Made by a program: the position numbers and the translations under genes. Shown here in pieces: positions 1 through 64,000 of a DNA stretch of 64,000 nt. The notes under the pieces are model-generated. The model had not been told where the DNA came from, searched no databases, and saw only the letters and a list, made by a program, of their open reading frames with translations. The stretch spans positions 33,347-97,346 of the forward strand of contig JAUXWT010000071.1 of the NCBI GenBank assembly GCA_030681475.1, written 5' to 3'. Each line of letters opens with the position of its first letter. Within the stretch, counting starts at the first letter, position 1. This DNA is from Bacteroidales bacterium. Lineage in GTDB: Bacteria; Bacteroidota; Bacteroidia; Bacteroidales; FEN-979.

Positions 1-2478
1 CATCTTTTGTTATATGGCGCCATTTGGACCAATGCCAATGCACCAATCCCGGCAGGCAATACAGCCATTTTTGACAGGTATGCCCGTTCGATGATCGCAA
101 GGGAAGCGGCTTTTGCTTATCTGATGGACCGGAAGTTTTCATCCAGCACCATAATTCCATTATCCCAGAATGACCGGGATTCTCTGCTTACCCGCGTTCT
201 CGGTCTTCTTGAGCAAATGAACACCGATGTGGATGTAGGTACTTTCTGGACTTTTTACAATCCGTGGCAGCACAGGTCAAAGGAACTCATTTCCTATCTC
301 ATTGCTTACGACCTGATGAAAGGCGCCGGTGTGTCACAACCACTGCTTGAAGCCTCAAAAGCAAAATTGATTACATTTTCGGCCAACCTCTATCAGAAAG
401 CATTGGCAACCTATACTTTCCTGAACCTGAAATTTTTTACCTACCAATTTAATAATCATAGTATTATGACAGCATCTGCCCTCGGCCTGGCAGCAATAGT
501 ATTCAATGATTATTCAAATGCCAATGTGAATTATCAGCCCCTGAACTGGATCAATGCCGGACTCTATAACCTGGATAATACCCTGTGGATGGAGAGTGGC
601 ATCTATCCGCGCGTGTCGGAACCGGACACCCTGGCAGGTTATGCAGAAGGACCACATTATTTTAAATATGCCTTCGAAAATGCCTTTCCATTTATACGTG
701 CTTTTGGTAATTTTCTTCCGGATGGTTACTATCCGGCCACGTTCAACAACACGACCAGAAACATCTGTAATCCATGGTTTGATACGCGATACGACCACCT
801 TTACGATTGGATGAACAAGATTCGGATGCCCGACGGGAGTTGTCCGGCCATACATGACGCCTACATGGGCTTTGGAACCGTCATTATGGCCTTGTCGGGA
901 AAGCCGCAATTTAACCGGCTCAATCCGGGCTTTACCCCTGATGATCCCTTTATCCGGACGCAGTATGTTTCGACAAATGTTTCGCATGGCCCCATTACGG
1001 ATAGCCTTTTTCAGCCAATGCCCGCAGCGGGAAGCCTGGTTTTTCGTTCATCATGGGAACCTTCGGCAGTGTATATGCACTTTATCGGCAAGCATGGGAT
1101 AGCCCTTACCGGCGCTAAAGCACACCACCAGGGAGATGCTTCCAGTTTTTCGCTGATGGCATATGGTGAACTTCTGGCCGTCGATCCGGGATATCCCGGA
1201 TCCTCACTGGCCGAACTCGAAAATAAAGCCACCGATCACAGCCTCATCCTTGTCAACGGAAACGGGCCATTGCCGCCTACCGGCGAGTTTGTCAGTACTT
1301 CAACCAATTCAGCTTATATCGAAAATTATTTTCATACGCCACTGCTCGACTACGGTGAAGTAAGGGTGGCATACCAGGGCGCAGAAATCATCAGGAAAAA
1401 CCTGTTCGTCAGAAACAAGTATTTTCTTCTTTCCGATTTTGTATCATCTGCAACGCCAAAGAATTACACCTTTCAACTGCATGGGAACGGATTATATGGA
1501 GGCACACCTTCGTCAACCACCGGGGCTTTCATTCCTGATTTCGGCAATGCCCGTGGCATTTATTCAAGGAACGCAGTTTCGCTGCTTGCACAGGTTACTG
1601 CACCCGGAGATGCTTCGGGATATGCTTATGAACTGGACAGCATGGCTATCGACGGTGGGTTCAGAAGATATTCAAAAATGCTTGTGCAAAAGAACAATAT
1701 CAACAATACGCTTTTTCTTTCCGTTCTGTTTCCGTATAATGCAAATTCTCCGATTGTTTTACCGGCAAGCCAGGGCGCTGCTGCCGCCTCAGTGAGAATT
1801 CAGGAGGATAATTTCAGGGATTTGGCTTTCTTTTCGAATAATGGCGTCCTTCACTCCATATCCGGAGACTCTTCGGGTATGAACAATCCGGTAAAGGGCA
1901 ATGGGAAGATCAATTTCCTGTCGGAAACTTCAGAGGGTAGTTTTTCTTCCGCATTTCTGCAAAATGGCGACAGTATCATTGCCGGAAATCAAACTATTAT
2001 CGGGACAGGAACTAAAATGGATGTTGCATGGATGAAATTCGATTCAGTTCTATCAGGCGGATATGTTTCCAATGGAGGCATCGTTAAATTTCACGCAGAT
2101 AAAATAATGCAGGCCCTTCGCGGACCGGTATCCACAATATCATATGACACTGTGAATCAATTGCTGGTGGTTATTTTCACCGGTAAAGGAAATTTTGTTT
2201 TCGGAAACCCGGATATGACCTGGGTATGGACCGGTCAGGCAAACGAAGATTGGCACAATCCGGAAAACTGGAAAATGCTTGACCATGAGTTTATTCAGGG
2301 GGTGCCGGTTGCAACAAATAATGTGATCATTCCCTCCGGTGTGATCAACATGCCGGTCGTAACTTCTGTTGGTTCAGCCAGTTGTCATAATCTCACCATC
2401 CACCCGGGAGCGGTGTTGACGATTGAGTTATTGAAGTTCCTAAGTGTTGAGGGAACCTTAACAATAGAATCTAACTAA
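1..2478 (+). CDS. heparinase II/III-family polysaccharide-lyase-like protein (5' end outside window)
   Basis: The reading frame stays open through nt 1-6, so the listed TTG at nt 7 is probably not the true start. A central HHQGDASSFSL...VDPGYPG motif is typical of the heparinase II/III C-terminal domain, and it follows a helical N-H-containing region. The C-terminal tail carries a WTGxxxxDWxNPxNW motif. No T9SS CTD is visible. Confidence 0.55.
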   Translation, partial: HLLLYGAIWTNANAPIPAGNTAIFDRYARSMIAREAAFAYLMDRKFSSSTIIPLSQNDRDSLLTRVLGLLEQMNTDVDVGTFWTFYNPWQHRSKELISYLIAYDLMKGAGVSQPLLEASKAKLITFSANLYQKALATYTFLNLKFFTYQFNNHSIMTASALGLAAIVFNDYSNANVNYQPLNWINAGLYNLDNTLWMESGIYPRVSEPDTLAGYAEGPHYFKYAFENAFPFIRAFGNFLPDGYYPATFNNTTRNICNPWFDTRYDHLYDWMNKIRMPDGSCPAIHDAYMGFGTVIMALSGKPQFNRLNPGFTPDDPFIRTQYVSTNVSHGPITDSLFQPMPAAGSLVFRSSWEPSAVYMHFIGKHGIALTGAKAHHQGDASSFSLMAYGELLAVDPGYPGSSLAELENKATDHSLILVNGNGPLPPTGEFVSTSTNSAYIENYFHTPLLDYGEVRVAYQGAEIIRKNLFVRNKYFLLSDFVSSATPKNYTFQLHGNGLYGGTPSSTTGAFIPDFGNARGIYSRNAVSLLAQVTAPGDASGYAYELDSMAIDGGFRRYSKMLVQKNNINNTLFLSVLFPYNANSPIVLPASQGAAAASVRIQEDNFRDLAFFSNNGVLHSISGDSSGMNNPVKGNGKINFLSETSEGSFSSAFLQNGDSIIAGNQTIIGTGTKMDVAWMKFDSVLSGGYVSNGGIVKFHADKIMQALRGPVSTISYDTVNQLLVVIFTGKGNFVFGNPDMTWVWTGQANEDWHNPENWKMLDHEFIQGVPVATNNVIIPSGVINMPVVTSVGSASCHNLTIHPGAVLTIELLKFLSVEGTLTIESN

Positions 2479-2491
2479 TCGATTCTGATTG

Positions 2492-2926
2492 TTAGAACGT
2501 TATCGTGTATTCATAAGAAACCGGGCCAGGCTTGGGCTGATCCGGCACATTGCTTTTTCCAGGATCGCTCTTTTTTGAGGTTGTATAACTGATTTCCACC
2601 CCAACCGGTAATTTGAAACTGATTTTTGTCTTTGTAGTCATTTTTACACGGACTCCCCGGTTTTTCACTTTTTCGAAACGGAGCAGACTCACAACCCGCA
2701 TGGCCTCTTCATCGCAACCATGACCGATCCCTTTCAATACCCGCGGATGCTGTACGATTCCGGTGTCGTGAATATCGTATTCAACGATTACAATTCCTTC
2801 CACCTGTGCTTCAAGCGCTGCATCAGGGTATCGCAGATTGGCGGCAATGAACTCCCTGAAAGCCTTGCTGCCACCGGTATATTTTGGCAGGTTCAGGAAT
2901 TTTTTTTTATGGTGATGATCCTGCAT
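2492..2926 (-). CDS. TonB C-terminal-domain protein (no obvious TM or Pro-rich region)
   Basis: The sequence FREFIAANLRYPDAALEAQVEGIVIVEYDI...G.V..PRVLKGIGHGCDEEAMRVV is the TonB_C fold signature. The protein is 144 aa and lies convergent with the upstream gene. Confidence 0.6.
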   Translation of the reverse strand: MQDHHHKKKFLNLPKYTGGSKAFREFIAANLRYPDAALEAQVEGIVIVEYDIHDTGIVQHPRVLKGIGHGCDEEAMRVVSLLRFEKVKNRGVRVKMTTKTKISFKLPVGVEISYTTSKKSDPGKSNVPDQPKPGPVSYEYTITF

Positions 2927-3091
2927 AGATCAGAGTTTTTTCCTTTGCACAAACACTAAAACGAGGGTAAAGATACAGCTTTTTCAAGGACTGGCGTGAT
3001 ATTTTCGGCCGCCATTGATTCACATAATCAATAACTTAACATTCGAGAAAAATATTTTCATAAAAGTATTGACAATAAGGAAATTACAGCC

Positions 3092-3099
3092 TATCTTTG
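3092..3099 (+). promoter_or_regulatory. candidate Bacteroidota -7 box (TATCTTTG = TAnnTTTG)
   Basis: It matches the TAnnTTTG consensus and lies 17 nt upstream of the ATG at 3116 in an AT-rich spacer. Confidence 0.35.
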
Positions 3100-3115
3100 T
3101 TAAAAAAAATGCCAT

Positions 3116-4660
3116 ATGAAAAAATTGATACTCCTCCTGATTTCAGTATTTTTTACTGTGCAGATCTTCAGCCAATCCGCTGTTGTCCAGGTAATTACCC
3201 CGAACGGCGGAGAGAATTGGACCATCGGTTGTCCATCCGTGATCCATTGGATCTCTTCCAACACTGCCGGGCCCGTAAAGATCGAACTGTTTAAAAGCGG
3301 CAACTTTTATATGACCATTGCAAGCCAGGTTCCGGCCGGAATCAACACATTTACATGGATCCCGCCATTCAACACGATCTCCGGGAATGATTTTAAGGTC
3401 AAGATCACTTGCATCACCAGTGTTGCAGGATTTGATTTCAGCGACGGTAATTTTTCGATAAACATGGGGACCCTCACGGTCGGATCGCCCAACGGTGGCG
3501 AAACATGGGTAAAAGGGACGATGCACCCGATCCTGTGGACAGACAATATCTGCGACAACGTCAGGATAGAACTATGGAAAGGCGGGGTATTCAATTCCGT
3601 GATCGCTGCATCTGTGCCATCAAACGGGTCATTCAATTGGGTGATCCCCAATGTGAATACGCTGGTTCCGGATAACGATTACAAGGTGAAGATCATGAGC
3701 CTTGCGAATGCAACCGGCACAACTTCCACCGTTCATGATTTCAGTGACAATAATTTCACCATTTTACCGGGACAGAATACCAGCCAAATTACCATTATCA
3801 CCCCGAACGGCGGTGAGAACTGGATCATCGGATGTCCATCCGTGATCCATTGGGTAACCACAACGGCAGCGACAGGTTCAGTCAAGATCGAATTATTCAA
3901 AAACAATTTGTACTATAAGACCATCGCCAGCCAGGTACCGGCAGGGGTAAGCTCGTTCACATGGATTGTTCCTTATTCCGTTGTTCCCGGCAACAATTAT
4001 AAAGTCAAAGTATCAAGCCTGACAAACACCACGGGTTTTGATTTCAGTGACAATGATTTTACAATACACCTGGGAAATATCACGGTTGGATCCCCGAACG
4101 GAGGCGAAACATGGGTTAAAGGGACGATGCATCCTATCCTGTGGACAGACAATATCTGCGACAACGTAAGGATCGAACTATGGAAAGGCGGGGTGTTCAA
4201 TTCCGTTATTGCAGCTTCAGTTCCATCCACCGGTACTTTCCACTGGATGATCCCCAACGTTACCACGTTGGTTCCGGGCAATGATTATAAGGTGAAGATC
4301 ATGAGCCTGTCGCTTGCAGGAAGTACAACGAATATGGTTTTCGATTTCAGCGACAACGACTTTACCATTGCCGGAGGTTCGCCTGTTTTGATGTCCAGGA
4401 TGTCTGACAATATTATTGTATTTCCAAATCCTTTTTCCACTGAGTTGTATGTGAATGTTGCAGAAGCATCCGATTCACCGGTTACTTTTGAGATCGTGAA
4501 CATCAATGGAGGCCTGATACTGTTGCAAACATCCGAATCCATGGCAGAAAATGAAACCGTCCGGTTAAACACATCGGCCATACCTAACGGGAAATATCTG
4601 CTTATTGTAAAAAAAGGGACTAAGGTCATATCCAGCCATCAGATTTTCCTGATCCGTTGA
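3116..4660 (+). CDS. secreted repeat protein (Kre9/KNH-like Ser/Thr-rich beta-sandwich modules x4) with T9SS C-terminal sorting domain
   Basis: There is a signal peptide (MKKLILLLISVFFTVQIFSQ). Four ITxPNGGExW...YKVKI modules are arranged A-B-A-B. The C-terminus IIVFPNPFSTELYVNV...GKYLLIVKKG is a typical T9SS CTD. Confidence 0.75.
   Translation: MKKLILLLISVFFTVQIFSQSAVVQVITPNGGENWTIGCPSVIHWISSNTAGPVKIELFKSGNFYMTIASQVPAGINTFTWIPPFNTISGNDFKVKITCITSVAGFDFSDGNFSINMGTLTVGSPNGGETWVKGTMHPILWTDNICDNVRIELWKGGVFNSVIAASVPSNGSFNWVIPNVNTLVPDNDYKVKIMSLANATGTTSTVHDFSDNNFTILPGQNTSQITIITPNGGENWIIGCPSVIHWVTTTAATGSVKIELFKNNLYYKTIASQVPAGVSSFTWIVPYSVVPGNNYKVKVSSLTNTTGFDFSDNDFTIHLGNITVGSPNGGETWVKGTMHPILWTDNICDNVRIELWKGGVFNSVIAASVPSTGTFHWMIPNVTTLVPGNDYKVKIMSLSLAGSTTNMVFDFSDNDFTIAGGSPVLMSRMSDNIIVFPNPFSTELYVNVAEASDSPVTFEIVNINGGLILLQTSESMAENETVRLNTSAIPNGKYLLIVKKGTKVISSHQIFLIR
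3186..4309. repeat. intragenic tandem duplication, about 607-bp period (A1-B1 / A2-B2)
   Basis: B1 (3473-3703) and B2 (4080-4309) are near-identical at DNA level over long runs, e.g. ctgtggacagacaatatctgcgacaacgt and ctatggaaaggcggggt. A1 and A2 share ccccgaacggcgg.gagaa.tgga.catcgg.tgtccatccgtgatccattgg. Confidence 0.85.
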
Positions 4661-4709
4661 GACCTGCCTAATTTTTACATCTGCCAAAAGCTGATCTGAA
4701 TATTTTTTT

Positions 4710-4743
4710 CTCCCGTGAAGTTAATTTTTTAACTTTACGGGAG
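4710..4743 (+). terminator. intrinsic-terminator-like hairpin (15-bp stem, UUUU loop)
   Basis: CTCCCGTGAAGTTAA-tttt-TTAACTTTACGGGAG pairs fully with one G-U wobble. It sits 50 nt after the stop at 4660 and follows a T-run. Confidence 0.6.
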
Positions 4744-4754
4744 ATCTTTCAACC

Positions 4755-7700
4755 ATGAGTTTCTTTGTAAACCTTGTCAGGTTAAATTTGCAGTGGTTTG
4801 GCCGGATGTCGGACTCGTTAATCTTTTTATCTGTTTTTTTATGTGTGTTTCACTCAACGAGTGGATTTCCCCAAGTATTCACCAAGGTAAACTCGGGAAC
4901 CAAGTCGGATATAAGGCAGTTGAAAATTACCCCGGACGGAACCGGGTATTTTCTTACAGATAAAATATTTGCATTTGATGGAAAGTCCTGGAAAAAGGCT
5001 GATTTTCCCGTTGCAGGGTTAATATCCACTTTCGACGCGATTTCCATGGATAATATATGGTACAGCACTTCACTTGAAACAAGTACCTCCATGTTATACC
5101 ATTATCATAACGGGGTCACTGAAACTATTCATGCCCCGTTTGCCAACGACATCACTTCCGTTTTTTTCCAGTCGGAAAACCTTGTGTTTTTTGCAAGTTA
5201 TTCAGATGTAGTAATATATAAAAATCGTGAATTTGAGAAATTCATTCCGGCAGTAATGTGCGGAATCATTAAAGCCATTTACGGGACCGGCAGGGACAAA
5301 TTCTGGGTTTTAAACCAGTCAAATAAGATGTTTTTCTGCAAAAACGGTCAATTTTTAAACATATTCCCTGATAAAACAGTGAATGATTTTCAATTTCTCA
5401 ACACGGATCATGGTTTTTTATTGACAGACGAGGCAATTATTGAGATCCAAGGTATGAACATCATCAGGGAATTTCGGAATAACTTGTTAAAGGATGTCAA
5501 AAAAATCCAATTACACGGGGATGAGATATGGGTAATTGGCACAGGCGGTCTTATCCTGATCCTGAAAGACGGATTATTCCGCCGGATAAATTATGAAGGC
5601 AAAGAAAATCTGAATGCACTTGGAACTGATGGTAATGGTGACATCTGGATCGCAGGGGATAACGGTTTATTACTATACAGCGGAAAGAAACATTTTCCCG
5701 CCTACGATGAATATTATCCCGGGTTTTCAGCTCAAAAATTAACATCCTTTGGGATTGTTGTGGACAATGAATATGGAGTGGCGTTTGCAGATTTTAACGG
5801 CGATAATAAAACAGATATTTACACGGTTTGTATCTCTGACCCTAATAAACTGTTCATCAATCAAACCAATCCGAAACTTGATGTTCCCCTCGCAAATAAT
5901 TTCAGGGAGGAGGCCGTGAAACGAGGGGCTTCCGGGTTGGTAATGGAAAAAGATATCCTGATTCCCTCGGAGTTGAAATTGGGTGTTTCGGTTGCTGATG
6001 TTGACAACGATGGAGATGAGGATATTTACCTTTCCTCATTGAACAGCCATAATAAATTATTGCTTAATAATGGCCATGGTTATTTCCGTAATGTTTCAAA
6101 CCAGAATGCCAGGGCCTGCGAGAATGTTAATCGGTGCAACGCTGCTGCATTTGCTGATGTTGACCTGGATGGCGACCTTGATTTATTCGTTACCAGTGAG
6201 CAGGGTCCCAACAGGTTTTTTATCAATGACGGAAACGGATATTTCACTGATGTTACTGAAACGGCAGGGGTTGCATCATCAGGGGCAGGTATGTGTGCCA
6301 CTTTTGGCGATGTGAACGATGACGGTTATCCCGATCTGGTTGTTACCTTTTGGTATCCGTCAAATAAAATCTATCTCAACGAATCGCGGAATGGTCAGGT
6401 GAAGTTTCGCGATATCACATTATTAACTGATCTCCCGAAAGCCGGTCCGGCAAAAAGCAATGCCGTGGTATTGGCCGACGTTAACAACGATGGACATCCC
6501 GACCTGTTCATCGCGAACCGTCATGCGGTCAACAGATTATATCTGAACGACGGAAAAGGCATTTTCAGGGATGAAACATCCCGGTATTTTGAAAACAAGG
6601 TTTATCTTACCAACGGAGCCGTATTTGCCGATTTCGATCTCGATGGTTATCAGGATTTGTATATAACCAACGTCGGAGACAATGTGATGTACAAGAATAT
6701 CGATGGTAAATATTTCGAAGATGTAACCGGTAAATTCGGCGCAGAAATGAGTGGATATTGTACCGGAAGCGCTGTTGGAGATGTTGACAACGATGGGGAT
6801 GTAGATCTTTATGCCGCAAATTATATCAATGGCAGCAGCATGATGTTCCTTAACAAAATGGAAAAAAGGAATTCTGTCACCTTTAAACTCCAGGGTACCC
6901 GATCGAACAGGAACGCAATAGGTGCAAAAATCTACTTATATGTAGTAAGGCCGGAAAGATCAGGCGATTCACTAGCCGGTTTCCGTGAAATTAGAGGAGG
7001 AGGAGGGTATTGCTCCATTTCAGCAAAGGAGGCGGTTTTTTCGCTCACCCCGGAATTGAACTATTATGCAGTAGTCTTGTTTCCAGCCTCAGGTATCCGT
7101 ATTAAAATAGATAAGATCACAAATGGATCAGTGATCCGTGTAAGTGAGGAAACAGGATTTGCAGCATATAAGACGTTATCAGAAAAAGCCTTGGTCAGGT
7201 TCCTCACCGACAGGGAAATCCAGTTGGAAATAGCTAAATATGTTGCTGTTTTATTGATCCTGTTAATCTATCTGTATATTCAGCGCAGGGGTTCCAGACA
7301 AATGATTGTCACGAGGTTTGTGTTGTGTCTTGCATTATTTATCATTTTCTCACTGGTTAACCAGTTTTTCCTGTTCAGCTCCTCAATTCTGTTATTTTCC
7401 CTGGTACCATCACTTGCAGTCATGGGATTGATTATCCTTCATCTGGTTACCGAAAGGATCCTGCTGAAGCGACAGGCAGAGCGGGACAAAAAGGAATTAA
7501 GAGAGAAAATTTCCCGTGATCTGCATGACGACCTTGCCTCCACACTGGGAAGTATCTCCATATATTCAAATACGTTAAAAGGAATGACGGATGCTACACA
7601 TCCGACTTTTAAAAAGCTCTCCGTTAAAATTGCCGAATTGACACAGACAGCTCTACAGTCGATCACTGACATTATCTGGATGACAGCGCCACGAAATGAT

Positions 7701-8105
7701 TCCCTGCAGCACCTGCTGTCGAAAGCAAGCGCCATGATGTTTGATGTGTTAACAGACAACAACATCAGGTTCAAGGAAAAAATTGAGCTTCCCGAACAGG
7801 ATATCATCTTGCGAGACAATATCCGCCATGATACTTTTCTCATCCTGAAGGAGGCGTTAAATAATGTGATCCGGCATGCCTCACCACAAATGGTAACCCT
7901 GAGTGCCTGTTTGTTTGATAAAATCTGCAAAATCCAGCTTACCGATGATGGTCAGGGATTCAGGGAGGATGAATTGCTACTCATGGATTTTCATGGAAAT
8001 GGATTGATCAATATGCACAGAAGGGCAGCGGATTCAGGAATTGAGTTACAGGTTCATTCAACCCCCGGTTTTGGCAGCCGAATTGAAATTTCTTTCCGAA
8101 TTTGA
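4755..8105 (+). CDS. sensor histidine kinase (HisKA_3/NarX-LiaS type) with a giant extracytoplasmic propeller + FG-GAP/VCBS + UnbV/ASPIC-like domain
   Basis: The N-terminal ~320 aa look like a propeller. About 6 FG-GAP/VCBS repeats follow (FADFNGDNKTDIY, VADVDNDGDEDIY, FADVDLDGDLDLF, FGDVNDDGYPDLV, LADVNNDGHPDLF, FADFDLDGYQDLY, VGDVDNDGDVDLY). Next comes an ASPIC/UnbV-like segment (NRNAIGAKIYLY...REIRGGGGYCS) and about 3 TM helices. The kinase core shows an H-box (RDLHDDLASTLGSI), N-box (LKEALNNVIRHA), DDGQGF and GNGLINM. The start may be the Met at 4806. Confidence 0.8.
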   Translation: MSFFVNLVRLNLQWFGRMSDSLIFLSVFLCVFHSTSGFPQVFTKVNSGTKSDIRQLKITPDGTGYFLTDKIFAFDGKSWKKADFPVAGLISTFDAISMDNIWYSTSLETSTSMLYHYHNGVTETIHAPFANDITSVFFQSENLVFFASYSDVVIYKNREFEKFIPAVMCGIIKAIYGTGRDKFWVLNQSNKMFFCKNGQFLNIFPDKTVNDFQFLNTDHGFLLTDEAIIEIQGMNIIREFRNNLLKDVKKIQLHGDEIWVIGTGGLILILKDGLFRRINYEGKENLNALGTDGNGDIWIAGDNGLLLYSGKKHFPAYDEYYPGFSAQKLTSFGIVVDNEYGVAFADFNGDNKTDIYTVCISDPNKLFINQTNPKLDVPLANNFREEAVKRGASGLVMEKDILIPSELKLGVSVADVDNDGDEDIYLSSLNSHNKLLLNNGHGYFRNVSNQNARACENVNRCNAAAFADVDLDGDLDLFVTSEQGPNRFFINDGNGYFTDVTETAGVASSGAGMCATFGDVNDDGYPDLVVTFWYPSNKIYLNESRNGQVKFRDITLLTDLPKAGPAKSNAVVLADVNNDGHPDLFIANRHAVNRLYLNDGKGIFRDETSRYFENKVYLTNGAVFADFDLDGYQDLYITNVGDNVMYKNIDGKYFEDVTGKFGAEMSGYCTGSAVGDVDNDGDVDLYAANYINGSSMMFLNKMEKRNSVTFKLQGTRSNRNAIGAKIYLYVVRPERSGDSLAGFREIRGGGGYCSISAKEAVFSLTPELNYYAVVLFPASGIRIKIDKITNGSVIRVSEETGFAAYKTLSEKALVRFLTDREIQLEIAKYVAVLLILLIYLYIQRRGSRQMIVTRFVLCLALFIIFSLVNQFFLFSSSILLFSLVPSLAVMGLIILHLVTERILLKRQAERDKKELREKISRDLHDDLASTLGSISIYSNTLKGMTDATHPTFKKLSVKIAELTQTALQSITDIIWMTAPRNDSLQHLLSKASAMMFDVLTDNNIRFKEKIELPEQDIILRDNIRHDTFLILKEALNNVIRHASPQMVTLSACLFDKICKIQLTDDGQGFREDELLLMDFHGNGLINMHRRAADSGIELQVHSTPGFGSRIEISFRI

Positions 8106-8164
8106 CCTAAACGGGCCATAGCTTCTCCCATTTTTAATTTTTAACTTGCAGCTAAATTTTTCCC

Positions 8165-8794
8165 ATGGAAATTACAATAGGGATCGTAGAGGACCATTCT
8201 GAATTCAGAAATAGCCTTGTATTTCTTATATCTTCGTTTACAGCATACCAGGTTGTTTGGGCGGTAGGGTCGGTTAGGGAGGCAATGGACAATAAAGAAC
8301 CGGTCGACATCATTCTCCTGGACATTAATCTTCCGAATCTTTCCGGAATTCAGGGAATTCCATTGTTCAAGGCAAAGTTCCCCGGCCAGAAGATCATCAT
8401 GCTGACCATTCAGGATGATGAAGAGAGTATTCTGAGCGCTATCAAAGCAGGTGCAGATGGGTATATCCTGAAAAAAACCAGCCCGCAAAAGATACTTGAA
8501 GCAATACAACAGGTGTATGAAGGCGGAGCAGCGCTGACTCCAATGGTTGCAAAACAAGTACTTGCGCTGTTTAAACCGAAAAAAGCGGTCAAAGTCACAC
8601 ATACATCCCTGACCCCACGCGAAAAAGAGATATTGACCCTTATAACGCAAGGAATGAGTACTTTGGTGATCGCTGAAACATTGTTTATCAGTATACAAAC
8701 GGTAAGAAACCATATCAAGAGCATTTATGAGAAACTTCATGTTCATTCCAAGGCTCATGCTGTTGCTATAGCGCTGAAGGAAAAAATAGTTTGA
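8165..8794 (+). CDS. response regulator, NarL/LuxR family (REC + HTH_LuxR)
   Basis: The receiver shows ILLDINLP (phospho-Asp context) and LTIQDDEESILSAIKAGADGYILK. The C-terminal LTPREKEILTLITQGMSTLVIAETLFISIQTVRNHIKSIYEKL is a LuxR-type HTH. It lies directly downstream of the HisKA_3 kinase. Confidence 0.9.
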   Translation: MEITIGIVEDHSEFRNSLVFLISSFTAYQVVWAVGSVREAMDNKEPVDIILLDINLPNLSGIQGIPLFKAKFPGQKIIMLTIQDDEESILSAIKAGADGYILKKTSPQKILEAIQQVYEGGAALTPMVAKQVLALFKPKKAVKVTHTSLTPREKEILTLITQGMSTLVIAETLFISIQTVRNHIKSIYEKLHVHSKAHAVAIALKEKIV

Positions 8795-8944
8795 AACAAA
8801 ATAACCCAAATGGGTCATTGTGAGAAAGTAAATTAAGTTGCAATTTTGGAGTAACATCAACCAAATATAAATTCACGAAATAAATTAGCAACAGATAAAT
8901 ACAAATTGAATTAATCTAACCATCTAATCTTAAAACAGTACACC

Positions 8945-11900
8945 ATGAAAAATCATTTACTTTTTAGGACAAAAAGACTTTTTAATAAAGCCTTATTGCT
9001 GGGAATTATTTCCACGTTTTTAATGAGCTTTGGGTCATTAACTGCACAGGTTAATTTCACACAAACCCTCAATGCCGATTTCAATAAAGGCGTTCTGAAC
9101 AATGTGATCGTAGCCAGTGATAACATATCCTTGCAATTTGGAGCCAGCGATGTTGGCTCCTGGCTCACAACGACTGTACTTCCGCAGACTTTGGCAGGAC
9201 ACAGGGCAGTTTCGTGGAATGACAAATATGCATACATCGTTGGAGGACACAATGGTACGAACTATATGAATACCGTGTATCTTGCAACTATTCAATCAGG
9301 TGGCATCACCAGTTGGACTGCCCAGAATCCCCTGCCCGTTGCATTACGTGATCCCGCAGTAGTGATCGGGACCAACACGATCTATGTCATGGGCGGACGT
9401 GACGGATCGCAGGTGTACAACACCATTTACTATGCCGCGCTCAATACCAATGGAACAATCGGACCCTGGCAGACTTCAGCAGTTACCCTGCCCGCCAATC
9501 GCTGGGGGCATACGGCTACCTATATGATGGGCTACATCTATGTGATCGGGGGTTCCGGTTCAATGACGGAGAATACTGCGTTGAATACTGTCTATTACAC
9601 AAAGGTCAACGCCTTGAATACTCTGTCGTCCTTTACTGCAGGTACAAACCTCACCACAGCGCGTAACCGTCACAGCGCCGTTACATACAAAAACAAACTG
9701 TATGTACTTGGAGGATATGACAATGCGGGCACGAAATCAAGTGCGGTTTATATCGCCACGCCAGCATTGAACGGATCAACCGGAGCATGGGCAGCTGGAA
9801 CCAGTTTACCGGTGGCCATCAGCAACCATTCGTCTGTTGTTACCAACGGTGTTATTACGGTAATGGCAGGTGCGGTCGGCGCGACATTAAGCAATACCGT
9901 CTATTATGCCAATGGTGATGCCGGGTCTCTTGTTTGGTCAACCTCCGGGAATGTGATGTATGATTTTACCAAAGATGGTTCTGCATTTACAGGAAATGGC
10001 CAGGCTTACTACACAGGTGGTGTAAACCTGTCGGCAACTCCGATTATCAACTGCCGGTATGCGAACATGGTTTTAACAACAAATTATATTGGCACCGGGA
10101 TCTTCGTTTCAGTTCCGTTTTATGAACTTGGTGCCGAAAGATGGATCAACTCTCTTACGTTCAACAAAACCTATACACCTCCTGCAAATTTACAGGTATC
10201 ATACAGAACTGCAGGGAATGATGGAATCTGGGGTGACTGGACCACACTGGTCACAGCCTCGCCCATCACGGTTAATCAGACTAAACAATACCTGCAATAT
10301 GCCCTGGTGATGACCGGGTCAACCACCTTTAATTCGACTTTTCATGACATGACGCTTACGACTCCGGGAACACAGATCTCCGGCAATCTTAATGCAATGA
10401 CTACCTTCACCGCGGTGCTTAGCCCGTATTGGGCAACAGGGGATATTTCATTTACAGCCGGCACCCATACTTTCGAGGCAGGCACAACAATCCTGTTCCT
10501 GCCAGAGACCGGGCTGACAGTAGGCCAGGCTAATGTGATCTGCAACGGAACGGTTACCGACTCCGTGAAATTCCTCTCCTATACCAATGAAACCGGGCAG
10601 TGGGACGGGATTTACTTTGATCCTAACAGCGACAACGGAGTTTCATCACAATTCTACTACACAGTGATCGCCAACGCGGGATTTGGCGCCAACAATGCGA
10701 ACTTATATTGCAACTCAACAAATGAGCCCCTGCTTTCGCGTTGCAGTATCCGGAATGCCGATGGAAACGGCATCCGGCTGAACTCAGCGCACATCAGCAT
10801 TCAGAACTCTGTTCTCAGGGGTAACTCAGAGAATGGTCTTTACCTGAATCTTTCCAATCCAACGCTGGTTTCTTCGGCGATGTCGTACAACGGCGAGGCA
10901 GGGGTTTACCTGACAGCGTCAACCTCGGTTCCTAATTTCAGCAGCGGAAGTTCCACGATCGACCATAACCTATATGGATTACATTATCCCTCTCCCAACC
11001 TGACGTTTGATCAACCCAGCGGTTCACCGACAATCACCTTAAACACATATAACGGCATTGCAATTGATGGCGGTGATATCTCTTCAGACCAGCACTGGAA
11101 TTCGATTCCTTATGATTACATTTTATTGGGGACTGTCAGGGTTGGTCAATATGCTGGTGCATGCCGGTTAACTATCGAACCGGGGAATACGATTAAATCA
11201 CTGGCCGGGGTTCAGCTACAGATCGGAATTGCATCGTCGTACGGTGGTGAATTGTATGCACTCGGATCAGCAGGAAACCAGATCACCTTTACTTCACATA
11301 ATGGACTTGCCGGCGGCTGGGGGGGGATCTATTTTACCGATTGGAGTGATAACTGGGGAGGACATTCCCAACTGGATTATTGTATCATCGAAAAAGGGAA
11401 TGACTACAACTATTTATCGGTGAATACCGTGCAACCCGACCTGATCAACAATACGATCATACGTAATGCTGTGCTTGACGGGGCAAGATATAACAATGCA
11501 TCCGGCAGTATAACCAATTGCCAGTTTCTTACAAACGGCAGGTACCCGCTTTATTTCATGAATCCAGAAGCCAACCCGGTACACACCGGAAATATCTATA
11601 CCGGGAATGGGATCAACCGGATCACCCTTTCTGGCGGGACATATTCTTTTGACCGCACTTATAACTATGAAGTTATACCATATTATGTACTGGACGATAT
11701 AATAATGGCAAAGTACGCATCGACATGCAGGTTAACACTTGCCCCCTCGGTAGCCATGGAATTTGCCCCGGGCAAGAAATTACAATTAGGTTCCACGAGT
11801 TCCTACGGTGGTGAAATATATGCCGTTGGTACAGCATCTGAAAGGATCTTCCTCAGGGCTTACAACCTATTAAACGGAGGCTGGGAGGGGATCCATTTTA

Positions 11901-14110
11901 CAACCTGGAATGATAACTGGGGTGGTGTATCAACCATGGAGTACGTTACCATCAACCATGGGAATGCCCAGGATATTCTCATTGAGGGATCTTCGCAACC
12001 AACTTTGAATTATTGTAACATACAAAAATCGGCAGGTCATGGTATTGTATTATACCAGTCAAATCCAACTATTACGAATTGTATTTTTACCCAAATAGCT
12101 CAATATCCGATTAAATTCAAAGACTGGACCTGCAATGCCTACCTTAGAAATAATTCTTATACCTCAAACGGGCTCAACTATATAGCCATGTCGGGAGGCA
12201 GTTACGATGCAAACCGTACTGTGTACTTCGATAATATCCCTTATCATGTGCTTGGCGATATCGTTATGGCGCTATACGCCAACCATGCCCGGTTAACCGT
12301 GCAACCAGGTGTCACCATGACCTTTGATCCGGGAGTTAAATTGCAGCTCGGATGGCCAACTTCATATGGCGGAGATCTTTGGGCGGAAGGGAAGTCTGAC
12401 AGCCTTATCACTTTCAAGCCATATAACAATACTGCCGGAGGATGGGCCGGAATTTATTTCAATACGTACAATGATAACTGGAGCGGGACCTCGTCAATGA
12501 AGTATTGCGTGGTAGAAAAAGGTGCAGACTATAATATGAGATGTGAAAACTCTGCCCAGCCGACAATCGACCACAGCACCTTTACCCAATCAACTGGCAA
12601 TGGCTTGAACCTTTCAAGTTCCAGCCTGACGATCATGAATTCAGATTTTACAAATAATACCACGAATGGTATTTTTCTGGAGGGAACAGGAACAAACACA
12701 ATTGGCAATACCGCTGCATTTACTTGTAACTTTTACAACAATGGAACTTATGCGTTGTATAATAATTCAACATCCATTGTCAATGCAAGGTATAATTACT
12801 GGGGAACAGGAGATTCAACCATGGTCGGGTTCAAAATATATGACAAATCGGACAATTCTGCCAAAGGCAAGGTCAATTTCAGCCCATTTGCACAGGTTCC
12901 GTCTTTGTTTACAACCAATACGGTAATGAGTGGTACCGTGAAATATGCAAATATCGCGGCCAGCCCGATGAAAAACGCATCCATGGTGATCAAGGATTTC
13001 AGCAATACTACCATTACTTCTACAACATCAAACACCTCAGGCGTATATGCTTTCCCGTCATTCCCTTCCGGAAATTACACCATGACAATTACTCCGGTAT
13101 CACCATCACCTCCATGGGCGCCATGCAACTCAACGGATGCCCTGGCGATCCTGAACCATTTTGCCCAGATCGCACCACTTGCCGGGATAAATCTCGCCGG
13201 AGCCGATGTCAACTTCAGTCATACAATTAACGGGACCGACGCCCTGTTTGTCATGAAACGATATACCTTCATGATCCCCACTTTCCCTGCAGGAGATTAC
13301 CTGCACCACACCAGCGCCTTGACCGTGAACGGGAGTAATGTGACAAATACGCTGCAAATGCTCGCTTTTGGCGATGTAAATGCATCTTTTGTACCAGCGA
13401 AAAAGAGCGGAAATTCTGTCGGACTGGTTCATGAGGGCTCGCTTCTTGTTGAATCCTATGCGGAATTTGATTTCCCGGTCAGGTTAAAATCTGCCATGCA
13501 GGTTGGCGCCATTTCACTCGGATTTTATTACCCTGAGCAATATCTTGAAATCACCGGAGCCCAATTGGCCAATGGCGTCGGCGGGTTCTCCTGGACTGCA
13601 ATCGATGGGTTGTTCCGGATGGGGTGGTGTGACATGAGCCCTCTTAACATCAATGATGATGAAATTGTGGTTATCCTGAAGATGAAGGCCAAAGATCTGT
13701 CTGGCCTTGTAACAGGCATCGCGCTGGATATTTTCGAGTATTCGGAGTTTGCCGATGCACTCGCAACACCCAATGACCTGGAGATCGTTTCGATCCCCAC
13801 AATCAACACCACGATTACCGGAATCAGTCCGGCAAAAGGCTTTGACGGGTTGTCTGTGTATCCCAATCCGGTATCGCAAAATTCAGTGATAGCGTTTTCA
13901 CTTGAAAACCCTGCAACAGTTCGGATTTCATTGCTGAATGTCGTCGGAACCCAAATCATGGAAATTGCCAACAGCGAGTTTTCATCCGGCAACCATAGAA
14001 TAGGATTGAAGGCTGCAAGTCTTAAAGAAGGTATTTATTTATTAAAAATCGAGCGCACAAGCAACGGACAAACCATATCCGGCATGATCAAGTTAGTAGT
14101 ATCTCACTAA
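8945..14110 (+). CDS. 1721-aa secreted multidomain protein: Kelch repeats, parallel beta-helix modules, CarboxypepD_reg-like, dockerin-like, cohesin-like, T9SS CTD
   Basis: It has a signal peptide and Kelch-type repeats (YIVGGHNG, IYVMGGRDG, IYVIGGSGS, LYVLGGYDNAG). PbH1-like repeats follow (NGIRLNSAHISIQNSVLRGNSENGLYL), then three ~188-aa modules. A YNYWGTGDS...GKVNFSPF motif and a CarboxypepD_reg-like segment (SGTVKY...GVYAFPSFPSGNYTMTI) come next. A degenerate dockerin-like segment (NSTDALAILNHF...ADVNFSHTINGTDALFVMKRY) precedes a cohesin-like segment (FDFPVRLKSAMQVGAISLGFYYPEQYLEI). The T9SS CTD is LSVYPNPVSQNSVIAF...GIYLLKI. Confidence 0.7.
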   Translation: MKNHLLFRTKRLFNKALLLGIISTFLMSFGSLTAQVNFTQTLNADFNKGVLNNVIVASDNISLQFGASDVGSWLTTTVLPQTLAGHRAVSWNDKYAYIVGGHNGTNYMNTVYLATIQSGGITSWTAQNPLPVALRDPAVVIGTNTIYVMGGRDGSQVYNTIYYAALNTNGTIGPWQTSAVTLPANRWGHTATYMMGYIYVIGGSGSMTENTALNTVYYTKVNALNTLSSFTAGTNLTTARNRHSAVTYKNKLYVLGGYDNAGTKSSAVYIATPALNGSTGAWAAGTSLPVAISNHSSVVTNGVITVMAGAVGATLSNTVYYANGDAGSLVWSTSGNVMYDFTKDGSAFTGNGQAYYTGGVNLSATPIINCRYANMVLTTNYIGTGIFVSVPFYELGAERWINSLTFNKTYTPPANLQVSYRTAGNDGIWGDWTTLVTASPITVNQTKQYLQYALVMTGSTTFNSTFHDMTLTTPGTQISGNLNAMTTFTAVLSPYWATGDISFTAGTHTFEAGTTILFLPETGLTVGQANVICNGTVTDSVKFLSYTNETGQWDGIYFDPNSDNGVSSQFYYTVIANAGFGANNANLYCNSTNEPLLSRCSIRNADGNGIRLNSAHISIQNSVLRGNSENGLYLNLSNPTLVSSAMSYNGEAGVYLTASTSVPNFSSGSSTIDHNLYGLHYPSPNLTFDQPSGSPTITLNTYNGIAIDGGDISSDQHWNSIPYDYILLGTVRVGQYAGACRLTIEPGNTIKSLAGVQLQIGIASSYGGELYALGSAGNQITFTSHNGLAGGWGGIYFTDWSDNWGGHSQLDYCIIEKGNDYNYLSVNTVQPDLINNTIIRNAVLDGARYNNASGSITNCQFLTNGRYPLYFMNPEANPVHTGNIYTGNGINRITLSGGTYSFDRTYNYEVIPYYVLDDIIMAKYASTCRLTLAPSVAMEFAPGKKLQLGSTSSYGGEIYAVGTASERIFLRAYNLLNGGWEGIHFTTWNDNWGGVSTMEYVTINHGNAQDILIEGSSQPTLNYCNIQKSAGHGIVLYQSNPTITNCIFTQIAQYPIKFKDWTCNAYLRNNSYTSNGLNYIAMSGGSYDANRTVYFDNIPYHVLGDIVMALYANHARLTVQPGVTMTFDPGVKLQLGWPTSYGGDLWAEGKSDSLITFKPYNNTAGGWAGIYFNTYNDNWSGTSSMKYCVVEKGADYNMRCENSAQPTIDHSTFTQSTGNGLNLSSSSLTIMNSDFTNNTTNGIFLEGTGTNTIGNTAAFTCNFYNNGTYALYNNSTSIVNARYNYWGTGDSTMVGFKIYDKSDNSAKGKVNFSPFAQVPSLFTTNTVMSGTVKYANIAASPMKNASMVIKDFSNTTITSTTSNTSGVYAFPSFPSGNYTMTITPVSPSPPWAPCNSTDALAILNHFAQIAPLAGINLAGADVNFSHTINGTDALFVMKRYTFMIPTFPAGDYLHHTSALTVNGSNVTNTLQMLAFGDVNASFVPAKKSGNSVGLVHEGSLLVESYAEFDFPVRLKSAMQVGAISLGFYYPEQYLEITGAQLANGVGGFSWTAIDGLFRMGWCDMSPLNINDDEIVVILKMKAKDLSGLVTGIALDIFEYSEFADALATPNDLEIVSIPTINTTITGISPAKGFDGLSVYPNPVSQNSVIAFSLENPATVRISLLNVVGTQIMEIANSEFSSGNHRIGLKAASLKEGIYLLKIERTSNGQTISGMIKLVVSH
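11040..12700. repeat. three tandem ~565-bp intragenic modules (beta-helix cap units)
   Basis: The recurring protein pattern is G(G/T)Y...IPY.(V/I)L.D....(A/Y)...RLT(I/L/V).PG......G..LQ(I/L)G...SYGG(E/D)(L/I)(Y/W)A.G......F....N...GGW.GI(Y/H)F....DNW(G/S)G.S...YC(I/V).EKG. Landmarks fall at about 11053, 11607 and 12173. The boundaries are approximate. Confidence 0.55.
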
Positions 14111-14123
14111 AAATCTCTGCACT

Positions 14124-17100
14124 ATGAAGACACTGATTTTAAAAATACTACCACTGTTGTTCCTGATCGTTTGGCCGGGTATCCTGATGTCCCAAACGAT
14201 CACGACAACGGCCGGCTCCGTAACAAGTTGTCCCGGTCAGATCGTGGTCCCGGTCAACGTGACCGATTGTAACGGGATCGGAGCGATCTCGCTGATTCTG
14301 AATTTTGATGACACAAAGTTGATATACAATGGTTATCAAAATCTGAACAGCGCTCTGACTGTCGGATTGCTGATCATCAATTCTGTAGCAAACAAGGTGG
14401 TCATCAGTTGGGCCAACACCACCGCGGCGAACCTTGGCAACAGTACCATGGTTGAACTGAAATTCAACGCGGCGCCGAGTACGACAAGCCTGGCCTGGGA
14501 CCTGACACCCGGAAACTGTGAGTACAGCGATGTATTGGGCAACGTCCTTCTTGCCACTTTTACAAATGGTACAGCAACAATAAATTCACCGCCGGAGATA
14601 AACATTCAGCCTGTCGATAAAACCGCACTGGTCGGGCAGAATACATCTTTTACCGTTTCGGCAACAGGAACAGGGTTAGCGTACCTGTGGCAGATCAGTA
14701 CCAACGGAGGGGCAAACTGGAGCGATCTGACAAACGGAGCACCCTATTCCGGGGTAACCTCTCCCACTCTGACCATTACAAACGTTCTGTTCGCCTACAA
14801 CGGCTATCAATACCGTTGCAGGCTTACGGGCACTTGTACGCCGGTAATTTATACCAACGAGGTCACGCTGTCAGTCATCGATCCGATTACGACAACATTA
14901 CCGACAGCAAGTTTCTGTCCGGGAAATATCATCGTTCCTGTAACGGTGACAAATTTCACCGGGGTTGCCACTTTTTCATTGACCTTTTCCTACAATACGT
15001 CCTGCTTGAACTACAACGGTTTTCAAAATTTGAATGGAACACTTTCAGGAGGTACGTTTGTGGCCAATGCAGCAGACGGCAAGGTGTATATGACCTGGTC
15101 ATCCACCACCCCGGTCACTTTTGGAGACGGGACACTGGTGGAGCTCCAGTTTGCTGCAACCACGGGAACAAGCAGCCTGGTGTGGGATGTGGCAACTGCC
15201 GGCAACTGTGAATACTCAGCCCTGAGCGGGTCAAGCATCACGGCTGTCTTTGTCAACGGGAATGAGACCATATACGGACTGCCGGCTGTTACCGCGCACC
15301 CGTTAAATAAAATCATAGCAAAGGGACAGAACACCACTTTCAGCATATCAGCTACCGGATCTGGACTTACCTATTTATGGCAGGTTAGTACAAATGGCGG
15401 TGCAAATTTCAATGATCTGGCGAACGGAGGATATTACTCAGGTGTAACTTCAACAACGCTGACCATTACCAGCGCACAACTTGTATTAAGCGGAAACCAG
15501 TATCGGTGCAGGGTAATAGGCACCTGTTCGCCCGTTGCTTTTTCTAACCCGGGGGTACTGATAGTTTTACCTAATGTTATTACCACATGTGGCACAGTTA
15601 CAGGTTGTCCGGGGCAAAGCATCATCCCGGTCAATGTAACCGATTTTATCGGCGTCGCCTCCTTTTCCATGACCTTGAACTACAACCCCTCCGTCTTGAC
15701 CTATGCCGGATACCAGCTCTTTAACGCAGCGCTATCTGGAGGAAGTTTTGCCATCAATGCATCAGGGGGAAAGATTTACCTGACATGGTCAAGTACAACA
15801 GCGGTCACCCTTACCACCGGGGCATTGCTCATAGAGTTGAAGTTTGATGGTGTTTCTGGGTCAAGCCCCTTGACCTGGGATACACCGACTCCCGGTAACT
15901 GCGAATATAGTGACCTCAACGGACAGGTAATCTTTTCAACATGGAACAACGGGAATGTAACCATCAACGTATCGCCTGTAATTATTACACATCCTGCAAA
16001 TAAGACCATTTATGCCTCAGGCAGTACCTCGTTTTCGGTTACAGCAACCGGTACCGGACTCGGATATTTGTGGCAGGTAAGTACCGATGGAGGTACAAAC
16101 TGGATGAACCTCACAAATTCATCACCATACTCAGGTGTAACTACCTCCACATTAACCATAAACCCTGCTTCAACTGGTATGAATGGCTACCAATACCGTT
16201 GTAAAGTTTCAGGTAATTGTTCGTTGTATATTTCAACAAACCTTTTACTGCAAGATGATACAGTAGCCAACGGACAGACGTATTGCTACAACGCGACTCA
16301 GGCCATTACGGTTGCCGGTAACGGAACCAAATTTATTGTTCAGAATGGTGGCAGTGCCTCCATGGTCGCCGGACAAAAAATCAGTTATCTGCCCGGAACC
16401 ATTGTTAATTCAGGCGGATATATGCATGGATCCATCACAACGACAGGACAGTATTGCATTGCGCAACCACTTATATCTAATTCTGCCCAACTGGTTGTGA
16501 CACAGGTGCCAGTAACCACCTCATCCGGTACAATAACGAATTCCTGCACCGGGAATCTGATTATTCCGGTCAGCGTGTCGAACTGTCTGAATGTCGGAAG
16601 TATATCCCTGACAATGATCTTTGATACCACGAAGATGACTTTTGAAGGGTACCAGGGGGTCAACACTGAACTTTCAGGCGGATTTCTGGTTGTCAATCGT
16701 GCGAGTAACAGGGTAATATTGTCATGGGCATCAACAACGGCCGCCAACGTCGGATCCGGAGTCTTGATTCAATACAGGTTTAAAGCCAACTCAGGAATTT
16801 CGTCAACCATATCCTGGGACACGCAAACCGCGGGGGCTTGTGAATATGCTGACATCAACGGGACTGTCATCACATCATTTTACAACACCAGTAACATCAC
16901 GATCCTTACAAATGCGCTGATCGTTAATGCCGGTTCGGATTTGATCAAGACAGGAAGCCCTGTTCAACTCAACGGCTCCGCAACCGGAGCAACGACGCCA
17001 TACACCTGGTTATGGTCACCGGCAGGGTCTTTAAATAACCCGGCAATACCAAATCCGATGGCCTCACCTGTGGTAACCACCGCGTACACGTTGACTGTAA

Positions 17101-17687
17101 CTGCCAACAATGGCTGTGTTGGTACCGATGTGATGAATGTCATGGTGGATGAGGTTCCCACAAACCTGGTACTTCAGGATATCACGATTCCCAATGGAGT
17201 CAGTAACTGTTACAATGCTTTACAGACCATTAACGTTGCTGGCGGCGGAACAATTTTCATTGTTGAAAATGGAGGCAGCGCAGTTATGATCGCAGGGCTT
17301 AAAATTAATTATCTTCCCGGAACAAAGGTTTACCCGGGCGGATACCTTCATGGATACATCACCACAACCGGAGATTATTGCAATACACTCCTTGCCCCTG
17401 AGATCCTGACCATTGAGGAAAATTCTCATGCTCCCACGGATGGGACCATATTCAGGATTTACCCAAACCCGACTACCGGCCAGTTCAATATTGTACTGAA
17501 AGAGAACGATTTACCCGGAAATGTCTATGTTACGGTGTATGGTTCCAGAGGTGAAATAATACTTAGTGATGTCATGATGCGTGATCTTCACAAAGGATTC
17601 TCACTTTCCGGCCAACCGTCAGGGCTGTATTTTGTAAGGGTTGTTAGCGGGAATAAGGGTTTTACAGGAAAACTGATCAAACAGTAA
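14124..17687 (+). CDS. 1187-aa scaffoldin-like secreted protein: 4 cohesin-like modules interleaved with 3 Ig-like modules, 2 copies of a novel ~70-aa module, T9SS CTD
   Basis: It has a signal peptide. The cohesin-like core CPGQ.(I/V).(V/I)PV.V(T/S)(D/N)(C/F)..(I/V)(G/A).(I/F)S(L/M) occurs 4 times. Three Ig-like modules match P..K....GQNT.F.(V/I)SATG.GL.YLWQ(I/V)ST(N/D)GG.N...L.N...YSGVT..TLTI....L..NGYQYRC. The duplicated module is LQD.T(V/I).NG...CYNA.Q.I.VAG.GT.FIV.NGGSA.M(V/I)AG.KI.YLPGT.V..GGY.HG.ITTTG.YC. The CTD is FRIYPNPTTGQFNIVL...GLYFVRVV. Confidence 0.7.
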   Translation: MKTLILKILPLLFLIVWPGILMSQTITTTAGSVTSCPGQIVVPVNVTDCNGIGAISLILNFDDTKLIYNGYQNLNSALTVGLLIINSVANKVVISWANTTAANLGNSTMVELKFNAAPSTTSLAWDLTPGNCEYSDVLGNVLLATFTNGTATINSPPEINIQPVDKTALVGQNTSFTVSATGTGLAYLWQISTNGGANWSDLTNGAPYSGVTSPTLTITNVLFAYNGYQYRCRLTGTCTPVIYTNEVTLSVIDPITTTLPTASFCPGNIIVPVTVTNFTGVATFSLTFSYNTSCLNYNGFQNLNGTLSGGTFVANAADGKVYMTWSSTTPVTFGDGTLVELQFAATTGTSSLVWDVATAGNCEYSALSGSSITAVFVNGNETIYGLPAVTAHPLNKIIAKGQNTTFSISATGSGLTYLWQVSTNGGANFNDLANGGYYSGVTSTTLTITSAQLVLSGNQYRCRVIGTCSPVAFSNPGVLIVLPNVITTCGTVTGCPGQSIIPVNVTDFIGVASFSMTLNYNPSVLTYAGYQLFNAALSGGSFAINASGGKIYLTWSSTTAVTLTTGALLIELKFDGVSGSSPLTWDTPTPGNCEYSDLNGQVIFSTWNNGNVTINVSPVIITHPANKTIYASGSTSFSVTATGTGLGYLWQVSTDGGTNWMNLTNSSPYSGVTTSTLTINPASTGMNGYQYRCKVSGNCSLYISTNLLLQDDTVANGQTYCYNATQAITVAGNGTKFIVQNGGSASMVAGQKISYLPGTIVNSGGYMHGSITTTGQYCIAQPLISNSAQLVVTQVPVTTSSGTITNSCTGNLIIPVSVSNCLNVGSISLTMIFDTTKMTFEGYQGVNTELSGGFLVVNRASNRVILSWASTTAANVGSGVLIQYRFKANSGISSTISWDTQTAGACEYADINGTVITSFYNTSNITILTNALIVNAGSDLIKTGSPVQLNGSATGATTPYTWLWSPAGSLNNPAIPNPMASPVVTTAYTLTVTANNGCVGTDVMNVMVDEVPTNLVLQDITIPNGVSNCYNALQTINVAGGGTIFIVENGGSAVMIAGLKINYLPGTKVYPGGYLHGYITTTGDYCNTLLAPEILTIEENSHAPTDGTIFRIYPNPTTGQFNIVLKENDLPGNVYVTVYGSRGEIILSDVMMRDLHKGFSLSGQPSGLYFVRVVSGNKGFTGKLIKQ
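14190..16240. repeat. three tandem ~690-bp cohesin-like + Ig-like units
   Basis: The conserved PV(N/T)VT(D/N) codons recur at about 14250, 14940 and 15625. A fourth cohesin-like copy sits at about 16570 after an insertion. The copies are diverged at DNA level and conserved at protein level. Confidence 0.65.
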
Positions 17688-17735
17688 GGGTATTGGATTG
17701 AGCCTGTTAGGCAAGTAGTATATTTTATACAGGAT

Positions 17736-18209
17736 TTAATAGAGGGTTTTGTCCGTTTTTTCGGTCCACTCTTTAAACAGTTCAAGTGCCAACGGGTTAT
17801 CAATCTGCCGGAAACTGATTTTTCTTTGTTCCGGAAGAAGGTTCAATTCTTCGTAGATGTGATAGTCTTTAAATCCAATTGATGCGGCATCGTGGCGTGT
17901 TGAACAATAATAAACCGACTGTATGTTAGCCCAATAAATTGCAGAAAGACACATTGGGCAAGGTTCGCAGGTTGCATATAGGATGGCTCCGGTGAGGTCG
18001 AAATTCCCGATTTTCCGGCATGCCTCCCTGATGGCGACGATTTCGGCATGTGCAGTCGGATCATTCTGCGAACTGACCTGGTTTCCACCTTTCCCAATGA
18101 CTTTTCCATTCATCACGACAATGGCGCCAAAGGGTCCGCCAACATTGTTCCTAACTGTATAAAAAGCTTCATTGAATGCTTCGTTCAGGTAATTGTCAAC
18201 AACTTCCAT
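17736..18209 (-). CDS. guaD: guanine deaminase, cytidine-deaminase-fold type (B. subtilis GuaD-like)
   Basis: At 157 aa it is close to the ~156-aa B. subtilis GuaD. GGPFGAIVV..GK(V/I)IG.G.N.V....DPTAHAEI.AIREAC and the zinc motif CEPCPMCLSAIYWA, plus the C-terminal E..KTDKTLY tail, closely resemble GuaD as I recall it. It lies next to the purine-catabolic genes. Confidence 0.8.
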   Translation of the reverse strand: MEVVDNYLNEAFNEAFYTVRNNVGGPFGAIVVMNGKVIGKGGNQVSSQNDPTAHAEIVAIREACRKIGNFDLTGAILYATCEPCPMCLSAIYWANIQSVYYCSTRHDAASIGFKDYHIYEELNLLPEQRKISFRQIDNPLALELFKEWTEKTDKTLY

Positions 18210-18258
18210 CTCTGGTTTATTTATTAGATCATCATATTTTACATGGCCTTATCGGTTA

Positions 18259-18266
18259 CAAATTTA
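18259..18266 (-). promoter_or_regulatory. candidate -7 box TAAATTTG for guaD
   Basis: The minus-strand sequence gtTAAATTTGtaacc matches TAnnTTTG about 50 nt upstream of the guaD ATG (18209). Confidence 0.3.
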
Positions 18267-18351
18267 ACAGGTAAAATGGCTTGAAATACATTTCATGCAT
18301 GATCTTCCTCCTTTTTTGACATTTTCAGGGGCAATTCTCATGCTTTATCTC

Positions 18352-18359
18352 TAATTTTG
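18352..18359 (+). promoter_or_regulatory. candidate -7 box TAATTTTG for the ygfK operon
   Basis: It matches TAnnTTTG 33 nt upstream of the GTG start at 18392, in the divergent guaD/ygfK spacer. Confidence 0.3.
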
Positions 18360-18391
18360 GGGGCAGTATATTCACCTGAATTAATAAAAAA

Positions 18392-21300
18392 GTGTCAGGA
18401 AAATTTCATCCGATACCTCTTCCGGGCCTCTTAAGATTAACACTTGCCGAAATCAGTCAAAACAGATTTATGGGAATTCCCGGTAGTTTGTTCTACCGGC
18501 CGCACCCTACCGATCGTTTTGGATTTACGAGATATGGACGATACCTTGAAACGCCCATCGGAGTGGCTGCAGGGCCTCACACACAGTTGGCGCTTAACAT
18601 AGTTGCCGCCTGGCTTTGCGGTGCCCGGTATATTGAGTTAAAGACCGTCCAGACCCTGGATGAACTCGAAGTCTCAAAACCCTGCATCGACATGCAGGAC
18701 GAGGGTTACAACTGTGAGTGGTCCCAGGAACTTAAAGTGAATGAGTCCTTTGCTGAGTACCTCAACGCCTGGATCATCATCCATATCCTTCATATTGAAT
18801 TGGGATTCACCGGATCAGTGGGAACGCTTTTTAACATGAGTGTGGGGTACAACCTTGAGGGGATCATGAATGCCAATGTCCAATGGTTTTTTGACCGGAT
18901 GCTGGATTGTAGTACAGAACTGGATAAAGCGAGAGAATCCATCAGGGGGATTTACCCTGGTATTGATAAGATAGATATCCCATCGAAAATATCGGATCAT
19001 GTTACCTTGAGCACCATGCATGGATGTCCGCCCGACGAGATTGAAAGGATCGGGCTATATCTGATCAGCGAAAAGAAATTACATACCACAATTAAATTAA
19101 ATCCAACATTACTTGGACCGGAAGTAATTCGCGGGTTGCTGAACACCAGGTTTGGCTTTTCCACTGTAGTTCCTGACACCGCTTTTGAACATGACCTGAA
19201 ATATCCGGATGCAATACAGATCATTGAATCGCTGGGGTTGGCTTCAGATAAAAACGGATTACAGTTTGGCGTAAAGCTTACCAACACCCTGGAATGTAAA
19301 AACAATAAAAATATTTTCGGGGACGGGGAGACCATGATGTACATGAGCGGCCGGGCGCTACATCCCATAAGCGTATTGCTGGCAAGGAAAATGCAGAATG
19401 ACATGGGGGGCAGCCTTGATATCTCTTTTTCTGCAGGTGCGGATTGTTTTAACGTTGCCGATGTGCTGGACTGTGGTATGAGACCGGTGACCGTGTGCAG
19501 CGATTTGCTGAAGCCCGGCGGATACGGGCGTTTATTTCAATATATTGAAAACCTTCGTTCACACAACCAGGTCAACAAGTCAGCTCTGCAAAACCTGAAT
19601 AATTATGCTGACAGGGTTGTCGATAATCCGGGTTATTATAAGCATTTATTGTCCGATCCCTCTATCAAGACTTCAAGGGAACTTGGTTGGTTTGACTGTA
19701 TTCATGCTCCGTGTACAGATACCTGTCCGACAAATCAGGACATTCCGGAATATATGCATCATACAGCGCATGATGATATTCCCGCGGCATTTGATACAAT
19801 TTTCATGACCAATCCCTTTCCATCAGTTACAGGAATGGTATGCGACCATTTGTGTGAGTTGAAATGCACCCGGGTAAATTTTGACAATGCATTGCATATC
19901 AGAGAGATCAAGAGGTTTGTGGCGGAAAACACCCCACCCCCATCCCCACCCCCAAAAGGAGAGGGGCAAGTGGCCCGGGCAGCCATTATCGGGGCTGGCC
20001 CGGCTGGTTTATCCTGTGGATGGTACTTACGCAATGCTGGTTTTGAGGTGGATATCTTTGAACAGAAAAATGTTGCCGGGGGCATGGTTTCTGCAGCCAT
20101 TCCCTCATTCCGGCTTACCGGCGAGGCCATTGATAACGATATACAACGGATACTGGCATCAGGGATTCATCTGCATGATAATCAATATATTGACGCCGCA
20201 CGTTTTAAGCTGCTCCAACGTGATTACGACCTCATTTTCCTGGCTGCAGGCGCTCAACAATCAATCAGACTGAATATCGAAGGAATAGACTCAAGCGGGG
20301 TGATTGATCCGCTGGAGTTTTTATTTGATGTCAGGCAAAATAAGACAACCAGGTTGGGTCAGCACGTGATCATCATTGGAGGTGGGAATACAGCCATGGA
20401 TTCCGCCCGCACTGCATTCCGGATGGTAGGAAAAGAGGGGAGTGTCACCATCGTTTACCGTCGCACGGTTAAAGAAATGCCCGCCGATCATGGTGAGATC
20501 AAAGCAGTGCAGGAAGAGGGGATCCGTATCATTGAGCTAGCCAATCCCGTTCGTGTTCAATCGGTCGGGGGCAGGGTTACCGGACTGTTATGTTCACGCA
20601 ACATCCTGACCTTGAATGGAAATGATGACAGGCCCTCCCCACGCGCCATCCCTGGTTCCGAATTTGAAATTTCATGCGATACCATTATTCCGGCCATTGG
20701 CCAGCAGATGGCGGTTGATTTTCTTGAGCATGATCAACTTCGTCCGGTTCAGGGAAGTTATAAAACAGGAGTTCCCAAACTTTACATCGGCGGAGATGCC
20801 ATGCGTGGCGCCTCGACAGCAATCAATGCCATCGCCGACGGCCGCAAAGCCGCAGAAGAAATCATAGCACAAACGGCGCACCTGCTCCCCTCCCCTGCAA
20901 GGGGAGGGGTCGAGTGTGGGGTAGAAGATATCCCCCAACTGATGCATCGCAAAGCGATCAGGGAATATGGAATTCATCCGGCAGAAACCGCCCTGGACAG
21001 GAGAAGGAATTTCGATCTGGTCATGTCATCCTTTACAGCAGAACAGGCAAAGACAGAGGCAGCACGGTGTTTGCGATGTGATGTGATCTGCAACGTATGT
21101 GTCTCGGTTTGCCCGAACCTGGCCAACTTCGGATACCGGGTCGAACCAGTGCGTTATTCGCTGGAAAAGGCAGTTTTAAATGAGGATGGCTCCATCGTAA
21201 TAGAAAAGGATAAGGTTTTTAAGGTTGATCAGCCATTTCAGATCCTTAACATCCGTGATCTGTGCAATGAATGTGGTAATTGTACTACATTTTGCCCGAC

Positions 21301-21628
21301 CAGCGGCAGGCCATTCGCCGATAAGCCCGGTATATTTCTTTCTGTGAAATCGTTGAACGAAGTGGGTACAGGCTTTCTTTTTAGTCAGCTTCCGGGAAAA
21401 CAGGCGCTGATTTATAGGGACAAGGAGAGTGTAAAAACTTTGAGTTTGATGGATGACAAATATGTGTATGAGACAGACCAGGTCACAGCGGTTATCAATG
21501 CAAAAGATTTCGCACTGCTTGATGTAAAGTTTCTGACACCGTGTGTTAAAGAATTCCACTTTGAATTTGCTGCAGAAATGAGTATAATATTGAATGGTGC
21601 AATGCAAATAACAGTGAATATTGAATAA
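18392..21628 (+). CDS. ygfK: YgfK-type Fe-S/flavin oxidoreductase (annotated 'putative selenate reductase subunit YgfK'; DPD-like TIM barrel + GltD-like FAD/NAD(P) domain + 2x[4Fe-4S])
   Basis: The N-terminus PIPLPGLL...FMGIPGSLFY...ETPIGVAAGPHTQLALNIVAAWLCGARYIELKTVQTLDELEVSKPCIDMQDEGYNCEWSQE aligns with E. coli YgfK as I recall it. It carries AIIGAGPAGLSCG (GxGxxG), IIIGGGNTAMD, and the motifs CLRCDVICNVCVSVCPN and CNECGNCTTFCP. At 1078 aa it compares with about 1030 aa in E. coli. The start codon is GTG. Confidence 0.88.
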   Translation: MSGKFHPIPLPGLLRLTLAEISQNRFMGIPGSLFYRPHPTDRFGFTRYGRYLETPIGVAAGPHTQLALNIVAAWLCGARYIELKTVQTLDELEVSKPCIDMQDEGYNCEWSQELKVNESFAEYLNAWIIIHILHIELGFTGSVGTLFNMSVGYNLEGIMNANVQWFFDRMLDCSTELDKARESIRGIYPGIDKIDIPSKISDHVTLSTMHGCPPDEIERIGLYLISEKKLHTTIKLNPTLLGPEVIRGLLNTRFGFSTVVPDTAFEHDLKYPDAIQIIESLGLASDKNGLQFGVKLTNTLECKNNKNIFGDGETMMYMSGRALHPISVLLARKMQNDMGGSLDISFSAGADCFNVADVLDCGMRPVTVCSDLLKPGGYGRLFQYIENLRSHNQVNKSALQNLNNYADRVVDNPGYYKHLLSDPSIKTSRELGWFDCIHAPCTDTCPTNQDIPEYMHHTAHDDIPAAFDTIFMTNPFPSVTGMVCDHLCELKCTRVNFDNALHIREIKRFVAENTPPPSPPPKGEGQVARAAIIGAGPAGLSCGWYLRNAGFEVDIFEQKNVAGGMVSAAIPSFRLTGEAIDNDIQRILASGIHLHDNQYIDAARFKLLQRDYDLIFLAAGAQQSIRLNIEGIDSSGVIDPLEFLFDVRQNKTTRLGQHVIIIGGGNTAMDSARTAFRMVGKEGSVTIVYRRTVKEMPADHGEIKAVQEEGIRIIELANPVRVQSVGGRVTGLLCSRNILTLNGNDDRPSPRAIPGSEFEISCDTIIPAIGQQMAVDFLEHDQLRPVQGSYKTGVPKLYIGGDAMRGASTAINAIADGRKAAEEIIAQTAHLLPSPARGGVECGVEDIPQLMHRKAIREYGIHPAETALDRRRNFDLVMSSFTAEQAKTEAARCLRCDVICNVCVSVCPNLANFGYRVEPVRYSLEKAVLNEDGSIVIEKDKVFKVDQPFQILNIRDLCNECGNCTTFCPTSGRPFADKPGIFLSVKSLNEVGTGFLFSQLPGKQALIYRDKESVKTLSLMDDKYVYETDQVTAVINAKDFALLDVKFLTPCVKEFHFEFAAEMSIILNGAMQITVNIE
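19931..19973. repeat. GC-rich palindromic-element copy inserted in frame in ygfK (encodes TPPPSPPPKGEGQV)
   Basis: ACCCCACCCCCATCCCCACCCCCAAAAGGAGAGGGGCAAGTGG is related to the reverse complement of 20881-20925 and to the intergenic copy at 39048-39095. It lies immediately 5' of the GxGxxG codons. Confidence 0.6.
20881..20925. repeat. GC-rich palindromic-element copy inserted in frame in ygfK (encodes LLPSPARGGVECGV)
   Basis: The core CCCCTCCCC-TGCAA-GGGGAGGGG (20887-20909) is a perfect 9-bp GC stem. It is followed by TCGAGTGTGGGGTA, which resembles the TCAGGGGTTGAGGTA arm of the copy at 39048-39095. Confidence 0.65.
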
Positions 21629-21669
21629 AAAACATTGAAAAGTGAATAAATAACAGTGAATAGTTATGA
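21607..21669. repeat. 7-nt-period tandem array spanning the ygfK stop and the next ATG
   Basis: The units read aataaca gtgaata ttgaata aaaaaca ttgaaaa gtgaata aataaca gtgaata gttatga. The 14-mer AATAACAGTGAATA occurs twice (21607-21620 and 21649-21662). Confidence 0.6.
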
Positions 21670-23138
21670 TACCAATTATTAAGAATGTTGTTGATCAGGC
21701 AGTGCTGGAAAAGGCCATTGGCCATTACCGCGAAAAGGGAATCATCCTGCCGACTTTCGCCCAGATGCAAAACCCGGACCTAATTCCCGGTAGCATCAGG
21801 GATAGATTGAAGAACATCGGCCTGTGGGATCTTCATCCCCTGAATTTATTCAGGATAACCTGGAAAAATGAACCGAAGGCCTCCGGAGGATTATTTGGGG
21901 CGCCTAATTTTATTGTGTTGCCGAAGGAGCTCACCGGAATTGATACTCCCATCATTGTGATGCTTGGCAAATGGTTCCCGACCGGGGCACACAAGGTGGG
22001 CGCTGCCTATGGATGCCTGGCCCCCCGCATCATCACCGGTGGGTTCGATCCGACTTATCATAAAGCGGTATGGCCGTCAACCGGAAACTATTGCCGCGGT
22101 GGCGCCTTTGATTCCTATCTCATGGATGTAACCGCGGTGGCCATCCTTCCAGAGGAGATGAGCCGCGAACGGTTTGCCTGGCTTGAGGAGATCGGCGCCG
22201 AAGTGATCGCCACACCGGGTTGCGAGTCAAATGTGAAGGAGATATACGATAAATGCTGGGAGATCAGGCGTACACGGAAAGATTGTATCATTTTCAACCA
22301 GTTTGATGAATTTGGAAACTCATGCTGGCACCATGAAGTTACCGGTCATGCGATTGAAGAGGCGTTCAGGATGGTTGCGGGAAAGGATGCGCACTTGTCT
22401 GCCTATATTTCAGCAACCGGATCGGCGGGGACCATCGCTGCGGGAGATTATCTGCGAACCAAATTCCCCTCTATGAAAGTGGTTGCATCAGAGGCGCTGC
22501 AATGCCCCACACTGTTGATGAATGGTTTTGGCGGTCACCGGATCGAGGGGATCGGTGACAAGCATGTTCCATGGGTACACAACGTAAGGAATACCGATGT
22601 TGTTACGGCAATTGATGATGAAGATTGCATGCGGTTGCTGAGATTGTTCAATGAAAAAGCCGGACATGAATACCTTAAAGCCAATGGAGTTGATGGGGAG
22701 TTGGTGTCAATGTTATACACAATAGGCATTTCCGGGATCGGGAATATTTTATCAGCCATCAAAACCGCAAAACATTTTGAATTCACAAGTGAGGATATCA
22801 TGGTGACCATTGCCACAGATTCTGCCGAAATGTATGGCTCCAGAATTATGGAGCTGAACAGTGAACGCGGTTCCTATTCATCGATTCAGGCCGCACGGGA
22901 TCACGAGAAATGCATGTTGGGAAATGGTACTTCAAACATGAAAGAGCTCGGATACAGCGACCGGAAAGCAATTCATAACCTGAAATATTTCACCTGGATC
23001 GAACAGCAGGGAAAGGATGTGGAGGATTTACGCCAGTTGTGGGAGGATCGTCATATCTGGACGGAGATATTCAGCCAGCCTGCCCGCTGGGATGAACTGA
23101 TAAATGAATTCAATGAAAGAACTGGATTACTTAAATAA
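21666..23138 (+). CDS. fold-type-II PLP-dependent enzyme, long (490 aa) uncharacterised subfamily (cysteine synthase/Trp-synthase-beta superfamily)
   Basis: GKWFPTGAHKVGAAYGCL supplies a candidate PLP-Lys. WPSTGNYCRGGAFDS and SATGSAGTIAAGDYL (Gly-rich phosphate loop) are typical of the PALP fold. An extra ~120-aa C-terminal extension is present. The specific function is not recognisable. Confidence 0.6.
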   Translation: MIPIIKNVVDQAVLEKAIGHYREKGIILPTFAQMQNPDLIPGSIRDRLKNIGLWDLHPLNLFRITWKNEPKASGGLFGAPNFIVLPKELTGIDTPIIVMLGKWFPTGAHKVGAAYGCLAPRIITGGFDPTYHKAVWPSTGNYCRGGAFDSYLMDVTAVAILPEEMSRERFAWLEEIGAEVIATPGCESNVKEIYDKCWEIRRTRKDCIIFNQFDEFGNSCWHHEVTGHAIEEAFRMVAGKDAHLSAYISATGSAGTIAAGDYLRTKFPSMKVVASEALQCPTLLMNGFGGHRIEGIGDKHVPWVHNVRNTDVVTAIDDEDCMRLLRLFNEKAGHEYLKANGVDGELVSMLYTIGISGIGNILSAIKTAKHFEFTSEDIMVTIATDSAEMYGSRIMELNSERGSYSSIQAARDHEKCMLGNGTSNMKELGYSDRKAIHNLKYFTWIEQQGKDVEDLRQLWEDRHIWTEIFSQPARWDELINEFNERTGLLK

Positions 23139-23142
23139 AATG

Positions 23143-23293
23143 TGGCTAAAGCCAATGGCTCAGAAACCCATCAATAACAGTTGGCTGAAGCCAACTGCAA
23201 TAAATGGAGGAAAAGCAAAATCTGTTGGTATTTATTGCAGTCAGCTTTAGCTGACTGATTAAGGGATGACTTAATAATTGGGGCTTTAGCCCC
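23143..23293. repeat. ~150-bp dyad-symmetric element made of four tetraloop hairpins plus a central 12-bp inverted repeat
   Basis: H1 is TGGC-TAAA-GCCA (23143-23154). H2 is GTTGGC-TGAA-GCCAAC (23180-23195). The central pair is ACTGCAATAAAT / ATTTATTGCAGT (about 23194-23205 and 23230-23241). H3 is GTCAGC-TTTA-GCTGAC (23240-23255). H4 is GGGGC-TTTA-GCCCC (23280-23293). Confidence 0.7.
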
Positions 23294-23328
23294 ATTAATG
23301 AGAAAATAATTTCAGAAATATTTTAAAC

Positions 23329-24633
23329 ATGCCTGAAAAATTCCACTTTGAATGTGTAAACTGTAAAACTGAATATCCCGGCGACAAGGTCATCTATTTG
23401 TGTCCATCATGCGAAGCGTTGAACAAACCCGGCATTCCCCCGCAGGGTGTTCTGAAGACCATATACCCTTATGAAAAAATTCGCGGCTCAAATCCTGTGA
23501 ATAACCTTTTTGAACGGTTGCAGCGCGAACAGTTTCTTTCATTGCTGCCAATTAAAGGGATGAATTCATGGACTGGATTGCATGTCGGGGATACACCTTT
23601 ATACAAGGTGGACAAGTGGACAGGTGGGCAGGCGGACAGGCGGACAGACGGACAGGCGGACAGGCGGGGGGATGAGTTTGAGATTTACCTGAAAGATGAT
23701 TCGCAGAATCCAACATTTTCTTTTAAGGATCGAGCTTCAGCGCTTGTTTCGGCCTGGGCGCGTGAAAATGGAATAAAAACCCTGGTCGCTGCTTCCACCG
23801 GAAATGCTGGATCGTCACTCGCAGGTATTTGTGCATCACAGGGACAAAAGGCGATGATCGTCGTGCCTGCAGCGGCACCGCTGGCCAAACTTACACAGAT
23901 ACTCATGTATGGAGCAACGCTGGTTCCGGTCAGGGGTACTTATGATGATGCTTTCGACCTGAGCGTGCAGATCTCTGAAAAATATGGTTATTATAACCGG
24001 AATACAGCCTATAATCCACTTACCATTGAAGGCAAAAAGACAGTTTCATTCGAACTGTTCCACCAACTCGGAAACCAGGTTCCAGACCGGATCTTTATCC
24101 CGGTTGGGGATGGGGTCATCTTTTCCGGTGTTTGCAAGGGATTTGAAGATCTGCTGAAACTTGGGATCATCAGCCGGATGCCGGTTCTGGTAGCAGTTCA
24201 GGCGGAAGGGAGCAGCAACCTGATCAACAATTTGAAAAACGACTCATTCGATGTCAAGCCATCCAGGACAATTGCCGATTCTATTTCCGTGGATGCGCCC
24301 CGATGTTTCTTCCTGACACGTGACTATATTGAGAAATATCACGGGGAGTCTGTTTCAGTATCAGACCAGAAAATTTTGACGGCATCGCTTCATCTTTCTC
24401 ATTCAAGGGGAATATTTTCCGAACCTGCAGCGGTTGCAGCTTATGCCGGCATGTTGAAATATCGCGATCAGGGATTGATCCCGCCCGGTACAAAAAATGT
24501 GGTGTTGCTCACCGGAAGCGGACTGAAAGATCTGACCGCCGTTCAATCATCCATCCAAATACCGGAGGCTGTTGAGCCGGATATCCGATCGGTTGAAGCA
24601 ATTATCCAAAGGCATTTTTCACATAAATCCTGA
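23329..24633 (+). CDS. threonine-synthase-like PLP enzyme with N-terminal Zn-ribbon
   Basis: A CxxC...CxxC ribbon (CVNCKTEY...LCPSCEA) starts the protein. The PLP-Lys motif is NPTFSFKDRAS, followed by ASTGNAGSSLA. Length and order are typical of the ThrC family. It contains a low-complexity insert, GGQADRRTDGQADRRGDE. Confidence 0.7.
   Translation: MPEKFHFECVNCKTEYPGDKVIYLCPSCEALNKPGIPPQGVLKTIYPYEKIRGSNPVNNLFERLQREQFLSLLPIKGMNSWTGLHVGDTPLYKVDKWTGGQADRRTDGQADRRGDEFEIYLKDDSQNPTFSFKDRASALVSAWARENGIKTLVAASTGNAGSSLAGICASQGQKAMIVVPAAAPLAKLTQILMYGATLVPVRGTYDDAFDLSVQISEKYGYYNRNTAYNPLTIEGKKTVSFELFHQLGNQVPDRIFIPVGDGVIFSGVCKGFEDLLKLGIISRMPVLVAVQAEGSSNLINNLKNDSFDVKPSRTIADSISVDAPRCFFLTRDYIEKYHGESVSVSDQKILTASLHLSHSRGIFSEPAAVAAYAGMLKYRDQGLIPPGTKNVVLLTGSGLKDLTAVQSSIQIPEAVEPDIRSVEAIIQRHFSHKS
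23608..23671. repeat. 8 x 8-nt tandem repeat inside the ThrC-like CDS
   Basis: The units read GTGGACAA GTGGACAG GTGGGCAG GCGGACAG GCGGACAG ACGGACAG GCGGACAG GCGGGGGG. Confidence 0.85.
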
Positions 24634-24634
24634 T

Positions 24635-27274
24635 ATGATCACCTTTTACCTGAACCACCGGAAAGTCGAATACCCTGAAGATAACAACCGGACATTGCTG
24701 CAATATCTGCGGGAGACAGCAGGGATCACTTCCGTGAAAGATGGCTGTTCCGGCCAGGCGGCCTGTGGCGCCTGTATGGTGGAAATTAATGGAAAGGCGA
24801 AATTATCATGTACCAGCAAGATGAAGTTTCTTGAAGGGGCACAGATCATCACCATGGAAGGCATTCCGGAAGTGGTTCGCGATATCATTGCAAAGGCATA
24901 TGTAGAAAAGGGCGCCGTGCAATGCGGATTTTGCACCCCGGGCCTGATCATACGCACCAAAGTCCTGTTCTCTGAAAACCCTAATCCGGATCGGGAACAG
25001 ATTAAAAAGGCCATCAACCTTAATCTCTGCCGGTGTACCGGATATGTGAAAATAGTCGATGCCATTGAAACCGCACTGAAAAATCTCAGGGATGAACGAT
25101 CAAAAGAGAATACTTCGCGAAACGGTCCCAGGCCAACTTCAGAACAACCACCGGGGAACCTGCCTGCCGGTATTGGCAAATCCCTGAAAAAATATGAAGC
25201 GTATGAAACGGCCATTGGAAAACGATTGTTTATCAATGATATGCAGATTGAAGGGATGCTTCATGGCGCCCTTCGGTTCAGTGATCATCCCCGGGCACGG
25301 ATAGTTTCAATTGATACTTCGGAAGCGATAAAAATTGAGGGTGTGATCAGGGTGTTTACAGCGTCCGATGTTCCGGGTGACCGGTTTACCGGATTGATCA
25401 TCAGCGACTGGCCATTGATGATCGCTCCGGGTGAAATAACCAGGTATATCGGTGATGTCATTGCCGGAGTAGTTGCCGTGGATGAGGAGACAGCCCGGAG
25501 CGCTGCAAGGTTGATCAAGGTTGAATATGAGGTTCTTGACCCTGTTTCTGATGTCCATCTTGCTTTAAAACCAGGTTCGGCGCTGGTGCATCCCGGCAGA
25601 TCAAACCTGCTGGAAAAATGTGTCGTCTGTAGGGTCGATCCGTTGGGATCAACAAACGGTCAATCTGCATTTTGTGTAACCGGAATCTATGAAACCCAGC
25701 GCATTGAGCATGCATTTCTGGAGACTGAAGCGGCATTGGCTCTTCCATTAGAAGATGGAATTCACCTGTATAGCCAGGGGCAAGGCATCTATGTTGATCA
25801 ACGGCAGGTGGCTTCGCTGCTTGGATTGGATGACGAGCAGGTTCGTGTTACGCTGGTTCCATGCGGGGGCGGATTTGGCGGACGTGAGGATATGACCGTT
25901 CAGGGTCATGTTTCGCTTTTTGCATTTCTCCTGAAGCAACCGGTGAGATTGCACTTGTCGAGGGACGAGTCGATCATGATGCACCCTAAGCGGCACCCGG
26001 TCTGGATGGATATATCACTCGGCTGTGATGAGCATGGGAAGCTTATCGCACTGCGCCTTCGGGCCATCGGCGACACCGGCGCCTATGCTTCGGTCGGTAC
26101 CAAAGTGATGGAACGCGTGGCCGGCCATGCAAGTGGCGGGTACCATATCCCATCAGTGGATATCGAGTCGCTTACGGTGTACACCAACAACATCCCCTCC
26201 GGCGCAATGCGGGGATTCGGGGCCAACCAGGTTGCTTTTGCACTGGAAAGCTGCATTGATGAATTATGTAAACAGGGTGGTTTTGACCGCTGGAAATTCC
26301 GGTACGACAATGCACTTGAGAAAGGAAAGATGACGGCCACAGGACAGGTACTCGGCGAAGGAGTTGGCATCAAAGCCTGTCTGAATGCCTTGAAAGATCA
26401 TTTCTATGCTGCAAAATATGCCGGACTCGCCTGCGGGATCAAAAATTCCGGTGTAGGCAACGGGATGACCGACTTCAGCGATGTAAAGATCTCTTTTCTT
26501 ACAAATGGAAGAATCCTCATCGAACATGGTTGGACCGAAATGGGGCAAGGCGTTCAGAACATGGCGATCCAGACCCTTAACGAGGAGACCGGTATCGATC
26601 CTTCCCTTATTGATGTCGTAGTTGATACCATTGCCGGGTTGCCTACCGGTATGACAACCTCATCACGGGCAACAGCCTTGCTTGGGAACGCCATCATTGA
26701 TGCTTCAGCGGCAATCAGGCAGGATCTGGATAGGTATGCACACGAAAAAGGCAGCCTGCCAGAAAAAGACTTTCATCACGCGCTTTTCCACATGGCAGGA
26801 AAGACATACAGCGGTAAATATTATTGCGACTGGACGACCAAACCCGGCGCCGATGTTGAGAAGATCATTACCCATTACTCATACGGGTACGCGGCCCAGC
26901 TTGTGGTGCTGAATGATTTCGGGATGATCGATAAAGTTTATGCTGCCCACGATGCCGGGAAGATTATGAATCCCATGCTTTTTGAAGGCCAGATCGAGGG
27001 CGCTGTGCACATGGGTATTGGTTATGCACTTTCCGAAGATCTGCCGATGAAAGATGGCAGGCTGGTGAGTGAGAAATTATCTGATTGTGGTGTACTTAGC
27101 GCACCACAAACGCCGGAGATCATTGTCATTGGCGTTGAAGAGGCCGACCCGGTGGGTCCTTACGGGGCCAAGGGTATCGGGGAGATCGGGCTGGTACCAA
27201 CAGCCGCTGCGGTTGCCAACGCCCTATGTCAGTTTGACGGGATCAGGCGTTATCGTTTACCGATGAAAAGATGA
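24635..27274 (+). CDS. xdhD: molybdopterin hydroxylase with fused N-terminal [2Fe-2S] domains, no FAD domain (XdhD / selenium-dependent molybdenum hydroxylase-like)
   Basis: The [2Fe-2S] domains show DGCSGQAACGACMV, GFCTPG and CRCTGY. The Moco domain shows GGGFGGRED, AMRGFGANQ and AKGIGEIG (active-site Glu/Arg/Glu equivalents). The ATG at 24635 is preferred because it follows the upstream stop (24631-24633) by 1 nt. The listed ORF start at 24572 would overlap the upstream gene. Confidence 0.8.
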   Translation: MITFYLNHRKVEYPEDNNRTLLQYLRETAGITSVKDGCSGQAACGACMVEINGKAKLSCTSKMKFLEGAQIITMEGIPEVVRDIIAKAYVEKGAVQCGFCTPGLIIRTKVLFSENPNPDREQIKKAINLNLCRCTGYVKIVDAIETALKNLRDERSKENTSRNGPRPTSEQPPGNLPAGIGKSLKKYEAYETAIGKRLFINDMQIEGMLHGALRFSDHPRARIVSIDTSEAIKIEGVIRVFTASDVPGDRFTGLIISDWPLMIAPGEITRYIGDVIAGVVAVDEETARSAARLIKVEYEVLDPVSDVHLALKPGSALVHPGRSNLLEKCVVCRVDPLGSTNGQSAFCVTGIYETQRIEHAFLETEAALALPLEDGIHLYSQGQGIYVDQRQVASLLGLDDEQVRVTLVPCGGGFGGREDMTVQGHVSLFAFLLKQPVRLHLSRDESIMMHPKRHPVWMDISLGCDEHGKLIALRLRAIGDTGAYASVGTKVMERVAGHASGGYHIPSVDIESLTVYTNNIPSGAMRGFGANQVAFALESCIDELCKQGGFDRWKFRYDNALEKGKMTATGQVLGEGVGIKACLNALKDHFYAAKYAGLACGIKNSGVGNGMTDFSDVKISFLTNGRILIEHGWTEMGQGVQNMAIQTLNEETGIDPSLIDVVVDTIAGLPTGMTTSSRATALLGNAIIDASAAIRQDLDRYAHEKGSLPEKDFHHALFHMAGKTYSGKYYCDWTTKPGADVEKIITHYSYGYAAQLVVLNDFGMIDKVYAAHDAGKIMNPMLFEGQIEGAVHMGIGYALSEDLPMKDGRLVSEKLSDCGVLSAPQTPEIIVIGVEEADPVGPYGAKGIGEIGLVPTAAAVANALCQFDGIRRYRLPMKR

Positions 27275-27326
27275 ATGGCAACCACAACCTGTTCATCCTG
27301 TTTGGCCGGTTCCCAATAGCAATTTA

Positions 27327-30300
27327 TTAAGTTATCAATTCCTTAGTTTCGATCTCCGTATAAACGAGATCAATTTTTTGCTGAATTTCAATTGTCTTGG
27401 CAATGGAGGTGGCAATCTTACAATAGGTAGCCGGGTCGGTCATCTGCCTTCCCTTACGGTCTTTCAGATATTTTTCCAATACCTGGTAACCACCGATGTG
27501 ATAATTCCACATTTCCGGTTCAATACCCTCAAAATATTTTGTCGCGTTGATAAAAACGCATCTGTTCGCTTCATTGTAAACAGGCTTTACAATCAAATCC
27601 TCTCCAAGACCCTTATATTTTACTATCGGGTTATTCAATGATTTACTTTTGAGCAGGTGCAGTTGGGTCAGCTCTTCGCCCAATTCCGCCATCTGTAAAA
27701 ATAAGGTATGAATGCCGGTAAAAGGTACTCGCGGGAAATCAATTTTAAGGAACTCGGCATATTTCTCCCGGTAGATATTGCTGTATAACACTGAATAGCA
27801 GTAAAAAAGGATCTGCTCCGGGGTTGGTTTTTTCTTATATACTTTTTCCAATTGTTCAAAAACCACGGATGAAATATTTGGTTTCCTGCCTTCGCTCCCG
27901 TATTCCGTTTCAGACTCAAAAAGCATCATGCTTTGAAAACCGCCTTTCTTTTTCTTTTCTTCGGGTTTATAGAGGTATAGTGGTAAAAATAATTCACCAC
28001 CTCTGTAAAACAAGTTAAAGTCAATTATTTTATTTGAAATAAAAGCTAAGTTCCACAAATGATCATCTCCAACAACCTGACCTTGTCTTCCAATTGCCAA
28101 ACCAAGATTTTCTTTGAGCAGATGTTGCATGATAGCATGTTGGGGACTACTAAATAAACCCCGTGACATTCCTGTATAATAAGTAAAACGAATATCAAGA
28201 GGTCTGTATAAAACCCTTTTTAATAGTCCCTTTATTGGACCACTTTCTCTTATATCTTGTTGAGCATTTTCGACTTTCCAATCTCTACTATCTTTCCCCA
28301 ATGTGTATGCCTGGCGGGCAAATTCTGTATCAAATCTTGAGAATTGAGATAAACGATTCCATAATTCTATCGGCTCAAATCCTATTGTTAAGGAATCTCT
28401 CCCGGTGACAAAACCAACAGTATTCACCGGAAAAATTTCATTTACCCTCATCCAATTATTATAATGCTCAATATCTTTAGTATTTCGCCTAATGAAAAAA
28501 TACCAAGGGCTTTCGGGTTTCAGTTGTATGAAATCTTTCTTTTTCAGGCTGTGCTTATCCAGCCATATATATTTATTTTCCCGTTCGCCGAATAAATCAG
28601 AATGATAGATTTTACAACCCTTTGCTTTTTCTCTCTTTATGAAAAGGGCAATGGCGACGCCCTGTTGTATGTCAAACACGTTTTCATCCCTTGCCCCATT
28701 GGGGGAAGTCTCTTTTTTCAGGGAGTTACCGTGTAAATCCAGAATATAAATCTCATTGAAAGTATTCATTAAACTCTGCCTCATTCCCCGGAAAGTCGGA
28801 TTATCGAGATAGCTGTGGTTGGTAATCATTCCCACAACTCCCAGTCCGGCCTTGTGTATTTTCCATTGGGCAAATCGCAGAAATTTTACATAGTCGTCCT
28901 GTAGCCAAAGTTTTTTTTCTTCCAGCTTCTTGCCGTCAATTTCGTAATAACTTTGGGCGCCATCAATATTTGATTTTAACAATCGTTCAGTCCACTCGTT
29001 TTTATTCGCGGAGATACCACTGTACGGCGGATTCCCCATTATTACCAAAATTGACTCCTCCTTTTTTATTCTGCCTGCTTCATGACTTTCATCGCTCAGA
29101 CTTTCAAGGCCGGGGATTTGTGTCTGGCTAAGGTCCTCGATATCGAGCGTGTTGGTAAGATATAGTTTAAAACGCTCGTTGTCTTTCATTGTGTAACCCA
29201 GTTCTTCCAATAGAAAGCTCATTTTTATATGTCCGATTGCATAGGGAGCCATCATGAGCTCAAAAGCGTAAAAGTCCTTCAGGATGTGTTCACTCAGCAG
29301 TTTGTTCACTCCTCCTTCGCCATATTTGGCCGTGTATTCATGTACCGCCAGTTTTATAGCTTCTGCAGGAAAGGTGAGTGTTCCTCCGGCCGGATCCAAT
29401 AGGGTAACCTCTTTACTGGCTAATCCGTCGTTTAGGTTAAAACGAGTTTTTAAAATATCATGTACACTACGGACAATATAGCGTACCACCGGTTCGGGGG
29501 TATAATACACCCCCCTTTTTTCGCGTGTGGCAGGGTCGTATTCGCTCAGAAAAGTTTCGTAGAAATGTACAATGGGATCCTCGCCCTTGCCGGCTTTGAA
29601 ATACCCGTGTAGAATGTTCCTGACATCTGCGGCATTCAGCACTTCGGCAATGTCATCAACCATTACTTCCATGTGCTTGGGCAAATCGCCCTGAGAAATG
29701 AATTTGAACACATTCCGCAGAATGCCGATTGTTTTGGGAATCAGATCGTAAGCCAGCTTTCGGTTAAAGCCATTGGCGCTTCTGGTGCGCGCTGCGAAAA
29801 GGCCATAGGTGATGGTTTGTGAGAACAGATCGGCAAAATCTTTTTCGGTGAGATTGGCAATAAGGAATTTTTTAAACGTTTCGAAAAATCCATACAATTC
29901 ACCTTTTCCTTTTTGCTGTTGCTCCATCTCCACCGTGATCACCTCATCGCGCAAAAAGCGGGTCCGGATGGCAAGTTCTTTGCCTAATTGTTCGGCAGTA
30001 GTAACTTTCGGAAGTGAAAATGCAAAAAACTTTGAAAGCAGTACGGTGAATTTTGCTTCATTTTCAATTGGCGGGGGAATACCCTTCTTAGCCAGAGCAG
30101 AACGTGCAACAAAGGTTTTGTCAACCATCTCCCCTTTACGGTAGAGGCGGAATTCATAAAAATCGGTGAGAATTACATTCGGGAATGTTTTCAGATAACG
30201 CTTCAGTTGTTCCGATCGTTCAATTATATCAAGGTTTTCACCTGGTTTCTTTGCTTCAACATACCCGATGATGTTCTCTTTTCCGTCCCACACCCTGAAA

Positions 30301-30473
30301 TCAGGGTTACCGGCTTCGGTTTTCTTCGGCAGGGTAGTGATTTGCGTTTTTAACTTACCGGTACTGATGGCAAAATCAAGTAGAAAATGGGAGAAGTGCG
30401 GATAGTAGCTCTCTTCTCTTGCATCCCCCCGCGTAGTTGTTTTTGTAATTTTTTCCAGGTAATCCTTTATCAT
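27327..30473 (-). CDS. single-chain type IIG/IIL-like restriction-modification enzyme (PD-ExK nuclease + gamma-class N6-adenine MTase + type ISP-like C-terminal specificity domain)
   Basis: The N-terminus NPDFRVWDGKENIIGYVEAKKPG...VILTDFYEFRLY resembles the MmeI-type D-Xn-E-X-K endonuclease. SAM motif I is LLDPAGGTLTF and catalytic motif IV is IMGNPPYSG. The C-terminal YRPLDIRFTYY and WNYHIGGYQVLEKYLKDRKGR are typical of the type ISP C-terminal domain. No partner gene is adjacent. Confidence 0.75.
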   Translation of the reverse strand: MIKDYLEKITKTTTRGDAREESYYPHFSHFLLDFAISTGKLKTQITTLPKKTEAGNPDFRVWDGKENIIGYVEAKKPGENLDIIERSEQLKRYLKTFPNVILTDFYEFRLYRKGEMVDKTFVARSALAKKGIPPPIENEAKFTVLLSKFFAFSLPKVTTAEQLGKELAIRTRFLRDEVITVEMEQQQKGKGELYGFFETFKKFLIANLTEKDFADLFSQTITYGLFAARTRSANGFNRKLAYDLIPKTIGILRNVFKFISQGDLPKHMEVMVDDIAEVLNAADVRNILHGYFKAGKGEDPIVHFYETFLSEYDPATREKRGVYYTPEPVVRYIVRSVHDILKTRFNLNDGLASKEVTLLDPAGGTLTFPAEAIKLAVHEYTAKYGEGGVNKLLSEHILKDFYAFELMMAPYAIGHIKMSFLLEELGYTMKDNERFKLYLTNTLDIEDLSQTQIPGLESLSDESHEAGRIKKEESILVIMGNPPYSGISANKNEWTERLLKSNIDGAQSYYEIDGKKLEEKKLWLQDDYVKFLRFAQWKIHKAGLGVVGMITNHSYLDNPTFRGMRQSLMNTFNEIYILDLHGNSLKKETSPNGARDENVFDIQQGVAIALFIKREKAKGCKIYHSDLFGERENKYIWLDKHSLKKKDFIQLKPESPWYFFIRRNTKDIEHYNNWMRVNEIFPVNTVGFVTGRDSLTIGFEPIELWNRLSQFSRFDTEFARQAYTLGKDSRDWKVENAQQDIRESGPIKGLLKRVLYRPLDIRFTYYTGMSRGLFSSPQHAIMQHLLKENLGLAIGRQGQVVGDDHLWNLAFISNKIIDFNLFYRGGELFLPLYLYKPEEKKKKGGFQSMMLFESETEYGSEGRKPNISSVVFEQLEKVYKKKPTPEQILFYCYSVLYSNIYREKYAEFLKIDFPRVPFTGIHTLFLQMAELGEELTQLHLLKSKSLNNPIVKYKGLGEDLIVKPVYNEANRCVFINATKYFEGIEPEMWNYHIGGYQVLEKYLKDRKGRQMTDPATYCKIATSIAKTIEIQQKIDLVYTEIETKELIT

Positions 30474-30565
30474 AAATTGGAATTATGATGTGCACAAGTA
30501 AACAAAAGTAGTATTTTTATCAAATGGTTCATGACGGTTATACATGAAAAACCAATACTAAATAT

Positions 30566-31852
30566 ATGCTTCTTCTCAGAAATGGAACATACATCGACTG
30601 GCAAACGTTGGAATTCAAACGCACCGATATAATGGTGGAACCAGGAGCAAATGGTGGCTGCTTGTACGCTGAAAACCTCAGCCAAAGCCCCGATTTCGGA
30701 GGGAGAGCCGCTGGGAGTGAGCATTCCATCGACTGTACAGGCAAATTTATAACCAAATCGTTCGCCAACGGCCACCATCATGTCTATTCCGCCCTTGCCC
30801 GGGGGATGCCTGTGCCAAAGAAAAATCCAGTGAATTTCGGAGAGATCCTTCAATATATCTGGTGGAATCTTGACAAGGCGCTTGACCTGGAGATGGTCAG
30901 ATCGAGTGCCCTTGTTACGGCCATAGCATGCGCAAAAAGAGGGGTTACCTTTGTCATTGATCATCATGCTTCACCATTTGCCGTTGAGGGCAGCCTGGAA
31001 ACAATCGCCCATGCCTTTGATGAAGTTGGTGTCGGACACCTCTTGTGTTATGAAATCTCCGACCGCGACGGGTTGGAAATTGCTCAGAAAGGCCTCGCCG
31101 AAACAGCGGATTACCTTTCAAAACGACAGGGACTGGTTGGATTGCATGCCTCATTTACCGTGGGCAACGAAACATTGAAACAGGCGGTTCAACTCGCGAC
31201 AACAACAAAATCTGGTATTCATATTCATGTTGCCGAGGACAAGTCTGACCAGGAACATTGTGTTGAGCATTATCAACAACGGGTCATCGGGCGTTTAGCC
31301 GATGCCGGGGTCATGCAGTTTCCGAAAACCATCCTGGCGCATTGCCTTCATCTGGATTATCATGAACGCGGCCTAGTCGAAGGTTCTGCTGCCTGGGTCG
31401 TGCAGAACATGGAGAGCAACCTGAACAACAAAGTTGGCTTTTTTAACTCAGCCGGACTTGGACGACGGATCATGATCGGTACCGATGGGATGCACAGCGA
31501 CATGTTACCCAGCGCCAAAGCGGCGTTCTTTGCCGGTCACAATTTCGACAACATCAACTATAGTTCAACTTATGACAGGTTAAGGAATGTACACCATTAT
31601 CTCAATTCCAATGGAATTCCGGGGGACGGCGAGAACAACCTGGTGGTTCTTGATTACGATCCGCCTACTCCAATGAGTGCGGAGAACTTCTATGGTCATT
31701 TTCTATTTGGAATTGAATCGTCGCATATCAGCCATGTGATCTCACAAGGCAGGCTCATTGTGGAGGATGGCCGTGTCGTGACCGTTGATGAAAAAAAAGT
31801 ATTGGAAGTGTCACGAAAACAGGCAAGGCGGTTATGGCAAAAAATGAAATAG
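30566..31852 (+). CDS. ssnA: SsnA-type aminohydrolase (amidohydrolase superfamily)
   Basis: FANGHHHVYSALARGMP is the metal-binding HxH plus the SsnA signature. IHVAEDKSD, AHCLHL and GTDGMHSD are also present. At 428 aa it compares with about 440 aa in E. coli SsnA. It lies next to hyuA. Confidence 0.8.
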   Translation: MLLLRNGTYIDWQTLEFKRTDIMVEPGANGGCLYAENLSQSPDFGGRAAGSEHSIDCTGKFITKSFANGHHHVYSALARGMPVPKKNPVNFGEILQYIWWNLDKALDLEMVRSSALVTAIACAKRGVTFVIDHHASPFAVEGSLETIAHAFDEVGVGHLLCYEISDRDGLEIAQKGLAETADYLSKRQGLVGLHASFTVGNETLKQAVQLATTTKSGIHIHVAEDKSDQEHCVEHYQQRVIGRLADAGVMQFPKTILAHCLHLDYHERGLVEGSAAWVVQNMESNLNNKVGFFNSAGLGRRIMIGTDGMHSDMLPSAKAAFFAGHNFDNINYSSTYDRLRNVHHYLNSNGIPGDGENNLVVLDYDPPTPMSAENFYGHFLFGIESSHISHVISQGRLIVEDGRVVTVDEKKVLEVSRKQARRLWQKMK

Positions 31853-33216
31853 AAAAGTTACTGATCCGGAATGGAAAACTTGTTGAGGCAGGCGGAAGTT
31901 CCATGGAAGACCTGGTGCTCGAGAATGGCATTATCGCGGCCCGCGGGAAGTTCGATGCTTCAACCCATCCTGGTTGCCGGAATATTGATGCTAATGGAAA
32001 ATATGTGATCCCGGGTGGATTTGATCCACATGTGCATTTCTCATTGCCTTCTCCGGCAGGTAAATCATGTGATGATTTCAAGTCTGGCAGCCAGGCTGCC
32101 CTGGCAGGAGGCACGACAAGTTTCATGGATTTTGTCACCCCGCGCCGGGGACAATCTTTAATGGAAGCCTTGCGCCTGCGCAGGGAAGAGGCTGCTGAAA
32201 GCCAGACCAGTTTCGGCCTTCACATGGGCATCAGTGAATGGAATCCGAAGGTGGCCGCTGAAGTTGTTCCTTTGATGGAGAAAGACAACATCCGGTCGTT
32301 CAAGGCCTACCTGGCCTATCGTGATTCAATCGGGATTGGTTATGAAGAGGTGTATGAGCTGATGCGGGTTGTTGGCCCGGCCGGCGGACTGGTGATGGTT
32401 CACTGTGAGGAGGGGGAGATGATCAGCCGGTTGCAAAGGCGATTTTTAAGTGAAGGCAAGACCCGTTCCACTTTTCACGCGTTATCCCGCCCGCCGGAGG
32501 CTGAAATTCGGGCTATAGAGAAGGTGATTGAAATATCGGCAAAAACAAACTGCCCGGCTTATATTGTTCACATCTCCACCGGAAGGGGCGCAGATTTGAT
32601 CGCTTCAGCCAAAAAGGATGGCCTCCGGGTCTATGGTGAAACCTGTCCGCACTACCTCCTGCTTGATGAATCCGTATATGATCCCTCATGCGATGACATG
32701 CAGATTCTTCCTTACATCCTGTCCCCGCCGATCCGCGTGAAAGATGACCAGGCCCGTCTCTGGGAAAGGCTGTCTGACGGCACCCTGGATGTGGTGGCCA
32801 CCGACCATTGTCCATTCAACCTTTATGGTCAAAAGGACCGGGGATTGGATGACTTTACCAAAATCCCCAACGGAGCAGGCAGTATCCGACACCGTTTGCA
32901 ATTGCTGTACACTTTTGGCGTACTGACCAGTAAAATAACGATCAATCAGTTTGTCAGCCTGACCTCCACCCGACCGGCTGAAATTTTCGGCATGGGTCAC
33001 CGGAAAGGGAAACTTCTCCCGGGTTGTGATGCCGATATTGTGATCTGGGATCCTGATTTTGAAACGACGATCACGATTGACACCAGCGTGTGCAGATGCG
33101 ATTCTGACGTCTTTGAAGGGTTTCATATCATGGGTCGCCCGGAAACAGTAATCATGAATGGTAAGATCATTGATCAGAGGTCAGGAAATCCTTTTAGCCT
33201 TCCGGTCAGCAAGTGA
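31834..33216 (+). CDS. hyuA: D-hydantoinase/dihydropyrimidinase (HyuA-like cyclic amidohydrolase)
   Basis: GGFDPHVHFSLP is the HxH motif and SFKAYLAY carries the carboxylated Lys. VHCEEGE, HISTGRG and VATDHCPF are also present. The protein is 460 aa and overlaps ssnA by 19 nt. Confidence 0.85.
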   Translation: MAKNEIEKLLIRNGKLVEAGGSSMEDLVLENGIIAARGKFDASTHPGCRNIDANGKYVIPGGFDPHVHFSLPSPAGKSCDDFKSGSQAALAGGTTSFMDFVTPRRGQSLMEALRLRREEAAESQTSFGLHMGISEWNPKVAAEVVPLMEKDNIRSFKAYLAYRDSIGIGYEEVYELMRVVGPAGGLVMVHCEEGEMISRLQRRFLSEGKTRSTFHALSRPPEAEIRAIEKVIEISAKTNCPAYIVHISTGRGADLIASAKKDGLRVYGETCPHYLLLDESVYDPSCDDMQILPYILSPPIRVKDDQARLWERLSDGTLDVVATDHCPFNLYGQKDRGLDDFTKIPNGAGSIRHRLQLLYTFGVLTSKITINQFVSLTSTRPAEIFGMGHRKGKLLPGCDADIVIWDPDFETTITIDTSVCRCDSDVFEGFHIMGRPETVIMNGKIIDQRSGNPFSLPVSK

Positions 33217-34359
33217 ATGCAGCATCGCAGCCGGATCTTCAAACCGGTTGGTGAGCATCATGGCCGCAATGATGTATGGTTTAAATCCTGCTTGTTTATA
33301 GAGTGGCACGCGATAACGTTCAAAAACGGAAGCAGCCACCTCTCCTTCGTTACATGAAATACCGGAAATATCGGCAGGAAGGCAATGCATATACAACGCC
33401 TGACCCTTTTTCGTCAGTTTCATCTTGTCTTCGGTGCATTCCCAGTTTTTATACATTGCATTGTTTGCAAGGCACTCTTTCTCCAAGCCTTTCAATCCAT
33501 CATGATCACTTTTTTTCAGCAGTTCAGTTCTACGCTGCATCACATGGAAAGGCGCCCAGCTCTTTGGATAAACGATATCGGCATCCCTAAATGCGTCGTC
33601 CATGGAGTTTACCACCCGGAAATTGCCGCCACTTTCAACAGCCTGCTTTCCGGCCAGGTCAACCACTACGGGGATGAGTCCGTAACCTTCGGGAAAGGCG
33701 AGGTCAACATGCATTCCCAGACGGGTCATCAGGCCAATAATTCCCTGGGGTACCGAAAGAGGCTTGCCATAACTGGGTGAATAAGCCCAGGTCATGGCGA
33801 TCTTTTTGCCTTTTAAATTTTCAAGCGAACCAAAAACAGTTTTAAGGTGAAGCAAATCTGCCATTGACTGGGTCGGATGGTCAATATCGCATTGCAGGTT
33901 GATTATTCCCGGTCGTTGGGGCAACACACCGTCGGAAAATGCTTCGTCAAGGGCAGCGCCAACTTCACGCATGTAGGCATTTCCGGCACCCAGGAACATG
34001 TCGTCGCGGATGCCGATGATGTCGCTCAGGAAGGAGATCATCGCGGAGGTTTCCCGAACCGTCTCGCCATGGGCGATCTGCGATTTCCCTTCGTCAAGGT
34101 CCTGTACGGCAAGCCCAAGCAGGTTGGCTGCAGAGGAAAATGAAAATCGCGTCCGGGTGGAGTTATCGCGAAACTGAGAAATGGCCAGCCCTGAGTCGAA
34201 ACAGCGGGAGGAGATGTTGTTGTCGCGAAGCGCTTTCAGGTCTTCCGCCACGGACAGGATGGTCTCCAGATTTGTAAGACTTTTTTCCCAGGTGAGGAGG
34301 AAGTCTTTGTTGTACAGGCCGGTAGTTGAGTCGTCAGTTTTGGTAATTATTTCAGTCAT
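33181..34359 (-). CDS. ygeW: YgeW-type knotted carbamoyltransferase
   Basis: STRTRFSF is the carbamoyl-phosphate motif. HPTQSMADL and YMHCLPA (HCLP motif) are present. At 392 aa it compares with about 396 aa in E. coli YgeW. It lies adjacent to ygeY. Confidence 0.85.
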   Translation of the reverse strand: MTEIITKTDDSTTGLYNKDFLLTWEKSLTNLETILSVAEDLKALRDNNISSRCFDSGLAISQFRDNSTRTRFSFSSAANLLGLAVQDLDEGKSQIAHGETVRETSAMISFLSDIIGIRDDMFLGAGNAYMREVGAALDEAFSDGVLPQRPGIINLQCDIDHPTQSMADLLHLKTVFGSLENLKGKKIAMTWAYSPSYGKPLSVPQGIIGLMTRLGMHVDLAFPEGYGLIPVVVDLAGKQAVESGGNFRVVNSMDDAFRDADIVYPKSWAPFHVMQRRTELLKKSDHDGLKGLEKECLANNAMYKNWECTEDKMKLTKKGQALYMHCLPADISGISCNEGEVAASVFERYRVPLYKQAGFKPYIIAAMMLTNRFEDPAAMLHSLADRKAKRIS

Positions 34360-34377
34360 GGTTTAGTTATTATTGTT

Positions 34378-34431
34378 GGGGCGCATTGCTATGTGCCCTT
34401 GGGGCGCATAGGGGCGCATATTTATGCGCCC
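34378..34431. repeat. 3 x GGGGCGCAT direct repeats; the last copy forms a GC-rich hairpin
   Basis: The copies are at 34378-34386, 34401-34409 and 34411-34419. A hairpin GGGCGCAT-(attt loop)-ATGCGCCC spans 34412-34431. The element sits between the ygeY stop and the ygeW start. Confidence 0.7.
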
Positions 34432-34453
34432 TTACTTTCAGTTCGTCTTTTGA

Positions 34454-35647
34454 TTATTCCGACAGATAATATGCCAGCGCTGCATAAAACGCCGAAGCCG
34501 CCACCAAATCGCTCACCGGCACCATTTCATTTGGGGCATGGGCCAGTACCTCGTTCCCCGGGCCAAAACCGATGCACGGAATCTTGTAATGCCCGTTAAT
34601 GGTGACGCCGTTGGTGGAGAAGGTCCATTTGTCGATTACCGGTTCTTTATTAAAAAGTCCGGTAAACGCCTCCTGAGCCTTAACGACCAGGTGGTGATCT
34701 TCTTCGATTTTCCAGGTTGGATAGTATTTTTCCATCCCATAGGAGAGACCGGTGTATGCAGTCTCCTCATATTGCAGCACTTCTATCTCAGCATCTGAAT
34801 CTTTAAGGATTTCCCTGATTTCAGCTACAGCAGATTCTTTGGTTTCACCCCAGGTGAGCCGGCGGTCAAGGTGAATGCGCGCATAATCGGCAACGGCACA
34901 TAATGAAGGGCTGCCTGAGATAAATTCTGAAACGGTAACACTGCCTTTTCCAAGGAAGTCATCGGATTTTAACCGGTCGTTCAGCTTTTCGATGGCCAGG
35001 CAGGCACGCGAGGCCATATAAACAGCGTTCTTTCCCCGCTCGGGCGCTGATCCGTGGGAGGAGACGCCCCTGAAGGTCACAGAAATCTCCATCCTTCCTC
35101 GGTGACCCCGGTAGATATTCAGATTGGTTGGTTCGGTGAGGACAACAAAGTCGGGAACGATTTTTTCTTCTTCAACGATATATTTCCAGCACAGCCCGTC
35201 ACAATCCTCTTCAATGACCGTACCAGTAAAGTAAATCGTGAGATCGCGGTCAAAGGCAAGTTCTTTCAGGATGCGTCCTGCCGTTACGAATGCAGCAGGA
35301 CCGCCTTTCTGGTCAACAGTGCCACGGCCATGCACAAAACCATCACGTATCTCTCCGGAAAAGGGATCGCTGGTCCAGTTGGCTAAATTCCCGGTGTCGA
35401 CCGTATCGATATGTCCATCGAATGCAAGGATCTTGCTGCCAGTACCAATACGGCCGATCACGTTACCAAGCCCATCGAAACGAACTTCATCAAAGCCGGC
35501 TTCAACCATCTGCCGCTGCAGTTCAACGGCCATGACTTTTTCTCCTGTACTGAGGGATTTGATTTTAACGAGTTTGGAGAGATTTCCGGCGGTGTATTCG
35601 GCATATTTACCGGCCAGGTTGTTGATTTTTGTAAGGATATCTTTCAA
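34454..35647 (-). CDS. ygeY: YgeY-type M20 family metallo-hydrolase ('selenium metabolism-linked hydrolase')
   Basis: It has the M20/ArgE/DapE layout: GHIDTV, HGRGTVDQKG, EEDCDG and GVSSHGSAP. At 397 aa it compares with about 403 aa in E. coli YgeY. It pairs with ygeW. The apparent start is TTG, and there is no in-frame ATG near the N-terminus. Confidence 0.8.
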   Translation of the reverse strand: MKDILTKINNLAGKYAEYTAGNLSKLVKIKSLSTGEKVMAVELQRQMVEAGFDEVRFDGLGNVIGRIGTGSKILAFDGHIDTVDTGNLANWTSDPFSGEIRDGFVHGRGTVDQKGGPAAFVTAGRILKELAFDRDLTIYFTGTVIEEDCDGLCWKYIVEEEKIVPDFVVLTEPTNLNIYRGHRGRMEISVTFRGVSSHGSAPERGKNAVYMASRACLAIEKLNDRLKSDDFLGKGSVTVSEFISGSPSLCAVADYARIHLDRRLTWGETKESAVAEIREILKDSDAEIEVLQYEETAYTGLSYGMEKYYPTWKIEEDHHLVVKAQEAFTGLFNKEPVIDKWTFSTNGVTINGHYKIPCIGFGPGNEVLAHAPNEMVPVSDLVAASAFYAALAYYLSE

Positions 35648-35712
35648 ATTACAGAAAAATTAGTTGTTTCAGAGCAACGGCAAAGGTACAAATCTTCCTG
35701 CATTTGAGTTGA

Positions 35713-36672
35713 TCAAAACTTGCTTTTTGATGCAAAAATCTGGTTGAAAAGAGTAGCATTGCCTGATCCGAAAATAGCGCTTGTATTGGTGCTCGAACGG
35801 ATATAATACATTTTATTCAATGGCCCTGTGGCGCCAGTCACCTCTATGGGCGACATGTTGGTTCCCTCGATCCTCAGGGAATATGGATATGTTACCGGGA
35901 TGTCGCCATCATCGGCAAACTCAGCGCCTGTCGAATTAGCGATCGAGTTGATATAGATGACAGTTTTTGCCGAATCCGCTTTTTCACCATTGACCAGCCA
36001 GTTGTTTCCACTTCGGGAGAGGATAAAAGAACTGTCGCCAGGGTAAACAAAGGTCAGCTTTGTTACCTCCTTCGGATTAAACCGGCAAATCAACCTGTTC
36101 CGGTATTGAGCCGGTTGGTCGGAAAAGATCATCGACAGGAATCCATCTACGACATAAACATGGTCATCTCCGGCAATGCGGATATGCGATTTAACACTGA
36201 ATCCCTGGTTTCTGACCATGCCCTGCATCGCAGGGCGCTGTGAAACGGAAACCTTCCCGACCATGAAGTCGGCGGCTATCGTTTTACCCTGTTCAACGAC
36301 AACCCGCCTGCCCAGCGAATCTGTAATCTCGAGGTCTTTCCAGGCGGCCCGGTCGGAAGCAGCGACTCTTTCGGCAGTAACTTGAGCCAGGGCTGTGAGA
36401 ATGTTGTTGACCGCGGCGGAATCGGCAGGATATTTTTTATTGTTGATCTTAATGTCCCAGTTTTTCCCTGTCTTCTCAAGGATAAGCGGATCGGAGTTCT
36501 TTCCTTTTGGAAAGATTTTAATGGCAGTAACACTGGCCGAATCCACTGAAAAAAGTTCACTTTTGAAAGTCCGGTCGCTTTGATTTCGATCGCGGAGAAA
36601 GACGATCAGCGCCAGGATAGCGAGAATGAGAAAGAGAAAAACAAGTTTTTTAGTGTCGATTTTCCTGAACAT
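35713..36672 (-). CDS. DUF4340-like membrane-anchored protein
   Basis: An N-terminal TM is present (LVFLFLILAILALIVFL). The beta-rich body and the position downstream of a GldG-like gene match how DUF4340 is usually found. Confidence 0.5.
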   Translation of the reverse strand: MFRKIDTKKLVFLFLILAILALIVFLRDRNQSDRTFKSELFSVDSASVTAIKIFPKGKNSDPLILEKTGKNWDIKINNKKYPADSAAVNNILTALAQVTAERVAASDRAAWKDLEITDSLGRRVVVEQGKTIAADFMVGKVSVSQRPAMQGMVRNQGFSVKSHIRIAGDDHVYVVDGFLSMIFSDQPAQYRNRLICRFNPKEVTKLTFVYPGDSSFILSRSGNNWLVNGEKADSAKTVIYINSIANSTGAEFADDGDIPVTYPYSLRIEGTNMSPIEVTGATGPLNKMYYIRSSTNTSAIFGSGNATLFNQIFASKSKF

Positions 36673-36729
36673 GGCTTGAATTATTTTGTTATTTGGACAA
36701 AAACAGGATCAGTCATAAAACGAATCCGA

Positions 36730-38250
36730 TCAGATATAGTTTTCGTTCATACGTTTGATACGCAGGTTCCTGCGGTACTGGTAACGGAAAAGTCCAATTC
36801 CAAGGATGAGAAAAATGGGAACCAGGAAGTTCAGGTATTTCAGCATGGCTTTTTTACCATCTTCCATCTGATCAATGGGGCGGGAGGTGACCTCTTTTGT
36901 ACGGAGATCGATCAACCCGGTGTCGTCCGACAACCAATCAATGGAATTGACCATGAGGTTCAGGTTGTCTGCCGGAATTTGCCTTGCCTGCTGTCCCTCT
37001 CCATTTATAGGAAAGTCTCCGTCGGAGATGATGATCATCCGTGAGGTCATATTACCTGACAGTTTCCCGCTCACGAGGGCACAAACGGTAAGACCGGAAC
37101 GGGGAAATTCATGCGGTTGCCAGTTCCGGTTGATGTTAAAGGTGAGCGGGAGATTTTCTGTCCCCGATTTTTCGGAAGTGGATGCAAGCGGAGTAAAGGT
37201 GATGTCTCCGCCCGGGGAAGAAAAATCGATGGAACTTGCAAATTGCAGCAACACCGAAGTGAGTCCTTTGGTCACCGGGTGGTCGGCAAATTTGGCGATT
37301 AACGGCAGGTACGGAAAACGCATGTTCGACTGGAATGTCATATAGCCCTGCTGCTGATTCACCATGACGCTTCCACAGTTCTGATCAATGATAAAATTAG
37401 GGTTGACCATCACTCCTTTTCCCTGAAGCCAAACTTCAAGCCCGGTTTTTATTTCAGTTCCAGAAAGCGTCTGCAAGTCACCGTCCACACGGTTCAAGGC
37501 GATACAGATGTTTTTTCCCATGGCCAGAAATTCATCGAGTTTTGCAAGATGAAAGGGTGGAAAACTATCATGCGGATTGATGATAACCAGCGTTTTATAA
37601 TTTGCAAGATTTATGGAAACCTCATCCAGTTTAACTGGTTCCGCATCATAAAGTACCGAAAGTGATTGCATCACCTGCGCCATGGAATTCGGAGATGCTT
37701 CGCCATGTCCCTGGATGATCCCGATCTTTGGCTTGTTCTCAACCGTCATTTTTTTAATGCTGGTCGAAAGTGCATATTCCATGGCCGAGCCTGCCTGGAT
37801 AAATGGAATGACCTCTTTCTTGTCGCCATAGTGAACAACTGCGCCCATGTATGCTTTTTGTTGCTTGACCTGGTCTTTCTCCCGCACATTGATCAGGACA
37901 GGACTGACGCCCTCCTGCATCGTTTTCTGTTCAGCAGCTTCATCGATGTTCGGGTTGATGAATTCGAACATCACTTTTCCATTCGAACGGTTGGAATACT
38001 CAATGAGTTCTTCCCTGAAATCACGCCGAAGCTGCGCGAACTGTTGCGGGAGTTCTTCGCTAATATATGCGGAAACGGTTACCGTCTCCTTCAATGACCC
38101 GAGGATGTTCTTCGTCGCCTCACTCAGGGTGTAACGCTTGTCGGCGGTGAAATCAAGGCGGAAAAAGAAGCGGTCGCCAAGATAGTTGATAAAAATTGCC
38201 ACTCCGATGATCAGCAAAATGTAGGTGTAAACTGATTTATTGCTTTTCAT
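36730..38250 (-). CDS. GldG-like ABC-transporter auxiliary protein
   Basis: TM helices lie at both the N- and C-termini, enclosing a large periplasmic domain. It sits downstream of an ABC-2 permease and ATPase, in the ABC-type uncharacterised transport system (GldG family) arrangement. Confidence 0.65.
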   Translation of the reverse strand: MKSNKSVYTYILLIIGVAIFINYLGDRFFFRLDFTADKRYTLSEATKNILGSLKETVTVSAYISEELPQQFAQLRRDFREELIEYSNRSNGKVMFEFINPNIDEAAEQKTMQEGVSPVLINVREKDQVKQQKAYMGAVVHYGDKKEVIPFIQAGSAMEYALSTSIKKMTVENKPKIGIIQGHGEASPNSMAQVMQSLSVLYDAEPVKLDEVSINLANYKTLVIINPHDSFPPFHLAKLDEFLAMGKNICIALNRVDGDLQTLSGTEIKTGLEVWLQGKGVMVNPNFIIDQNCGSVMVNQQQGYMTFQSNMRFPYLPLIAKFADHPVTKGLTSVLLQFASSIDFSSPGGDITFTPLASTSEKSGTENLPLTFNINRNWQPHEFPRSGLTVCALVSGKLSGNMTSRMIIISDGDFPINGEGQQARQIPADNLNLMVNSIDWLSDDTGLIDLRTKEVTSRPIDQMEDGKKAMLKYLNFLVPIFLILGIGLFRYQYRRNLRIKRMNENYI

Positions 38251-38287
38251 AGTTCTTTTCTGTTAACATTTTGAAAAAATCCACATA

Positions 38288-39013
38288 TTAATTTGAACCA
38301 TGGCGCCTCGACAAGACCAGTTCCGTGCCCAGGAGCCCAGCGAAGATGATAGAGAGGAAATAGATAATATCTTTTGAGTCGATCACCCCGCGAGCCATTG
38401 ATTCGTAGTGGGTGGATAGGCTCAGATAACCAAGCAGGCGTGCAATCCATCCCCCGAAACCACTGCTTATGAGACTGAAAATCAAGTGAAAGAATATTCC
38501 GATAAACAGCGCCCCAAGAAAAGCGACGATCTGATTGCTGGTGATGCTGCTGGTAAAAAGACCAATACTTATATACGAAGCGCTCATAAACAACAGCCCG
38601 AGATAGCCCATCAGCACAGCGCTATGGTCGATCTTGCCAATGTTGGCCACCGTAATATAATAGGGGATTGTCAGCGCCAAAGTGATGCAGATGAGCAGAA
38701 AGGCAGCAAGAAATTTTCCGATAATGATTTGCCAGTCGCTGACGGGCTTTGTCACCAGCAATTCGATAGTTCCCGATTTCTGTTCCTCGGCAAGCAACCC
38801 CATGGTGATGGCTGGAATGAAGAAAAAGAGTGTCCAGAAGGATATGCCGAAAAATGACTGCAGACTGGCCTGTCCCACCAGGAAAATGTCGCTGCCGAAG
38901 ATCCAGGTAAAGAAACCGCTGAATCCGAGAAACAGTACGATCATGACATAGGCCATCAGCGAGTCGAAAAATGACCGGAGTTCTCTCTTTGTGATGATCC
39001 AGATCTTGTTCAT
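38288..39013 (-). CDS. ABC-2 family permease (GldF-like)
   Basis: The protein is 241 aa with about 6 predicted TM helices. It lies between the ABC ATPase and the GldG-like gene. Confidence 0.7.
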   Translation of the reverse strand: MNKIWIITKRELRSFFDSLMAYVMIVLFLGFSGFFTWIFGSDIFLVGQASLQSFFGISFWTLFFFIPAITMGLLAEEQKSGTIELLVTKPVSDWQIIIGKFLAAFLLICITLALTIPYYITVANIGKIDHSAVLMGYLGLLFMSASYISIGLFTSSITSNQIVAFLGALFIGIFFHLIFSLISSGFGGWIARLLGYLSLSTHYESMARGVIDSKDIIYFLSIIFAGLLGTELVLSRRHGSN

Positions 39014-39047
39014 ATTCTTTAGTGTTTGTATTAATAATGGCGGATTG

Positions 39048-39095
39048 ACCTCAACCTTACCCTCTCCTGAAGGAGAAGGGGTCAGGGGTTGAGGT
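39048..39095. repeat. complete copy of the GC-rich palindromic element (two-helix hairpin) between ABC ATPase and permease genes
   Basis: The sequence is ACCTCAACC-tta-CCCTCTCC-tgaa-GGAGAAGGG-gtcag-GGTTGAGGT. The outer 8-bp helix pairs 39049-39056 with 39087-39094. The inner helix pairs 39060-39067 with 39072-39080 and has one bulge. Confidence 0.75.
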
Positions 39096-39097
39096 AT

Positions 39098-40030
39098 TTA
39101 ATTGGTAATCGTCAAGTCGCGGAATACCTCTTCAAGTTTCCGTTCCACAGGAGTCATTTCAGTTAGGGCCCATCCCTTTTCAACACACAACCGGAAGATG
39201 GCTTTGCGCGAGTTCATATCTGCCTTACTCTGCACCTCAAAGGCCTGGGTGTAGTGGGGTAGAATATCGACAATCTCCACAGTTTCAAGCGATTGAAGGC
39301 TCCGATAGATCTCCTCGTTTGTACCGTCTTCGATGGTAACCTTTACGATCTCCTTGTTTTGGGCCTGTTTACGAAGGGATGAGGCCGTACCGTCGGCAAC
39401 CAGTTTTCCCTTGTTGATGATCAGGATGCGATCGCAGGTTGCTTCGACCTCAGCAAGGATGTGGGAACTGAGGATCACCGTTTTTTCGCGGCCGATCTTT
39501 TTGATCAACTCCCTGATCTCAACGATCTGGTTGGGATCAAGGCCGGAGGTTGGCTCGTCGAGGATCAGCACCTCCGGATCGTGGATCATGGCCTGTGCCA
39601 GGCCGACACGCTGCTGGTAACCCCTGGAGAGTTCGTTGATTTTCTTGTACTTCTCTCCTTTCAGACCGCAAACGTTGACCATCTCCAAAATTCGTTCGCG
39701 GATCTTTGCTTTGGGGACGTTCTGAATCTCTGCAACAAATCGCAGGTAATCAATCACCGGCATATCTTTGTACAGCGGGTTGGTCTCGGGGAGGTACCCG
39801 ATATGCCTCTTTACCTCTTCAGGATTGGCCTGCACCGATACGCCGCCAACCTTTACATCGCCATCGTTGGAACCCATAAAGCATGTGATGATCTTCATGG
39901 TAGTGGTCTTACCGGCGCCATTGGGACCCAGGAAGCCGACGATCTCACCGGTGTCCACCTTGAACGAGATATTGTCGACCGCCTTCTGAAATCCGTAACT
40001 CTTTGTCAGATTTTCAACACTTACTTCCAT
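39098..40030 (-). CDS. ABC transporter ATP-binding protein (GldA-like)
   Basis: Walker A is GPNGAGKTT, the signature is LSRGYQQRV, Walker B is ILDEPTSGLD and the H-loop is SSHIL. Confidence 0.9.
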   Translation of the reverse strand: MEVSVENLTKSYGFQKAVDNISFKVDTGEIVGFLGPNGAGKTTTMKIITCFMGSNDGDVKVGGVSVQANPEEVKRHIGYLPETNPLYKDMPVIDYLRFVAEIQNVPKAKIRERILEMVNVCGLKGEKYKKINELSRGYQQRVGLAQAMIHDPEVLILDEPTSGLDPNQIVEIRELIKKIGREKTVILSSHILAEVEATCDRILIINKGKLVADGTASSLRKQAQNKEIVKVTIEDGTNEEIYRSLQSLETVEIVDILPHYTQAFEVQSKADMNSRKAIFRLCVEKGWALTEMTPVERKLEEVFRDLTITN

Positions 40031-40108
40031 AAGTACTTCAGTTTAAACAATTGGTGAATTGAACTATCCGGCGGCAAAAATAAAAAAAAGAGAAAAAAAA
40101 GTAAAATT

Positions 40109-43100
40109 TTATAGATTTTTTTTCGAAGACCGGGAACTTCCCTTCCCTGTTTCAAAGCGTACGCTATTGACCTTCTCCACCGACATCAGAATTACCTCGC
40201 CGGTTGCCGGCAGTGAAAAATCGGGTTCTTTTTCATGATCATCCACGGCGGAAATGGCATCCTTGATGGCAAGCCATACTGATAATCCAAGCATGAAAGG
40301 AGGCTCCCCCACTGCTTTACTCCGGCGGATGGTACCGGCATTTGGCACATCCTGTAAAAACTCCACCCTGAAATCCGCCGGAATGTCATTGATCGTGGGA
40401 ATTTTATATGTGTCGGGAGAGTGGGTGAGCTGGTTGCCTTCTTTATCCCATTTTATCTCTTCGGTGGTGCACCAGCCCACACCCTGGATAAACCCACCTT
40501 CAACCTGACCTTTGTCAATTCCTTCGTTGAGGGATTCGCCAACATCATGAATGATGTCGGTTCGCAACAATTGGTGGGCGCCGGTCAGCGTGTCGATCAT
40601 CACTTCCGAAACGGCCATGCCATATGCATAATAGTAGAACGGGTGACCTTGCCCCGTTTCACGGTCAAAGTACAAACCGGGTGTTTTGTAGAATCCTGTT
40701 GCACTGAGGCTTACCTGGTTCAGGCGCGCCAGGTTGCAAAGCTGATCAAAACGGATCTTGCAGGAAGGATGCTCAATGTTAAGAACATGATTGTCATGGA
40801 ATACAATATTTTCATAGGAACAAATAACCTCCGGGTGCAGCTTTTCAAATTCTGTAATTGCAAGGTTGGCCAACCGCTCTTTAATGATGTCGATGGCGTT
40901 TTTCACCGCCATGCCATTGAGATCGCTGCCCGAGGAGGCGGCAGTGGGTGAGGTGTTCGGCACTTTGGAAGTATTCGTGGCATTCACCCTTACTTTTTCA
41001 GGGGACAGGCCAAGCTCTTCTGAGACGATGCGAAGTATTTTTGTATGGAGTCCTTGTCCCATTTCGGTCCCCCCATGATTGACCAGTACGGTCCCATCTG
41101 TATAAATGTTGACCAAAGCGCCAGCCTGGTTCAGAAAAGCAGTAGTAAATGAGATCCCGAATTTCACCGGGGTTAGGGCAAGTCCTTTCTTAGTGAATTC
41201 ATTTTCACGGTTGAACCGGTTGATCTCCAGCCTGCGGAGATGATAAGCTGAATCATCCACCAGTTTGCCGTACATTGTGAAAAGATGGTTGTTTTCAACA
41301 ATTTCGCCATAAGGGGTCAGGTTATGTTCATTTTGCCGGTAAAAGTTCATGTATCTTATTTCCGCAGCATCCTTTTTCAGGAACCGGGCGATCCGGTCAA
41401 TGGCGTTTTCGATGACAGCCATGCCCTGCGGACCGCCGAAGCCGCGGAAAGCCGTGTTGGATGGCAGGTTGGACATCCACACTTGTCCGGTTATTGAAAC
41501 GTTGGGCAGGTAATAGGCATTGTCGGCGTGAAGCATGGCCCGTTCGAGGATTGCCTGGGAAAGGTCGGTCGAGGAACCTGCATCTGCGTTTAGTTCCACC
41601 TTATATGCCACGATCAATCCGTTGTTATCAAACCCGATCTCATACCTGGAGAGGAAGCGATGCCGCTTTCCGGTCATGATCTGGTCGTCGTCGCGGAACA
41701 GGTGTATTTTTACCGGCCGTTTCGTGGCATTTGCCATCAGCGCGGCCCAGGCAGCCACATGGTTTCCCTGCGTCTCTTTGCCGCCGAAAGCTCCGCCCAT
41801 TCGTCTGACCTCAACTTCAACATCATTTTTTTGAATGCCAAGAACTTCTGCTACAATCGCCTGTGTTTCAGCAGGATTCTGGCTGGATGCATGCATCAGC
41901 ATCTCCTTTCCTTCGCCGGGAATGGCAAGTGCGGACTGCGTTTCAAGGTACCAGTGCTCCTGTGCCCCGGTGGTCAGTTCACCCTGGATCACATGCGGCG
42001 CACTTTTCATCGCATCATCCGGATTCCCCCGCTCGATTTTACGCGCAGGAGCGAGGCTGTTTTTCGCCTCTATCGCTGAATTGATATCGAGGATGGCGGG
42101 GAGCGGTTCATAATCAATGATGATGAGTTGCTCGGCTTTCAGGGCAGTCGCTTCGGTTTCAGCGGCAACCAGTGCAATGGCCTGACCGATGAAAGTGACC
42201 TCGTGATCAGCGAGACATGGTTCGTCATGAACCACGGGACCCATCTGGTTTTCGCCGGGAATATCCCTGGCAGTCAGGATACAATGCACCCCTGGAATTT
42301 TCAAAGCTTCCGAAATATCGATCCGCCTGATGAGGGCATGGGCGTGTTTGCTGTAAACCACTTTCCCGAATAATAATTGATTGTTAACCAGGATGTCTTC
42401 AACGAATACCGATTCCCCGGTAACATGCTTCACGGCGCTTTCGTGTGGCATGACATGAACTGTTTTCACAGTGTCTGTCATCCTGATTGGAACTGCAACC
42501 TTCTCGGGTTGAGGTGGTTTTGAAGTTTCAATAAAGAATTTCATCAATAAATTCCTGCCGGCGCTTTTCCTGTATGCTGCATCCGCACGGGCATCTGAAA
42601 TTGGGGTGAACTCATGTCCCAGCGTGAGCATCGCCTGCATGATCGATTCCTGTGTCCATGGTTTTCCGGTCAGCGCTTTTTCAGTTTTCACGGCACGTTT
42701 CGGTGTGGCGGCCAAACCTCCGAAGGCGAGAATGATCTCATGAACAATTCCTTGTTTTTCAGTCAGCCTGAAGGCAGCTCCGACGGTCGAGATATCCATA
42801 TCTTTCCGTTTTGATACCTTATAGGAATGAACAACTGTCCCGGTTTCGTATTTCGGGATGATAATTTCCGTGATCAACTCATGATCGCGCAGGTCTGTTT
42901 TTCGATAATCCAGAATAAAATCTTCCACCCGTATAATCCTTTCCGCATCCATGGAACGAACCCTTATTTTGGCCTGGTAAGCGATCAGCAGGGGCAGTGT
43001 GTCGCCAATGGGGGAGGCTGATGCAACATTTCCTCCCAGTGTGGCCACATTCCGGATCTGAAGGGAGCCGAAAACTTTGAGGATGTTAAACAGCGCAGGC

Positions 43101-43957
43101 ATCCGCTGATATGAATACCCCTTGAGCTGTTCGAGCGTGAGTCCGGCTCCGATGTGATAACTATCATGATCTTCCCGGAAAAAACGCAATTCTTCGACAG
43201 CAGAAAGATCGAGGATACTTTTCAGCGCCTCCTTTTTCTTGGTCTGGCGCAGGGCAACATCTGTTGCGCCTGTGATGACGATGGCATCCGGGTTCTCTTT
43301 TCGCAGCCGTAGGGCTTCAGAAATTGTAAAAGGTCTGAAATAAAATTGTTTCCCTGTTTTTATTTGAATTGTTTCCTGATCCTTATGGATCGAATTCAGC
43401 ATATCAACAGTGTTGGATTCATGGCCGGAAAAATGATCAGATTGAGTCTCTTTGCCAAGTTTTTCTGCTGCTTCCAGAATGGGTTGATAACCGGTGCAAC
43501 GGCAAAGATTGCCGGTAAGTGCATCATCCATGATTTCACGGGGTGGATTATGATGGTTTTTAAACAGCCCGAAAAGCGACATCACCACGCCCGGGGTACA
43601 GTAACCGCACTGGCTGCCATTCGACTCCACCATCATCTGCTGGACGGGGTGAAGCGCCTTTTTCCTGGTATCAGCAAGGTTTTCGATGGTGATCAGTTGT
43701 TTGCCATGGATCATCGGAAGAAAAACCAGACAGGAATCAATGGTACGGTAAACAAGTCTGCCCTGATCACCTGCTTCGGCAAGCACTACTGTGCAGGCGC
43801 CGCAATCCCCTTCGGCACATCCCTCTTTGACACCTTTATGCGAAGGAAGGGACCGAAGATAATTCAACACGGTTGTTGTGGGTGTTAATCCTGAAGATTC
43901 AGAAAATACAACATATTCAATGCGGTTATCAAGGACAAAACGGATGGTATCAGCCAT
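40109..43957 (-). CDS. xanthine dehydrogenase, single-chain [2Fe-2S]-FAD-Moco architecture (eukaryote-like fusion of XdhA+XdhB)
   Basis: GCAEGDCGACTV, CGYCTPG and CRCTGY mark the iron-sulfur domains. An FAD-binding/CODH-flavoprotein segment follows (ITGATDVAL...GGNVASASPIGD). The Moco domain has RMGGAFGGKETQ, AFRGFGGPQG and SKAVGEPP, the XDH catalytic Glu/Arg/Glu contexts. The start is assigned to the ATG at 43957 (MADTIRF), which overlaps the xdhC stop as ATGGCTGA. The listed start at 44002 is less likely. Confidence 0.88.
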   Translation of the reverse strand: MADTIRFVLDNRIEYVVFSESSGLTPTTTVLNYLRSLPSHKGVKEGCAEGDCGACTVVLAEAGDQGRLVYRTIDSCLVFLPMIHGKQLITIENLADTRKKALHPVQQMMVESNGSQCGYCTPGVVMSLFGLFKNHHNPPREIMDDALTGNLCRCTGYQPILEAAEKLGKETQSDHFSGHESNTVDMLNSIHKDQETIQIKTGKQFYFRPFTISEALRLRKENPDAIVITGATDVALRQTKKKEALKSILDLSAVEELRFFREDHDSYHIGAGLTLEQLKGYSYQRMPALFNILKVFGSLQIRNVATLGGNVASASPIGDTLPLLIAYQAKIRVRSMDAERIIRVEDFILDYRKTDLRDHELITEIIIPKYETGTVVHSYKVSKRKDMDISTVGAAFRLTEKQGIVHEIILAFGGLAATPKRAVKTEKALTGKPWTQESIMQAMLTLGHEFTPISDARADAAYRKSAGRNLLMKFFIETSKPPQPEKVAVPIRMTDTVKTVHVMPHESAVKHVTGESVFVEDILVNNQLLFGKVVYSKHAHALIRRIDISEALKIPGVHCILTARDIPGENQMGPVVHDEPCLADHEVTFIGQAIALVAAETEATALKAEQLIIIDYEPLPAILDINSAIEAKNSLAPARKIERGNPDDAMKSAPHVIQGELTTGAQEHWYLETQSALAIPGEGKEMLMHASSQNPAETQAIVAEVLGIQKNDVEVEVRRMGGAFGGKETQGNHVAAWAALMANATKRPVKIHLFRDDDQIMTGKRHRFLSRYEIGFDNNGLIVAYKVELNADAGSSTDLSQAILERAMLHADNAYYLPNVSITGQVWMSNLPSNTAFRGFGGPQGMAVIENAIDRIARFLKKDAAEIRYMNFYRQNEHNLTPYGEIVENNHLFTMYGKLVDDSAYHLRRLEINRFNRENEFTKKGLALTPVKFGISFTTAFLNQAGALVNIYTDGTVLVNHGGTEMGQGLHTKILRIVSEELGLSPEKVRVNATNTSKVPNTSPTAASSGSDLNGMAVKNAIDIIKERLANLAITEFEKLHPEVICSYENIVFHDNHVLNIEHPSCKIRFDQLCNLARLNQVSLSATGFYKTPGLYFDRETGQGHPFYYYAYGMAVSEVMIDTLTGAHQLLRTDIIHDVGESLNEGIDKGQVEGGFIQGVGWCTTEEIKWDKEGNQLTHSPDTYKIPTINDIPADFRVEFLQDVPNAGTIRRSKAVGEPPFMLGLSVWLAIKDAISAVDDHEKEPDFSLPATGEVILMSVEKVNSVRFETGKGSSRSSKKNL

Positions 43958-44744
43958 TTTTAATCGTGTTGTTTGTTTTCTTATCAGAAGTATTTCTGAC
44001 ATCGATAAGTTTTGCCAGGATGCTGATGGCGATTTCCTGCGGTGTTTCTGCGTTGAATTCTATGCCAATGGGCATGTCAATCCCTTCGAGTTCTTCCGGT
44101 GTAAGAATATCTTCTTCAAGAAACCTTTTTTTCAGCAGAGCCACCTTTTTACCGCTTCCGATCATTCCGATGTACGCGTGAGGTTTTCGGGCAACCACCG
44201 CCAGGATGTCCTCGTCATAAATGTGTTTTGGTGTCACGATGACGATAAAGGTGTTTTCATCAAAAACAACCTCTTCGATGCCTTGAAAATAATCCTTGTT
44301 GATGATATTGAATCCTGTAAATGCTTGATCCCTGAAGATTTCTTCGCGTGGATCGAACAGTGTGACTGAAAACTCCAGTTCCCTGGCAAATCCTGCCAGC
44401 GATTTTCCGATATGTCCGGCTCCGAAAATGAAAAGTTTATTAAGCGGATTCAGGGGTTCGATATATATCTCCATGGTCCCTCCGCAATGCATGTTCAGGT
44501 CTTTGTCGAGGTTGAAAGTGAATTTGGCAGGTTTTCCGGAGCCGATCAGTTGCACGGCCATTTGTGCCACTTCATGTTCAATGCTGCCTCCGCCGATACT
44601 GCCAAAAATGGTACTATCGGCATATACGATCATTTTGGCGCCGGTCTTGCGCGGCGTTGAACCTGTTGAGTCAATGACAATACATAATGCGGCAGGTTGC
44701 CGGTTATTGATGACCTCTTCTGTTTTTGCAAAAATCCGCTCCAT
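43950..44744 (-). CDS. xdhC: XdhC/CoxI-family Moco insertion/sulfuration chaperone
   Basis: The XdhC_CoxI N-domain shows TGSTPRKTGAKM and GSIGGG. The Rossmann-like C-domain shows IFGAGHIG. It lies immediately upstream of, and is translationally coupled to, XDH. Confidence 0.8.
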   Translation of the reverse strand: MERIFAKTEEVINNRQPAALCIVIDSTGSTPRKTGAKMIVYADSTIFGSIGGGSIEHEVAQMAVQLIGSGKPAKFTFNLDKDLNMHCGGTMEIYIEPLNPLNKLFIFGAGHIGKSLAGFARELEFSVTLFDPREEIFRDQAFTGFNIINKDYFQGIEEVVFDENTFIVIVTPKHIYDEDILAVVARKPHAYIGMIGSGKKVALLKKRFLEEDILTPEELEGIDMPIGIEFNAETPQEIAISILAKLIDVRNTSDKKTNNTIKNG

Positions 44745-44788
44745 GAAAATATCTTGTTTGGATCACTGACACTTCTTGGGGCGTAAAA

Positions 44789-45397
44789 TTACAATTTTTC
44801 ACCATAACGTGTCCAACGGATAAACTCATGGTAATCCGCAGGAGTGTTTATGTTCCAAAGGATCCGTTCATCAGGGAACGGGACTTCGACCCGCGTAAAG
44901 CGCTTGAGTTCCTGGCGGAAGTCAGGAATATCCTTCAGTTTACGAAAAAAATCAACCACGCCGCCCCCCAACAACATGGGGTGACCGCCACGACCTTTGC
45001 AGACCGGTACGGAATAATTGCCGGAAGACACCGATGCAAGCAGCAAGTCGAGCAGGGAGGGGGCAACGAAGAGGTTATCGATGTTCTGGATAAAGCAGAC
45101 TTTGCCTTCAGGGACCACTTTCAACCCGAGCTGGATCGACCATGAACGGCCCCTTTCCAGGTTCCTGTTCACGACCATGACCAGGTTTTTCTCATCGAAG
45201 CACGAGGTGTCAAACTGTTCATTCACCACCATCACAACAGGATTGCAGCCATGATCCAGGAAACTTTTTACCAGGTTACCGGCGAATGTCATCCCATGAC
45301 CATCGGGCAGCAATGCCTTGTCGCTGCCCATACGGCCTGAAATTCCCGCTGCCGGAATGATGGCTGAGAAGGATGGTTGCACGGGAGTTTTTTTCAA
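44789..45397 (-). CDS. mocA: MobA-like NTP transferase, probable molybdenum cofactor cytidylyltransferase (MocA/YgfJ-like)
   Basis: AIIPAAGISGRMGSDKALL is the MobA/MocA N-terminal motif. The protein is 202 aa, has a TTG start, and lies upstream of xdhC and XDH. Confidence 0.7.
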   Translation of the reverse strand: MKKTPVQPSFSAIIPAAGISGRMGSDKALLPDGHGMTFAGNLVKSFLDHGCNPVVMVVNEQFDTSCFDEKNLVMVVNRNLERGRSWSIQLGLKVVPEGKVCFIQNIDNLFVAPSLLDLLLASVSSGNYSVPVCKGRGGHPMLLGGGVVDFFRKLKDIPDFRQELKRFTRVEVPFPDERILWNINTPADYHEFIRWTRYGEKL

Positions 45398-45515
45398 TTA
45401 TAGGTAACTTATTAATGTTTACAGGGCAGGGTATCTCTAAAGTGAGAGGTTCTTCCCGGCAGCGATGCTGATTGGGTAACCTGTTCGATTGAGCGATCGT
45501 GCGTTTTTATCATTA

Positions 45516-46298
45516 TCATTTTTCAGCTACAACCAACATTTCAAAATCTTCAGTTGTTAATTTGTCATTTCTCGAAAATTTTCCGAGTTTCGCACCATAT
45601 ATATCAATTTTCTTGAATCCAAGCGATTTTAATAACCAAGTTATTTCACTGGGCACGTAATACCTTTCGTTGCATTCAAGCGTCTTTTTATTTCCAAAAT
45701 CATCTTCAATTTCAGTGATATTATGGTCACGAAAGGTCATTAAATCAAAAGTATTACTTCGATATGTCGCATTCCCTTCTTCTGATGTTGAAGCGCAAAA
45801 TTCTTCAACAGAGTGATATAATGGGAATAGACCATTTAGGGTTGTGAATATAAATTTTCCATCCTCTCTCAGCGATTTTGTCACACCATTCAGAATCTCA
45901 TAATTCATTTCATCAGTTTCCATCAATGGAAATCCGCCCTCACAAAGCATTATTGCAAGATCAAATTCATAATTAAAAGACAAATTTCTTGCGTCTTGCT
46001 TTACAAAATTAATTTTGAGATTATTCCTTTCTGCCTTTTCCTTTGCTCTTGCAAGTTGCGTTTCTGATAAATCAATCCCCGTAACAGTATATCCTCTTTT
46101 TGATAATTCAATGGCATGTCGTCCTGTTCCGCATCCGACATCCAATATCTTCAATGATTTATCAGATTTGAGTTCATTTTCAATGAAATCACATTCACCT
46201 ACCGTTCCCTGTGTGAAATTTTCATTATCGTATTTCTGACCGTAATTCTCAAACAGCGCTTCGTACCATTGCTTTTTATTCATATCACGCCATATCAA
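45516..46298 (-). CDS. class I SAM-dependent methyltransferase
   Basis: Motif I is ILDVGCGTGRHAIELSKRGYTVTGIDLS. The region is visibly more AT-rich than its neighbours. Confidence 0.8.
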   Translation of the reverse strand: MIWRDMNKKQWYEALFENYGQKYDNENFTQGTVGECDFIENELKSDKSLKILDVGCGTGRHAIELSKRGYTVTGIDLSETQLARAKEKAERNNLKINFVKQDARNLSFNYEFDLAIMLCEGGFPLMETDEMNYEILNGVTKSLREDGKFIFTTLNGLFPLYHSVEEFCASTSEEGNATYRSNTFDLMTFRDHNITEIEDDFGNKKTLECNERYYVPSEITWLLKSLGFKKIDIYGAKLGKFSRNDKLTTEDFEMLVVAEK

Positions 46299-46350
46299 AT
46301 TTATTAATCACTTTGCAGCCAGGTTCTCTTGCATGACGAACAACGTCACG

Positions 46351-46689
46351 CTAAATAGAATCCCTGATTTTCCTGGGCAGCTTCATTTTTACCAACTCGT
46401 ACGATTGCCGTATGTAATGCTCCCATTCCGCCCGGCTGAACCTGCTTTCGTCAAGCACGGTCATCCATTGCCGGCGTGCAAAATGTGAAGCCTGAACAAT
46501 GTCGCCCGTCTGGGTCAGCTCATCAAACTGATCTTCGGGAATTTTTAAGGCAACTTGCAGTGGAAGATCAAGCCCGGTAAGGCAAAATATTTTTCCTGCA
46601 ACGGAGAAAACAAGATGGTTTTCCCATTTAATATCCTCGGTTACGGCGGGGAGAGATAAGCAAAACTCACGTAATTCTTCAATGTTCAT
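46351..46689 (-). CDS. MmcQ/YjbR-family protein
   Basis: The protein is 112 aa. LREFCLSLPAVTEDIKWENHLVFSVAGKIF is typical of the YjbR/CyaY-like fold family. Confidence 0.6.
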   Translation of the reverse strand: MNIEELREFCLSLPAVTEDIKWENHLVFSVAGKIFCLTGLDLPLQVALKIPEDQFDELTQTGDIVQASHFARRQWMTVLDESRFSRAEWEHYIRQSYELVKMKLPRKIRDSI

Positions 46690-46722
46690 TTGTCAAAAAT
46701 ACAAAATCACAGGATTATTCTT

Positions 46723-46730
46723 TACCTTTG
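46723..46730 (+). promoter_or_regulatory. candidate -7 box TACCTTTG
   Basis: It matches TAnnTTTG about 80 nt upstream of the ATG at 46810. Confidence 0.25.
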
Positions 46731-46809
46731 TTCATACATTATTCAAATGATGTGATTATCACAAAATGCATTGCTTTTAGGACACCCTATTTTTTAGTGA
46801 AATCAAATT

Positions 46810-48453
46810 ATGGAAGAGATTCCCAGATTAACGTTCCCATCATTTTTTGCAGCAACAATAAGCCGGTTCAGCCATCGCGATGCATTGGCATTGGTTGGAG
46901 AGAAACCCATAACGTACCAGGAAACCCATGGCCGGATACTGGCTGTCATGGCTTTTCTCGAAAAGCTTGGTATCCGGCCTGGCGATAAGGTTGCCATCCT
47001 GAGCACAAATCAACCCAACTGGGGAGTAGCTTACTTCGCTGTCACCTTCATGGGAGCGGTCGCGGTACCATTGTTGCCCGAGTTCCTTCCGGTTGAAATA
47101 TCAACATTGGTCGAGCATTCCGAAACCAGGGTTATTTTTGCTTCTGAGGGATTGTTGCCTAAATTGGAAGGAATTACAACAGGGTTGTTGCAGGAAGTTG
47201 TTAGAATCGAAGATTTTTCGGTCACCAGGTCAAAGAGTGGACGGCCCCTTTTCGAAGCAAGCGCCACACCTGCGGGAGTTTATGAGGTTGAAGAGGATGC
47301 CCTGGCAGCAATCATATATACATCAGGAACAACAGGCACTCCCAAAGGGGTGATGCTGTCGCATAAAAATATCTGTTTTTCAGCCATAAGCGGCCACAAT
47401 ATTCAACCCATCAGGGAGACCGACCGGTTCCTTTCCGTTCTCCCGCTATCACATACGTATGAAAATACACTCGGACTGATTCTTCCCATGTACAGTGGCG
47501 CTTGTGTTTACTATCTTGGAAAACCTCCTACACCAGCCTTGTTGCTTCCGGCATTGCTGGAGGTGAAACCAACCACCATACTGACTGTTCCGCTGATCAT
47601 AGAAAAAATATTCCGGTCAAAGATCTTGCCGGCATTCACCGGTAATAAAGTCGTCAACCTCATGTATAAAATTCCGGCCGTCCGGAAAATGTTACACAAG
47701 GTAGCAGGGAAGAAACTGTTGGCGACCTTCGGAGGGGAACTCATTTTCTTTGGCGTGGGTGGCGCCAAACTAAATAAAACGGTAGAGCAGTTTCTGATCG
47801 AATCAGGTTTCCCATATGCTGTCGGCTACGGACTCACCGAATGTGCTCCCTTACTGGCCGGATTCAACCCGCAACACCCCAGGTTGCAATCCACCGGGCC
47901 AGCCTGCAAAGGCGTTGAACTGAAGATCGTAAAGGCGGATGAACACGCCGGCGAAGGCGAAATATGGGCGAAAGGCCCGAATATCATGAAAGGCTATTAT
48001 AAAGAGCCCGGGTTGACCGGCGAGATCATCACCCCCGACGGATGGTTGAAAACCGGAGACCTAGGCGCTTTTGATGCTGATAACAACCTTTTCATCAAAG
48101 GGAGGGTCAAAAGTATGATCGTGCGCTCAAATGGGGAAAATGTTTATCCCGAAGACATTGAATCGGTGATCAACAACTTCCGGCATGTGGTCGAATCGCT
48201 GGTGGTTGAGCAAAAGGGCAAACTCGTCGCCTTGGTGCACTTTAACAAAGAGGAAATAGACCTTCGCTATCAGCATCTGAAAAGCGAGGTTTCAAATTAT
48301 GCCGAACAAAAAATCGAAGAACTTCGTATAGAACTTCAGGAGTATGTGAATTCCAGGGTCAATAAATTCTCACAGGTCCAATTGGTTGTTTCTCATGCAG
48401 ATCCGTTTCAGAAAACCGCAACGCAGAAGATCAAAAGGTTTATGTATGTCTGA
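46810..48453 (+). CDS. AMP-dependent acyl-CoA synthetase (long-chain-fatty-acid--CoA ligase-like)
   Basis: The AMP-binding motif is IIYTSGTTGTPKGVMLSHKN. YGLTE and TGDLG....N.L.I.GR.K are also present. The protein is 547 aa. Confidence 0.85.
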   Translation: MEEIPRLTFPSFFAATISRFSHRDALALVGEKPITYQETHGRILAVMAFLEKLGIRPGDKVAILSTNQPNWGVAYFAVTFMGAVAVPLLPEFLPVEISTLVEHSETRVIFASEGLLPKLEGITTGLLQEVVRIEDFSVTRSKSGRPLFEASATPAGVYEVEEDALAAIIYTSGTTGTPKGVMLSHKNICFSAISGHNIQPIRETDRFLSVLPLSHTYENTLGLILPMYSGACVYYLGKPPTPALLLPALLEVKPTTILTVPLIIEKIFRSKILPAFTGNKVVNLMYKIPAVRKMLHKVAGKKLLATFGGELIFFGVGGAKLNKTVEQFLIESGFPYAVGYGLTECAPLLAGFNPQHPRLQSTGPACKGVELKIVKADEHAGEGEIWAKGPNIMKGYYKEPGLTGEIITPDGWLKTGDLGAFDADNNLFIKGRVKSMIVRSNGENVYPEDIESVINNFRHVVESLVVEQKGKLVALVHFNKEEIDLRYQHLKSEVSNYAEQKIEELRIELQEYVNSRVNKFSQVQLVVSHADPFQKTATQKIKRFMYV

Positions 48454-48457
48454 AGGG

Positions 48458-48509
48458 TATGACGAATATGGGAATGACGGATATGCGAATGTCGAATGAT
48501 GAATGATGG
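48458..48509. repeat. 7-8-nt tandem array (GAATGNN units) bridging the acyl-CoA ligase stop and the sigma-factor start
   Basis: The units read gtatgac gaatatgg gaatgacg gatatgc gaatgtc gaatgat gaatgat gg. The sigma ATG (48503) lies inside the array. Confidence 0.7.
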
Positions 48510-49126
48510 ATTCAAGCCAGCCATTGGATGAACGTACACTCGAACTACTCTTCAGGGATAATTTCACCGGATTGTGCCGGTTTGCATATGGGTATGTGAA
48601 GGATGAGGAAGCAGCGAAGGAAATAGTGCAGGATGCTTTTGTGAATCTTTGGGAAAGGCGGCAAATGATCGACCTTTCAAAATCAGTTAAAAGCTACCTG
48701 TCAACTACGGTTCGAAACAAATGCCTCAACTATCTGCGCGACCATAAAAAATTCAGCAGCGACCTTATTGAACTCGAAAATCTTTCGGGTGATGCAAAGT
48801 ATGACCATGCCGATAAACTTGTTGAGGCCGATATCCGCGATCAGATTGCCCGGGCAATTGATGAATTACCCGAAAAGTGCCGAGAGATCTTCATACTCAG
48901 CCGCAATCACCATTTGAAATACCAGCAGATCGCTGATCATCTTGGGATTTCCATTAAAACAGTTGAGACCCAGATGTCAAAGGCCCTGCAGCACCTGCGC
49001 CACCGCCTCGCCGAATACCTGCCAACATTTATTTTCTTAATTTCACTACCTGGCTACCTCACCACCTCGCTACTTATTTTCACCATTTCACCATTTCACC
49101 ATTTCGCTATTTATTTATCAGGGTAA
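48503..49126 (+). CDS. ECF-type RNA polymerase sigma-70 factor (Bacteroides expansion family) with repeat-encoded C-terminal tail
   Basis: Region 2 is IVQDAFVNLWER. Region 4 is ELPEKCREIFILSRNHHLKYQQIADHLGISIKTVETQMSKAL. The last ~35 aa (LPTFIFLISLPGYLTTSLLIFTISPFHHFAIYLSG) are translated from an 8-nt repeat array. Confidence 0.85.
   Translation: MMDSSQPLDERTLELLFRDNFTGLCRFAYGYVKDEEAAKEIVQDAFVNLWERRQMIDLSKSVKSYLSTTVRNKCLNYLRDHKKFSSDLIELENLSGDAKYDHADKLVEADIRDQIARAIDELPEKCREIFILSRNHHLKYQQIADHLGISIKTVETQMSKALQHLRHRLAEYLPTFIFLISLPGYLTTSLLIFTISPFHHFAIYLSG
49043..49114. repeat. 8-nt tandem array at the 3' end of the sigma ORF
   Basis: The units read tcactacc tggctacc tcaccacc tcgctact tattttca ccatttca ccatttca ccatttcg ctatttat. 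Confidence 0.7.
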
Positions 49127-49163
49127 ATCCTTTTTAATGTGTATAAACTACAGTTAAACACCA

Positions 49164-50210
49164 GTGAAAACAAATTCGACATATCATATTGATCTGATCT
49201 CCAGGTATTTTTGTGGAGAGGCATCCCCGGAGGAGATCCATGATCTGGAGGTGTGGGTCAAAACTGATCCGGCAAACTCAGCGCTGTTTTCAGAATATCA
49301 GAAAGTCTGGAATGCAGTTGAGCATGCACGTATCGGATCCTCCATTGATCTCAACCGGGAGTGGAAAAAACTCACCTCAAGCCTGAAGATCAGGTCGGAA
49401 AATCTGGAATCTGAAATCGTAAATCCAAAATCCAAAATCCGAGATCTGAAATCTGAAGTCGTAAATCGTAAATCCCGGTTCCTCGCCTGGTCTCTTCGGG
49501 TTGCTGCCATTTTTATATTACTTGCCGTCCCGGCTTTCTTGCTTTATCGTTACATAACCTTGCCAGGCGACAAACAGTTGGTCGCAGGGAGCGAGGTAAT
49601 TGAGCAAACGCTGCCCGACGGTACCACCGTTACCTTGAACGCCGGTGCAACGCTCTCATATCCTTCCCGGTTTGAAGGTTCTTCCAGAATAGTCTCCCTG
49701 CAAGGCGAAGCATGGTTTGAAGTTTCACATGATAAAACCAAACCATTTATCATTGCAGCCGGAAATGCCAGGATCCGCGTGATGGGCACCTCCTTTTTCG
49801 TAAATACAAAAACCTGGGATGATACCAGGGAAATTATTCTGTCGGAAGGGGTCGTAAAGGTGTACTATGAAAATAATCCCGAAATAATGGCCTTCTTGTT
49901 CCCGGGTGATAAAGCCGAAATGACCTGCGACGGTTATGCCATCTCGAAAACCACAAACAGCGACGTCAACTTTCTGGCGTGGAAAACAAAACATATGGTT
50001 TTTAACAACACCCCCCTGAATGAAGTTGCCGCCATGCTGACAAAGGTTTACCACACAAATATACGTTTGTCCGGCGACAGGCTCAGTGATTGCCGGATAA
50101 CCACTACCTTTGACAAGCAGTCACTTGAATCTGTATTGAATGTACTCAAAGCCACACTTGATTTACAGGTCACGGATACCGGTGCGGGAATCGAACTCTC
50201 CGGCCATTAA
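49164..50210 (+). CDS. FecR-family anti-sigma factor / transmembrane sensor
   Basis: The N-terminal anti-sigma motif is LISRYFCGEASPEE...L..W. A single TM is present (AWSLRVAAIFILLAVPAFLLY). The periplasmic FecR domain shows LPDGTTVTLNAGATLSYP and GEAWFEV. The start is GTG. It lies between the ECF sigma factor and the STN-containing TonB receptor. Confidence 0.88.
   Translation: MKTNSTYHIDLISRYFCGEASPEEIHDLEVWVKTDPANSALFSEYQKVWNAVEHARIGSSIDLNREWKKLTSSLKIRSENLESEIVNPKSKIRDLKSEVVNRKSRFLAWSLRVAAIFILLAVPAFLLYRYITLPGDKQLVAGSEVIEQTLPDGTTVTLNAGATLSYPSRFEGSSRIVSLQGEAWFEVSHDKTKPFIIAAGNARIRVMGTSFFVNTKTWDDTREIILSEGVVKVYYENNPEIMAFLFPGDKAEMTCDGYAISKTTNSDVNFLAWKTKHMVFNNTPLNEVAAMLTKVYHTNIRLSGDRLSDCRITTTFDKQSLESVLNVLKATLDLQVTDTGAGIELSGH
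49400..49476. repeat. 11 x 7-nt tandem repeat inside the FecR CDS (cytoplasmic linker)
   Basis: The units read aaatctg gaatctg aaatcgt aaatcca aaatcca aaatccg agatctg aaatctg aagtcgt aaatcgt aaatccc. They encode NLESEIVNPKSKIRDLKSEVVNRKS. Confidence 0.85.
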
Positions 50211-52857
50211 ATATCCTTTTCTCGTTATTATCCTCTTTCTTCTGTTTTCATTACCGCTCAAATCACAGGATCTGCAGCAAAAGATCACCCTGACAATGAC
50301 TGACAGATCCATATCGGACATCCTTGAAGAGATCACCAGGATTTCTAAGATAGAATTTTCATATAATCCACAGGAACTACCGGTCGAAAAGCATATTACC
50401 GTGAATATAAAAAACAAACCCATCCTGGTTATTCTTGAAGAGGTGCTCACTCGCAATGGGATCGGTTACCAGGAGGTTGAGAACCACCTGGTGCTGAAAC
50501 AGCACAATAAGGAAACACCAGGGAAAAACAGTACCGGATCCGCAGTATCTTCCCGTTTTACACTCAGCGGCTATCTCAGGGACAAACGTACCGGTGAGGC
50601 GCTGATCGGCGCTAATGTTTATATAAAGGGCACAACCACTGGAGCCATGACAAACGGTTATGGCTTTTATTCCCTTACGTACAGCGGGGGAAAATTTCCG
50701 GTCGCATTCTCATACATGGGATACAAAGAGGTGTTGTTCGAGGTGAATTTGAATGAAAATACCCGTTTATCGGTTGAAATAGAGGAGGATAAACTGGAAA
50801 TGAGGGAAGTAGAGATCGTTGCCCACGATCCGGAATCACATATCGGTAATACCCAGATGAGTGAATTCAGGTTTTCGCAGAAAACACTGTCGCAACTGCC
50901 CGGATTCGGGGGCGACATCGACATCATCAGGGCTTTGCAAACGGTGCCCGGGATCCAGACATTCGGCGACGGGTCGGCCCTGTACTATGTTCGCGGCGGC
51001 AACAGCGATCAAAACCTGTTTCTGATTGACGAGGTGCCTGTTTATAATCCAGCTCATCTGTTTGGTTTCTTTTCGGCGTTTGCCCCGGATGCGATCAACA
51101 ATGTACAGGTCTATAAAGGTGATTTTCCGGCCAAATTTGGTGGGCGACTTTCCTCAGTTATTGATATCATGGCTCGTGAAGGCAACATGAAACGGTTCGG
51201 CTTTTCAGGGAACGTCGGCCCTTATGCTTCCAACATTACCCTGGAAGGGCCAATCGTTAAAGACCGGGCCTCTTTTTTCATCTCAGGACGCGTTTCAACG
51301 CTAAATTGGCTGAATAACCTGCGAAATTTCAACAAGAGTTTTGATTTCCGGTTTTTCGATATCAATGCCAAGTTGAATTACCGGCTGAACGATAATAACC
51401 GTTTTTTCTTCACACTTTATACCGGAAGAGATGTTTTAAGCCCGTATCGCTCGACGGAGGTTAATTCTCTGGGGATAAACTGGGATAACCTGGTGGGGAC
51501 ATTCCGCTGGAACCATCTTTTCAGCAACCGGATCTTCAGCAATTCCACCCTGAACTACAGCCGTTACAAGTACTCCATGAGTCTTCCACAGGAGCAGAAT
51601 GGTTACTGGAACTCATCAATCTCCAACGTCACGGTCAAAACTGACCTTTCGTGGTACCTGAATACACGAAACATCATCCGTTCAGGATTTGAGATTACGT
51701 ATCACCATTCCAATCCCGGGAATGTTACCCTTGAGAACGGTAATGATCCGCGGAAGGTGCCCTTGGTCGCCGAATACCATTCCATGGAATATGTAATTTA
51801 TGCATCGAATGACCAGCATTTCGGAAAACGGTTTTTGTTGCGGTATGGATTAAGGCTGCCGATTTGGCAGAATATCGGTCCAACGGAGGTTTACTACTTT
51901 GACCCACTGCATCAGGTGATCGACACCATCAAATACAGACCAGGAAATGCATATTACACGGCCTTCAGCCCTGAACCGCGGCTGACTGTGCAGTTTCGGG
52001 TCAATGAAAAATCCTCGGTGAAGGCAAGTTACAGCCGGACTACCCAGTTTCTTCAACTGCTGTCCAACTCAACAAGTCCTTTTACCTCCCTTGAGGTTTG
52101 GGCGCCATCAGGTCCAAATATAAAACCACAAACTGCCGACCAGGTTGCCTTGGGCTATTTCAACAATTTCACCCGGCCGAAAATCACCCTCTCCGCCGAA
52201 GGATATTATAAGTGGTTCCACGATCATCCAGATTACCGCGACCACGCCAACTTGCTGTTCAATACGCTGATTGAAGGGGAGTTGCGTTTTGGTAAAGCAT
52301 GGTCCTTTGGCATTGAACTCATGCTGCGAAAGACAACCGGACAAATTACCGGCTGGATAGGATATACCTGGTCGAAAGCAATGATCCGGACGCCTGATAT
52401 CAACGGTGGAAAAGTTTATCCTGCCAATTATGACCATCCGAATAATATTTGTATCAACCTTTGCTGGGATAATAAGAAGCATTGGATACTAACGGCCAAC
52501 TGGATCTATCTGACCGGTGGCGCTATCACAACACCTGTCGGATTTTTTTACCACAATGGAGTTTCCGTTCCCATTTACGGCGGTAAAAACAATGACCGAT
52601 TGCCCGATTATCACCGCCTTGATGTGTCGGCGACCTATGTGTTCAACAAGCCGGGAAACCGCTATCACCACAGCGTTGCTTTAACGCTATATAACGCCTA
52701 TGGCCGCTTTAACCCCTTTTCAATCAATTTTAATAAATTAATGGATAAGGATGACTTTGTCGTACCTGCAAACCTGGGCGGTTCGCATCTCCTGGTCCCG
52801 ACTTCGGTCTCTGTTTCAAGTATCATTCCTTCCATAAACTATAAATTCAGGTTCTGA
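50140..52857 (+). CDS. TonB-dependent receptor with N-terminal STN signalling domain and CarboxypepD_reg-like domain (FecA-type transducer)
   Basis: The STN domain is ISDILEEITRISKIEFSYNPQEL...ILVILEEVL...GIGYQ. A CarboxypepD_reg-like segment follows (LSGYLRDKRTGEALIGANVYIKGTTTGAMTNGYGFYSL), then a plug and barrel. The C-terminus ends in a terminal aromatic, ...INYKFRF. The true start is uncertain: the ATG at 50140 overlaps fecR, and the GTG at 50182 gives a cleaner signal peptide. Confidence 0.85.
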   Translation: MYSKPHLIYRSRIPVRESNSPAIKYPFLVIILFLLFSLPLKSQDLQQKITLTMTDRSISDILEEITRISKIEFSYNPQELPVEKHITVNIKNKPILVILEEVLTRNGIGYQEVENHLVLKQHNKETPGKNSTGSAVSSRFTLSGYLRDKRTGEALIGANVYIKGTTTGAMTNGYGFYSLTYSGGKFPVAFSYMGYKEVLFEVNLNENTRLSVEIEEDKLEMREVEIVAHDPESHIGNTQMSEFRFSQKTLSQLPGFGGDIDIIRALQTVPGIQTFGDGSALYYVRGGNSDQNLFLIDEVPVYNPAHLFGFFSAFAPDAINNVQVYKGDFPAKFGGRLSSVIDIMAREGNMKRFGFSGNVGPYASNITLEGPIVKDRASFFISGRVSTLNWLNNLRNFNKSFDFRFFDINAKLNYRLNDNNRFFFTLYTGRDVLSPYRSTEVNSLGINWDNLVGTFRWNHLFSNRIFSNSTLNYSRYKYSMSLPQEQNGYWNSSISNVTVKTDLSWYLNTRNIIRSGFEITYHHSNPGNVTLENGNDPRKVPLVAEYHSMEYVIYASNDQHFGKRFLLRYGLRLPIWQNIGPTEVYYFDPLHQVIDTIKYRPGNAYYTAFSPEPRLTVQFRVNEKSSVKASYSRTTQFLQLLSNSTSPFTSLEVWAPSGPNIKPQTADQVALGYFNNFTRPKITLSAEGYYKWFHDHPDYRDHANLLFNTLIEGELRFGKAWSFGIELMLRKTTGQITGWIGYTWSKAMIRTPDINGGKVYPANYDHPNNICINLCWDNKKHWILTANWIYLTGGAITTPVGFFYHNGVSVPIYGGKNNDRLPDYHRLDVSATYVFNKPGNRYHHSVALTLYNAYGRFNPFSINFNKLMDKDDFVVPANLGGSHLLVPTSVSVSSIIPSINYKFRF

Positions 52858-53678
52858 TGTACAGGATAACGACACTCATTTGCCTACTGTGGCTTCTGCA
52901 GGGATGCGTAAAGCAAACCTCATGGGAGCCCAAGGATGAATTAACCAGGATGCTCATTGTGGATGCCATCATCACGGATGAAGTAAAAGTACACCAGATA
53001 AAACTTACTTATCCTGTTTCCCAATTGAACCAGGCGCCCGAACCCGTCGCCGGTGCAGGAGTGTTGATAAGCAATGAAGACTCAACCTGGCAATTAATCG
53101 AATCACCTGTTCATTCGGGGATATACAATACTCCGCCATTCTTTTTCGCACGCCTTCCGAAAACATATACCCTTCTCATCTCGGTTGAAGGCAAGGTTTA
53201 TACAGCCAAGACCACAATGACCCCCGGCGCTGTTTTCGGAGAACTGCGCTATGCCAGGAACAAGGATAACAATTTATATTATGTTGATTGGGTGGCTAAT
53301 GCCTTCAGCGCAGAAAAAGCAGCCATGTGGGAGTTGCTGCTCGACTGGACGAAAGTACCCGGGTATGAACAACTTGACTCCCTGGAAAACCATGCCAGAT
53401 TGCTTTTTTACACTTTACCCACCCTCGACGTCAGCGAAGTTTTTGCCCCGATGATGGAATCGGTCTTCTTTCCATCAGGTACGATCATTACCGAACGCAG
53501 ATATTCCCTGATCCCGCAGCACGCTGAATTTATCCGTGAAATGCTGCTTGAAACAAACTGGACCGGCGGATTGTTCCCCGTGGCGCCAGCCAATGTGGGA
53601 ACGAACATGAGCAATGGCGCATTCGGGTACTTCGGGGCCTGCGCCGTCACTGAATTGTCGTTAACCGTAATCCCATAA
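52857..53678 (+). CDS. DUF4249-like lipoprotein (TonB-receptor partner)
   Basis: The lipobox is LWLLQGC. Its ATG shares 1 nt with the receptor stop (TGATG). The size (273 aa) and the position after a CarboxypepD_reg-type receptor fit DUF4249. Confidence 0.5.
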   Translation: MYRITTLICLLWLLQGCVKQTSWEPKDELTRMLIVDAIITDEVKVHQIKLTYPVSQLNQAPEPVAGAGVLISNEDSTWQLIESPVHSGIYNTPPFFFARLPKTYTLLISVEGKVYTAKTTMTPGAVFGELRYARNKDNNLYYVDWVANAFSAEKAAMWELLLDWTKVPGYEQLDSLENHARLLFYTLPTLDVSEVFAPMMESVFFPSGTIITERRYSLIPQHAEFIREMLLETNWTGGLFPVAPANVGTNMSNGAFGYFGACAVTELSLTVIP

Positions 53679-53719
53679 TCCTATTGTGTATTCTTTTGTG
53701 CCCTACTGTGCCTATTGTG
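53679..53719. repeat. ~10-nt tandem array (CCTATTGTG-like units) after the DUF4249 stop
   Basis: The units read tcctattgtg tattcttttgtg ccctactgtg cctattgtg. Confidence 0.5.
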
Positions 53720-53764
53720 GTAAAAATAGCTGATATCATCGAATATTTTTAATTCCGACATAGG

Positions 53765-53794
53765 GGTAATCGCACACCCGGGTGTATTATTACC
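53765..53794 (+). terminator. hairpin containing the perfect palindrome ACACCCGGGTGT
   Basis: GGTAAT (53765-53770) pairs with ATTACC (53789-53794). The inner palindrome spans 53774-53785. The hairpin lies between the DUF4249 stop and the next ATG. Confidence 0.35.
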
Positions 53795-53833
53795 AAGAAA
53801 CGTAAATTATCAAATATTTTAACACTTTAACTT

Positions 53834-54766
53834 ATGAAAACGAAAAACCTGTTCCGCCTCACATTCCTGGTCCTTGCCATTTTCGGGCTTTCATTGACCG
53901 GCTGTCAAAAAGAGAAAAATGTAAATCCTCCGGCTGATTCTTCCTCGCTTCAGCAACTCTCAAATGATGAAGAATCTGTTGAGTCTGCCCTTAACGAGTC
54001 GATGAATGACGTTAACAACCTTCTTTCAAACGGAAACCTGAAATCAACCCAGATGCTTCCATGCAATGCAACAATTGATTCGACCGTTGTTGTAAACGAC
54101 ACATTAACAATTTACATAACTTATAATGGTTTGAACTGCAGCGGTACCCGCTACCGTACAGGCAAAGTTGAAATCAAAAAGCATGTCGGCACTCACTGGT
54201 ACCAACAAGGCGCCACTGTTAAGGTCAGGCATATCAACTTCACGATCACGAAAGTTTCTAACCAGAAATCAATTACCCTCAACAGTGTCCATGTCCATAA
54301 AAATGTTAGCGGCGGTGTGATATGGCAGCTCGGAAACGGGATGAACGCAATCGTTCACAGAACATGGGGTCATGCCAATGTGACTTTCGATGACGGCACA
54401 ACCAAGATCTGGAACGTGGCAAGACAGAAGACATTCACCGGAACGCCTCCCGCAAACCTGGTACTTACCATCGACGGATTTGGAACAGTCGGTGATTATG
54501 CTAATCTACTGGTCTGGGGACTCAACCGCCAGGGGGAACATTTCTACACCCAGATCAACCAACCGGTGGTCCATCGCCAGGTTTGCGACTGGGACCCGGT
54601 TTCCGGAATAAAGAAACACGCCATCCCTTCTGATTCAAAAAGCGCCACCCTCACCTTTGGCTACAACAGCAATAACCAGCCGATCACCGGCAACGAATGC
54701 CCGACCAAGTTCAGGGTTGACTGGCAGAAGCAGAACAATTCGGGAACAGTGTACCTCTGGTTATAA
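53834..54766 (+). CDS. hypothetical lipoprotein
   Basis: A signal peptide and lipobox are present (FGLSLTGCQKE). I recognise no family. It is the last gene of the sigma/FecR/receptor block. Confidence 0.5.
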   Translation: MKTKNLFRLTFLVLAIFGLSLTGCQKEKNVNPPADSSSLQQLSNDEESVESALNESMNDVNNLLSNGNLKSTQMLPCNATIDSTVVVNDTLTIYITYNGLNCSGTRYRTGKVEIKKHVGTHWYQQGATVKVRHINFTITKVSNQKSITLNSVHVHKNVSGGVIWQLGNGMNAIVHRTWGHANVTFDDGTTKIWNVARQKTFTGTPPANLVLTIDGFGTVGDYANLLVWGLNRQGEHFYTQINQPVVHRQVCDWDPVSGIKKHAIPSDSKSATLTFGYNSNNQPITGNECPTKFRVDWQKQNNSGTVYLWL

Positions 54767-54811
54767 TCTAATCCCTGGCCTTTGGGGCAGGCAAAACCCC
54801 AGCACTGAATT

Positions 54812-54942
54812 GAGGGTGTCTTAAAAGGTAACTTTTTAATATTAACCGCTGAGACGCGGAGACGCAGATGATTCACAATCAATACTTTATTTCTCTGCGC
54901 CTTTGCGTCTCTGCGGTAAGAAACGACTTTTTAAACACCCTC
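54812..54942. repeat. 131-bp imperfect palindrome (nested inverted repeats) between convergent genes; probable bidirectional terminator or repeat element
   Basis: The outer arms are GAGGGTGTCTTAAAAG (54812-54827) and CTTTTTAAACACCCTC (54927-54942). The inner arms are ACCGCTGAGACGCGGAGACGCAGA (54845-54868) and TCTCTGCGCCTTTGCGTCTCTGCGGT (54892-54917). Confidence 0.7.
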
Positions 54943-54945
54943 GGT

Positions 54946-56091
54946 TTAGTCAAAGCACCCGATATACCTCGAAATCACCATCCTTTGGATCTCTGAGGTT
55001 CCTTCGCCGATTTGCAGGAGGCGCTGGTCACGGTAAAAGCGTTCAACATCATAGTCTTTCATGAGCCCGTAGCCACCATGAAGCTGAACGGCTTCGTCGG
55101 CTACCTCACGGGCAATTTCAGAGCAGTAAAGCTTAGCCATGGCCGACTCCTTGGCATAAGGCTGATCATTTGTTTTAAGCCAGGCGCCTTTGTATAAAAG
55201 ATTTCGCGCCAGTTCTATTTTTGTAGCCATGTCGGCCAGTTTAAACGCATTGACCTGGAATTCTGCAATGGGTTTTCCAAATTGCTTTCGTGTTTTGGCA
55301 TAGCCCAACGCCAATTCAAAGGCTCCCTGTGCCAGTCCCAGGCCAATTGCCGCGATGGCCAGGCGGCCGCTGTCGAGCGTCCGGAGCATAATCTTCGACC
55401 CTGCGCCGCGTTTGCCAAGAAGGTTCGAGGCCGGCACCCTGCATTCATCAAAAAACAATTGTGCCGTGTCGGAGGCACGCCACATCATTTTGCCATGCAT
55501 GGGCACGCGCTTAAAGCCTGGTGTGTCGGCGTCAACGAGAATTGTTGAGAATTCTTTTTGTCCACCCGACTCGCCCGAAACCACCTGTACAGTCGCCCCC
55601 TTGTTAATGGACGATGCCCCGTTCGTGATAAAAATCTTGGCCCCATTGATGATCCAGTGATCATCTTCAAGCCTTGCAGAAGTCTTGGTCGCTCGTGAAT
55701 CGCTACCGGCATCCGGTTCAGTGAGGCCAAAAGCCCATAGTGCGTCGCCAGTTGAAAGCATGGGGAGGTATTTATTCTTTTGCTCATCGGTTCCATAATT
55801 CATGATGGGGCTGATACCCAGAGAAATATGGGCAGCCAGCGTGGCAGCCTGAGAACTGTCAATTCGTGCCAGTTCTTCCACGGCAATGACATATGCAAGG
55901 GTGTCCATACCAATTCCCCCGTATTCCTGCGGGGTACGCAGTCCGAACAACCCTAACTCACCCATCCTTTTTGTAAGGGGGATAGAAAATTCAGCTTTTT
56001 CATCGAGTTCCTGTGCGACCGGCTTGATTTCACGTTCGGCAAAATCACGCACGGTTTTACGTATCATGTTGTGTTCTTCCGTCAAGTACAT
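54946..56091 (-). CDS. acyl-CoA dehydrogenase (isovaleryl-CoA dehydrogenase role inferred from context)
   Basis: It has the ACAD fold: GLTEPDAGSD, WIINGAKIFITNG, and a C-terminal IGEGTSEIQ carrying a Glu at the SCAD/MCAD-type catalytic-base position. It is the last gene of the liu-like operon. Confidence 0.8.
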   Translation of the reverse strand: MYLTEEHNMIRKTVRDFAEREIKPVAQELDEKAEFSIPLTKRMGELGLFGLRTPQEYGGIGMDTLAYVIAVEELARIDSSQAATLAAHISLGISPIMNYGTDEQKNKYLPMLSTGDALWAFGLTEPDAGSDSRATKTSARLEDDHWIINGAKIFITNGASSINKGATVQVVSGESGGQKEFSTILVDADTPGFKRVPMHGKMMWRASDTAQLFFDECRVPASNLLGKRGAGSKIMLRTLDSGRLAIAAIGLGLAQGAFELALGYAKTRKQFGKPIAEFQVNAFKLADMATKIELARNLLYKGAWLKTNDQPYAKESAMAKLYCSEIAREVADEAVQLHGGYGLMKDYDVERFYRDQRLLQIGEGTSEIQRMVISRYIGCFD

Positions 56092-56111
56092 CGTATTATT
56101 ATTTGGGGTTG

Positions 56112-56160
56112 ATATTTAAATTCGAAATTCGACATTTAATATTCGATATTCGTTATCCCT
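56112..56160. repeat. 7-nt tandem array (ATTCGNN units) in the HMGL/ACAD junction
   Basis: The units read atattta aattcga aattcga catttaa tattcga tattcgt tatccct. The array overlaps the stop codon at 56153-56155. Confidence 0.7.
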
Positions 56161-57004
56161 GGTAAATTTCCCTGGCCACCTGATAAGCCACTTTCAAGGT
56201 ATCCTGGTTGATTGCCAACGGGAACTTGTTTCGCAGTGCGAATTCAACCAGGTTCTCAGTTTTCAGGTTGCCAAGCATCTCTTTTCCCGACATCGGGCAG
56301 CCGCCCCAGCCGTTGATCACGCCGTCGAAACGCCTGCATCCGGCCAGGTAGGCAGCTTCCACCTTCTCGTACCATCCGTGGTTCGCAGTATGGAGGTGTA
56401 AACCGAATTCCACCTCCGGGAACATCGGGATCAAGGTGGTATATACCTTGGAAATCAATGCCGGATCAATCTCCATGGATACATTCGACAACGGGATGAT
56501 CCTGGCGCCAGCCCGGTGGAGTTTACCTATCCATTCCACAAGAGTTTCAAAACTCCAGTGGTCACCGTATGGGTTCCCGAAGGCCATTGACAAGTAAACA
56601 ACAGCCTTTTTACCATGTTCACGACACAAACCGGTCAGCATTTCTACCGTATCCAGTGATTGTTCCACTGTAGATTTGACATTAAGCTTCAGGAATGTGG
56701 GTGAAAATGAGAAAGGGAAGGAGATGTGTGTAATTTCGTCCACATCAGCCAGTATTTCAACCCCGCGGGGATGTACAGCCAGGAACATCCGGTTTGTCGT
56801 AGTACCTGTCAGATCAAGTAATTTCAATACTTCCAGTGAATCAGCCATCTGCGGAATGATACGGCGGGAAACAAAGCTTCCGATCTCAACCGTATCAAAC
56901 CCGACCCCGAGGAGATGGTTGATATAGCGAACCTTCTCCCCGGTGGGAATAATCTGTGAAAACCCCTGCATCCCTTCGCGTGGTGATTCAATGATCTTTA
57001 TCAT
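56153..57004 (-). CDS. HMG-CoA-lyase-like (DRE_TIM_HMGL) protein, paralogue 2
   Basis: IIESPREGMQG is a variant of the G-P-R-D-G-L-Q motif. GFDTVEIGSFVS and a TIM-barrel pattern are present. It overlaps the upstream paralogue by 4 nt. Confidence 0.65.
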   Translation of the reverse strand: MIKIIESPREGMQGFSQIIPTGEKVRYINHLLGVGFDTVEIGSFVSRRIIPQMADSLEVLKLLDLTGTTTNRMFLAVHPRGVEILADVDEITHISFPFSFSPTFLKLNVKSTVEQSLDTVEMLTGLCREHGKKAVVYLSMAFGNPYGDHWSFETLVEWIGKLHRAGARIIPLSNVSMEIDPALISKVYTTLIPMFPEVEFGLHLHTANHGWYEKVEAAYLAGCRRFDGVINGWGGCPMSGKEMLGNLKTENLVEFALRNKFPLAINQDTLKVAYQVAREIYQG

Positions 57005-58011
57005 CCTTTTCCAGTCAGTGATTTAGGAATCCTTCCGTTCCTGATCGATTCTGAACGGAGGCGCCTTCCAACGATCCGTTCCACCATCAATCCGATCTCG
57101 AGCACTTTATCTACATCCAGTTGGGTGTCAATACCCATTTCATCCATCATCACTACCATATCTTCGGTAGAGACCAGTCCGACCAGGTTAGGATCTTTGT
57201 AATAGTAACTTCCGGTCCCGGCTACAGGCACGCCACTGACAAAATTGGCAGGTTGACCGCCAATGCCGCCCATGGTTGATTCATAGTTGATCATTCCGGC
57301 TTGTAGCGCAGCCAGAACATTTGCAAGTCCCCATCCGCGGGTAGTATGAAAATGAACGATCTGCTTTTCAACTTTTACGCCGGAATCAAGCAGCATCGAA
57401 TAATACCGGTAAACCCTGTCGGGAGAGGCCGAACCGTCGTGATCGGCATGCTCCACATCTTTTACGCCGATGTCGAGCCACCGTTTGGTGAATTCGATCG
57501 CCTTCTCCATCTTTGTCGGCCCTTCGATCGGGCAACCCCAGATGGTACTTACAGTTCCGTTTACATTCATACCGGCATCAAGGGCCATCGGAATGTATTT
57601 TTCTGCCATCTTCCAATAATCCTCAAGGCTTAGACCCGAATTCTTACGGTGGTGCGTTTCGCTGGTGGATACCATCAAAAGGATACGGTCGGGGCCCCAA
57701 CCCTCTTTCCTGGCCTGGATAGCACGTTCGATCGCCTTTTCACGGATGGTGATGGCTGTAAGGGAAATCTTTTCTGGTGCGGAGGCTACCACCTTGCTGG
57801 CGCGGAGGCGCTTCAGTACATCCACAGCATCTTTGAACTGGGGCATCCCGGAGGGATTTCCCAGGTTGGTTACCTCAATGTGCCTGAATCCGGCAAGAAT
57901 TAATTGTTCAGCAAGCCACACTTTAGCATCTGTTGGGATAAAAATCTCTTCGTGCTGGAATCCATCTCTTACGGTGATGTCGCCGATTGTTACTTTTTTT
58001 GGATAATTCAT
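57001..58011 (-). CDS. HMG-CoA-lyase-like (pyruvate carboxyltransferase/HMGL family) protein, paralogue 1
   Basis: GDITVRDGFQHE is a variant of the RDG(L/F)Q motif. FRHIEVTN and HFHTTRGWGLANVLAALQAG (HxH metal site) are present. The protein is 336 aa. Confidence 0.65.
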   Translation of the reverse strand: MNYPKKVTIGDITVRDGFQHEEIFIPTDAKVWLAEQLILAGFRHIEVTNLGNPSGMPQFKDAVDVLKRLRASKVVASAPEKISLTAITIREKAIERAIQARKEGWGPDRILLMVSTSETHHRKNSGLSLEDYWKMAEKYIPMALDAGMNVNGTVSTIWGCPIEGPTKMEKAIEFTKRWLDIGVKDVEHADHDGSASPDRVYRYYSMLLDSGVKVEKQIVHFHTTRGWGLANVLAALQAGMINYESTMGGIGGQPANFVSGVPVAGTGSYYYKDPNLVGLVSTEDMVVMMDEMGIDTQLDVDKVLEIGLMVERIVGRRLRSESIRNGRIPKSLTGKG

Positions 58012-58113
58012 AGTCTATTCGTTATCAATTTAAATGCAAAAGTCAAAATTAATGGTTTTATCATACCCGTCATACAAACACCTTCATCCTCAAATTTTAA
58101 AATCCCCAAATTT

Positions 58114-60126
58114 TCAAATCTCTGTTTCTTCAAATTCCACAAGCGCCGTAACAGTCTCCACCCGTTCGTTTACCGATACGTTCACGGATTTCACAACGGC
58201 ATCACGGGGGGATACGATCAGGTTTTCCATTTTCATGGCTTCGATGATCAGGAGCGGGTCTCCTTTTTTTACGCTTTCGCCACCCTTGACCTGTATCCTG
58301 ATCACCTTTCCGGGCATGGGAGAGGTAACGTGGTTGCTGTCATGCCCATGCATGTCAAATCCGGATGAAAATACCGATTCGGCGAGAATATCATGACGTT
58401 TCAATCTGAAAATATGACCATGACAGCTTACATAAGCTTGATTTTCAGAATCTTCAGATACCCAGACTATGTAGTTGTGGTGATCGACCGTAAAATCGAT
58501 GCGGTTTGGTGAATAGGCAATGGGAGATGAATGAAACGCTTTTCCCCTGATTTCAAATAAAAAATTATTTTCAGCATACCCAGGAACCTTCACAGTGACC
58601 TCCATCTCTTCGAATTGAAGTCTGATATTCATTAAGTTACGCCAATATCCGACAGTCTCCCAGAGATTGGGTTTTTCGAACCAACCCGGAATTGTTTTGA
58701 GGTTGCGTTTCAGGGTGAACATCAGGTAGCCAATCATGGGGACATGATCCGGGATTTCGTTTTTATCATTAATGATTTCCTTGGTAAGCGCTGCAGTGTG
58801 TTCATCACAGAATTTCGTGGTAATGGTGTTGGAAATAAATGCTTCACTCTGCAGTAACTTGACCAGGTAGGTGATGTTTGTCCTGATGCCGTGGATGATA
58901 TAGTCTTCTAACGCCAACAGCATGATCTGGCTGGCTTCATGCCGGTCTTTTCCCCAAACGATGAGCTTGCATATCATCGGGTCGAAAGAGCTTTTAATTT
59001 CCGTGTTGGCTGTAATACCGGTGTCTATCCGGATTCCCGGGATTTCGGGTTCTTTGTAGAAGGTCATCCTGCCTGGTGATGGCTGGAAATTATTGGCAGG
59101 GTCTTCAGCATAGATCCGGCATTCGATGGCATGACCGTGTTGATGAATATCCTTTTGTTGTAACCTGAGCTTATTCCCGGCTGCCACGTGGATCTGTTCC
59201 TCAACCAGGTCGATTCCGGTAACCATTTCAGTTACAGGATGTTCAACCTGGATTCGGGTGTTCATCTCAAGGAAATAATAATTTAAATCTTTATCAACCA
59301 GGAATTCGATGGTGCCCGCGTTGTTGTATCCGATGGCCTTCCCGATGGCAACGGCTGCCGCACCCATTTTTTCACGTATTTCCGGGGTGAGGGTCGGGGA
59401 GGGAGATTCTTCGATAATTTTCTGGTATCGCCGCTGGATGGAACATTCACGCTCATAAAGGTGTATTACATTCCCAAAATTGTCACCCAGTATCTGAATC
59501 TCGATATGACGAGGTTCTTCAACGAATTTTTCGATATATACAGTCTCGTCACCGAAATAGGCCAGCGCCTGGCGGCTGGTTGCCTCAATAGCTTCCGCAA
59601 GTTCGCTTTCCTTGTAAACGATACGCATCCCCTTGCCGCCACCTCCTGCTGCGGCTTTTAGCAATACCGGAAACCCGATCTTGTGCGCTGTCTTTTCAAG
59701 TTCCTGCTTTGTCCCGGTTACGCCATCGGTCATCGGGATTTTAATCTTTTTAACGAAGGCACGTGCCTCGATCTTGTTCCCCATGATCTTCATAGCTTCG
59801 GGATGTGGGCCGATAAAGATGATCCCGGCTTCAACACACGCTTCTACGAATAAAGGATTTTCTGCCAGGAAACCATATCCGGGGTGGATGGCATCACAGC
59901 CTGTCTGTAAGGCCACATCAATGATCTTCGGAATGTTCAGATAGGTGTCGCTGAGTTCAACCTCTCCGATGCACCAGGATTCATCGGCCATGGTAACATG
60001 TAATGAGTCGGCATCAACTTGCGAATATATTGCCACAACCTTGATCCCTAATTTTTTCGCGGAGCGGATTACCCGTACGGCGATTTCGCCCCGGTTCGCG
60101 ATGAGTATTTTGTGAATAACGTTCAT
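58114..60126 (-). CDS. biotin-dependent acyl-CoA carboxylase alpha subunit (biotin carboxylase + BCCP; methylcrotonyl-CoA carboxylase by context)
   Basis: KILIANRGEIAVR and the ATP-grasp motif GGGGKGMR are present, along with EMNTRIQVEHPVTE. The C-terminal biotinyl-Lys motif is IIEAMKMEN. Confidence 0.9.
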   Translation of the reverse strand: MNVIHKILIANRGEIAVRVIRSAKKLGIKVVAIYSQVDADSLHVTMADESWCIGEVELSDTYLNIPKIIDVALQTGCDAIHPGYGFLAENPLFVEACVEAGIIFIGPHPEAMKIMGNKIEARAFVKKIKIPMTDGVTGTKQELEKTAHKIGFPVLLKAAAGGGGKGMRIVYKESELAEAIEATSRQALAYFGDETVYIEKFVEEPRHIEIQILGDNFGNVIHLYERECSIQRRYQKIIEESPSPTLTPEIREKMGAAAVAIGKAIGYNNAGTIEFLVDKDLNYYFLEMNTRIQVEHPVTEMVTGIDLVEEQIHVAAGNKLRLQQKDIHQHGHAIECRIYAEDPANNFQPSPGRMTFYKEPEIPGIRIDTGITANTEIKSSFDPMICKLIVWGKDRHEASQIMLLALEDYIIHGIRTNITYLVKLLQSEAFISNTITTKFCDEHTAALTKEIINDKNEIPDHVPMIGYLMFTLKRNLKTIPGWFEKPNLWETVGYWRNLMNIRLQFEEMEVTVKVPGYAENNFLFEIRGKAFHSSPIAYSPNRIDFTVDHHNYIVWVSEDSENQAYVSCHGHIFRLKRHDILAESVFSSGFDMHGHDSNHVTSPMPGKVIRIQVKGGESVKKGDPLLIIEAMKMENLIVSPRDAVVKSVNVSVNERVETVTALVEFEETEI

Positions 60127-60127
60127 A

Positions 60128-60910
60128 TTATCTCACCCAGTTCGGTTTACGTTTTTCGAGAAATGCATTCATCCCCTCCTGCCCTTCTTCAGATGCCCTG
60201 ATATCTGCGATCATATGGGCGGTAAAGTCATATGCTTCAATAAATGTGAGGTTGTTGGCAACTTCATGGATCAGGGTCTTGCAATGGCTCATGGCTTTCG
60301 GCCCGCTTGTTCTCAAATGAGCGATCACCTCTTCGATGATTTCACCAAGGATCTCATCGGGTACCGACTTATTTACCAGCCGGTATTTTTCAGCTTCTAT
60401 CCCTTTTATCCTTCTGCCGGTAAGCATCAGTTCCTTAGCCCCATATTCTCCAATCCGCTTGATGACATAAGGTGAAATGCACGCCGGAACAATCCCTATT
60501 TTAACCTCACTTAACGAAAAGGTCGCATCATCGTTGCAGTAAGCGAGATCGCAGGCAGCGAGCAGCCCGTTGGCCCCGCCGAGCGCCACGCCATGAACAA
60601 CGGCCAGCGTTGGTTTCGGGCAATTATAGATGGACAGGAAACATTTTGAAAGCAACAGGCTTTCAGTGTAATTCTGGTTATAGCTGTTCTGCGATGCAGA
60701 TTTCATCCAATTCAGGTCAACGCCTGCACAGAACGACTTACCCTTTCCGCGGAGGACGACGCAAAGAACTGAAGGGTCAAGCTTTTCAAAACAGTGAGTC
60801 AACTCGCGCAACATGGTTTCATCAAAGGCATTGTGAACCTCAGGGCGGTTCAGCCAAACAGTGAGAACACCGTTATCAAAATTAGTTTCGATGGTTTTAT
60901 ATGTGCTCAT
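60128..60910 (-). CDS. enoyl-CoA hydratase/isomerase family (methylglutaconyl-CoA hydratase by context)
   Basis: The crotonase fold shows FCAGVDL and GVALGGANGLLAACDL. The start is assigned to the ATG at 60910 (MSTYKTIE). The upstream ATG at 60931 lies inside the 7-nt repeat array. Confidence 0.8.
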   Translation of the reverse strand: MSTYKTIETNFDNGVLTVWLNRPEVHNAFDETMLRELTHCFEKLDPSVLCVVLRGKGKSFCAGVDLNWMKSASQNSYNQNYTESLLLSKCFLSIYNCPKPTLAVVHGVALGGANGLLAACDLAYCNDDATFSLSEVKIGIVPACISPYVIKRIGEYGAKELMLTGRRIKGIEAEKYRLVNKSVPDEILGEIIEEVIAHLRTSGPKAMSHCKTLIHEVANNLTFIEAYDFTAHMIADIRASEEGQEGMNAFLEKRKPNWVR

Positions 60911-60970
60911 TTGTCCCTTGTTACTTGTCATTTGTCACTTGTCACTTGTCACTTGTCACGTGCCCTTCGT
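60908..60970. repeat. 9 x 7-nt tandem array (CACTTGT consensus) filling the MCC-beta/hydratase junction
   Basis: The units read catttgt cccttgt tacttgt catttgt cacttgt cacttgt cacttgt cacgtgc ccttcgt. The array runs from 2 nt after the MCC-beta stop (60972) to the hydratase start. Confidence 0.85.
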
Positions 60971-60971
60971 C

Positions 60972-62579
60972 TTACATCCTGAAAATCCCAAACTGCGTTT
61001 TCTCATATTTCTTGTTTTGCGAAATGGCAATGGCCAGCCCGATTATTTTTCTGGTATCCACAGGGTCTATAATTCCATCGTCCCAGAGGCGTGCTGTACT
61101 GAAATAGGCGGAGCCCTCCTCCTCGTATTTCTTCAGAATGGTCTGCAGCATCTTCTCACGCTCCTCAGGCAACAGCGTTTTACCTGCTGCTTTGAGCTGA
61201 TCTTCCTTCACGGTGATCAACACATTTGCAGCCTGTTCGCCACCCATGACGGATATCTTGGAATTGGGGTACATAAACAGGAACCGTGGTTCATAGGCGC
61301 GGCCTGCCATAGCGTAATTTCCGGCACCGAAGGAGCCCCCGAAGATCACTGTAAATTTCGGTACGTTGGCATTGGCCACGGCATGCACAAACTTTGCTCC
61401 GTCACGGGCAATGCCGGCACGCTCATACTCCTTGCCAACGATAAAACCGGTGATGTTTTGTAAAAACAGGATAGGTATGTTTCTTGACGTACAAAGCTCA
61501 ACAAAATGAGCGCCCTTGAGGGCGGTTTCTCCGAAAAGCACCCCGTTGTTCGCCAGGATCCCAACCGGATAACCCATGATCCGTGCAAATCCTGTGGTGA
61601 GTGTTGGGGCGTAACGTTCTTTGAATTCATGAAAAAGACTGCCGTCAACGACACGTGCAATGATCTCCTTTGAATCGACCGACTTTTTCAGGTCAACCGG
61701 AAGAATTCCGTATAACTCTTCCGGGTCATAGGCAGGTTCCACAATGGGATGAGTTTCCAGCGCCTGGAATTCCTGACGCAGGATGGATTCAAATATATTC
61801 CTGCAGATCTGAATGGCATGAACATCGTTTTCGGCCAGGTGGTCTGCAACGCCGGAGATCAACGTATGTACCTCGGCGCCACCCAGTTCCTCTGCCGAGA
61901 CCTCCTCTCCGGTGGCTGCTTTCACCAGGGGAGGGCCGCCGATGAAAATGGTTCCCTGGTTGCGGACGATGATGGTCTCATCGCTCATAGCCGGAACGTA
62001 AGCCCCGCCGGCAGTACAGGATCCCATCACCACGGCAATCTGCGGTATTCCCTGTGCCGACAGCCTGGCCTGGTTATAGAAGAACCGTCCGAAATCATAT
62101 TTATCAGGAAAAACATTGGCCTGTTCCGGGAGAAATACACCGCCTGAGTCAACAAGATAAACACACGGTAGCCGGTTTTCCATGGCGATCTCCTGTGCCC
62201 TGACATGCTTCTTGATGGTCTCTTTGACATAGGTGCCACCCTTCACCGTTGCATCATTGGCCACGATCATCACCTCTTTGCCATGGATCACACCAATCCC
62301 GGTAACGATGCCGGCTGAAGGGAATCCGTTGTCATAAAGGCCAAAAGCGGCAAGGGGAGAAAGTTCAATAAACGGGGTATTCCGGTCAACCAGAAGGTCG
62401 ATCCGCTCCCTGACAAGGAGTTTTCCCCGTTCCTTGTGCCTGGATACCAACTTTTCCGGCCCCCCTAGTCTTACGGTGGCCAGATTTTCTTTATATTGGT
62501 CGAGCAGCTTCAGGAATTCATCCCGGTTTTGGTGATATTCAGGGCTGCTGACCTTAATTTTACTTTCTATCCGAAACAT
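60972..62579 (-). CDS. acyl-CoA carboxylase carboxyltransferase (beta) subunit (methylcrotonyl-CoA carboxylase beta-like)
   Basis: The carboxyl_trans domain shows [28 protein letters not shown] and [12 protein letters not shown]. The protein is 535 aa. Confidence 0.88.
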
Positions 62580-62778
62580 TGTATTTGTCTGAAAAACAAC
62601 GAGATAATAAATTTTAATCTTGCAATATCCGTTTGAAAATATCGCGTACTAAAGTAAGAATAATTCCAAATTATGCCAACTAATTCTGAAATAACTGCCG
62701 TATCTTTACGTTGATCTATTCTGAATCTGTACAAGCTCAATCAGGAGCATTAAACCCTGTATCCATTAACACAACATC

Positions 62779-64000
62779 GTGAACAATTTTACCGGGAATA
62801 CTTTTAAGGAACTAACCCTGGAACAACTTCTTGATAACGAGCAGTTGAATGGGGAGAGGACTACACTGAGAAAGGCATTCGCGGCCATGTTGAACCAGTC
62901 GGAGCGGGATGAGGATTCTGGGTACGCACAGATGGTTCTTGAAACAGCAGCCATTATCCTGGAGGATATGAGCCTTGGTCCCGCATCAGTGAAATGCCTG
63001 ATTCTGAAAAATCTCGCTGACAAAGGGATACTATCATTGGAAAAGATTGAAAATGAATATGGTAAAACTGCCAGGGGATTGATAGAAGGCATTCATAAAC
63101 TTGAAAAGCTGGATTTAAAAAAATATAATACCAACACGGAAAATTTCATCGGATTGATATTAACGTTATCTGATGACATTCGTGTCTTGCTGATCCGGCT
63201 TGGCATGAGGCTGTATGATATGCGTCATCTGACAGATTATTCGGCGGATAAGCAAAAAATGATAACCGGAGAGACACAGGCGCTATTTATCCCCATCGCT
63301 CATCGCCTGGGGCTGTATCAGATAAAAAAAGAGCTTGAAGACCTTGTCATGCGATTCTTTGATCCGCAAACATATACCCTTATTGAGGAAAAGCTAAGGG
63401 AAACCAAAGCCGATCGGGATCATTATACGGCTGATTTCATCAAACCTATTGAAAAACAGCTTATTGAACATGGATTCGACTGCGAACTGAAGAGCAGGGT
63501 AAAATCGATCCCTTCCATTCACCGGAAAATGCTGACCCAGAAAGTGGAATTCGAAAAGGTCTATGATCTTTTCGCCATCCGGATCATACTGAATAAAACT
63601 GTTGAAAATGATGCAGCAGATTGCTGGAGGATCTACTCACTGATCACTGATATATACAAACCAAACCCACGCCGTTTACGCGACTGGATCTCCTTTCCGA
63701 AATCGACCGGATATGAATCGCTTCATACGACCGTTATTGGTCCGGACGGGCGATGGGTGGAGGTTCAGATCCGCACCCGTCGCATGGATGAGATTGCAGA
63801 GAAGGGTTTTGCCGCACACTGGAAGTACAAATCCGGGAACAAGGAAAAAGCCAGGGAAACCTTTTATGCTGATATCCGGGAGTTACTTGAAAAACCGTTG
63901 CAGACCTCACTTGAAAAGTCAATCGACCGTGAAAAGAAATTGCTCTACTCCGATGAGATTTTTGTTTTTACGCCGAAGGGAGACCTGAAGCGGCTTAAAT
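62779..64000 (+). CDS. RelA/SpoT-homologue (p)ppGpp synthetase with degenerate hydrolase domain (3' end outside window)
   Basis: This ORF is absent from the supplied track because it has no stop inside the window. The frame opens after the TAA at 62767-62769, and GTG 62779 is the first start candidate. The synthetase motifs are SIPSIHRKM....V.F.KVYDLFAIRII, GYESLHTTV and EVQIRTRRMDEIAEKGFAAHWKYK. The N-terminal region lacks the conserved His and HD of active hydrolases. Confidence 0.85.
   Translation, partial: MNNFTGNTFKELTLEQLLDNEQLNGERTTLRKAFAAMLNQSERDEDSGYAQMVLETAAIILEDMSLGPASVKCLILKNLADKGILSLEKIENEYGKTARGLIEGIHKLEKLDLKKYNTNTENFIGLILTLSDDIRVLLIRLGMRLYDMRHLTDYSADKQKMITGETQALFIPIAHRLGLYQIKKELEDLVMRFFDPQTYTLIEEKLRETKADRDHYTADFIKPIEKQLIEHGFDCELKSRVKSIPSIHRKMLTQKVEFEKVYDLFAIRIILNKTVENDAADCWRIYSLITDIYKPNPRRLRDWISFPKSTGYESLHTTVIGPDGRWVEVQIRTRRMDEIAEKGFAAHWKYKSGNKEKARETFYADIRELLEKPLQTSLEKSIDREKKLLYSDEIFVFTPKGDLKRLK

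Follow-up and report, generated by a model that had tools for sequence, protein, structure and literature searches.

In E. coli, nonsense mutations at codons 82 and 202 of fecR make FecI constitutively active, and so do the N-terminal fragments FecR1-59 to FecR1-116 (PMC9249621). In Bacteroides thetaiotaomicron, C-terminal truncation of anti-sigma genes likewise renders expression signal-independent, the polar effects in that study stemming from plasmid insertions (PMC2709373). The G5 repeat of mucA (mucA22) in Pseudomonas aeruginosa is a site of frameshifts that truncate the anti-sigma factor and free the ECF sigma factor AlgU, and the truncation is selected in some environments (PMC2781719). 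A heptanucleotide VNTR (5'-AAGACTC-3') is found in the gene of the NeuO O-acetyltransferase of E. coli K1 and phage CUS-3, where perfect repeats of 3–53 copies vary within cultures and 65.6% of 64 genomes are OFF (PMC13001214). In prokaryotic genomes with long SSRs of 5–11-nt units (Mrazek et al. 2007), heptamers dominate many tandem arrays, which are mostly intergenic near gene ends, and coding-region units in surveys of this type are multiples of three (PMC4679880).

A heptanucleotide array within a FecR-like anti-sigma gene is compared here with these systems. It is found in the window, i.e. the whole stretch of 64,000 nt of Bacteroidales DNA that was analysed. Like NeuO, it has a coding 7-nt unit that specifies a heptapeptide per three units, gives the full-length product only in the right phase and truncates the product upon a single-unit slip. 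However, the FecR arrays are short and mostly imperfect, with unit numbers that are stable among close relatives and with rare OFF alleles, and they form an internal linker of a regulator, whereas the NeuO repeat is located at the 5' end of an enzyme gene. With mucA the locus shares a slippage-prone repeat within a transmembrane anti-sigma gene, which is a site of frequent mutation and no fast switch of the classical kind (PMC2781719). The mucA repeat is, however, a run of one nucleotide that falls in the periplasmic portion of an RseA-type factor, without a conserved multi-unit array and with reversion mostly via suppressors, whereas the present 7-nt array lies in a FecR-type cytoplasmic linker at a position conserved across the clade. 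The window and its relatives show the same pattern as the Mrazek LSSRs and the cyanobacterial STRR and TAACTGA heptamer repeats, except that the FecR array has stayed within a CDS, read through by the ribosome, for a long time in evolution. The set of genes and the order of their domains (an ECF sigma factor, a FecR/FecR_C protein with a cytoplasmic N-terminal domain and one TM helix, and a TonB-dependent receptor extended at its N-terminus) agree with those of FecA–FecR–FecI and of Bacteroidetes SusC-like signalling, although the receptor is trailed here by DUF4249 and a further lipoprotein instead of SusD or FecBCDE. To our knowledge, no repeat array has been described in the FecR linkers of either system. 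A literature search for heptanucleotide arrays in anti-sigma linkers, or for such slippage in Bacteroidetes, found no report.

The FecR-like gene and its heptanucleotide array

The gene (49164..50210, forward strand, as are the sigma, receptor and lipoprotein genes below) encodes a FecR-like transmembrane anti-sigma factor or sigma regulator of 348 aa from a GTG start, 100% identical to an NCBI MAG entry (P0001) named 'FecR domain-containing protein [Bacteroidales bacterium]'. Two Pfam domains, FecR (PF04773; aa 144–232, E = 9.2e-14) and FecR_C (PF16344; aa 278–340, E = 9.7e-15), are found above their gathering scores, and the periplasmic part of the orthologue profile matches the putative anti-sigma factors 4m0n/4m0h in the PDB (E ~1e-41) and also PupR (6ovk_R). 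In the AlphaFold model, a short cytoplasmic N-terminal domain of four helices (aa 5–73, 49176..49382; helices 5–16, 22–34, 36–56 and 63–73) precedes a single TM helix (aa 102–131, 49467..49556), and with the two periplasmic domains this makes up the FecR-type architecture. The hydrophobic core of the TM helix spans about aa 107–128 (LAWSLRVAAIFILLAVPAFLLY), in which R112, A114 and A115 are kept across orthologues. The N-terminal domain, where orthologue products show a faint match to PF16220/DUF4880, is presumed to be the part that would bind the sigma factor.

An ECF sigma factor gene lies directly 5' (48503..49126; 207 aa; Pfam Sigma70_r2 and r4_2, ending at aa 165–167) and a TonB-dependent receptor gene directly 3' (50182..52857; STN-like N-terminal extension, CarboxypepD_reg, Plug and barrel), and this synteny is kept in orthologues. 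The receptor frame is open from 50140, with the GTG at 50182 called as the start on an identical Logan contig, and the receptor gene overlaps the 3' end of the FecR-like gene. The STN match of the receptor, at 24.0 bits, falls short of Pfam's cut-off (28.4), and in orthologues it is weak or faint. Genes for a DUF4249 lipoprotein (52857..53678; lipobox LLQGC) and a 310-aa lipoprotein (53834..54766; lipobox LTGC) follow. Scans of this operon for promoters and terminators gave no signal exceeding shuffle expectation.

The array (49400..49476, forward strand) encodes aa 79–105 (ENLESEIVNPKSKIRDLKSEVVNRKSR) in 11 AAATCNN-type units with a 21-nt (7-aa) super-period. The units are, in order, AAATCTG, GAATCTG, AAATCGT, AAATCCA, AAATCCA, AAATCCG, AGATCTG, AAATCTG, AAGTCGT, AAATCGT and AAATCCC; eight are exact and three have one mismatch. 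TRF reports a period of 7, 10.9 copies and 78% matches. A four-unit pattern with at most three mismatches is found in eight overlapping registers in the array and in none elsewhere in the window (0.02 expected from shuffles). The array-encoded stretch is the least confident region of the AlphaFold model (pLDDT <50, aa 74–100) and is predicted to be disordered. An independent Logan assembly gives the identical array, with an identical contig in run SRR13727517.

As in an SSR contingency locus, the repeat lies within a CDS and its unit length is indivisible by three, and a change in unit number shifts the frame. The long uninterrupted tract of such a locus is absent, the longest perfect run being 20 nt or 2.9 units. 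The total length of 77 nt is itself indivisible by three, and the array is 'in frame' merely in that the ORF reads through it. Simulated gain or loss of one or two units leads to a stop within the array and a product of 83–99 aa, and a change by three units in either direction leaves the ORF open (341 or 355 aa). The allele in the window is ON, with its ORF intact, and its repeats are degenerate, so that slippage in it should be rare. Programmed ribosomal frameshifting was considered and dropped, since inspection of the sequence alone shows that the used frame lacks an X XXY YYZ slippery site. The window contains no inverted copies of the array close to the gene, which would be a route to inversion-type switching, and they are present at one orthologue locus only (L017); a 30-nt palindromic insert found in some orthologue linkers is also absent from the window.

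The original prediction had placed an 11 x 7-nt AAATCNN array in a FecR-like gene, where it separates the cytoplasmic N-domain from the TM helix, with a TonB-receptor/DUF4249/lipoprotein cluster adjacent and with translation stopping past the N-domain after a one-unit slip. These points are borne out by the unit composition, by the Pfam domains and the AlphaFold model, by the gene order, to which the ECF sigma gene on the other side is added, and by the simulated unit changes.

Arrays in the orthologues and in the surrounding genome

Orthologues of the same synteny (36–76% identity) carry heptamer arrays at the equivalent position. The units at this common position are clade-specific, comprising AAATCNN, ATCCCAC, AGTCGGC, ATCCYGC, CGTCACG and GATTCGR, and the unit type tracks the protein clades. 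Among periods 3 to 12, only period 7 stands out in the orthologue linkers. The period persists to about 40% protein identity with full turnover of the unit, which is long for a neutral microsatellite. Linker length ranges from about 19 to 57 aa, and 77 of the 153 orthologues fall into the series 19/26/33/40/47/54 aa, a ladder of 7-aa (21-nt) steps. Multiples of 7 aa account for 37–45% of the non-zero linker length differences in pairs that are 60–75% identical, against ~14% expected, and in the 89%-identical pair P0038/P0167 one linker is 14 aa longer than the other.

Among close relatives the linker length is stable, being identical in 159 of 160 orthologue pairs at an identity of at least 93%. 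Linker length variants were also absent from the 90% clusters (n=10), where the length differences found were rejected as linker events, their cause being alternative start codons or contig ends. Unit numbers are identical between lineages diverged by 8–10% in DNA, including one with a pure run of 4.7 units; L003 and L162/L163 agree in unit number in spite of a pS of 0.19–0.25 across the remaining gene. In the single lineage pair of equal length and sufficient similarity for the comparison, synonymous changes occur at 2 of 33 sites in the array versus 56 of 227 in the rest of the gene, which hints at homogenisation or a DNA-level constraint within the array.

Unbiased scans found the reading frame intact in all 51 orthologue loci, and the only two out-of-frame alleles came from a targeted search. 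These two are the exceptions to a family in which neither variation in repeat number among close strains nor frequent out-of-frame alleles, as expected of an SSR contingency locus, are observed. The first, L170 (ENA ERZ27313350), is 99.4% identical to L171 (JGI 3300009175) and longer by exactly 7 nt, the pure CGTCAAT units having increased from five to six. The remainder of the gene is undamaged in the shifted frame, and the allele is on a contig of 1,057 nt assembled with k=141. The second, L173, comes from a 76-kb contig of the MAG GCA_026391715.1; here the orthologue falls into two parts at the array, and a change of +1 or -2 units brings the frame back, with 357 or 350 aa. The out-of-frame form of L173 is the assembly consensus in its MAG and is therefore not strongly counter-selected there. 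The longest perfect runs in the orthologues are 4.7–6.1 units at most. When the 106-aa N-terminal part served as a plain query, the protein search (one candidate) gave zero matches, and a profile search with N-terminal parts gave seven, all short proteins, among them the L173 product (P0313). Two other candidates for truncated alleles were set aside: P0173 of L172, in which the array runs straight into the 5' end of polA by either a rearrangement or a chimeric assembly, and P0069, the truncation of which is a scaffold gap of Ns (L166).

Short-unit arrays are also found outside the linker. TRF finds about ten tandem arrays of 5–11-nt units in the 64-kb window, and arrays based on 7- or 8-nt units are located at 21606, 23606, 48455, 49043–49105, 56114, 58086 and 60907. 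Near the FecR-like gene, a 15-mer/7-mer array (48455..48508) lies between an AMP-binding enzyme gene and the sigma gene, and the final ~35 codons of the sigma gene cross two arrays, a 16-mer in 1.9 copies and an 8-mer in 3.5 copies (49043–49105; TRF). The 87 arrays in the orthologue loci include 40 with periods of 7/14/21/28/35 and 18 with periods of 8/16/24. The majority are intergenic or at gene edges. One 8-mer array is located within a threonine synthase CDS. This abundance of independent, largely non-coding 5–11-nt arrays with prominent heptamers is LSSR/STRR-like. The linker itself carries arrays in about 12 of 50 loci within ~6.5 kb, or ~2/kb, a figure inflated by ascertainment and shared ancestry, as against 19 in 37.5 kb (0.5/kb) of non-coding DNA at these loci. 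This higher density would make the linker more than average 'free' sequence.

Competing readings of the array

The reading to which we give a probability of roughly 0.6 is that the array is a translated heptanucleotide microsatellite serving as a linker, a VNTR that changes slowly and in frame and is now and then a hot spot for truncation, but no fast programmed switch. In this FecR-type anti-sigma factor, it would form a disordered cytoplasmic linker that joins the sigma-binding N-domain to the TM helix. The genome and its relatives are rich in arrays with units of 7 or 8 nt, which are presumably products of replication slippage and may settle in weakly constrained sequence, namely intergenic spacers and this linker. 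Selection in the linker would preserve the reading frame, and units giving stops in the used phase would be replaced, resulting in the 21-nt super-period; the surviving length changes would mostly be multiples of three units (7 aa). The array would have been inherited at one position through the orthologue clade with its unit sequence turning over by clade. Out-of-frame slips would arise mainly in orthologues with purer runs and truncate the protein past the N-domain; if the truncations of E. coli FecR and of the B. thetaiotaomicron anti-sigma factors are a guide, the ECF sigma factor would then no longer depend on the outer-membrane signal. Four observations speak against this reading: the higher array density in the linker than in non-coding DNA, the persistence of period 7 to about 40% protein identity, the lower synonymous divergence within the array, and the out-of-frame consensus of L173.

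A doubtful alternative is an adaptive contingency locus, in which slips reversibly give a soluble N-fragment and, in part of the population, toggle the operon between dependence on the signal and independence of it. A unit indivisible by three at the sole position where truncation leaves the whole N-domain is what such a locus would have, but the window array contains just 2.9 perfect units. In both of the natural out-of-frame alleles a single slip would bring back the ON state and the CDS beyond the array is undamaged, yet all 51 loci of the unbiased scans are in frame, and unit number is invariant among close relatives, even for the 4.7-unit pure run at 8–10% DNA divergence. NeuO, a proven heptanucleotide switch, has 3–53 repeats and is OFF in 65.6% of genomes (PMC13001214). 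Period and position are conserved with the unit sequence turning over, and arrays are denser in the linker than in intergenic DNA; on the other hand, the same genomes also have arrays between genes and within the gene of a housekeeping enzyme. Truncations activate in E. coli and B. thetaiotaomicron, and the anti-sigma gene BT4248/9 of the latter is known to be assembled by site-specific recombination (PMC2709373), but the N-fragment of FpvR inhibits instead of activating (PMC9249621), and an early stop 5' of the overlapping receptor gene could lower receptor expression by polarity. Related to this is the tentative idea, also unlikely in our judgement, that the array is a conserved evolvability device, i.e. 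a frameshift-prone repeat selected at the N-domain/TM junction in a clade of freshwater/sediment Bacteroidales, with its unit sequence free to drift, in which rare slips of one unit would reversibly give a soluble N-fragment and lock the operon in the signal-independent state in some of the cells.

The original prediction had proposed such a phase switch on a precedent that is correct, since N-terminal FecR fragments do activate FecI in E. coli (PMC9249621). The switch is nevertheless unsupported for the window allele and weak for the family, given the degenerate array, the intact frames and the 159 of 160 equal pairs; the comparison of repeat counts in related genomes, proposed with it as a check, speaks against it. 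One-unit slippage does occur in orthologues, as the additional 7 nt of L170 and the single slip of L173 indicate, but the window array is degenerate. The idea of 'tolerated filler', offered as an alternative, is nearer to the truth, although it understated a position conserved in a deep clade and the 21-nt steps.

It is improbable that selection acts at the protein level, with the linker requiring a K/R/H-rich, membrane-adjacent heptad motif (KSxIxNx) and the DNA periodicity being a by-product. Example roles for such a linker are positive-inside charge, spacing, and protease or ClpXP recognition following intramembrane cleavage. Many orthologue linkers share K-S-[EK]-I-[VR]-N-x immediately N-terminal of the TM helix, and every unit type yields heptads containing K, R or H in the used frame, but the peptides encoded by the clade unit types are unrelated (KSEIRNP, IPHPTSH, SRQSAVG, SRILHPA, VTRHASR and DSRFGIR). 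In one lineage, pN in the linker is no higher than in the rest of the protein, yet the segment is predicted to be disordered, its length varies about threefold in the orthologues, and the period is 7 nt and not merely 21, whereas selection on the peptide would not make pure 7-nt runs. Assembly or sequencing artefacts of metagenomic DNA are a very remote explanation of the array or its variants, for although every sequence is from a MAG or metagenome contig, the L170 allele is on a short contig and the L172 fragment fused to the unrelated polA may be a chimeric join at the repeat, the arrays of 30–80 nt are shorter than the reads and than the k=141 of L170, the independent Logan assembly agrees, L173 sits on a 76-kb contig, and arrays occur at matching codon positions in intact ORFs of dozens of independent assemblies from different projects.

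Slippage-prone DNA as a probable protein linker

Coding repeats with units other than multiples of three are normally purged or serve as fast switches. The translated microsatellite linker considered most probable here would be a middle case, in which such a repeat was retained at one codon position while the protein diverged to ~40% identity. In practice, arrays of this kind can break contigs, and they can leave an anti-sigma gene annotated in pieces in a MAG, as happened with L173. Phase variation in Bacteroidetes is so far mainly known as invertase-based. If the array were an evolvability device after all, it would represent SSR-based bet-hedging of trans-envelope signalling. The locus provides a natural system for studying how slippage-prone DNA becomes a domesticated protein linker, and it lets one ask if environmental Bacteroidota use repeat slippage besides DNA inversion to diversify the regulation of TonB-dependent uptake.

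The linker array and its orthologues

The FecR-like anti-sigma gene (49164-50210, + strand; 348 aa, Pfam FecR and FecR_C) carries 11 tandem heptamers at 49400-49476, in the order AAATCTG, GAATCTG, AAATCGT, AAATCCA, AAATCCA, AAATCCG, AGATCTG, AAATCTG, AAGTCGT, AAATCGT and AAATCCC. Eight of the 11 match AAATCNN exactly and three have one mismatch. The predicted array of 11 x 7 nt has been confirmed by this reading of units, by TRF (period 7, 10.9 copies, 78% matches) and by a scan with a four-unit pattern (up to three mismatches), which is found in eight overlapping registers at the array and nowhere else in the 64 kb, 0.02 being expected from shuffles. A 21-nt super-structure can also be read in the array. 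In the AlphaFold model (mean pLDDT 85.6), aa 5-73 form four N-terminal helices, aa 74-100 (pLDDT <50) are predicted to be disordered, and a long helix of aa 102-131 holding the hydrophobic TM core is followed by a beta-rich domain. The array encodes aa 79-105, essentially the low-confidence stretch, in line with the original prediction that it lies between the N-domain and the TM helix. The periplasmic part matches the putative anti-sigma structures 4m0n and 4m0h, and PupR (6ovk). Identical copies of the whole protein are present in an NCBI Bacteroidales MAG and on a Logan contig of run SRR13727517. The neighbours are as first described: an ECF sigma gene upstream and, downstream, a TonB-dependent receptor gene (CarboxypepD_reg, Plug and barrel, with a sub-threshold STN match) overlapping the 3' end of the FecR-like gene, a DUF4249 lipoprotein gene and a second lipoprotein gene. 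The gene system is of the FecR/SusC-like trans-envelope signalling type.

Full-length relatives of this protein number in the hundreds, and 160 related loci (L numbers) came from scans of genome and metagenome collections. Among those closest to the query (36-76% identity), a period-7 signal occurs at the same place, the 100-200 nt from the N-domain to the TM helix, in L002, L003, L008, L012, L014, L017, L020, L024/L096, L085, L087, L090 and L101, where 7 alone stands out among periods 3-12; it was found in none of about 100 more distant loci. The array-bearing loci keep the gene order of AMP-binding enzyme, sigma, FecR and receptor, and they are therefore regarded as orthologues. The unit is AAATCNN in the clade of the window, whose members share 56-95% identity; it is ATCCCAC in L012, L024, L090 and L100, AGTCGGC in L014, L085 and L087, ATCCYGC in L017, sister to those three, CGTCACG in L020 and GATTCGR in L101. 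Since the encoded heptapeptides (KSEIRNP, IPHPTSH, SRQSAVG, SRILHPA, VTRHASR and DSRFGIR) are mutually unrelated, what the clades have in common is a DNA period and a position, not a peptide.

Short-unit arrays elsewhere

Heptamers of the same style had also been noticed at intergenic junctions, and many short-unit arrays are present in gaps between genes of the window (21606-21664, 48455-48508, 56114-56152, 58086-58120 and 60907-60959), with units of 7, 8, 15, 16 or 21 nt, each of its own sequence. Apart from the linker array, almost all short-unit arrays of the window lie in such gaps. The unit of the AAATTCG x5 array at 56118-56152 is nearly that of the FecR linker array, and AAATTCG units also occur within some orthologue linkers (L162). 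Inside a threonine synthase-like CDS (ORF 23329-24633), an 8-mer array (AGGCGGAC x7.8, 87% matches) at 23606-23667 encodes ...KVDKWTGGQADRRTDGQADRRGDE... just ahead of the conserved IYLKDD..NPT.SFKDR motif, and on alignment with threonine synthases of known structure it stands in place of their corresponding N-terminal segment. Array sequence likewise makes up the end of the sigma ORF (~35 codons, 49015-49126), beyond the region-4 domain, which stops at aa ~167; the arrays there are a 16-mer x1.9 (49043-49073) and a perfect 8-mer (TTTCACCA) x3.5 (49078-49105). Orthologous sigma products range from 177 to 219 aa, so this tail looks array-derived and variable. Of 87 arrays at the orthologue loci, 40 have periods of 7, 14, 21, 28 or 35 and 18 have periods of 8, 16 or 24, a spectrum that fits a known type of genome in which 'long SSRs' with units of 5-11 nt abound and heptamers dominate (Mrazek et al. 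2007, as reported in PMC4679880). Arrays are denser in the linker (about 12 of 50 loci, ~6.5 kb) than in the non-coding parts of these loci (19 in 37.5 kb), a contrast inflated by ascertainment and shared ancestry.

Other repeats were seen in individual lineages. In L003 (4274-4303), a 30-nt GC-rich, partly palindromic element, AACCGGAGCGAAGCGGAGCTCGGCGGAGCC, lies inside the linker array and reads NRSEAELGGA. Its reverse complement, with 1-2 mismatches and reading GSAELRFAPV, occupies the same place in two other lineages (L167 1813-1842 and L169 1813-1842), so that the element is in frame in both orientations; a diverged copy is found in L011 (45-70), and the element is absent from the window. 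The linker array of L017 (4251-4336, GCATCCY units) has an inverted copy at the FecR/receptor junction (5088-5133, 763-801 nt downstream; arms of 38-41 nt, 83-89% complementary). The TM and periplasmic coding part thus lies between two arrays of opposite orientation, an arrangement that might permit its inversion. No inverted array copy was seen in the window, L003, L014 or L020. The predicted 278-aa protein P0267 of the representative library consists mostly of ~25 copies of the heptad IWNLKSE; it is a translated array of ~75 AAATCTG-type heptamers, which points to far longer arrays of this unit type in public metagenomes.

Changes in linker length

Linker length was taken from conserved W67 to R112 in an alignment of 153 orthologues, and 77 of the 153 linkers fall on a ladder of 19, 26, 33, 40, 47 and 54 aa. 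In pairs that share 60-75% identity beyond the linker, multiples of 7 aa make up 37-45% of non-zero length differences vs ~14% expected. The orthologues P0038 and P0167, 89% identical, differ by 14 aa in the linker, or six heptamers, and L017 contains a 21-nt super-unit x3.7 at 96% identity. Together these indicate that surviving changes are mainly three-unit steps. In L087 (4270-4348), a 28-nt super-unit of four heptamers is repeated x2.8 at 96% identity in an intact ORF; one 28-nt step alone would shift the frame, which suggests either multi-step events or out-of-frame intermediates.

A one-unit slip had been predicted to end translation after the N-domain, and simulated changes of +/-1 or +/-2 units indeed create stop codons within the array (TGA out of ...TCTG|A..., TAA out of ...CGT|AAA...) and products of 83-99 aa, while +/-3 units keep the frame. 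In the phase with ATC followed by the last two unit bases, the unit as read always ends in ...CGT or ...CCG and never in ...CTG, the pattern that selection against stops would produce.

Array turnover is slow. Linker length is equal in 159 of 160 pairs at >=93% identity, and within ten 90%-identity clusters (~55 distinct sequences) all length differences trace to alternative start codons, contig ends or gaps in scaffolds. L003 and L162/L163 have diverged by 8-10% in DNA (pS 0.19-0.25 when the linker is left aside), and their unit numbers are identical in both arrays, one of them a pure 4.7-unit run. The closest pair with differing arrays, L014 and L085, is 95% identical outside the linker and differs by a 48-nt in-frame block. 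Repeat counts in close relatives, proposed as a check of the phase switch, thus argue against a fast one. In codons 67-113 of L003 vs L162/L163, 2 of ~33 synonymous sites differ, vs 43-56 of ~227 in the rest of the gene; this is compatible with unit homogenisation, DNA-level constraint or local recombination in the one lineage.

Truncated alleles and the phase-switch reading

All 51 orthologues at >=40% identity from the unbiased scans give a single in-frame tblastn match. When the N-terminal 106 aa were searched against 1.8 billion representative proteins, several short proteins were found, two of which are real out-of-frame alleles. P0170 (147 aa; L170) shares 99.4% identity over 500 nt with the intact orthologue L171 from a different sample and has exactly one extra CGTCAAT unit, a pure run going from 5 to 6 units; read in the new frame, the remainder of the gene shows no damage, and seven other distinct members of its cluster are intact. 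P0313 (103 aa; L173) comes from MAG GCA_026391715.1, where its 76-kb contig has the usual synteny. Its N-domain frame stops at a TAA within a 9-unit array, and a different frame is open across the TM and periplasmic part. ORFs of 357 or 350 aa, typical family lengths, are regained when one unit is added or two are removed within units 1-6. In the tblastn control, each of these loci gives two matches in different frames, breaking at residues 80-104. A third candidate, L172 (914-nt contig), was not counted: its N-domain and array (GCAATCC x3.9; 372-914) run straight into the 5' end of DNA polymerase I (polA) without the TM/periplasmic part, through either rearrangement at the array or chimeric assembly.

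The functional effect of truncation would rest on precedent. As stated in the original prediction, N-terminal FecR fragments activate FecI constitutively: in E. coli, nonsense mutations of chromosomal fecR (codons 82 and 202) have this effect, as have fragments from 1-59 to 1-116; FoxR and FiuR fragments act likewise, and an FpvR fragment inhibits instead (PMC9249621). In B. thetaiotaomicron, truncation of anti-sigma genes behind the cytoplasmic domain makes expression of the linked locus independent of the signal, and plasmid insertions upstream of the receptor gene were polar (PMC2709373). Since the receptor gene overlaps the FecR gene end, a premature stop could also lower receptor expression.

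The proposal that the array is a phase switch is supported in part. In its favour are the geometry at the N-domain/TM junction, the precedent of truncated anti-sigma proteins and the occurrence of orthologue alleles truncated by a single unit. Against a fast switch speak the degeneracy of the window allele, unit numbers that hold steady between close relatives and the small number of truncated (OFF) alleles. An adaptively maintained contingency locus is a live, though less probable, alternative. NeuO is the closest formal analogue, with a 7-nt unit in a coding region that is ON in the right phase only, but its perfect repeats, 3-53 in number, vary within cultures and leave 65.6% of genomes OFF (PMC13001214), none of which is seen for FecR linker arrays. 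The closest functional analogue is mucA, an anti-sigma gene whose G5 tract is prone to slippage and in which the frameshift frees an ECF sigma (PMC2781719). No report of repeat arrays in anti-sigma linkers was found in the literature searched. Replication slippage would be the source of the arrays and of their changes, of which selection for an open frame would let through the three-unit steps, and truncated alleles may leave an N-fragment that binds sigma. The array is best read, with a probability of about 0.6, as a domesticated heptanucleotide microsatellite that serves as a variable-length linker, with occasional truncating slips.
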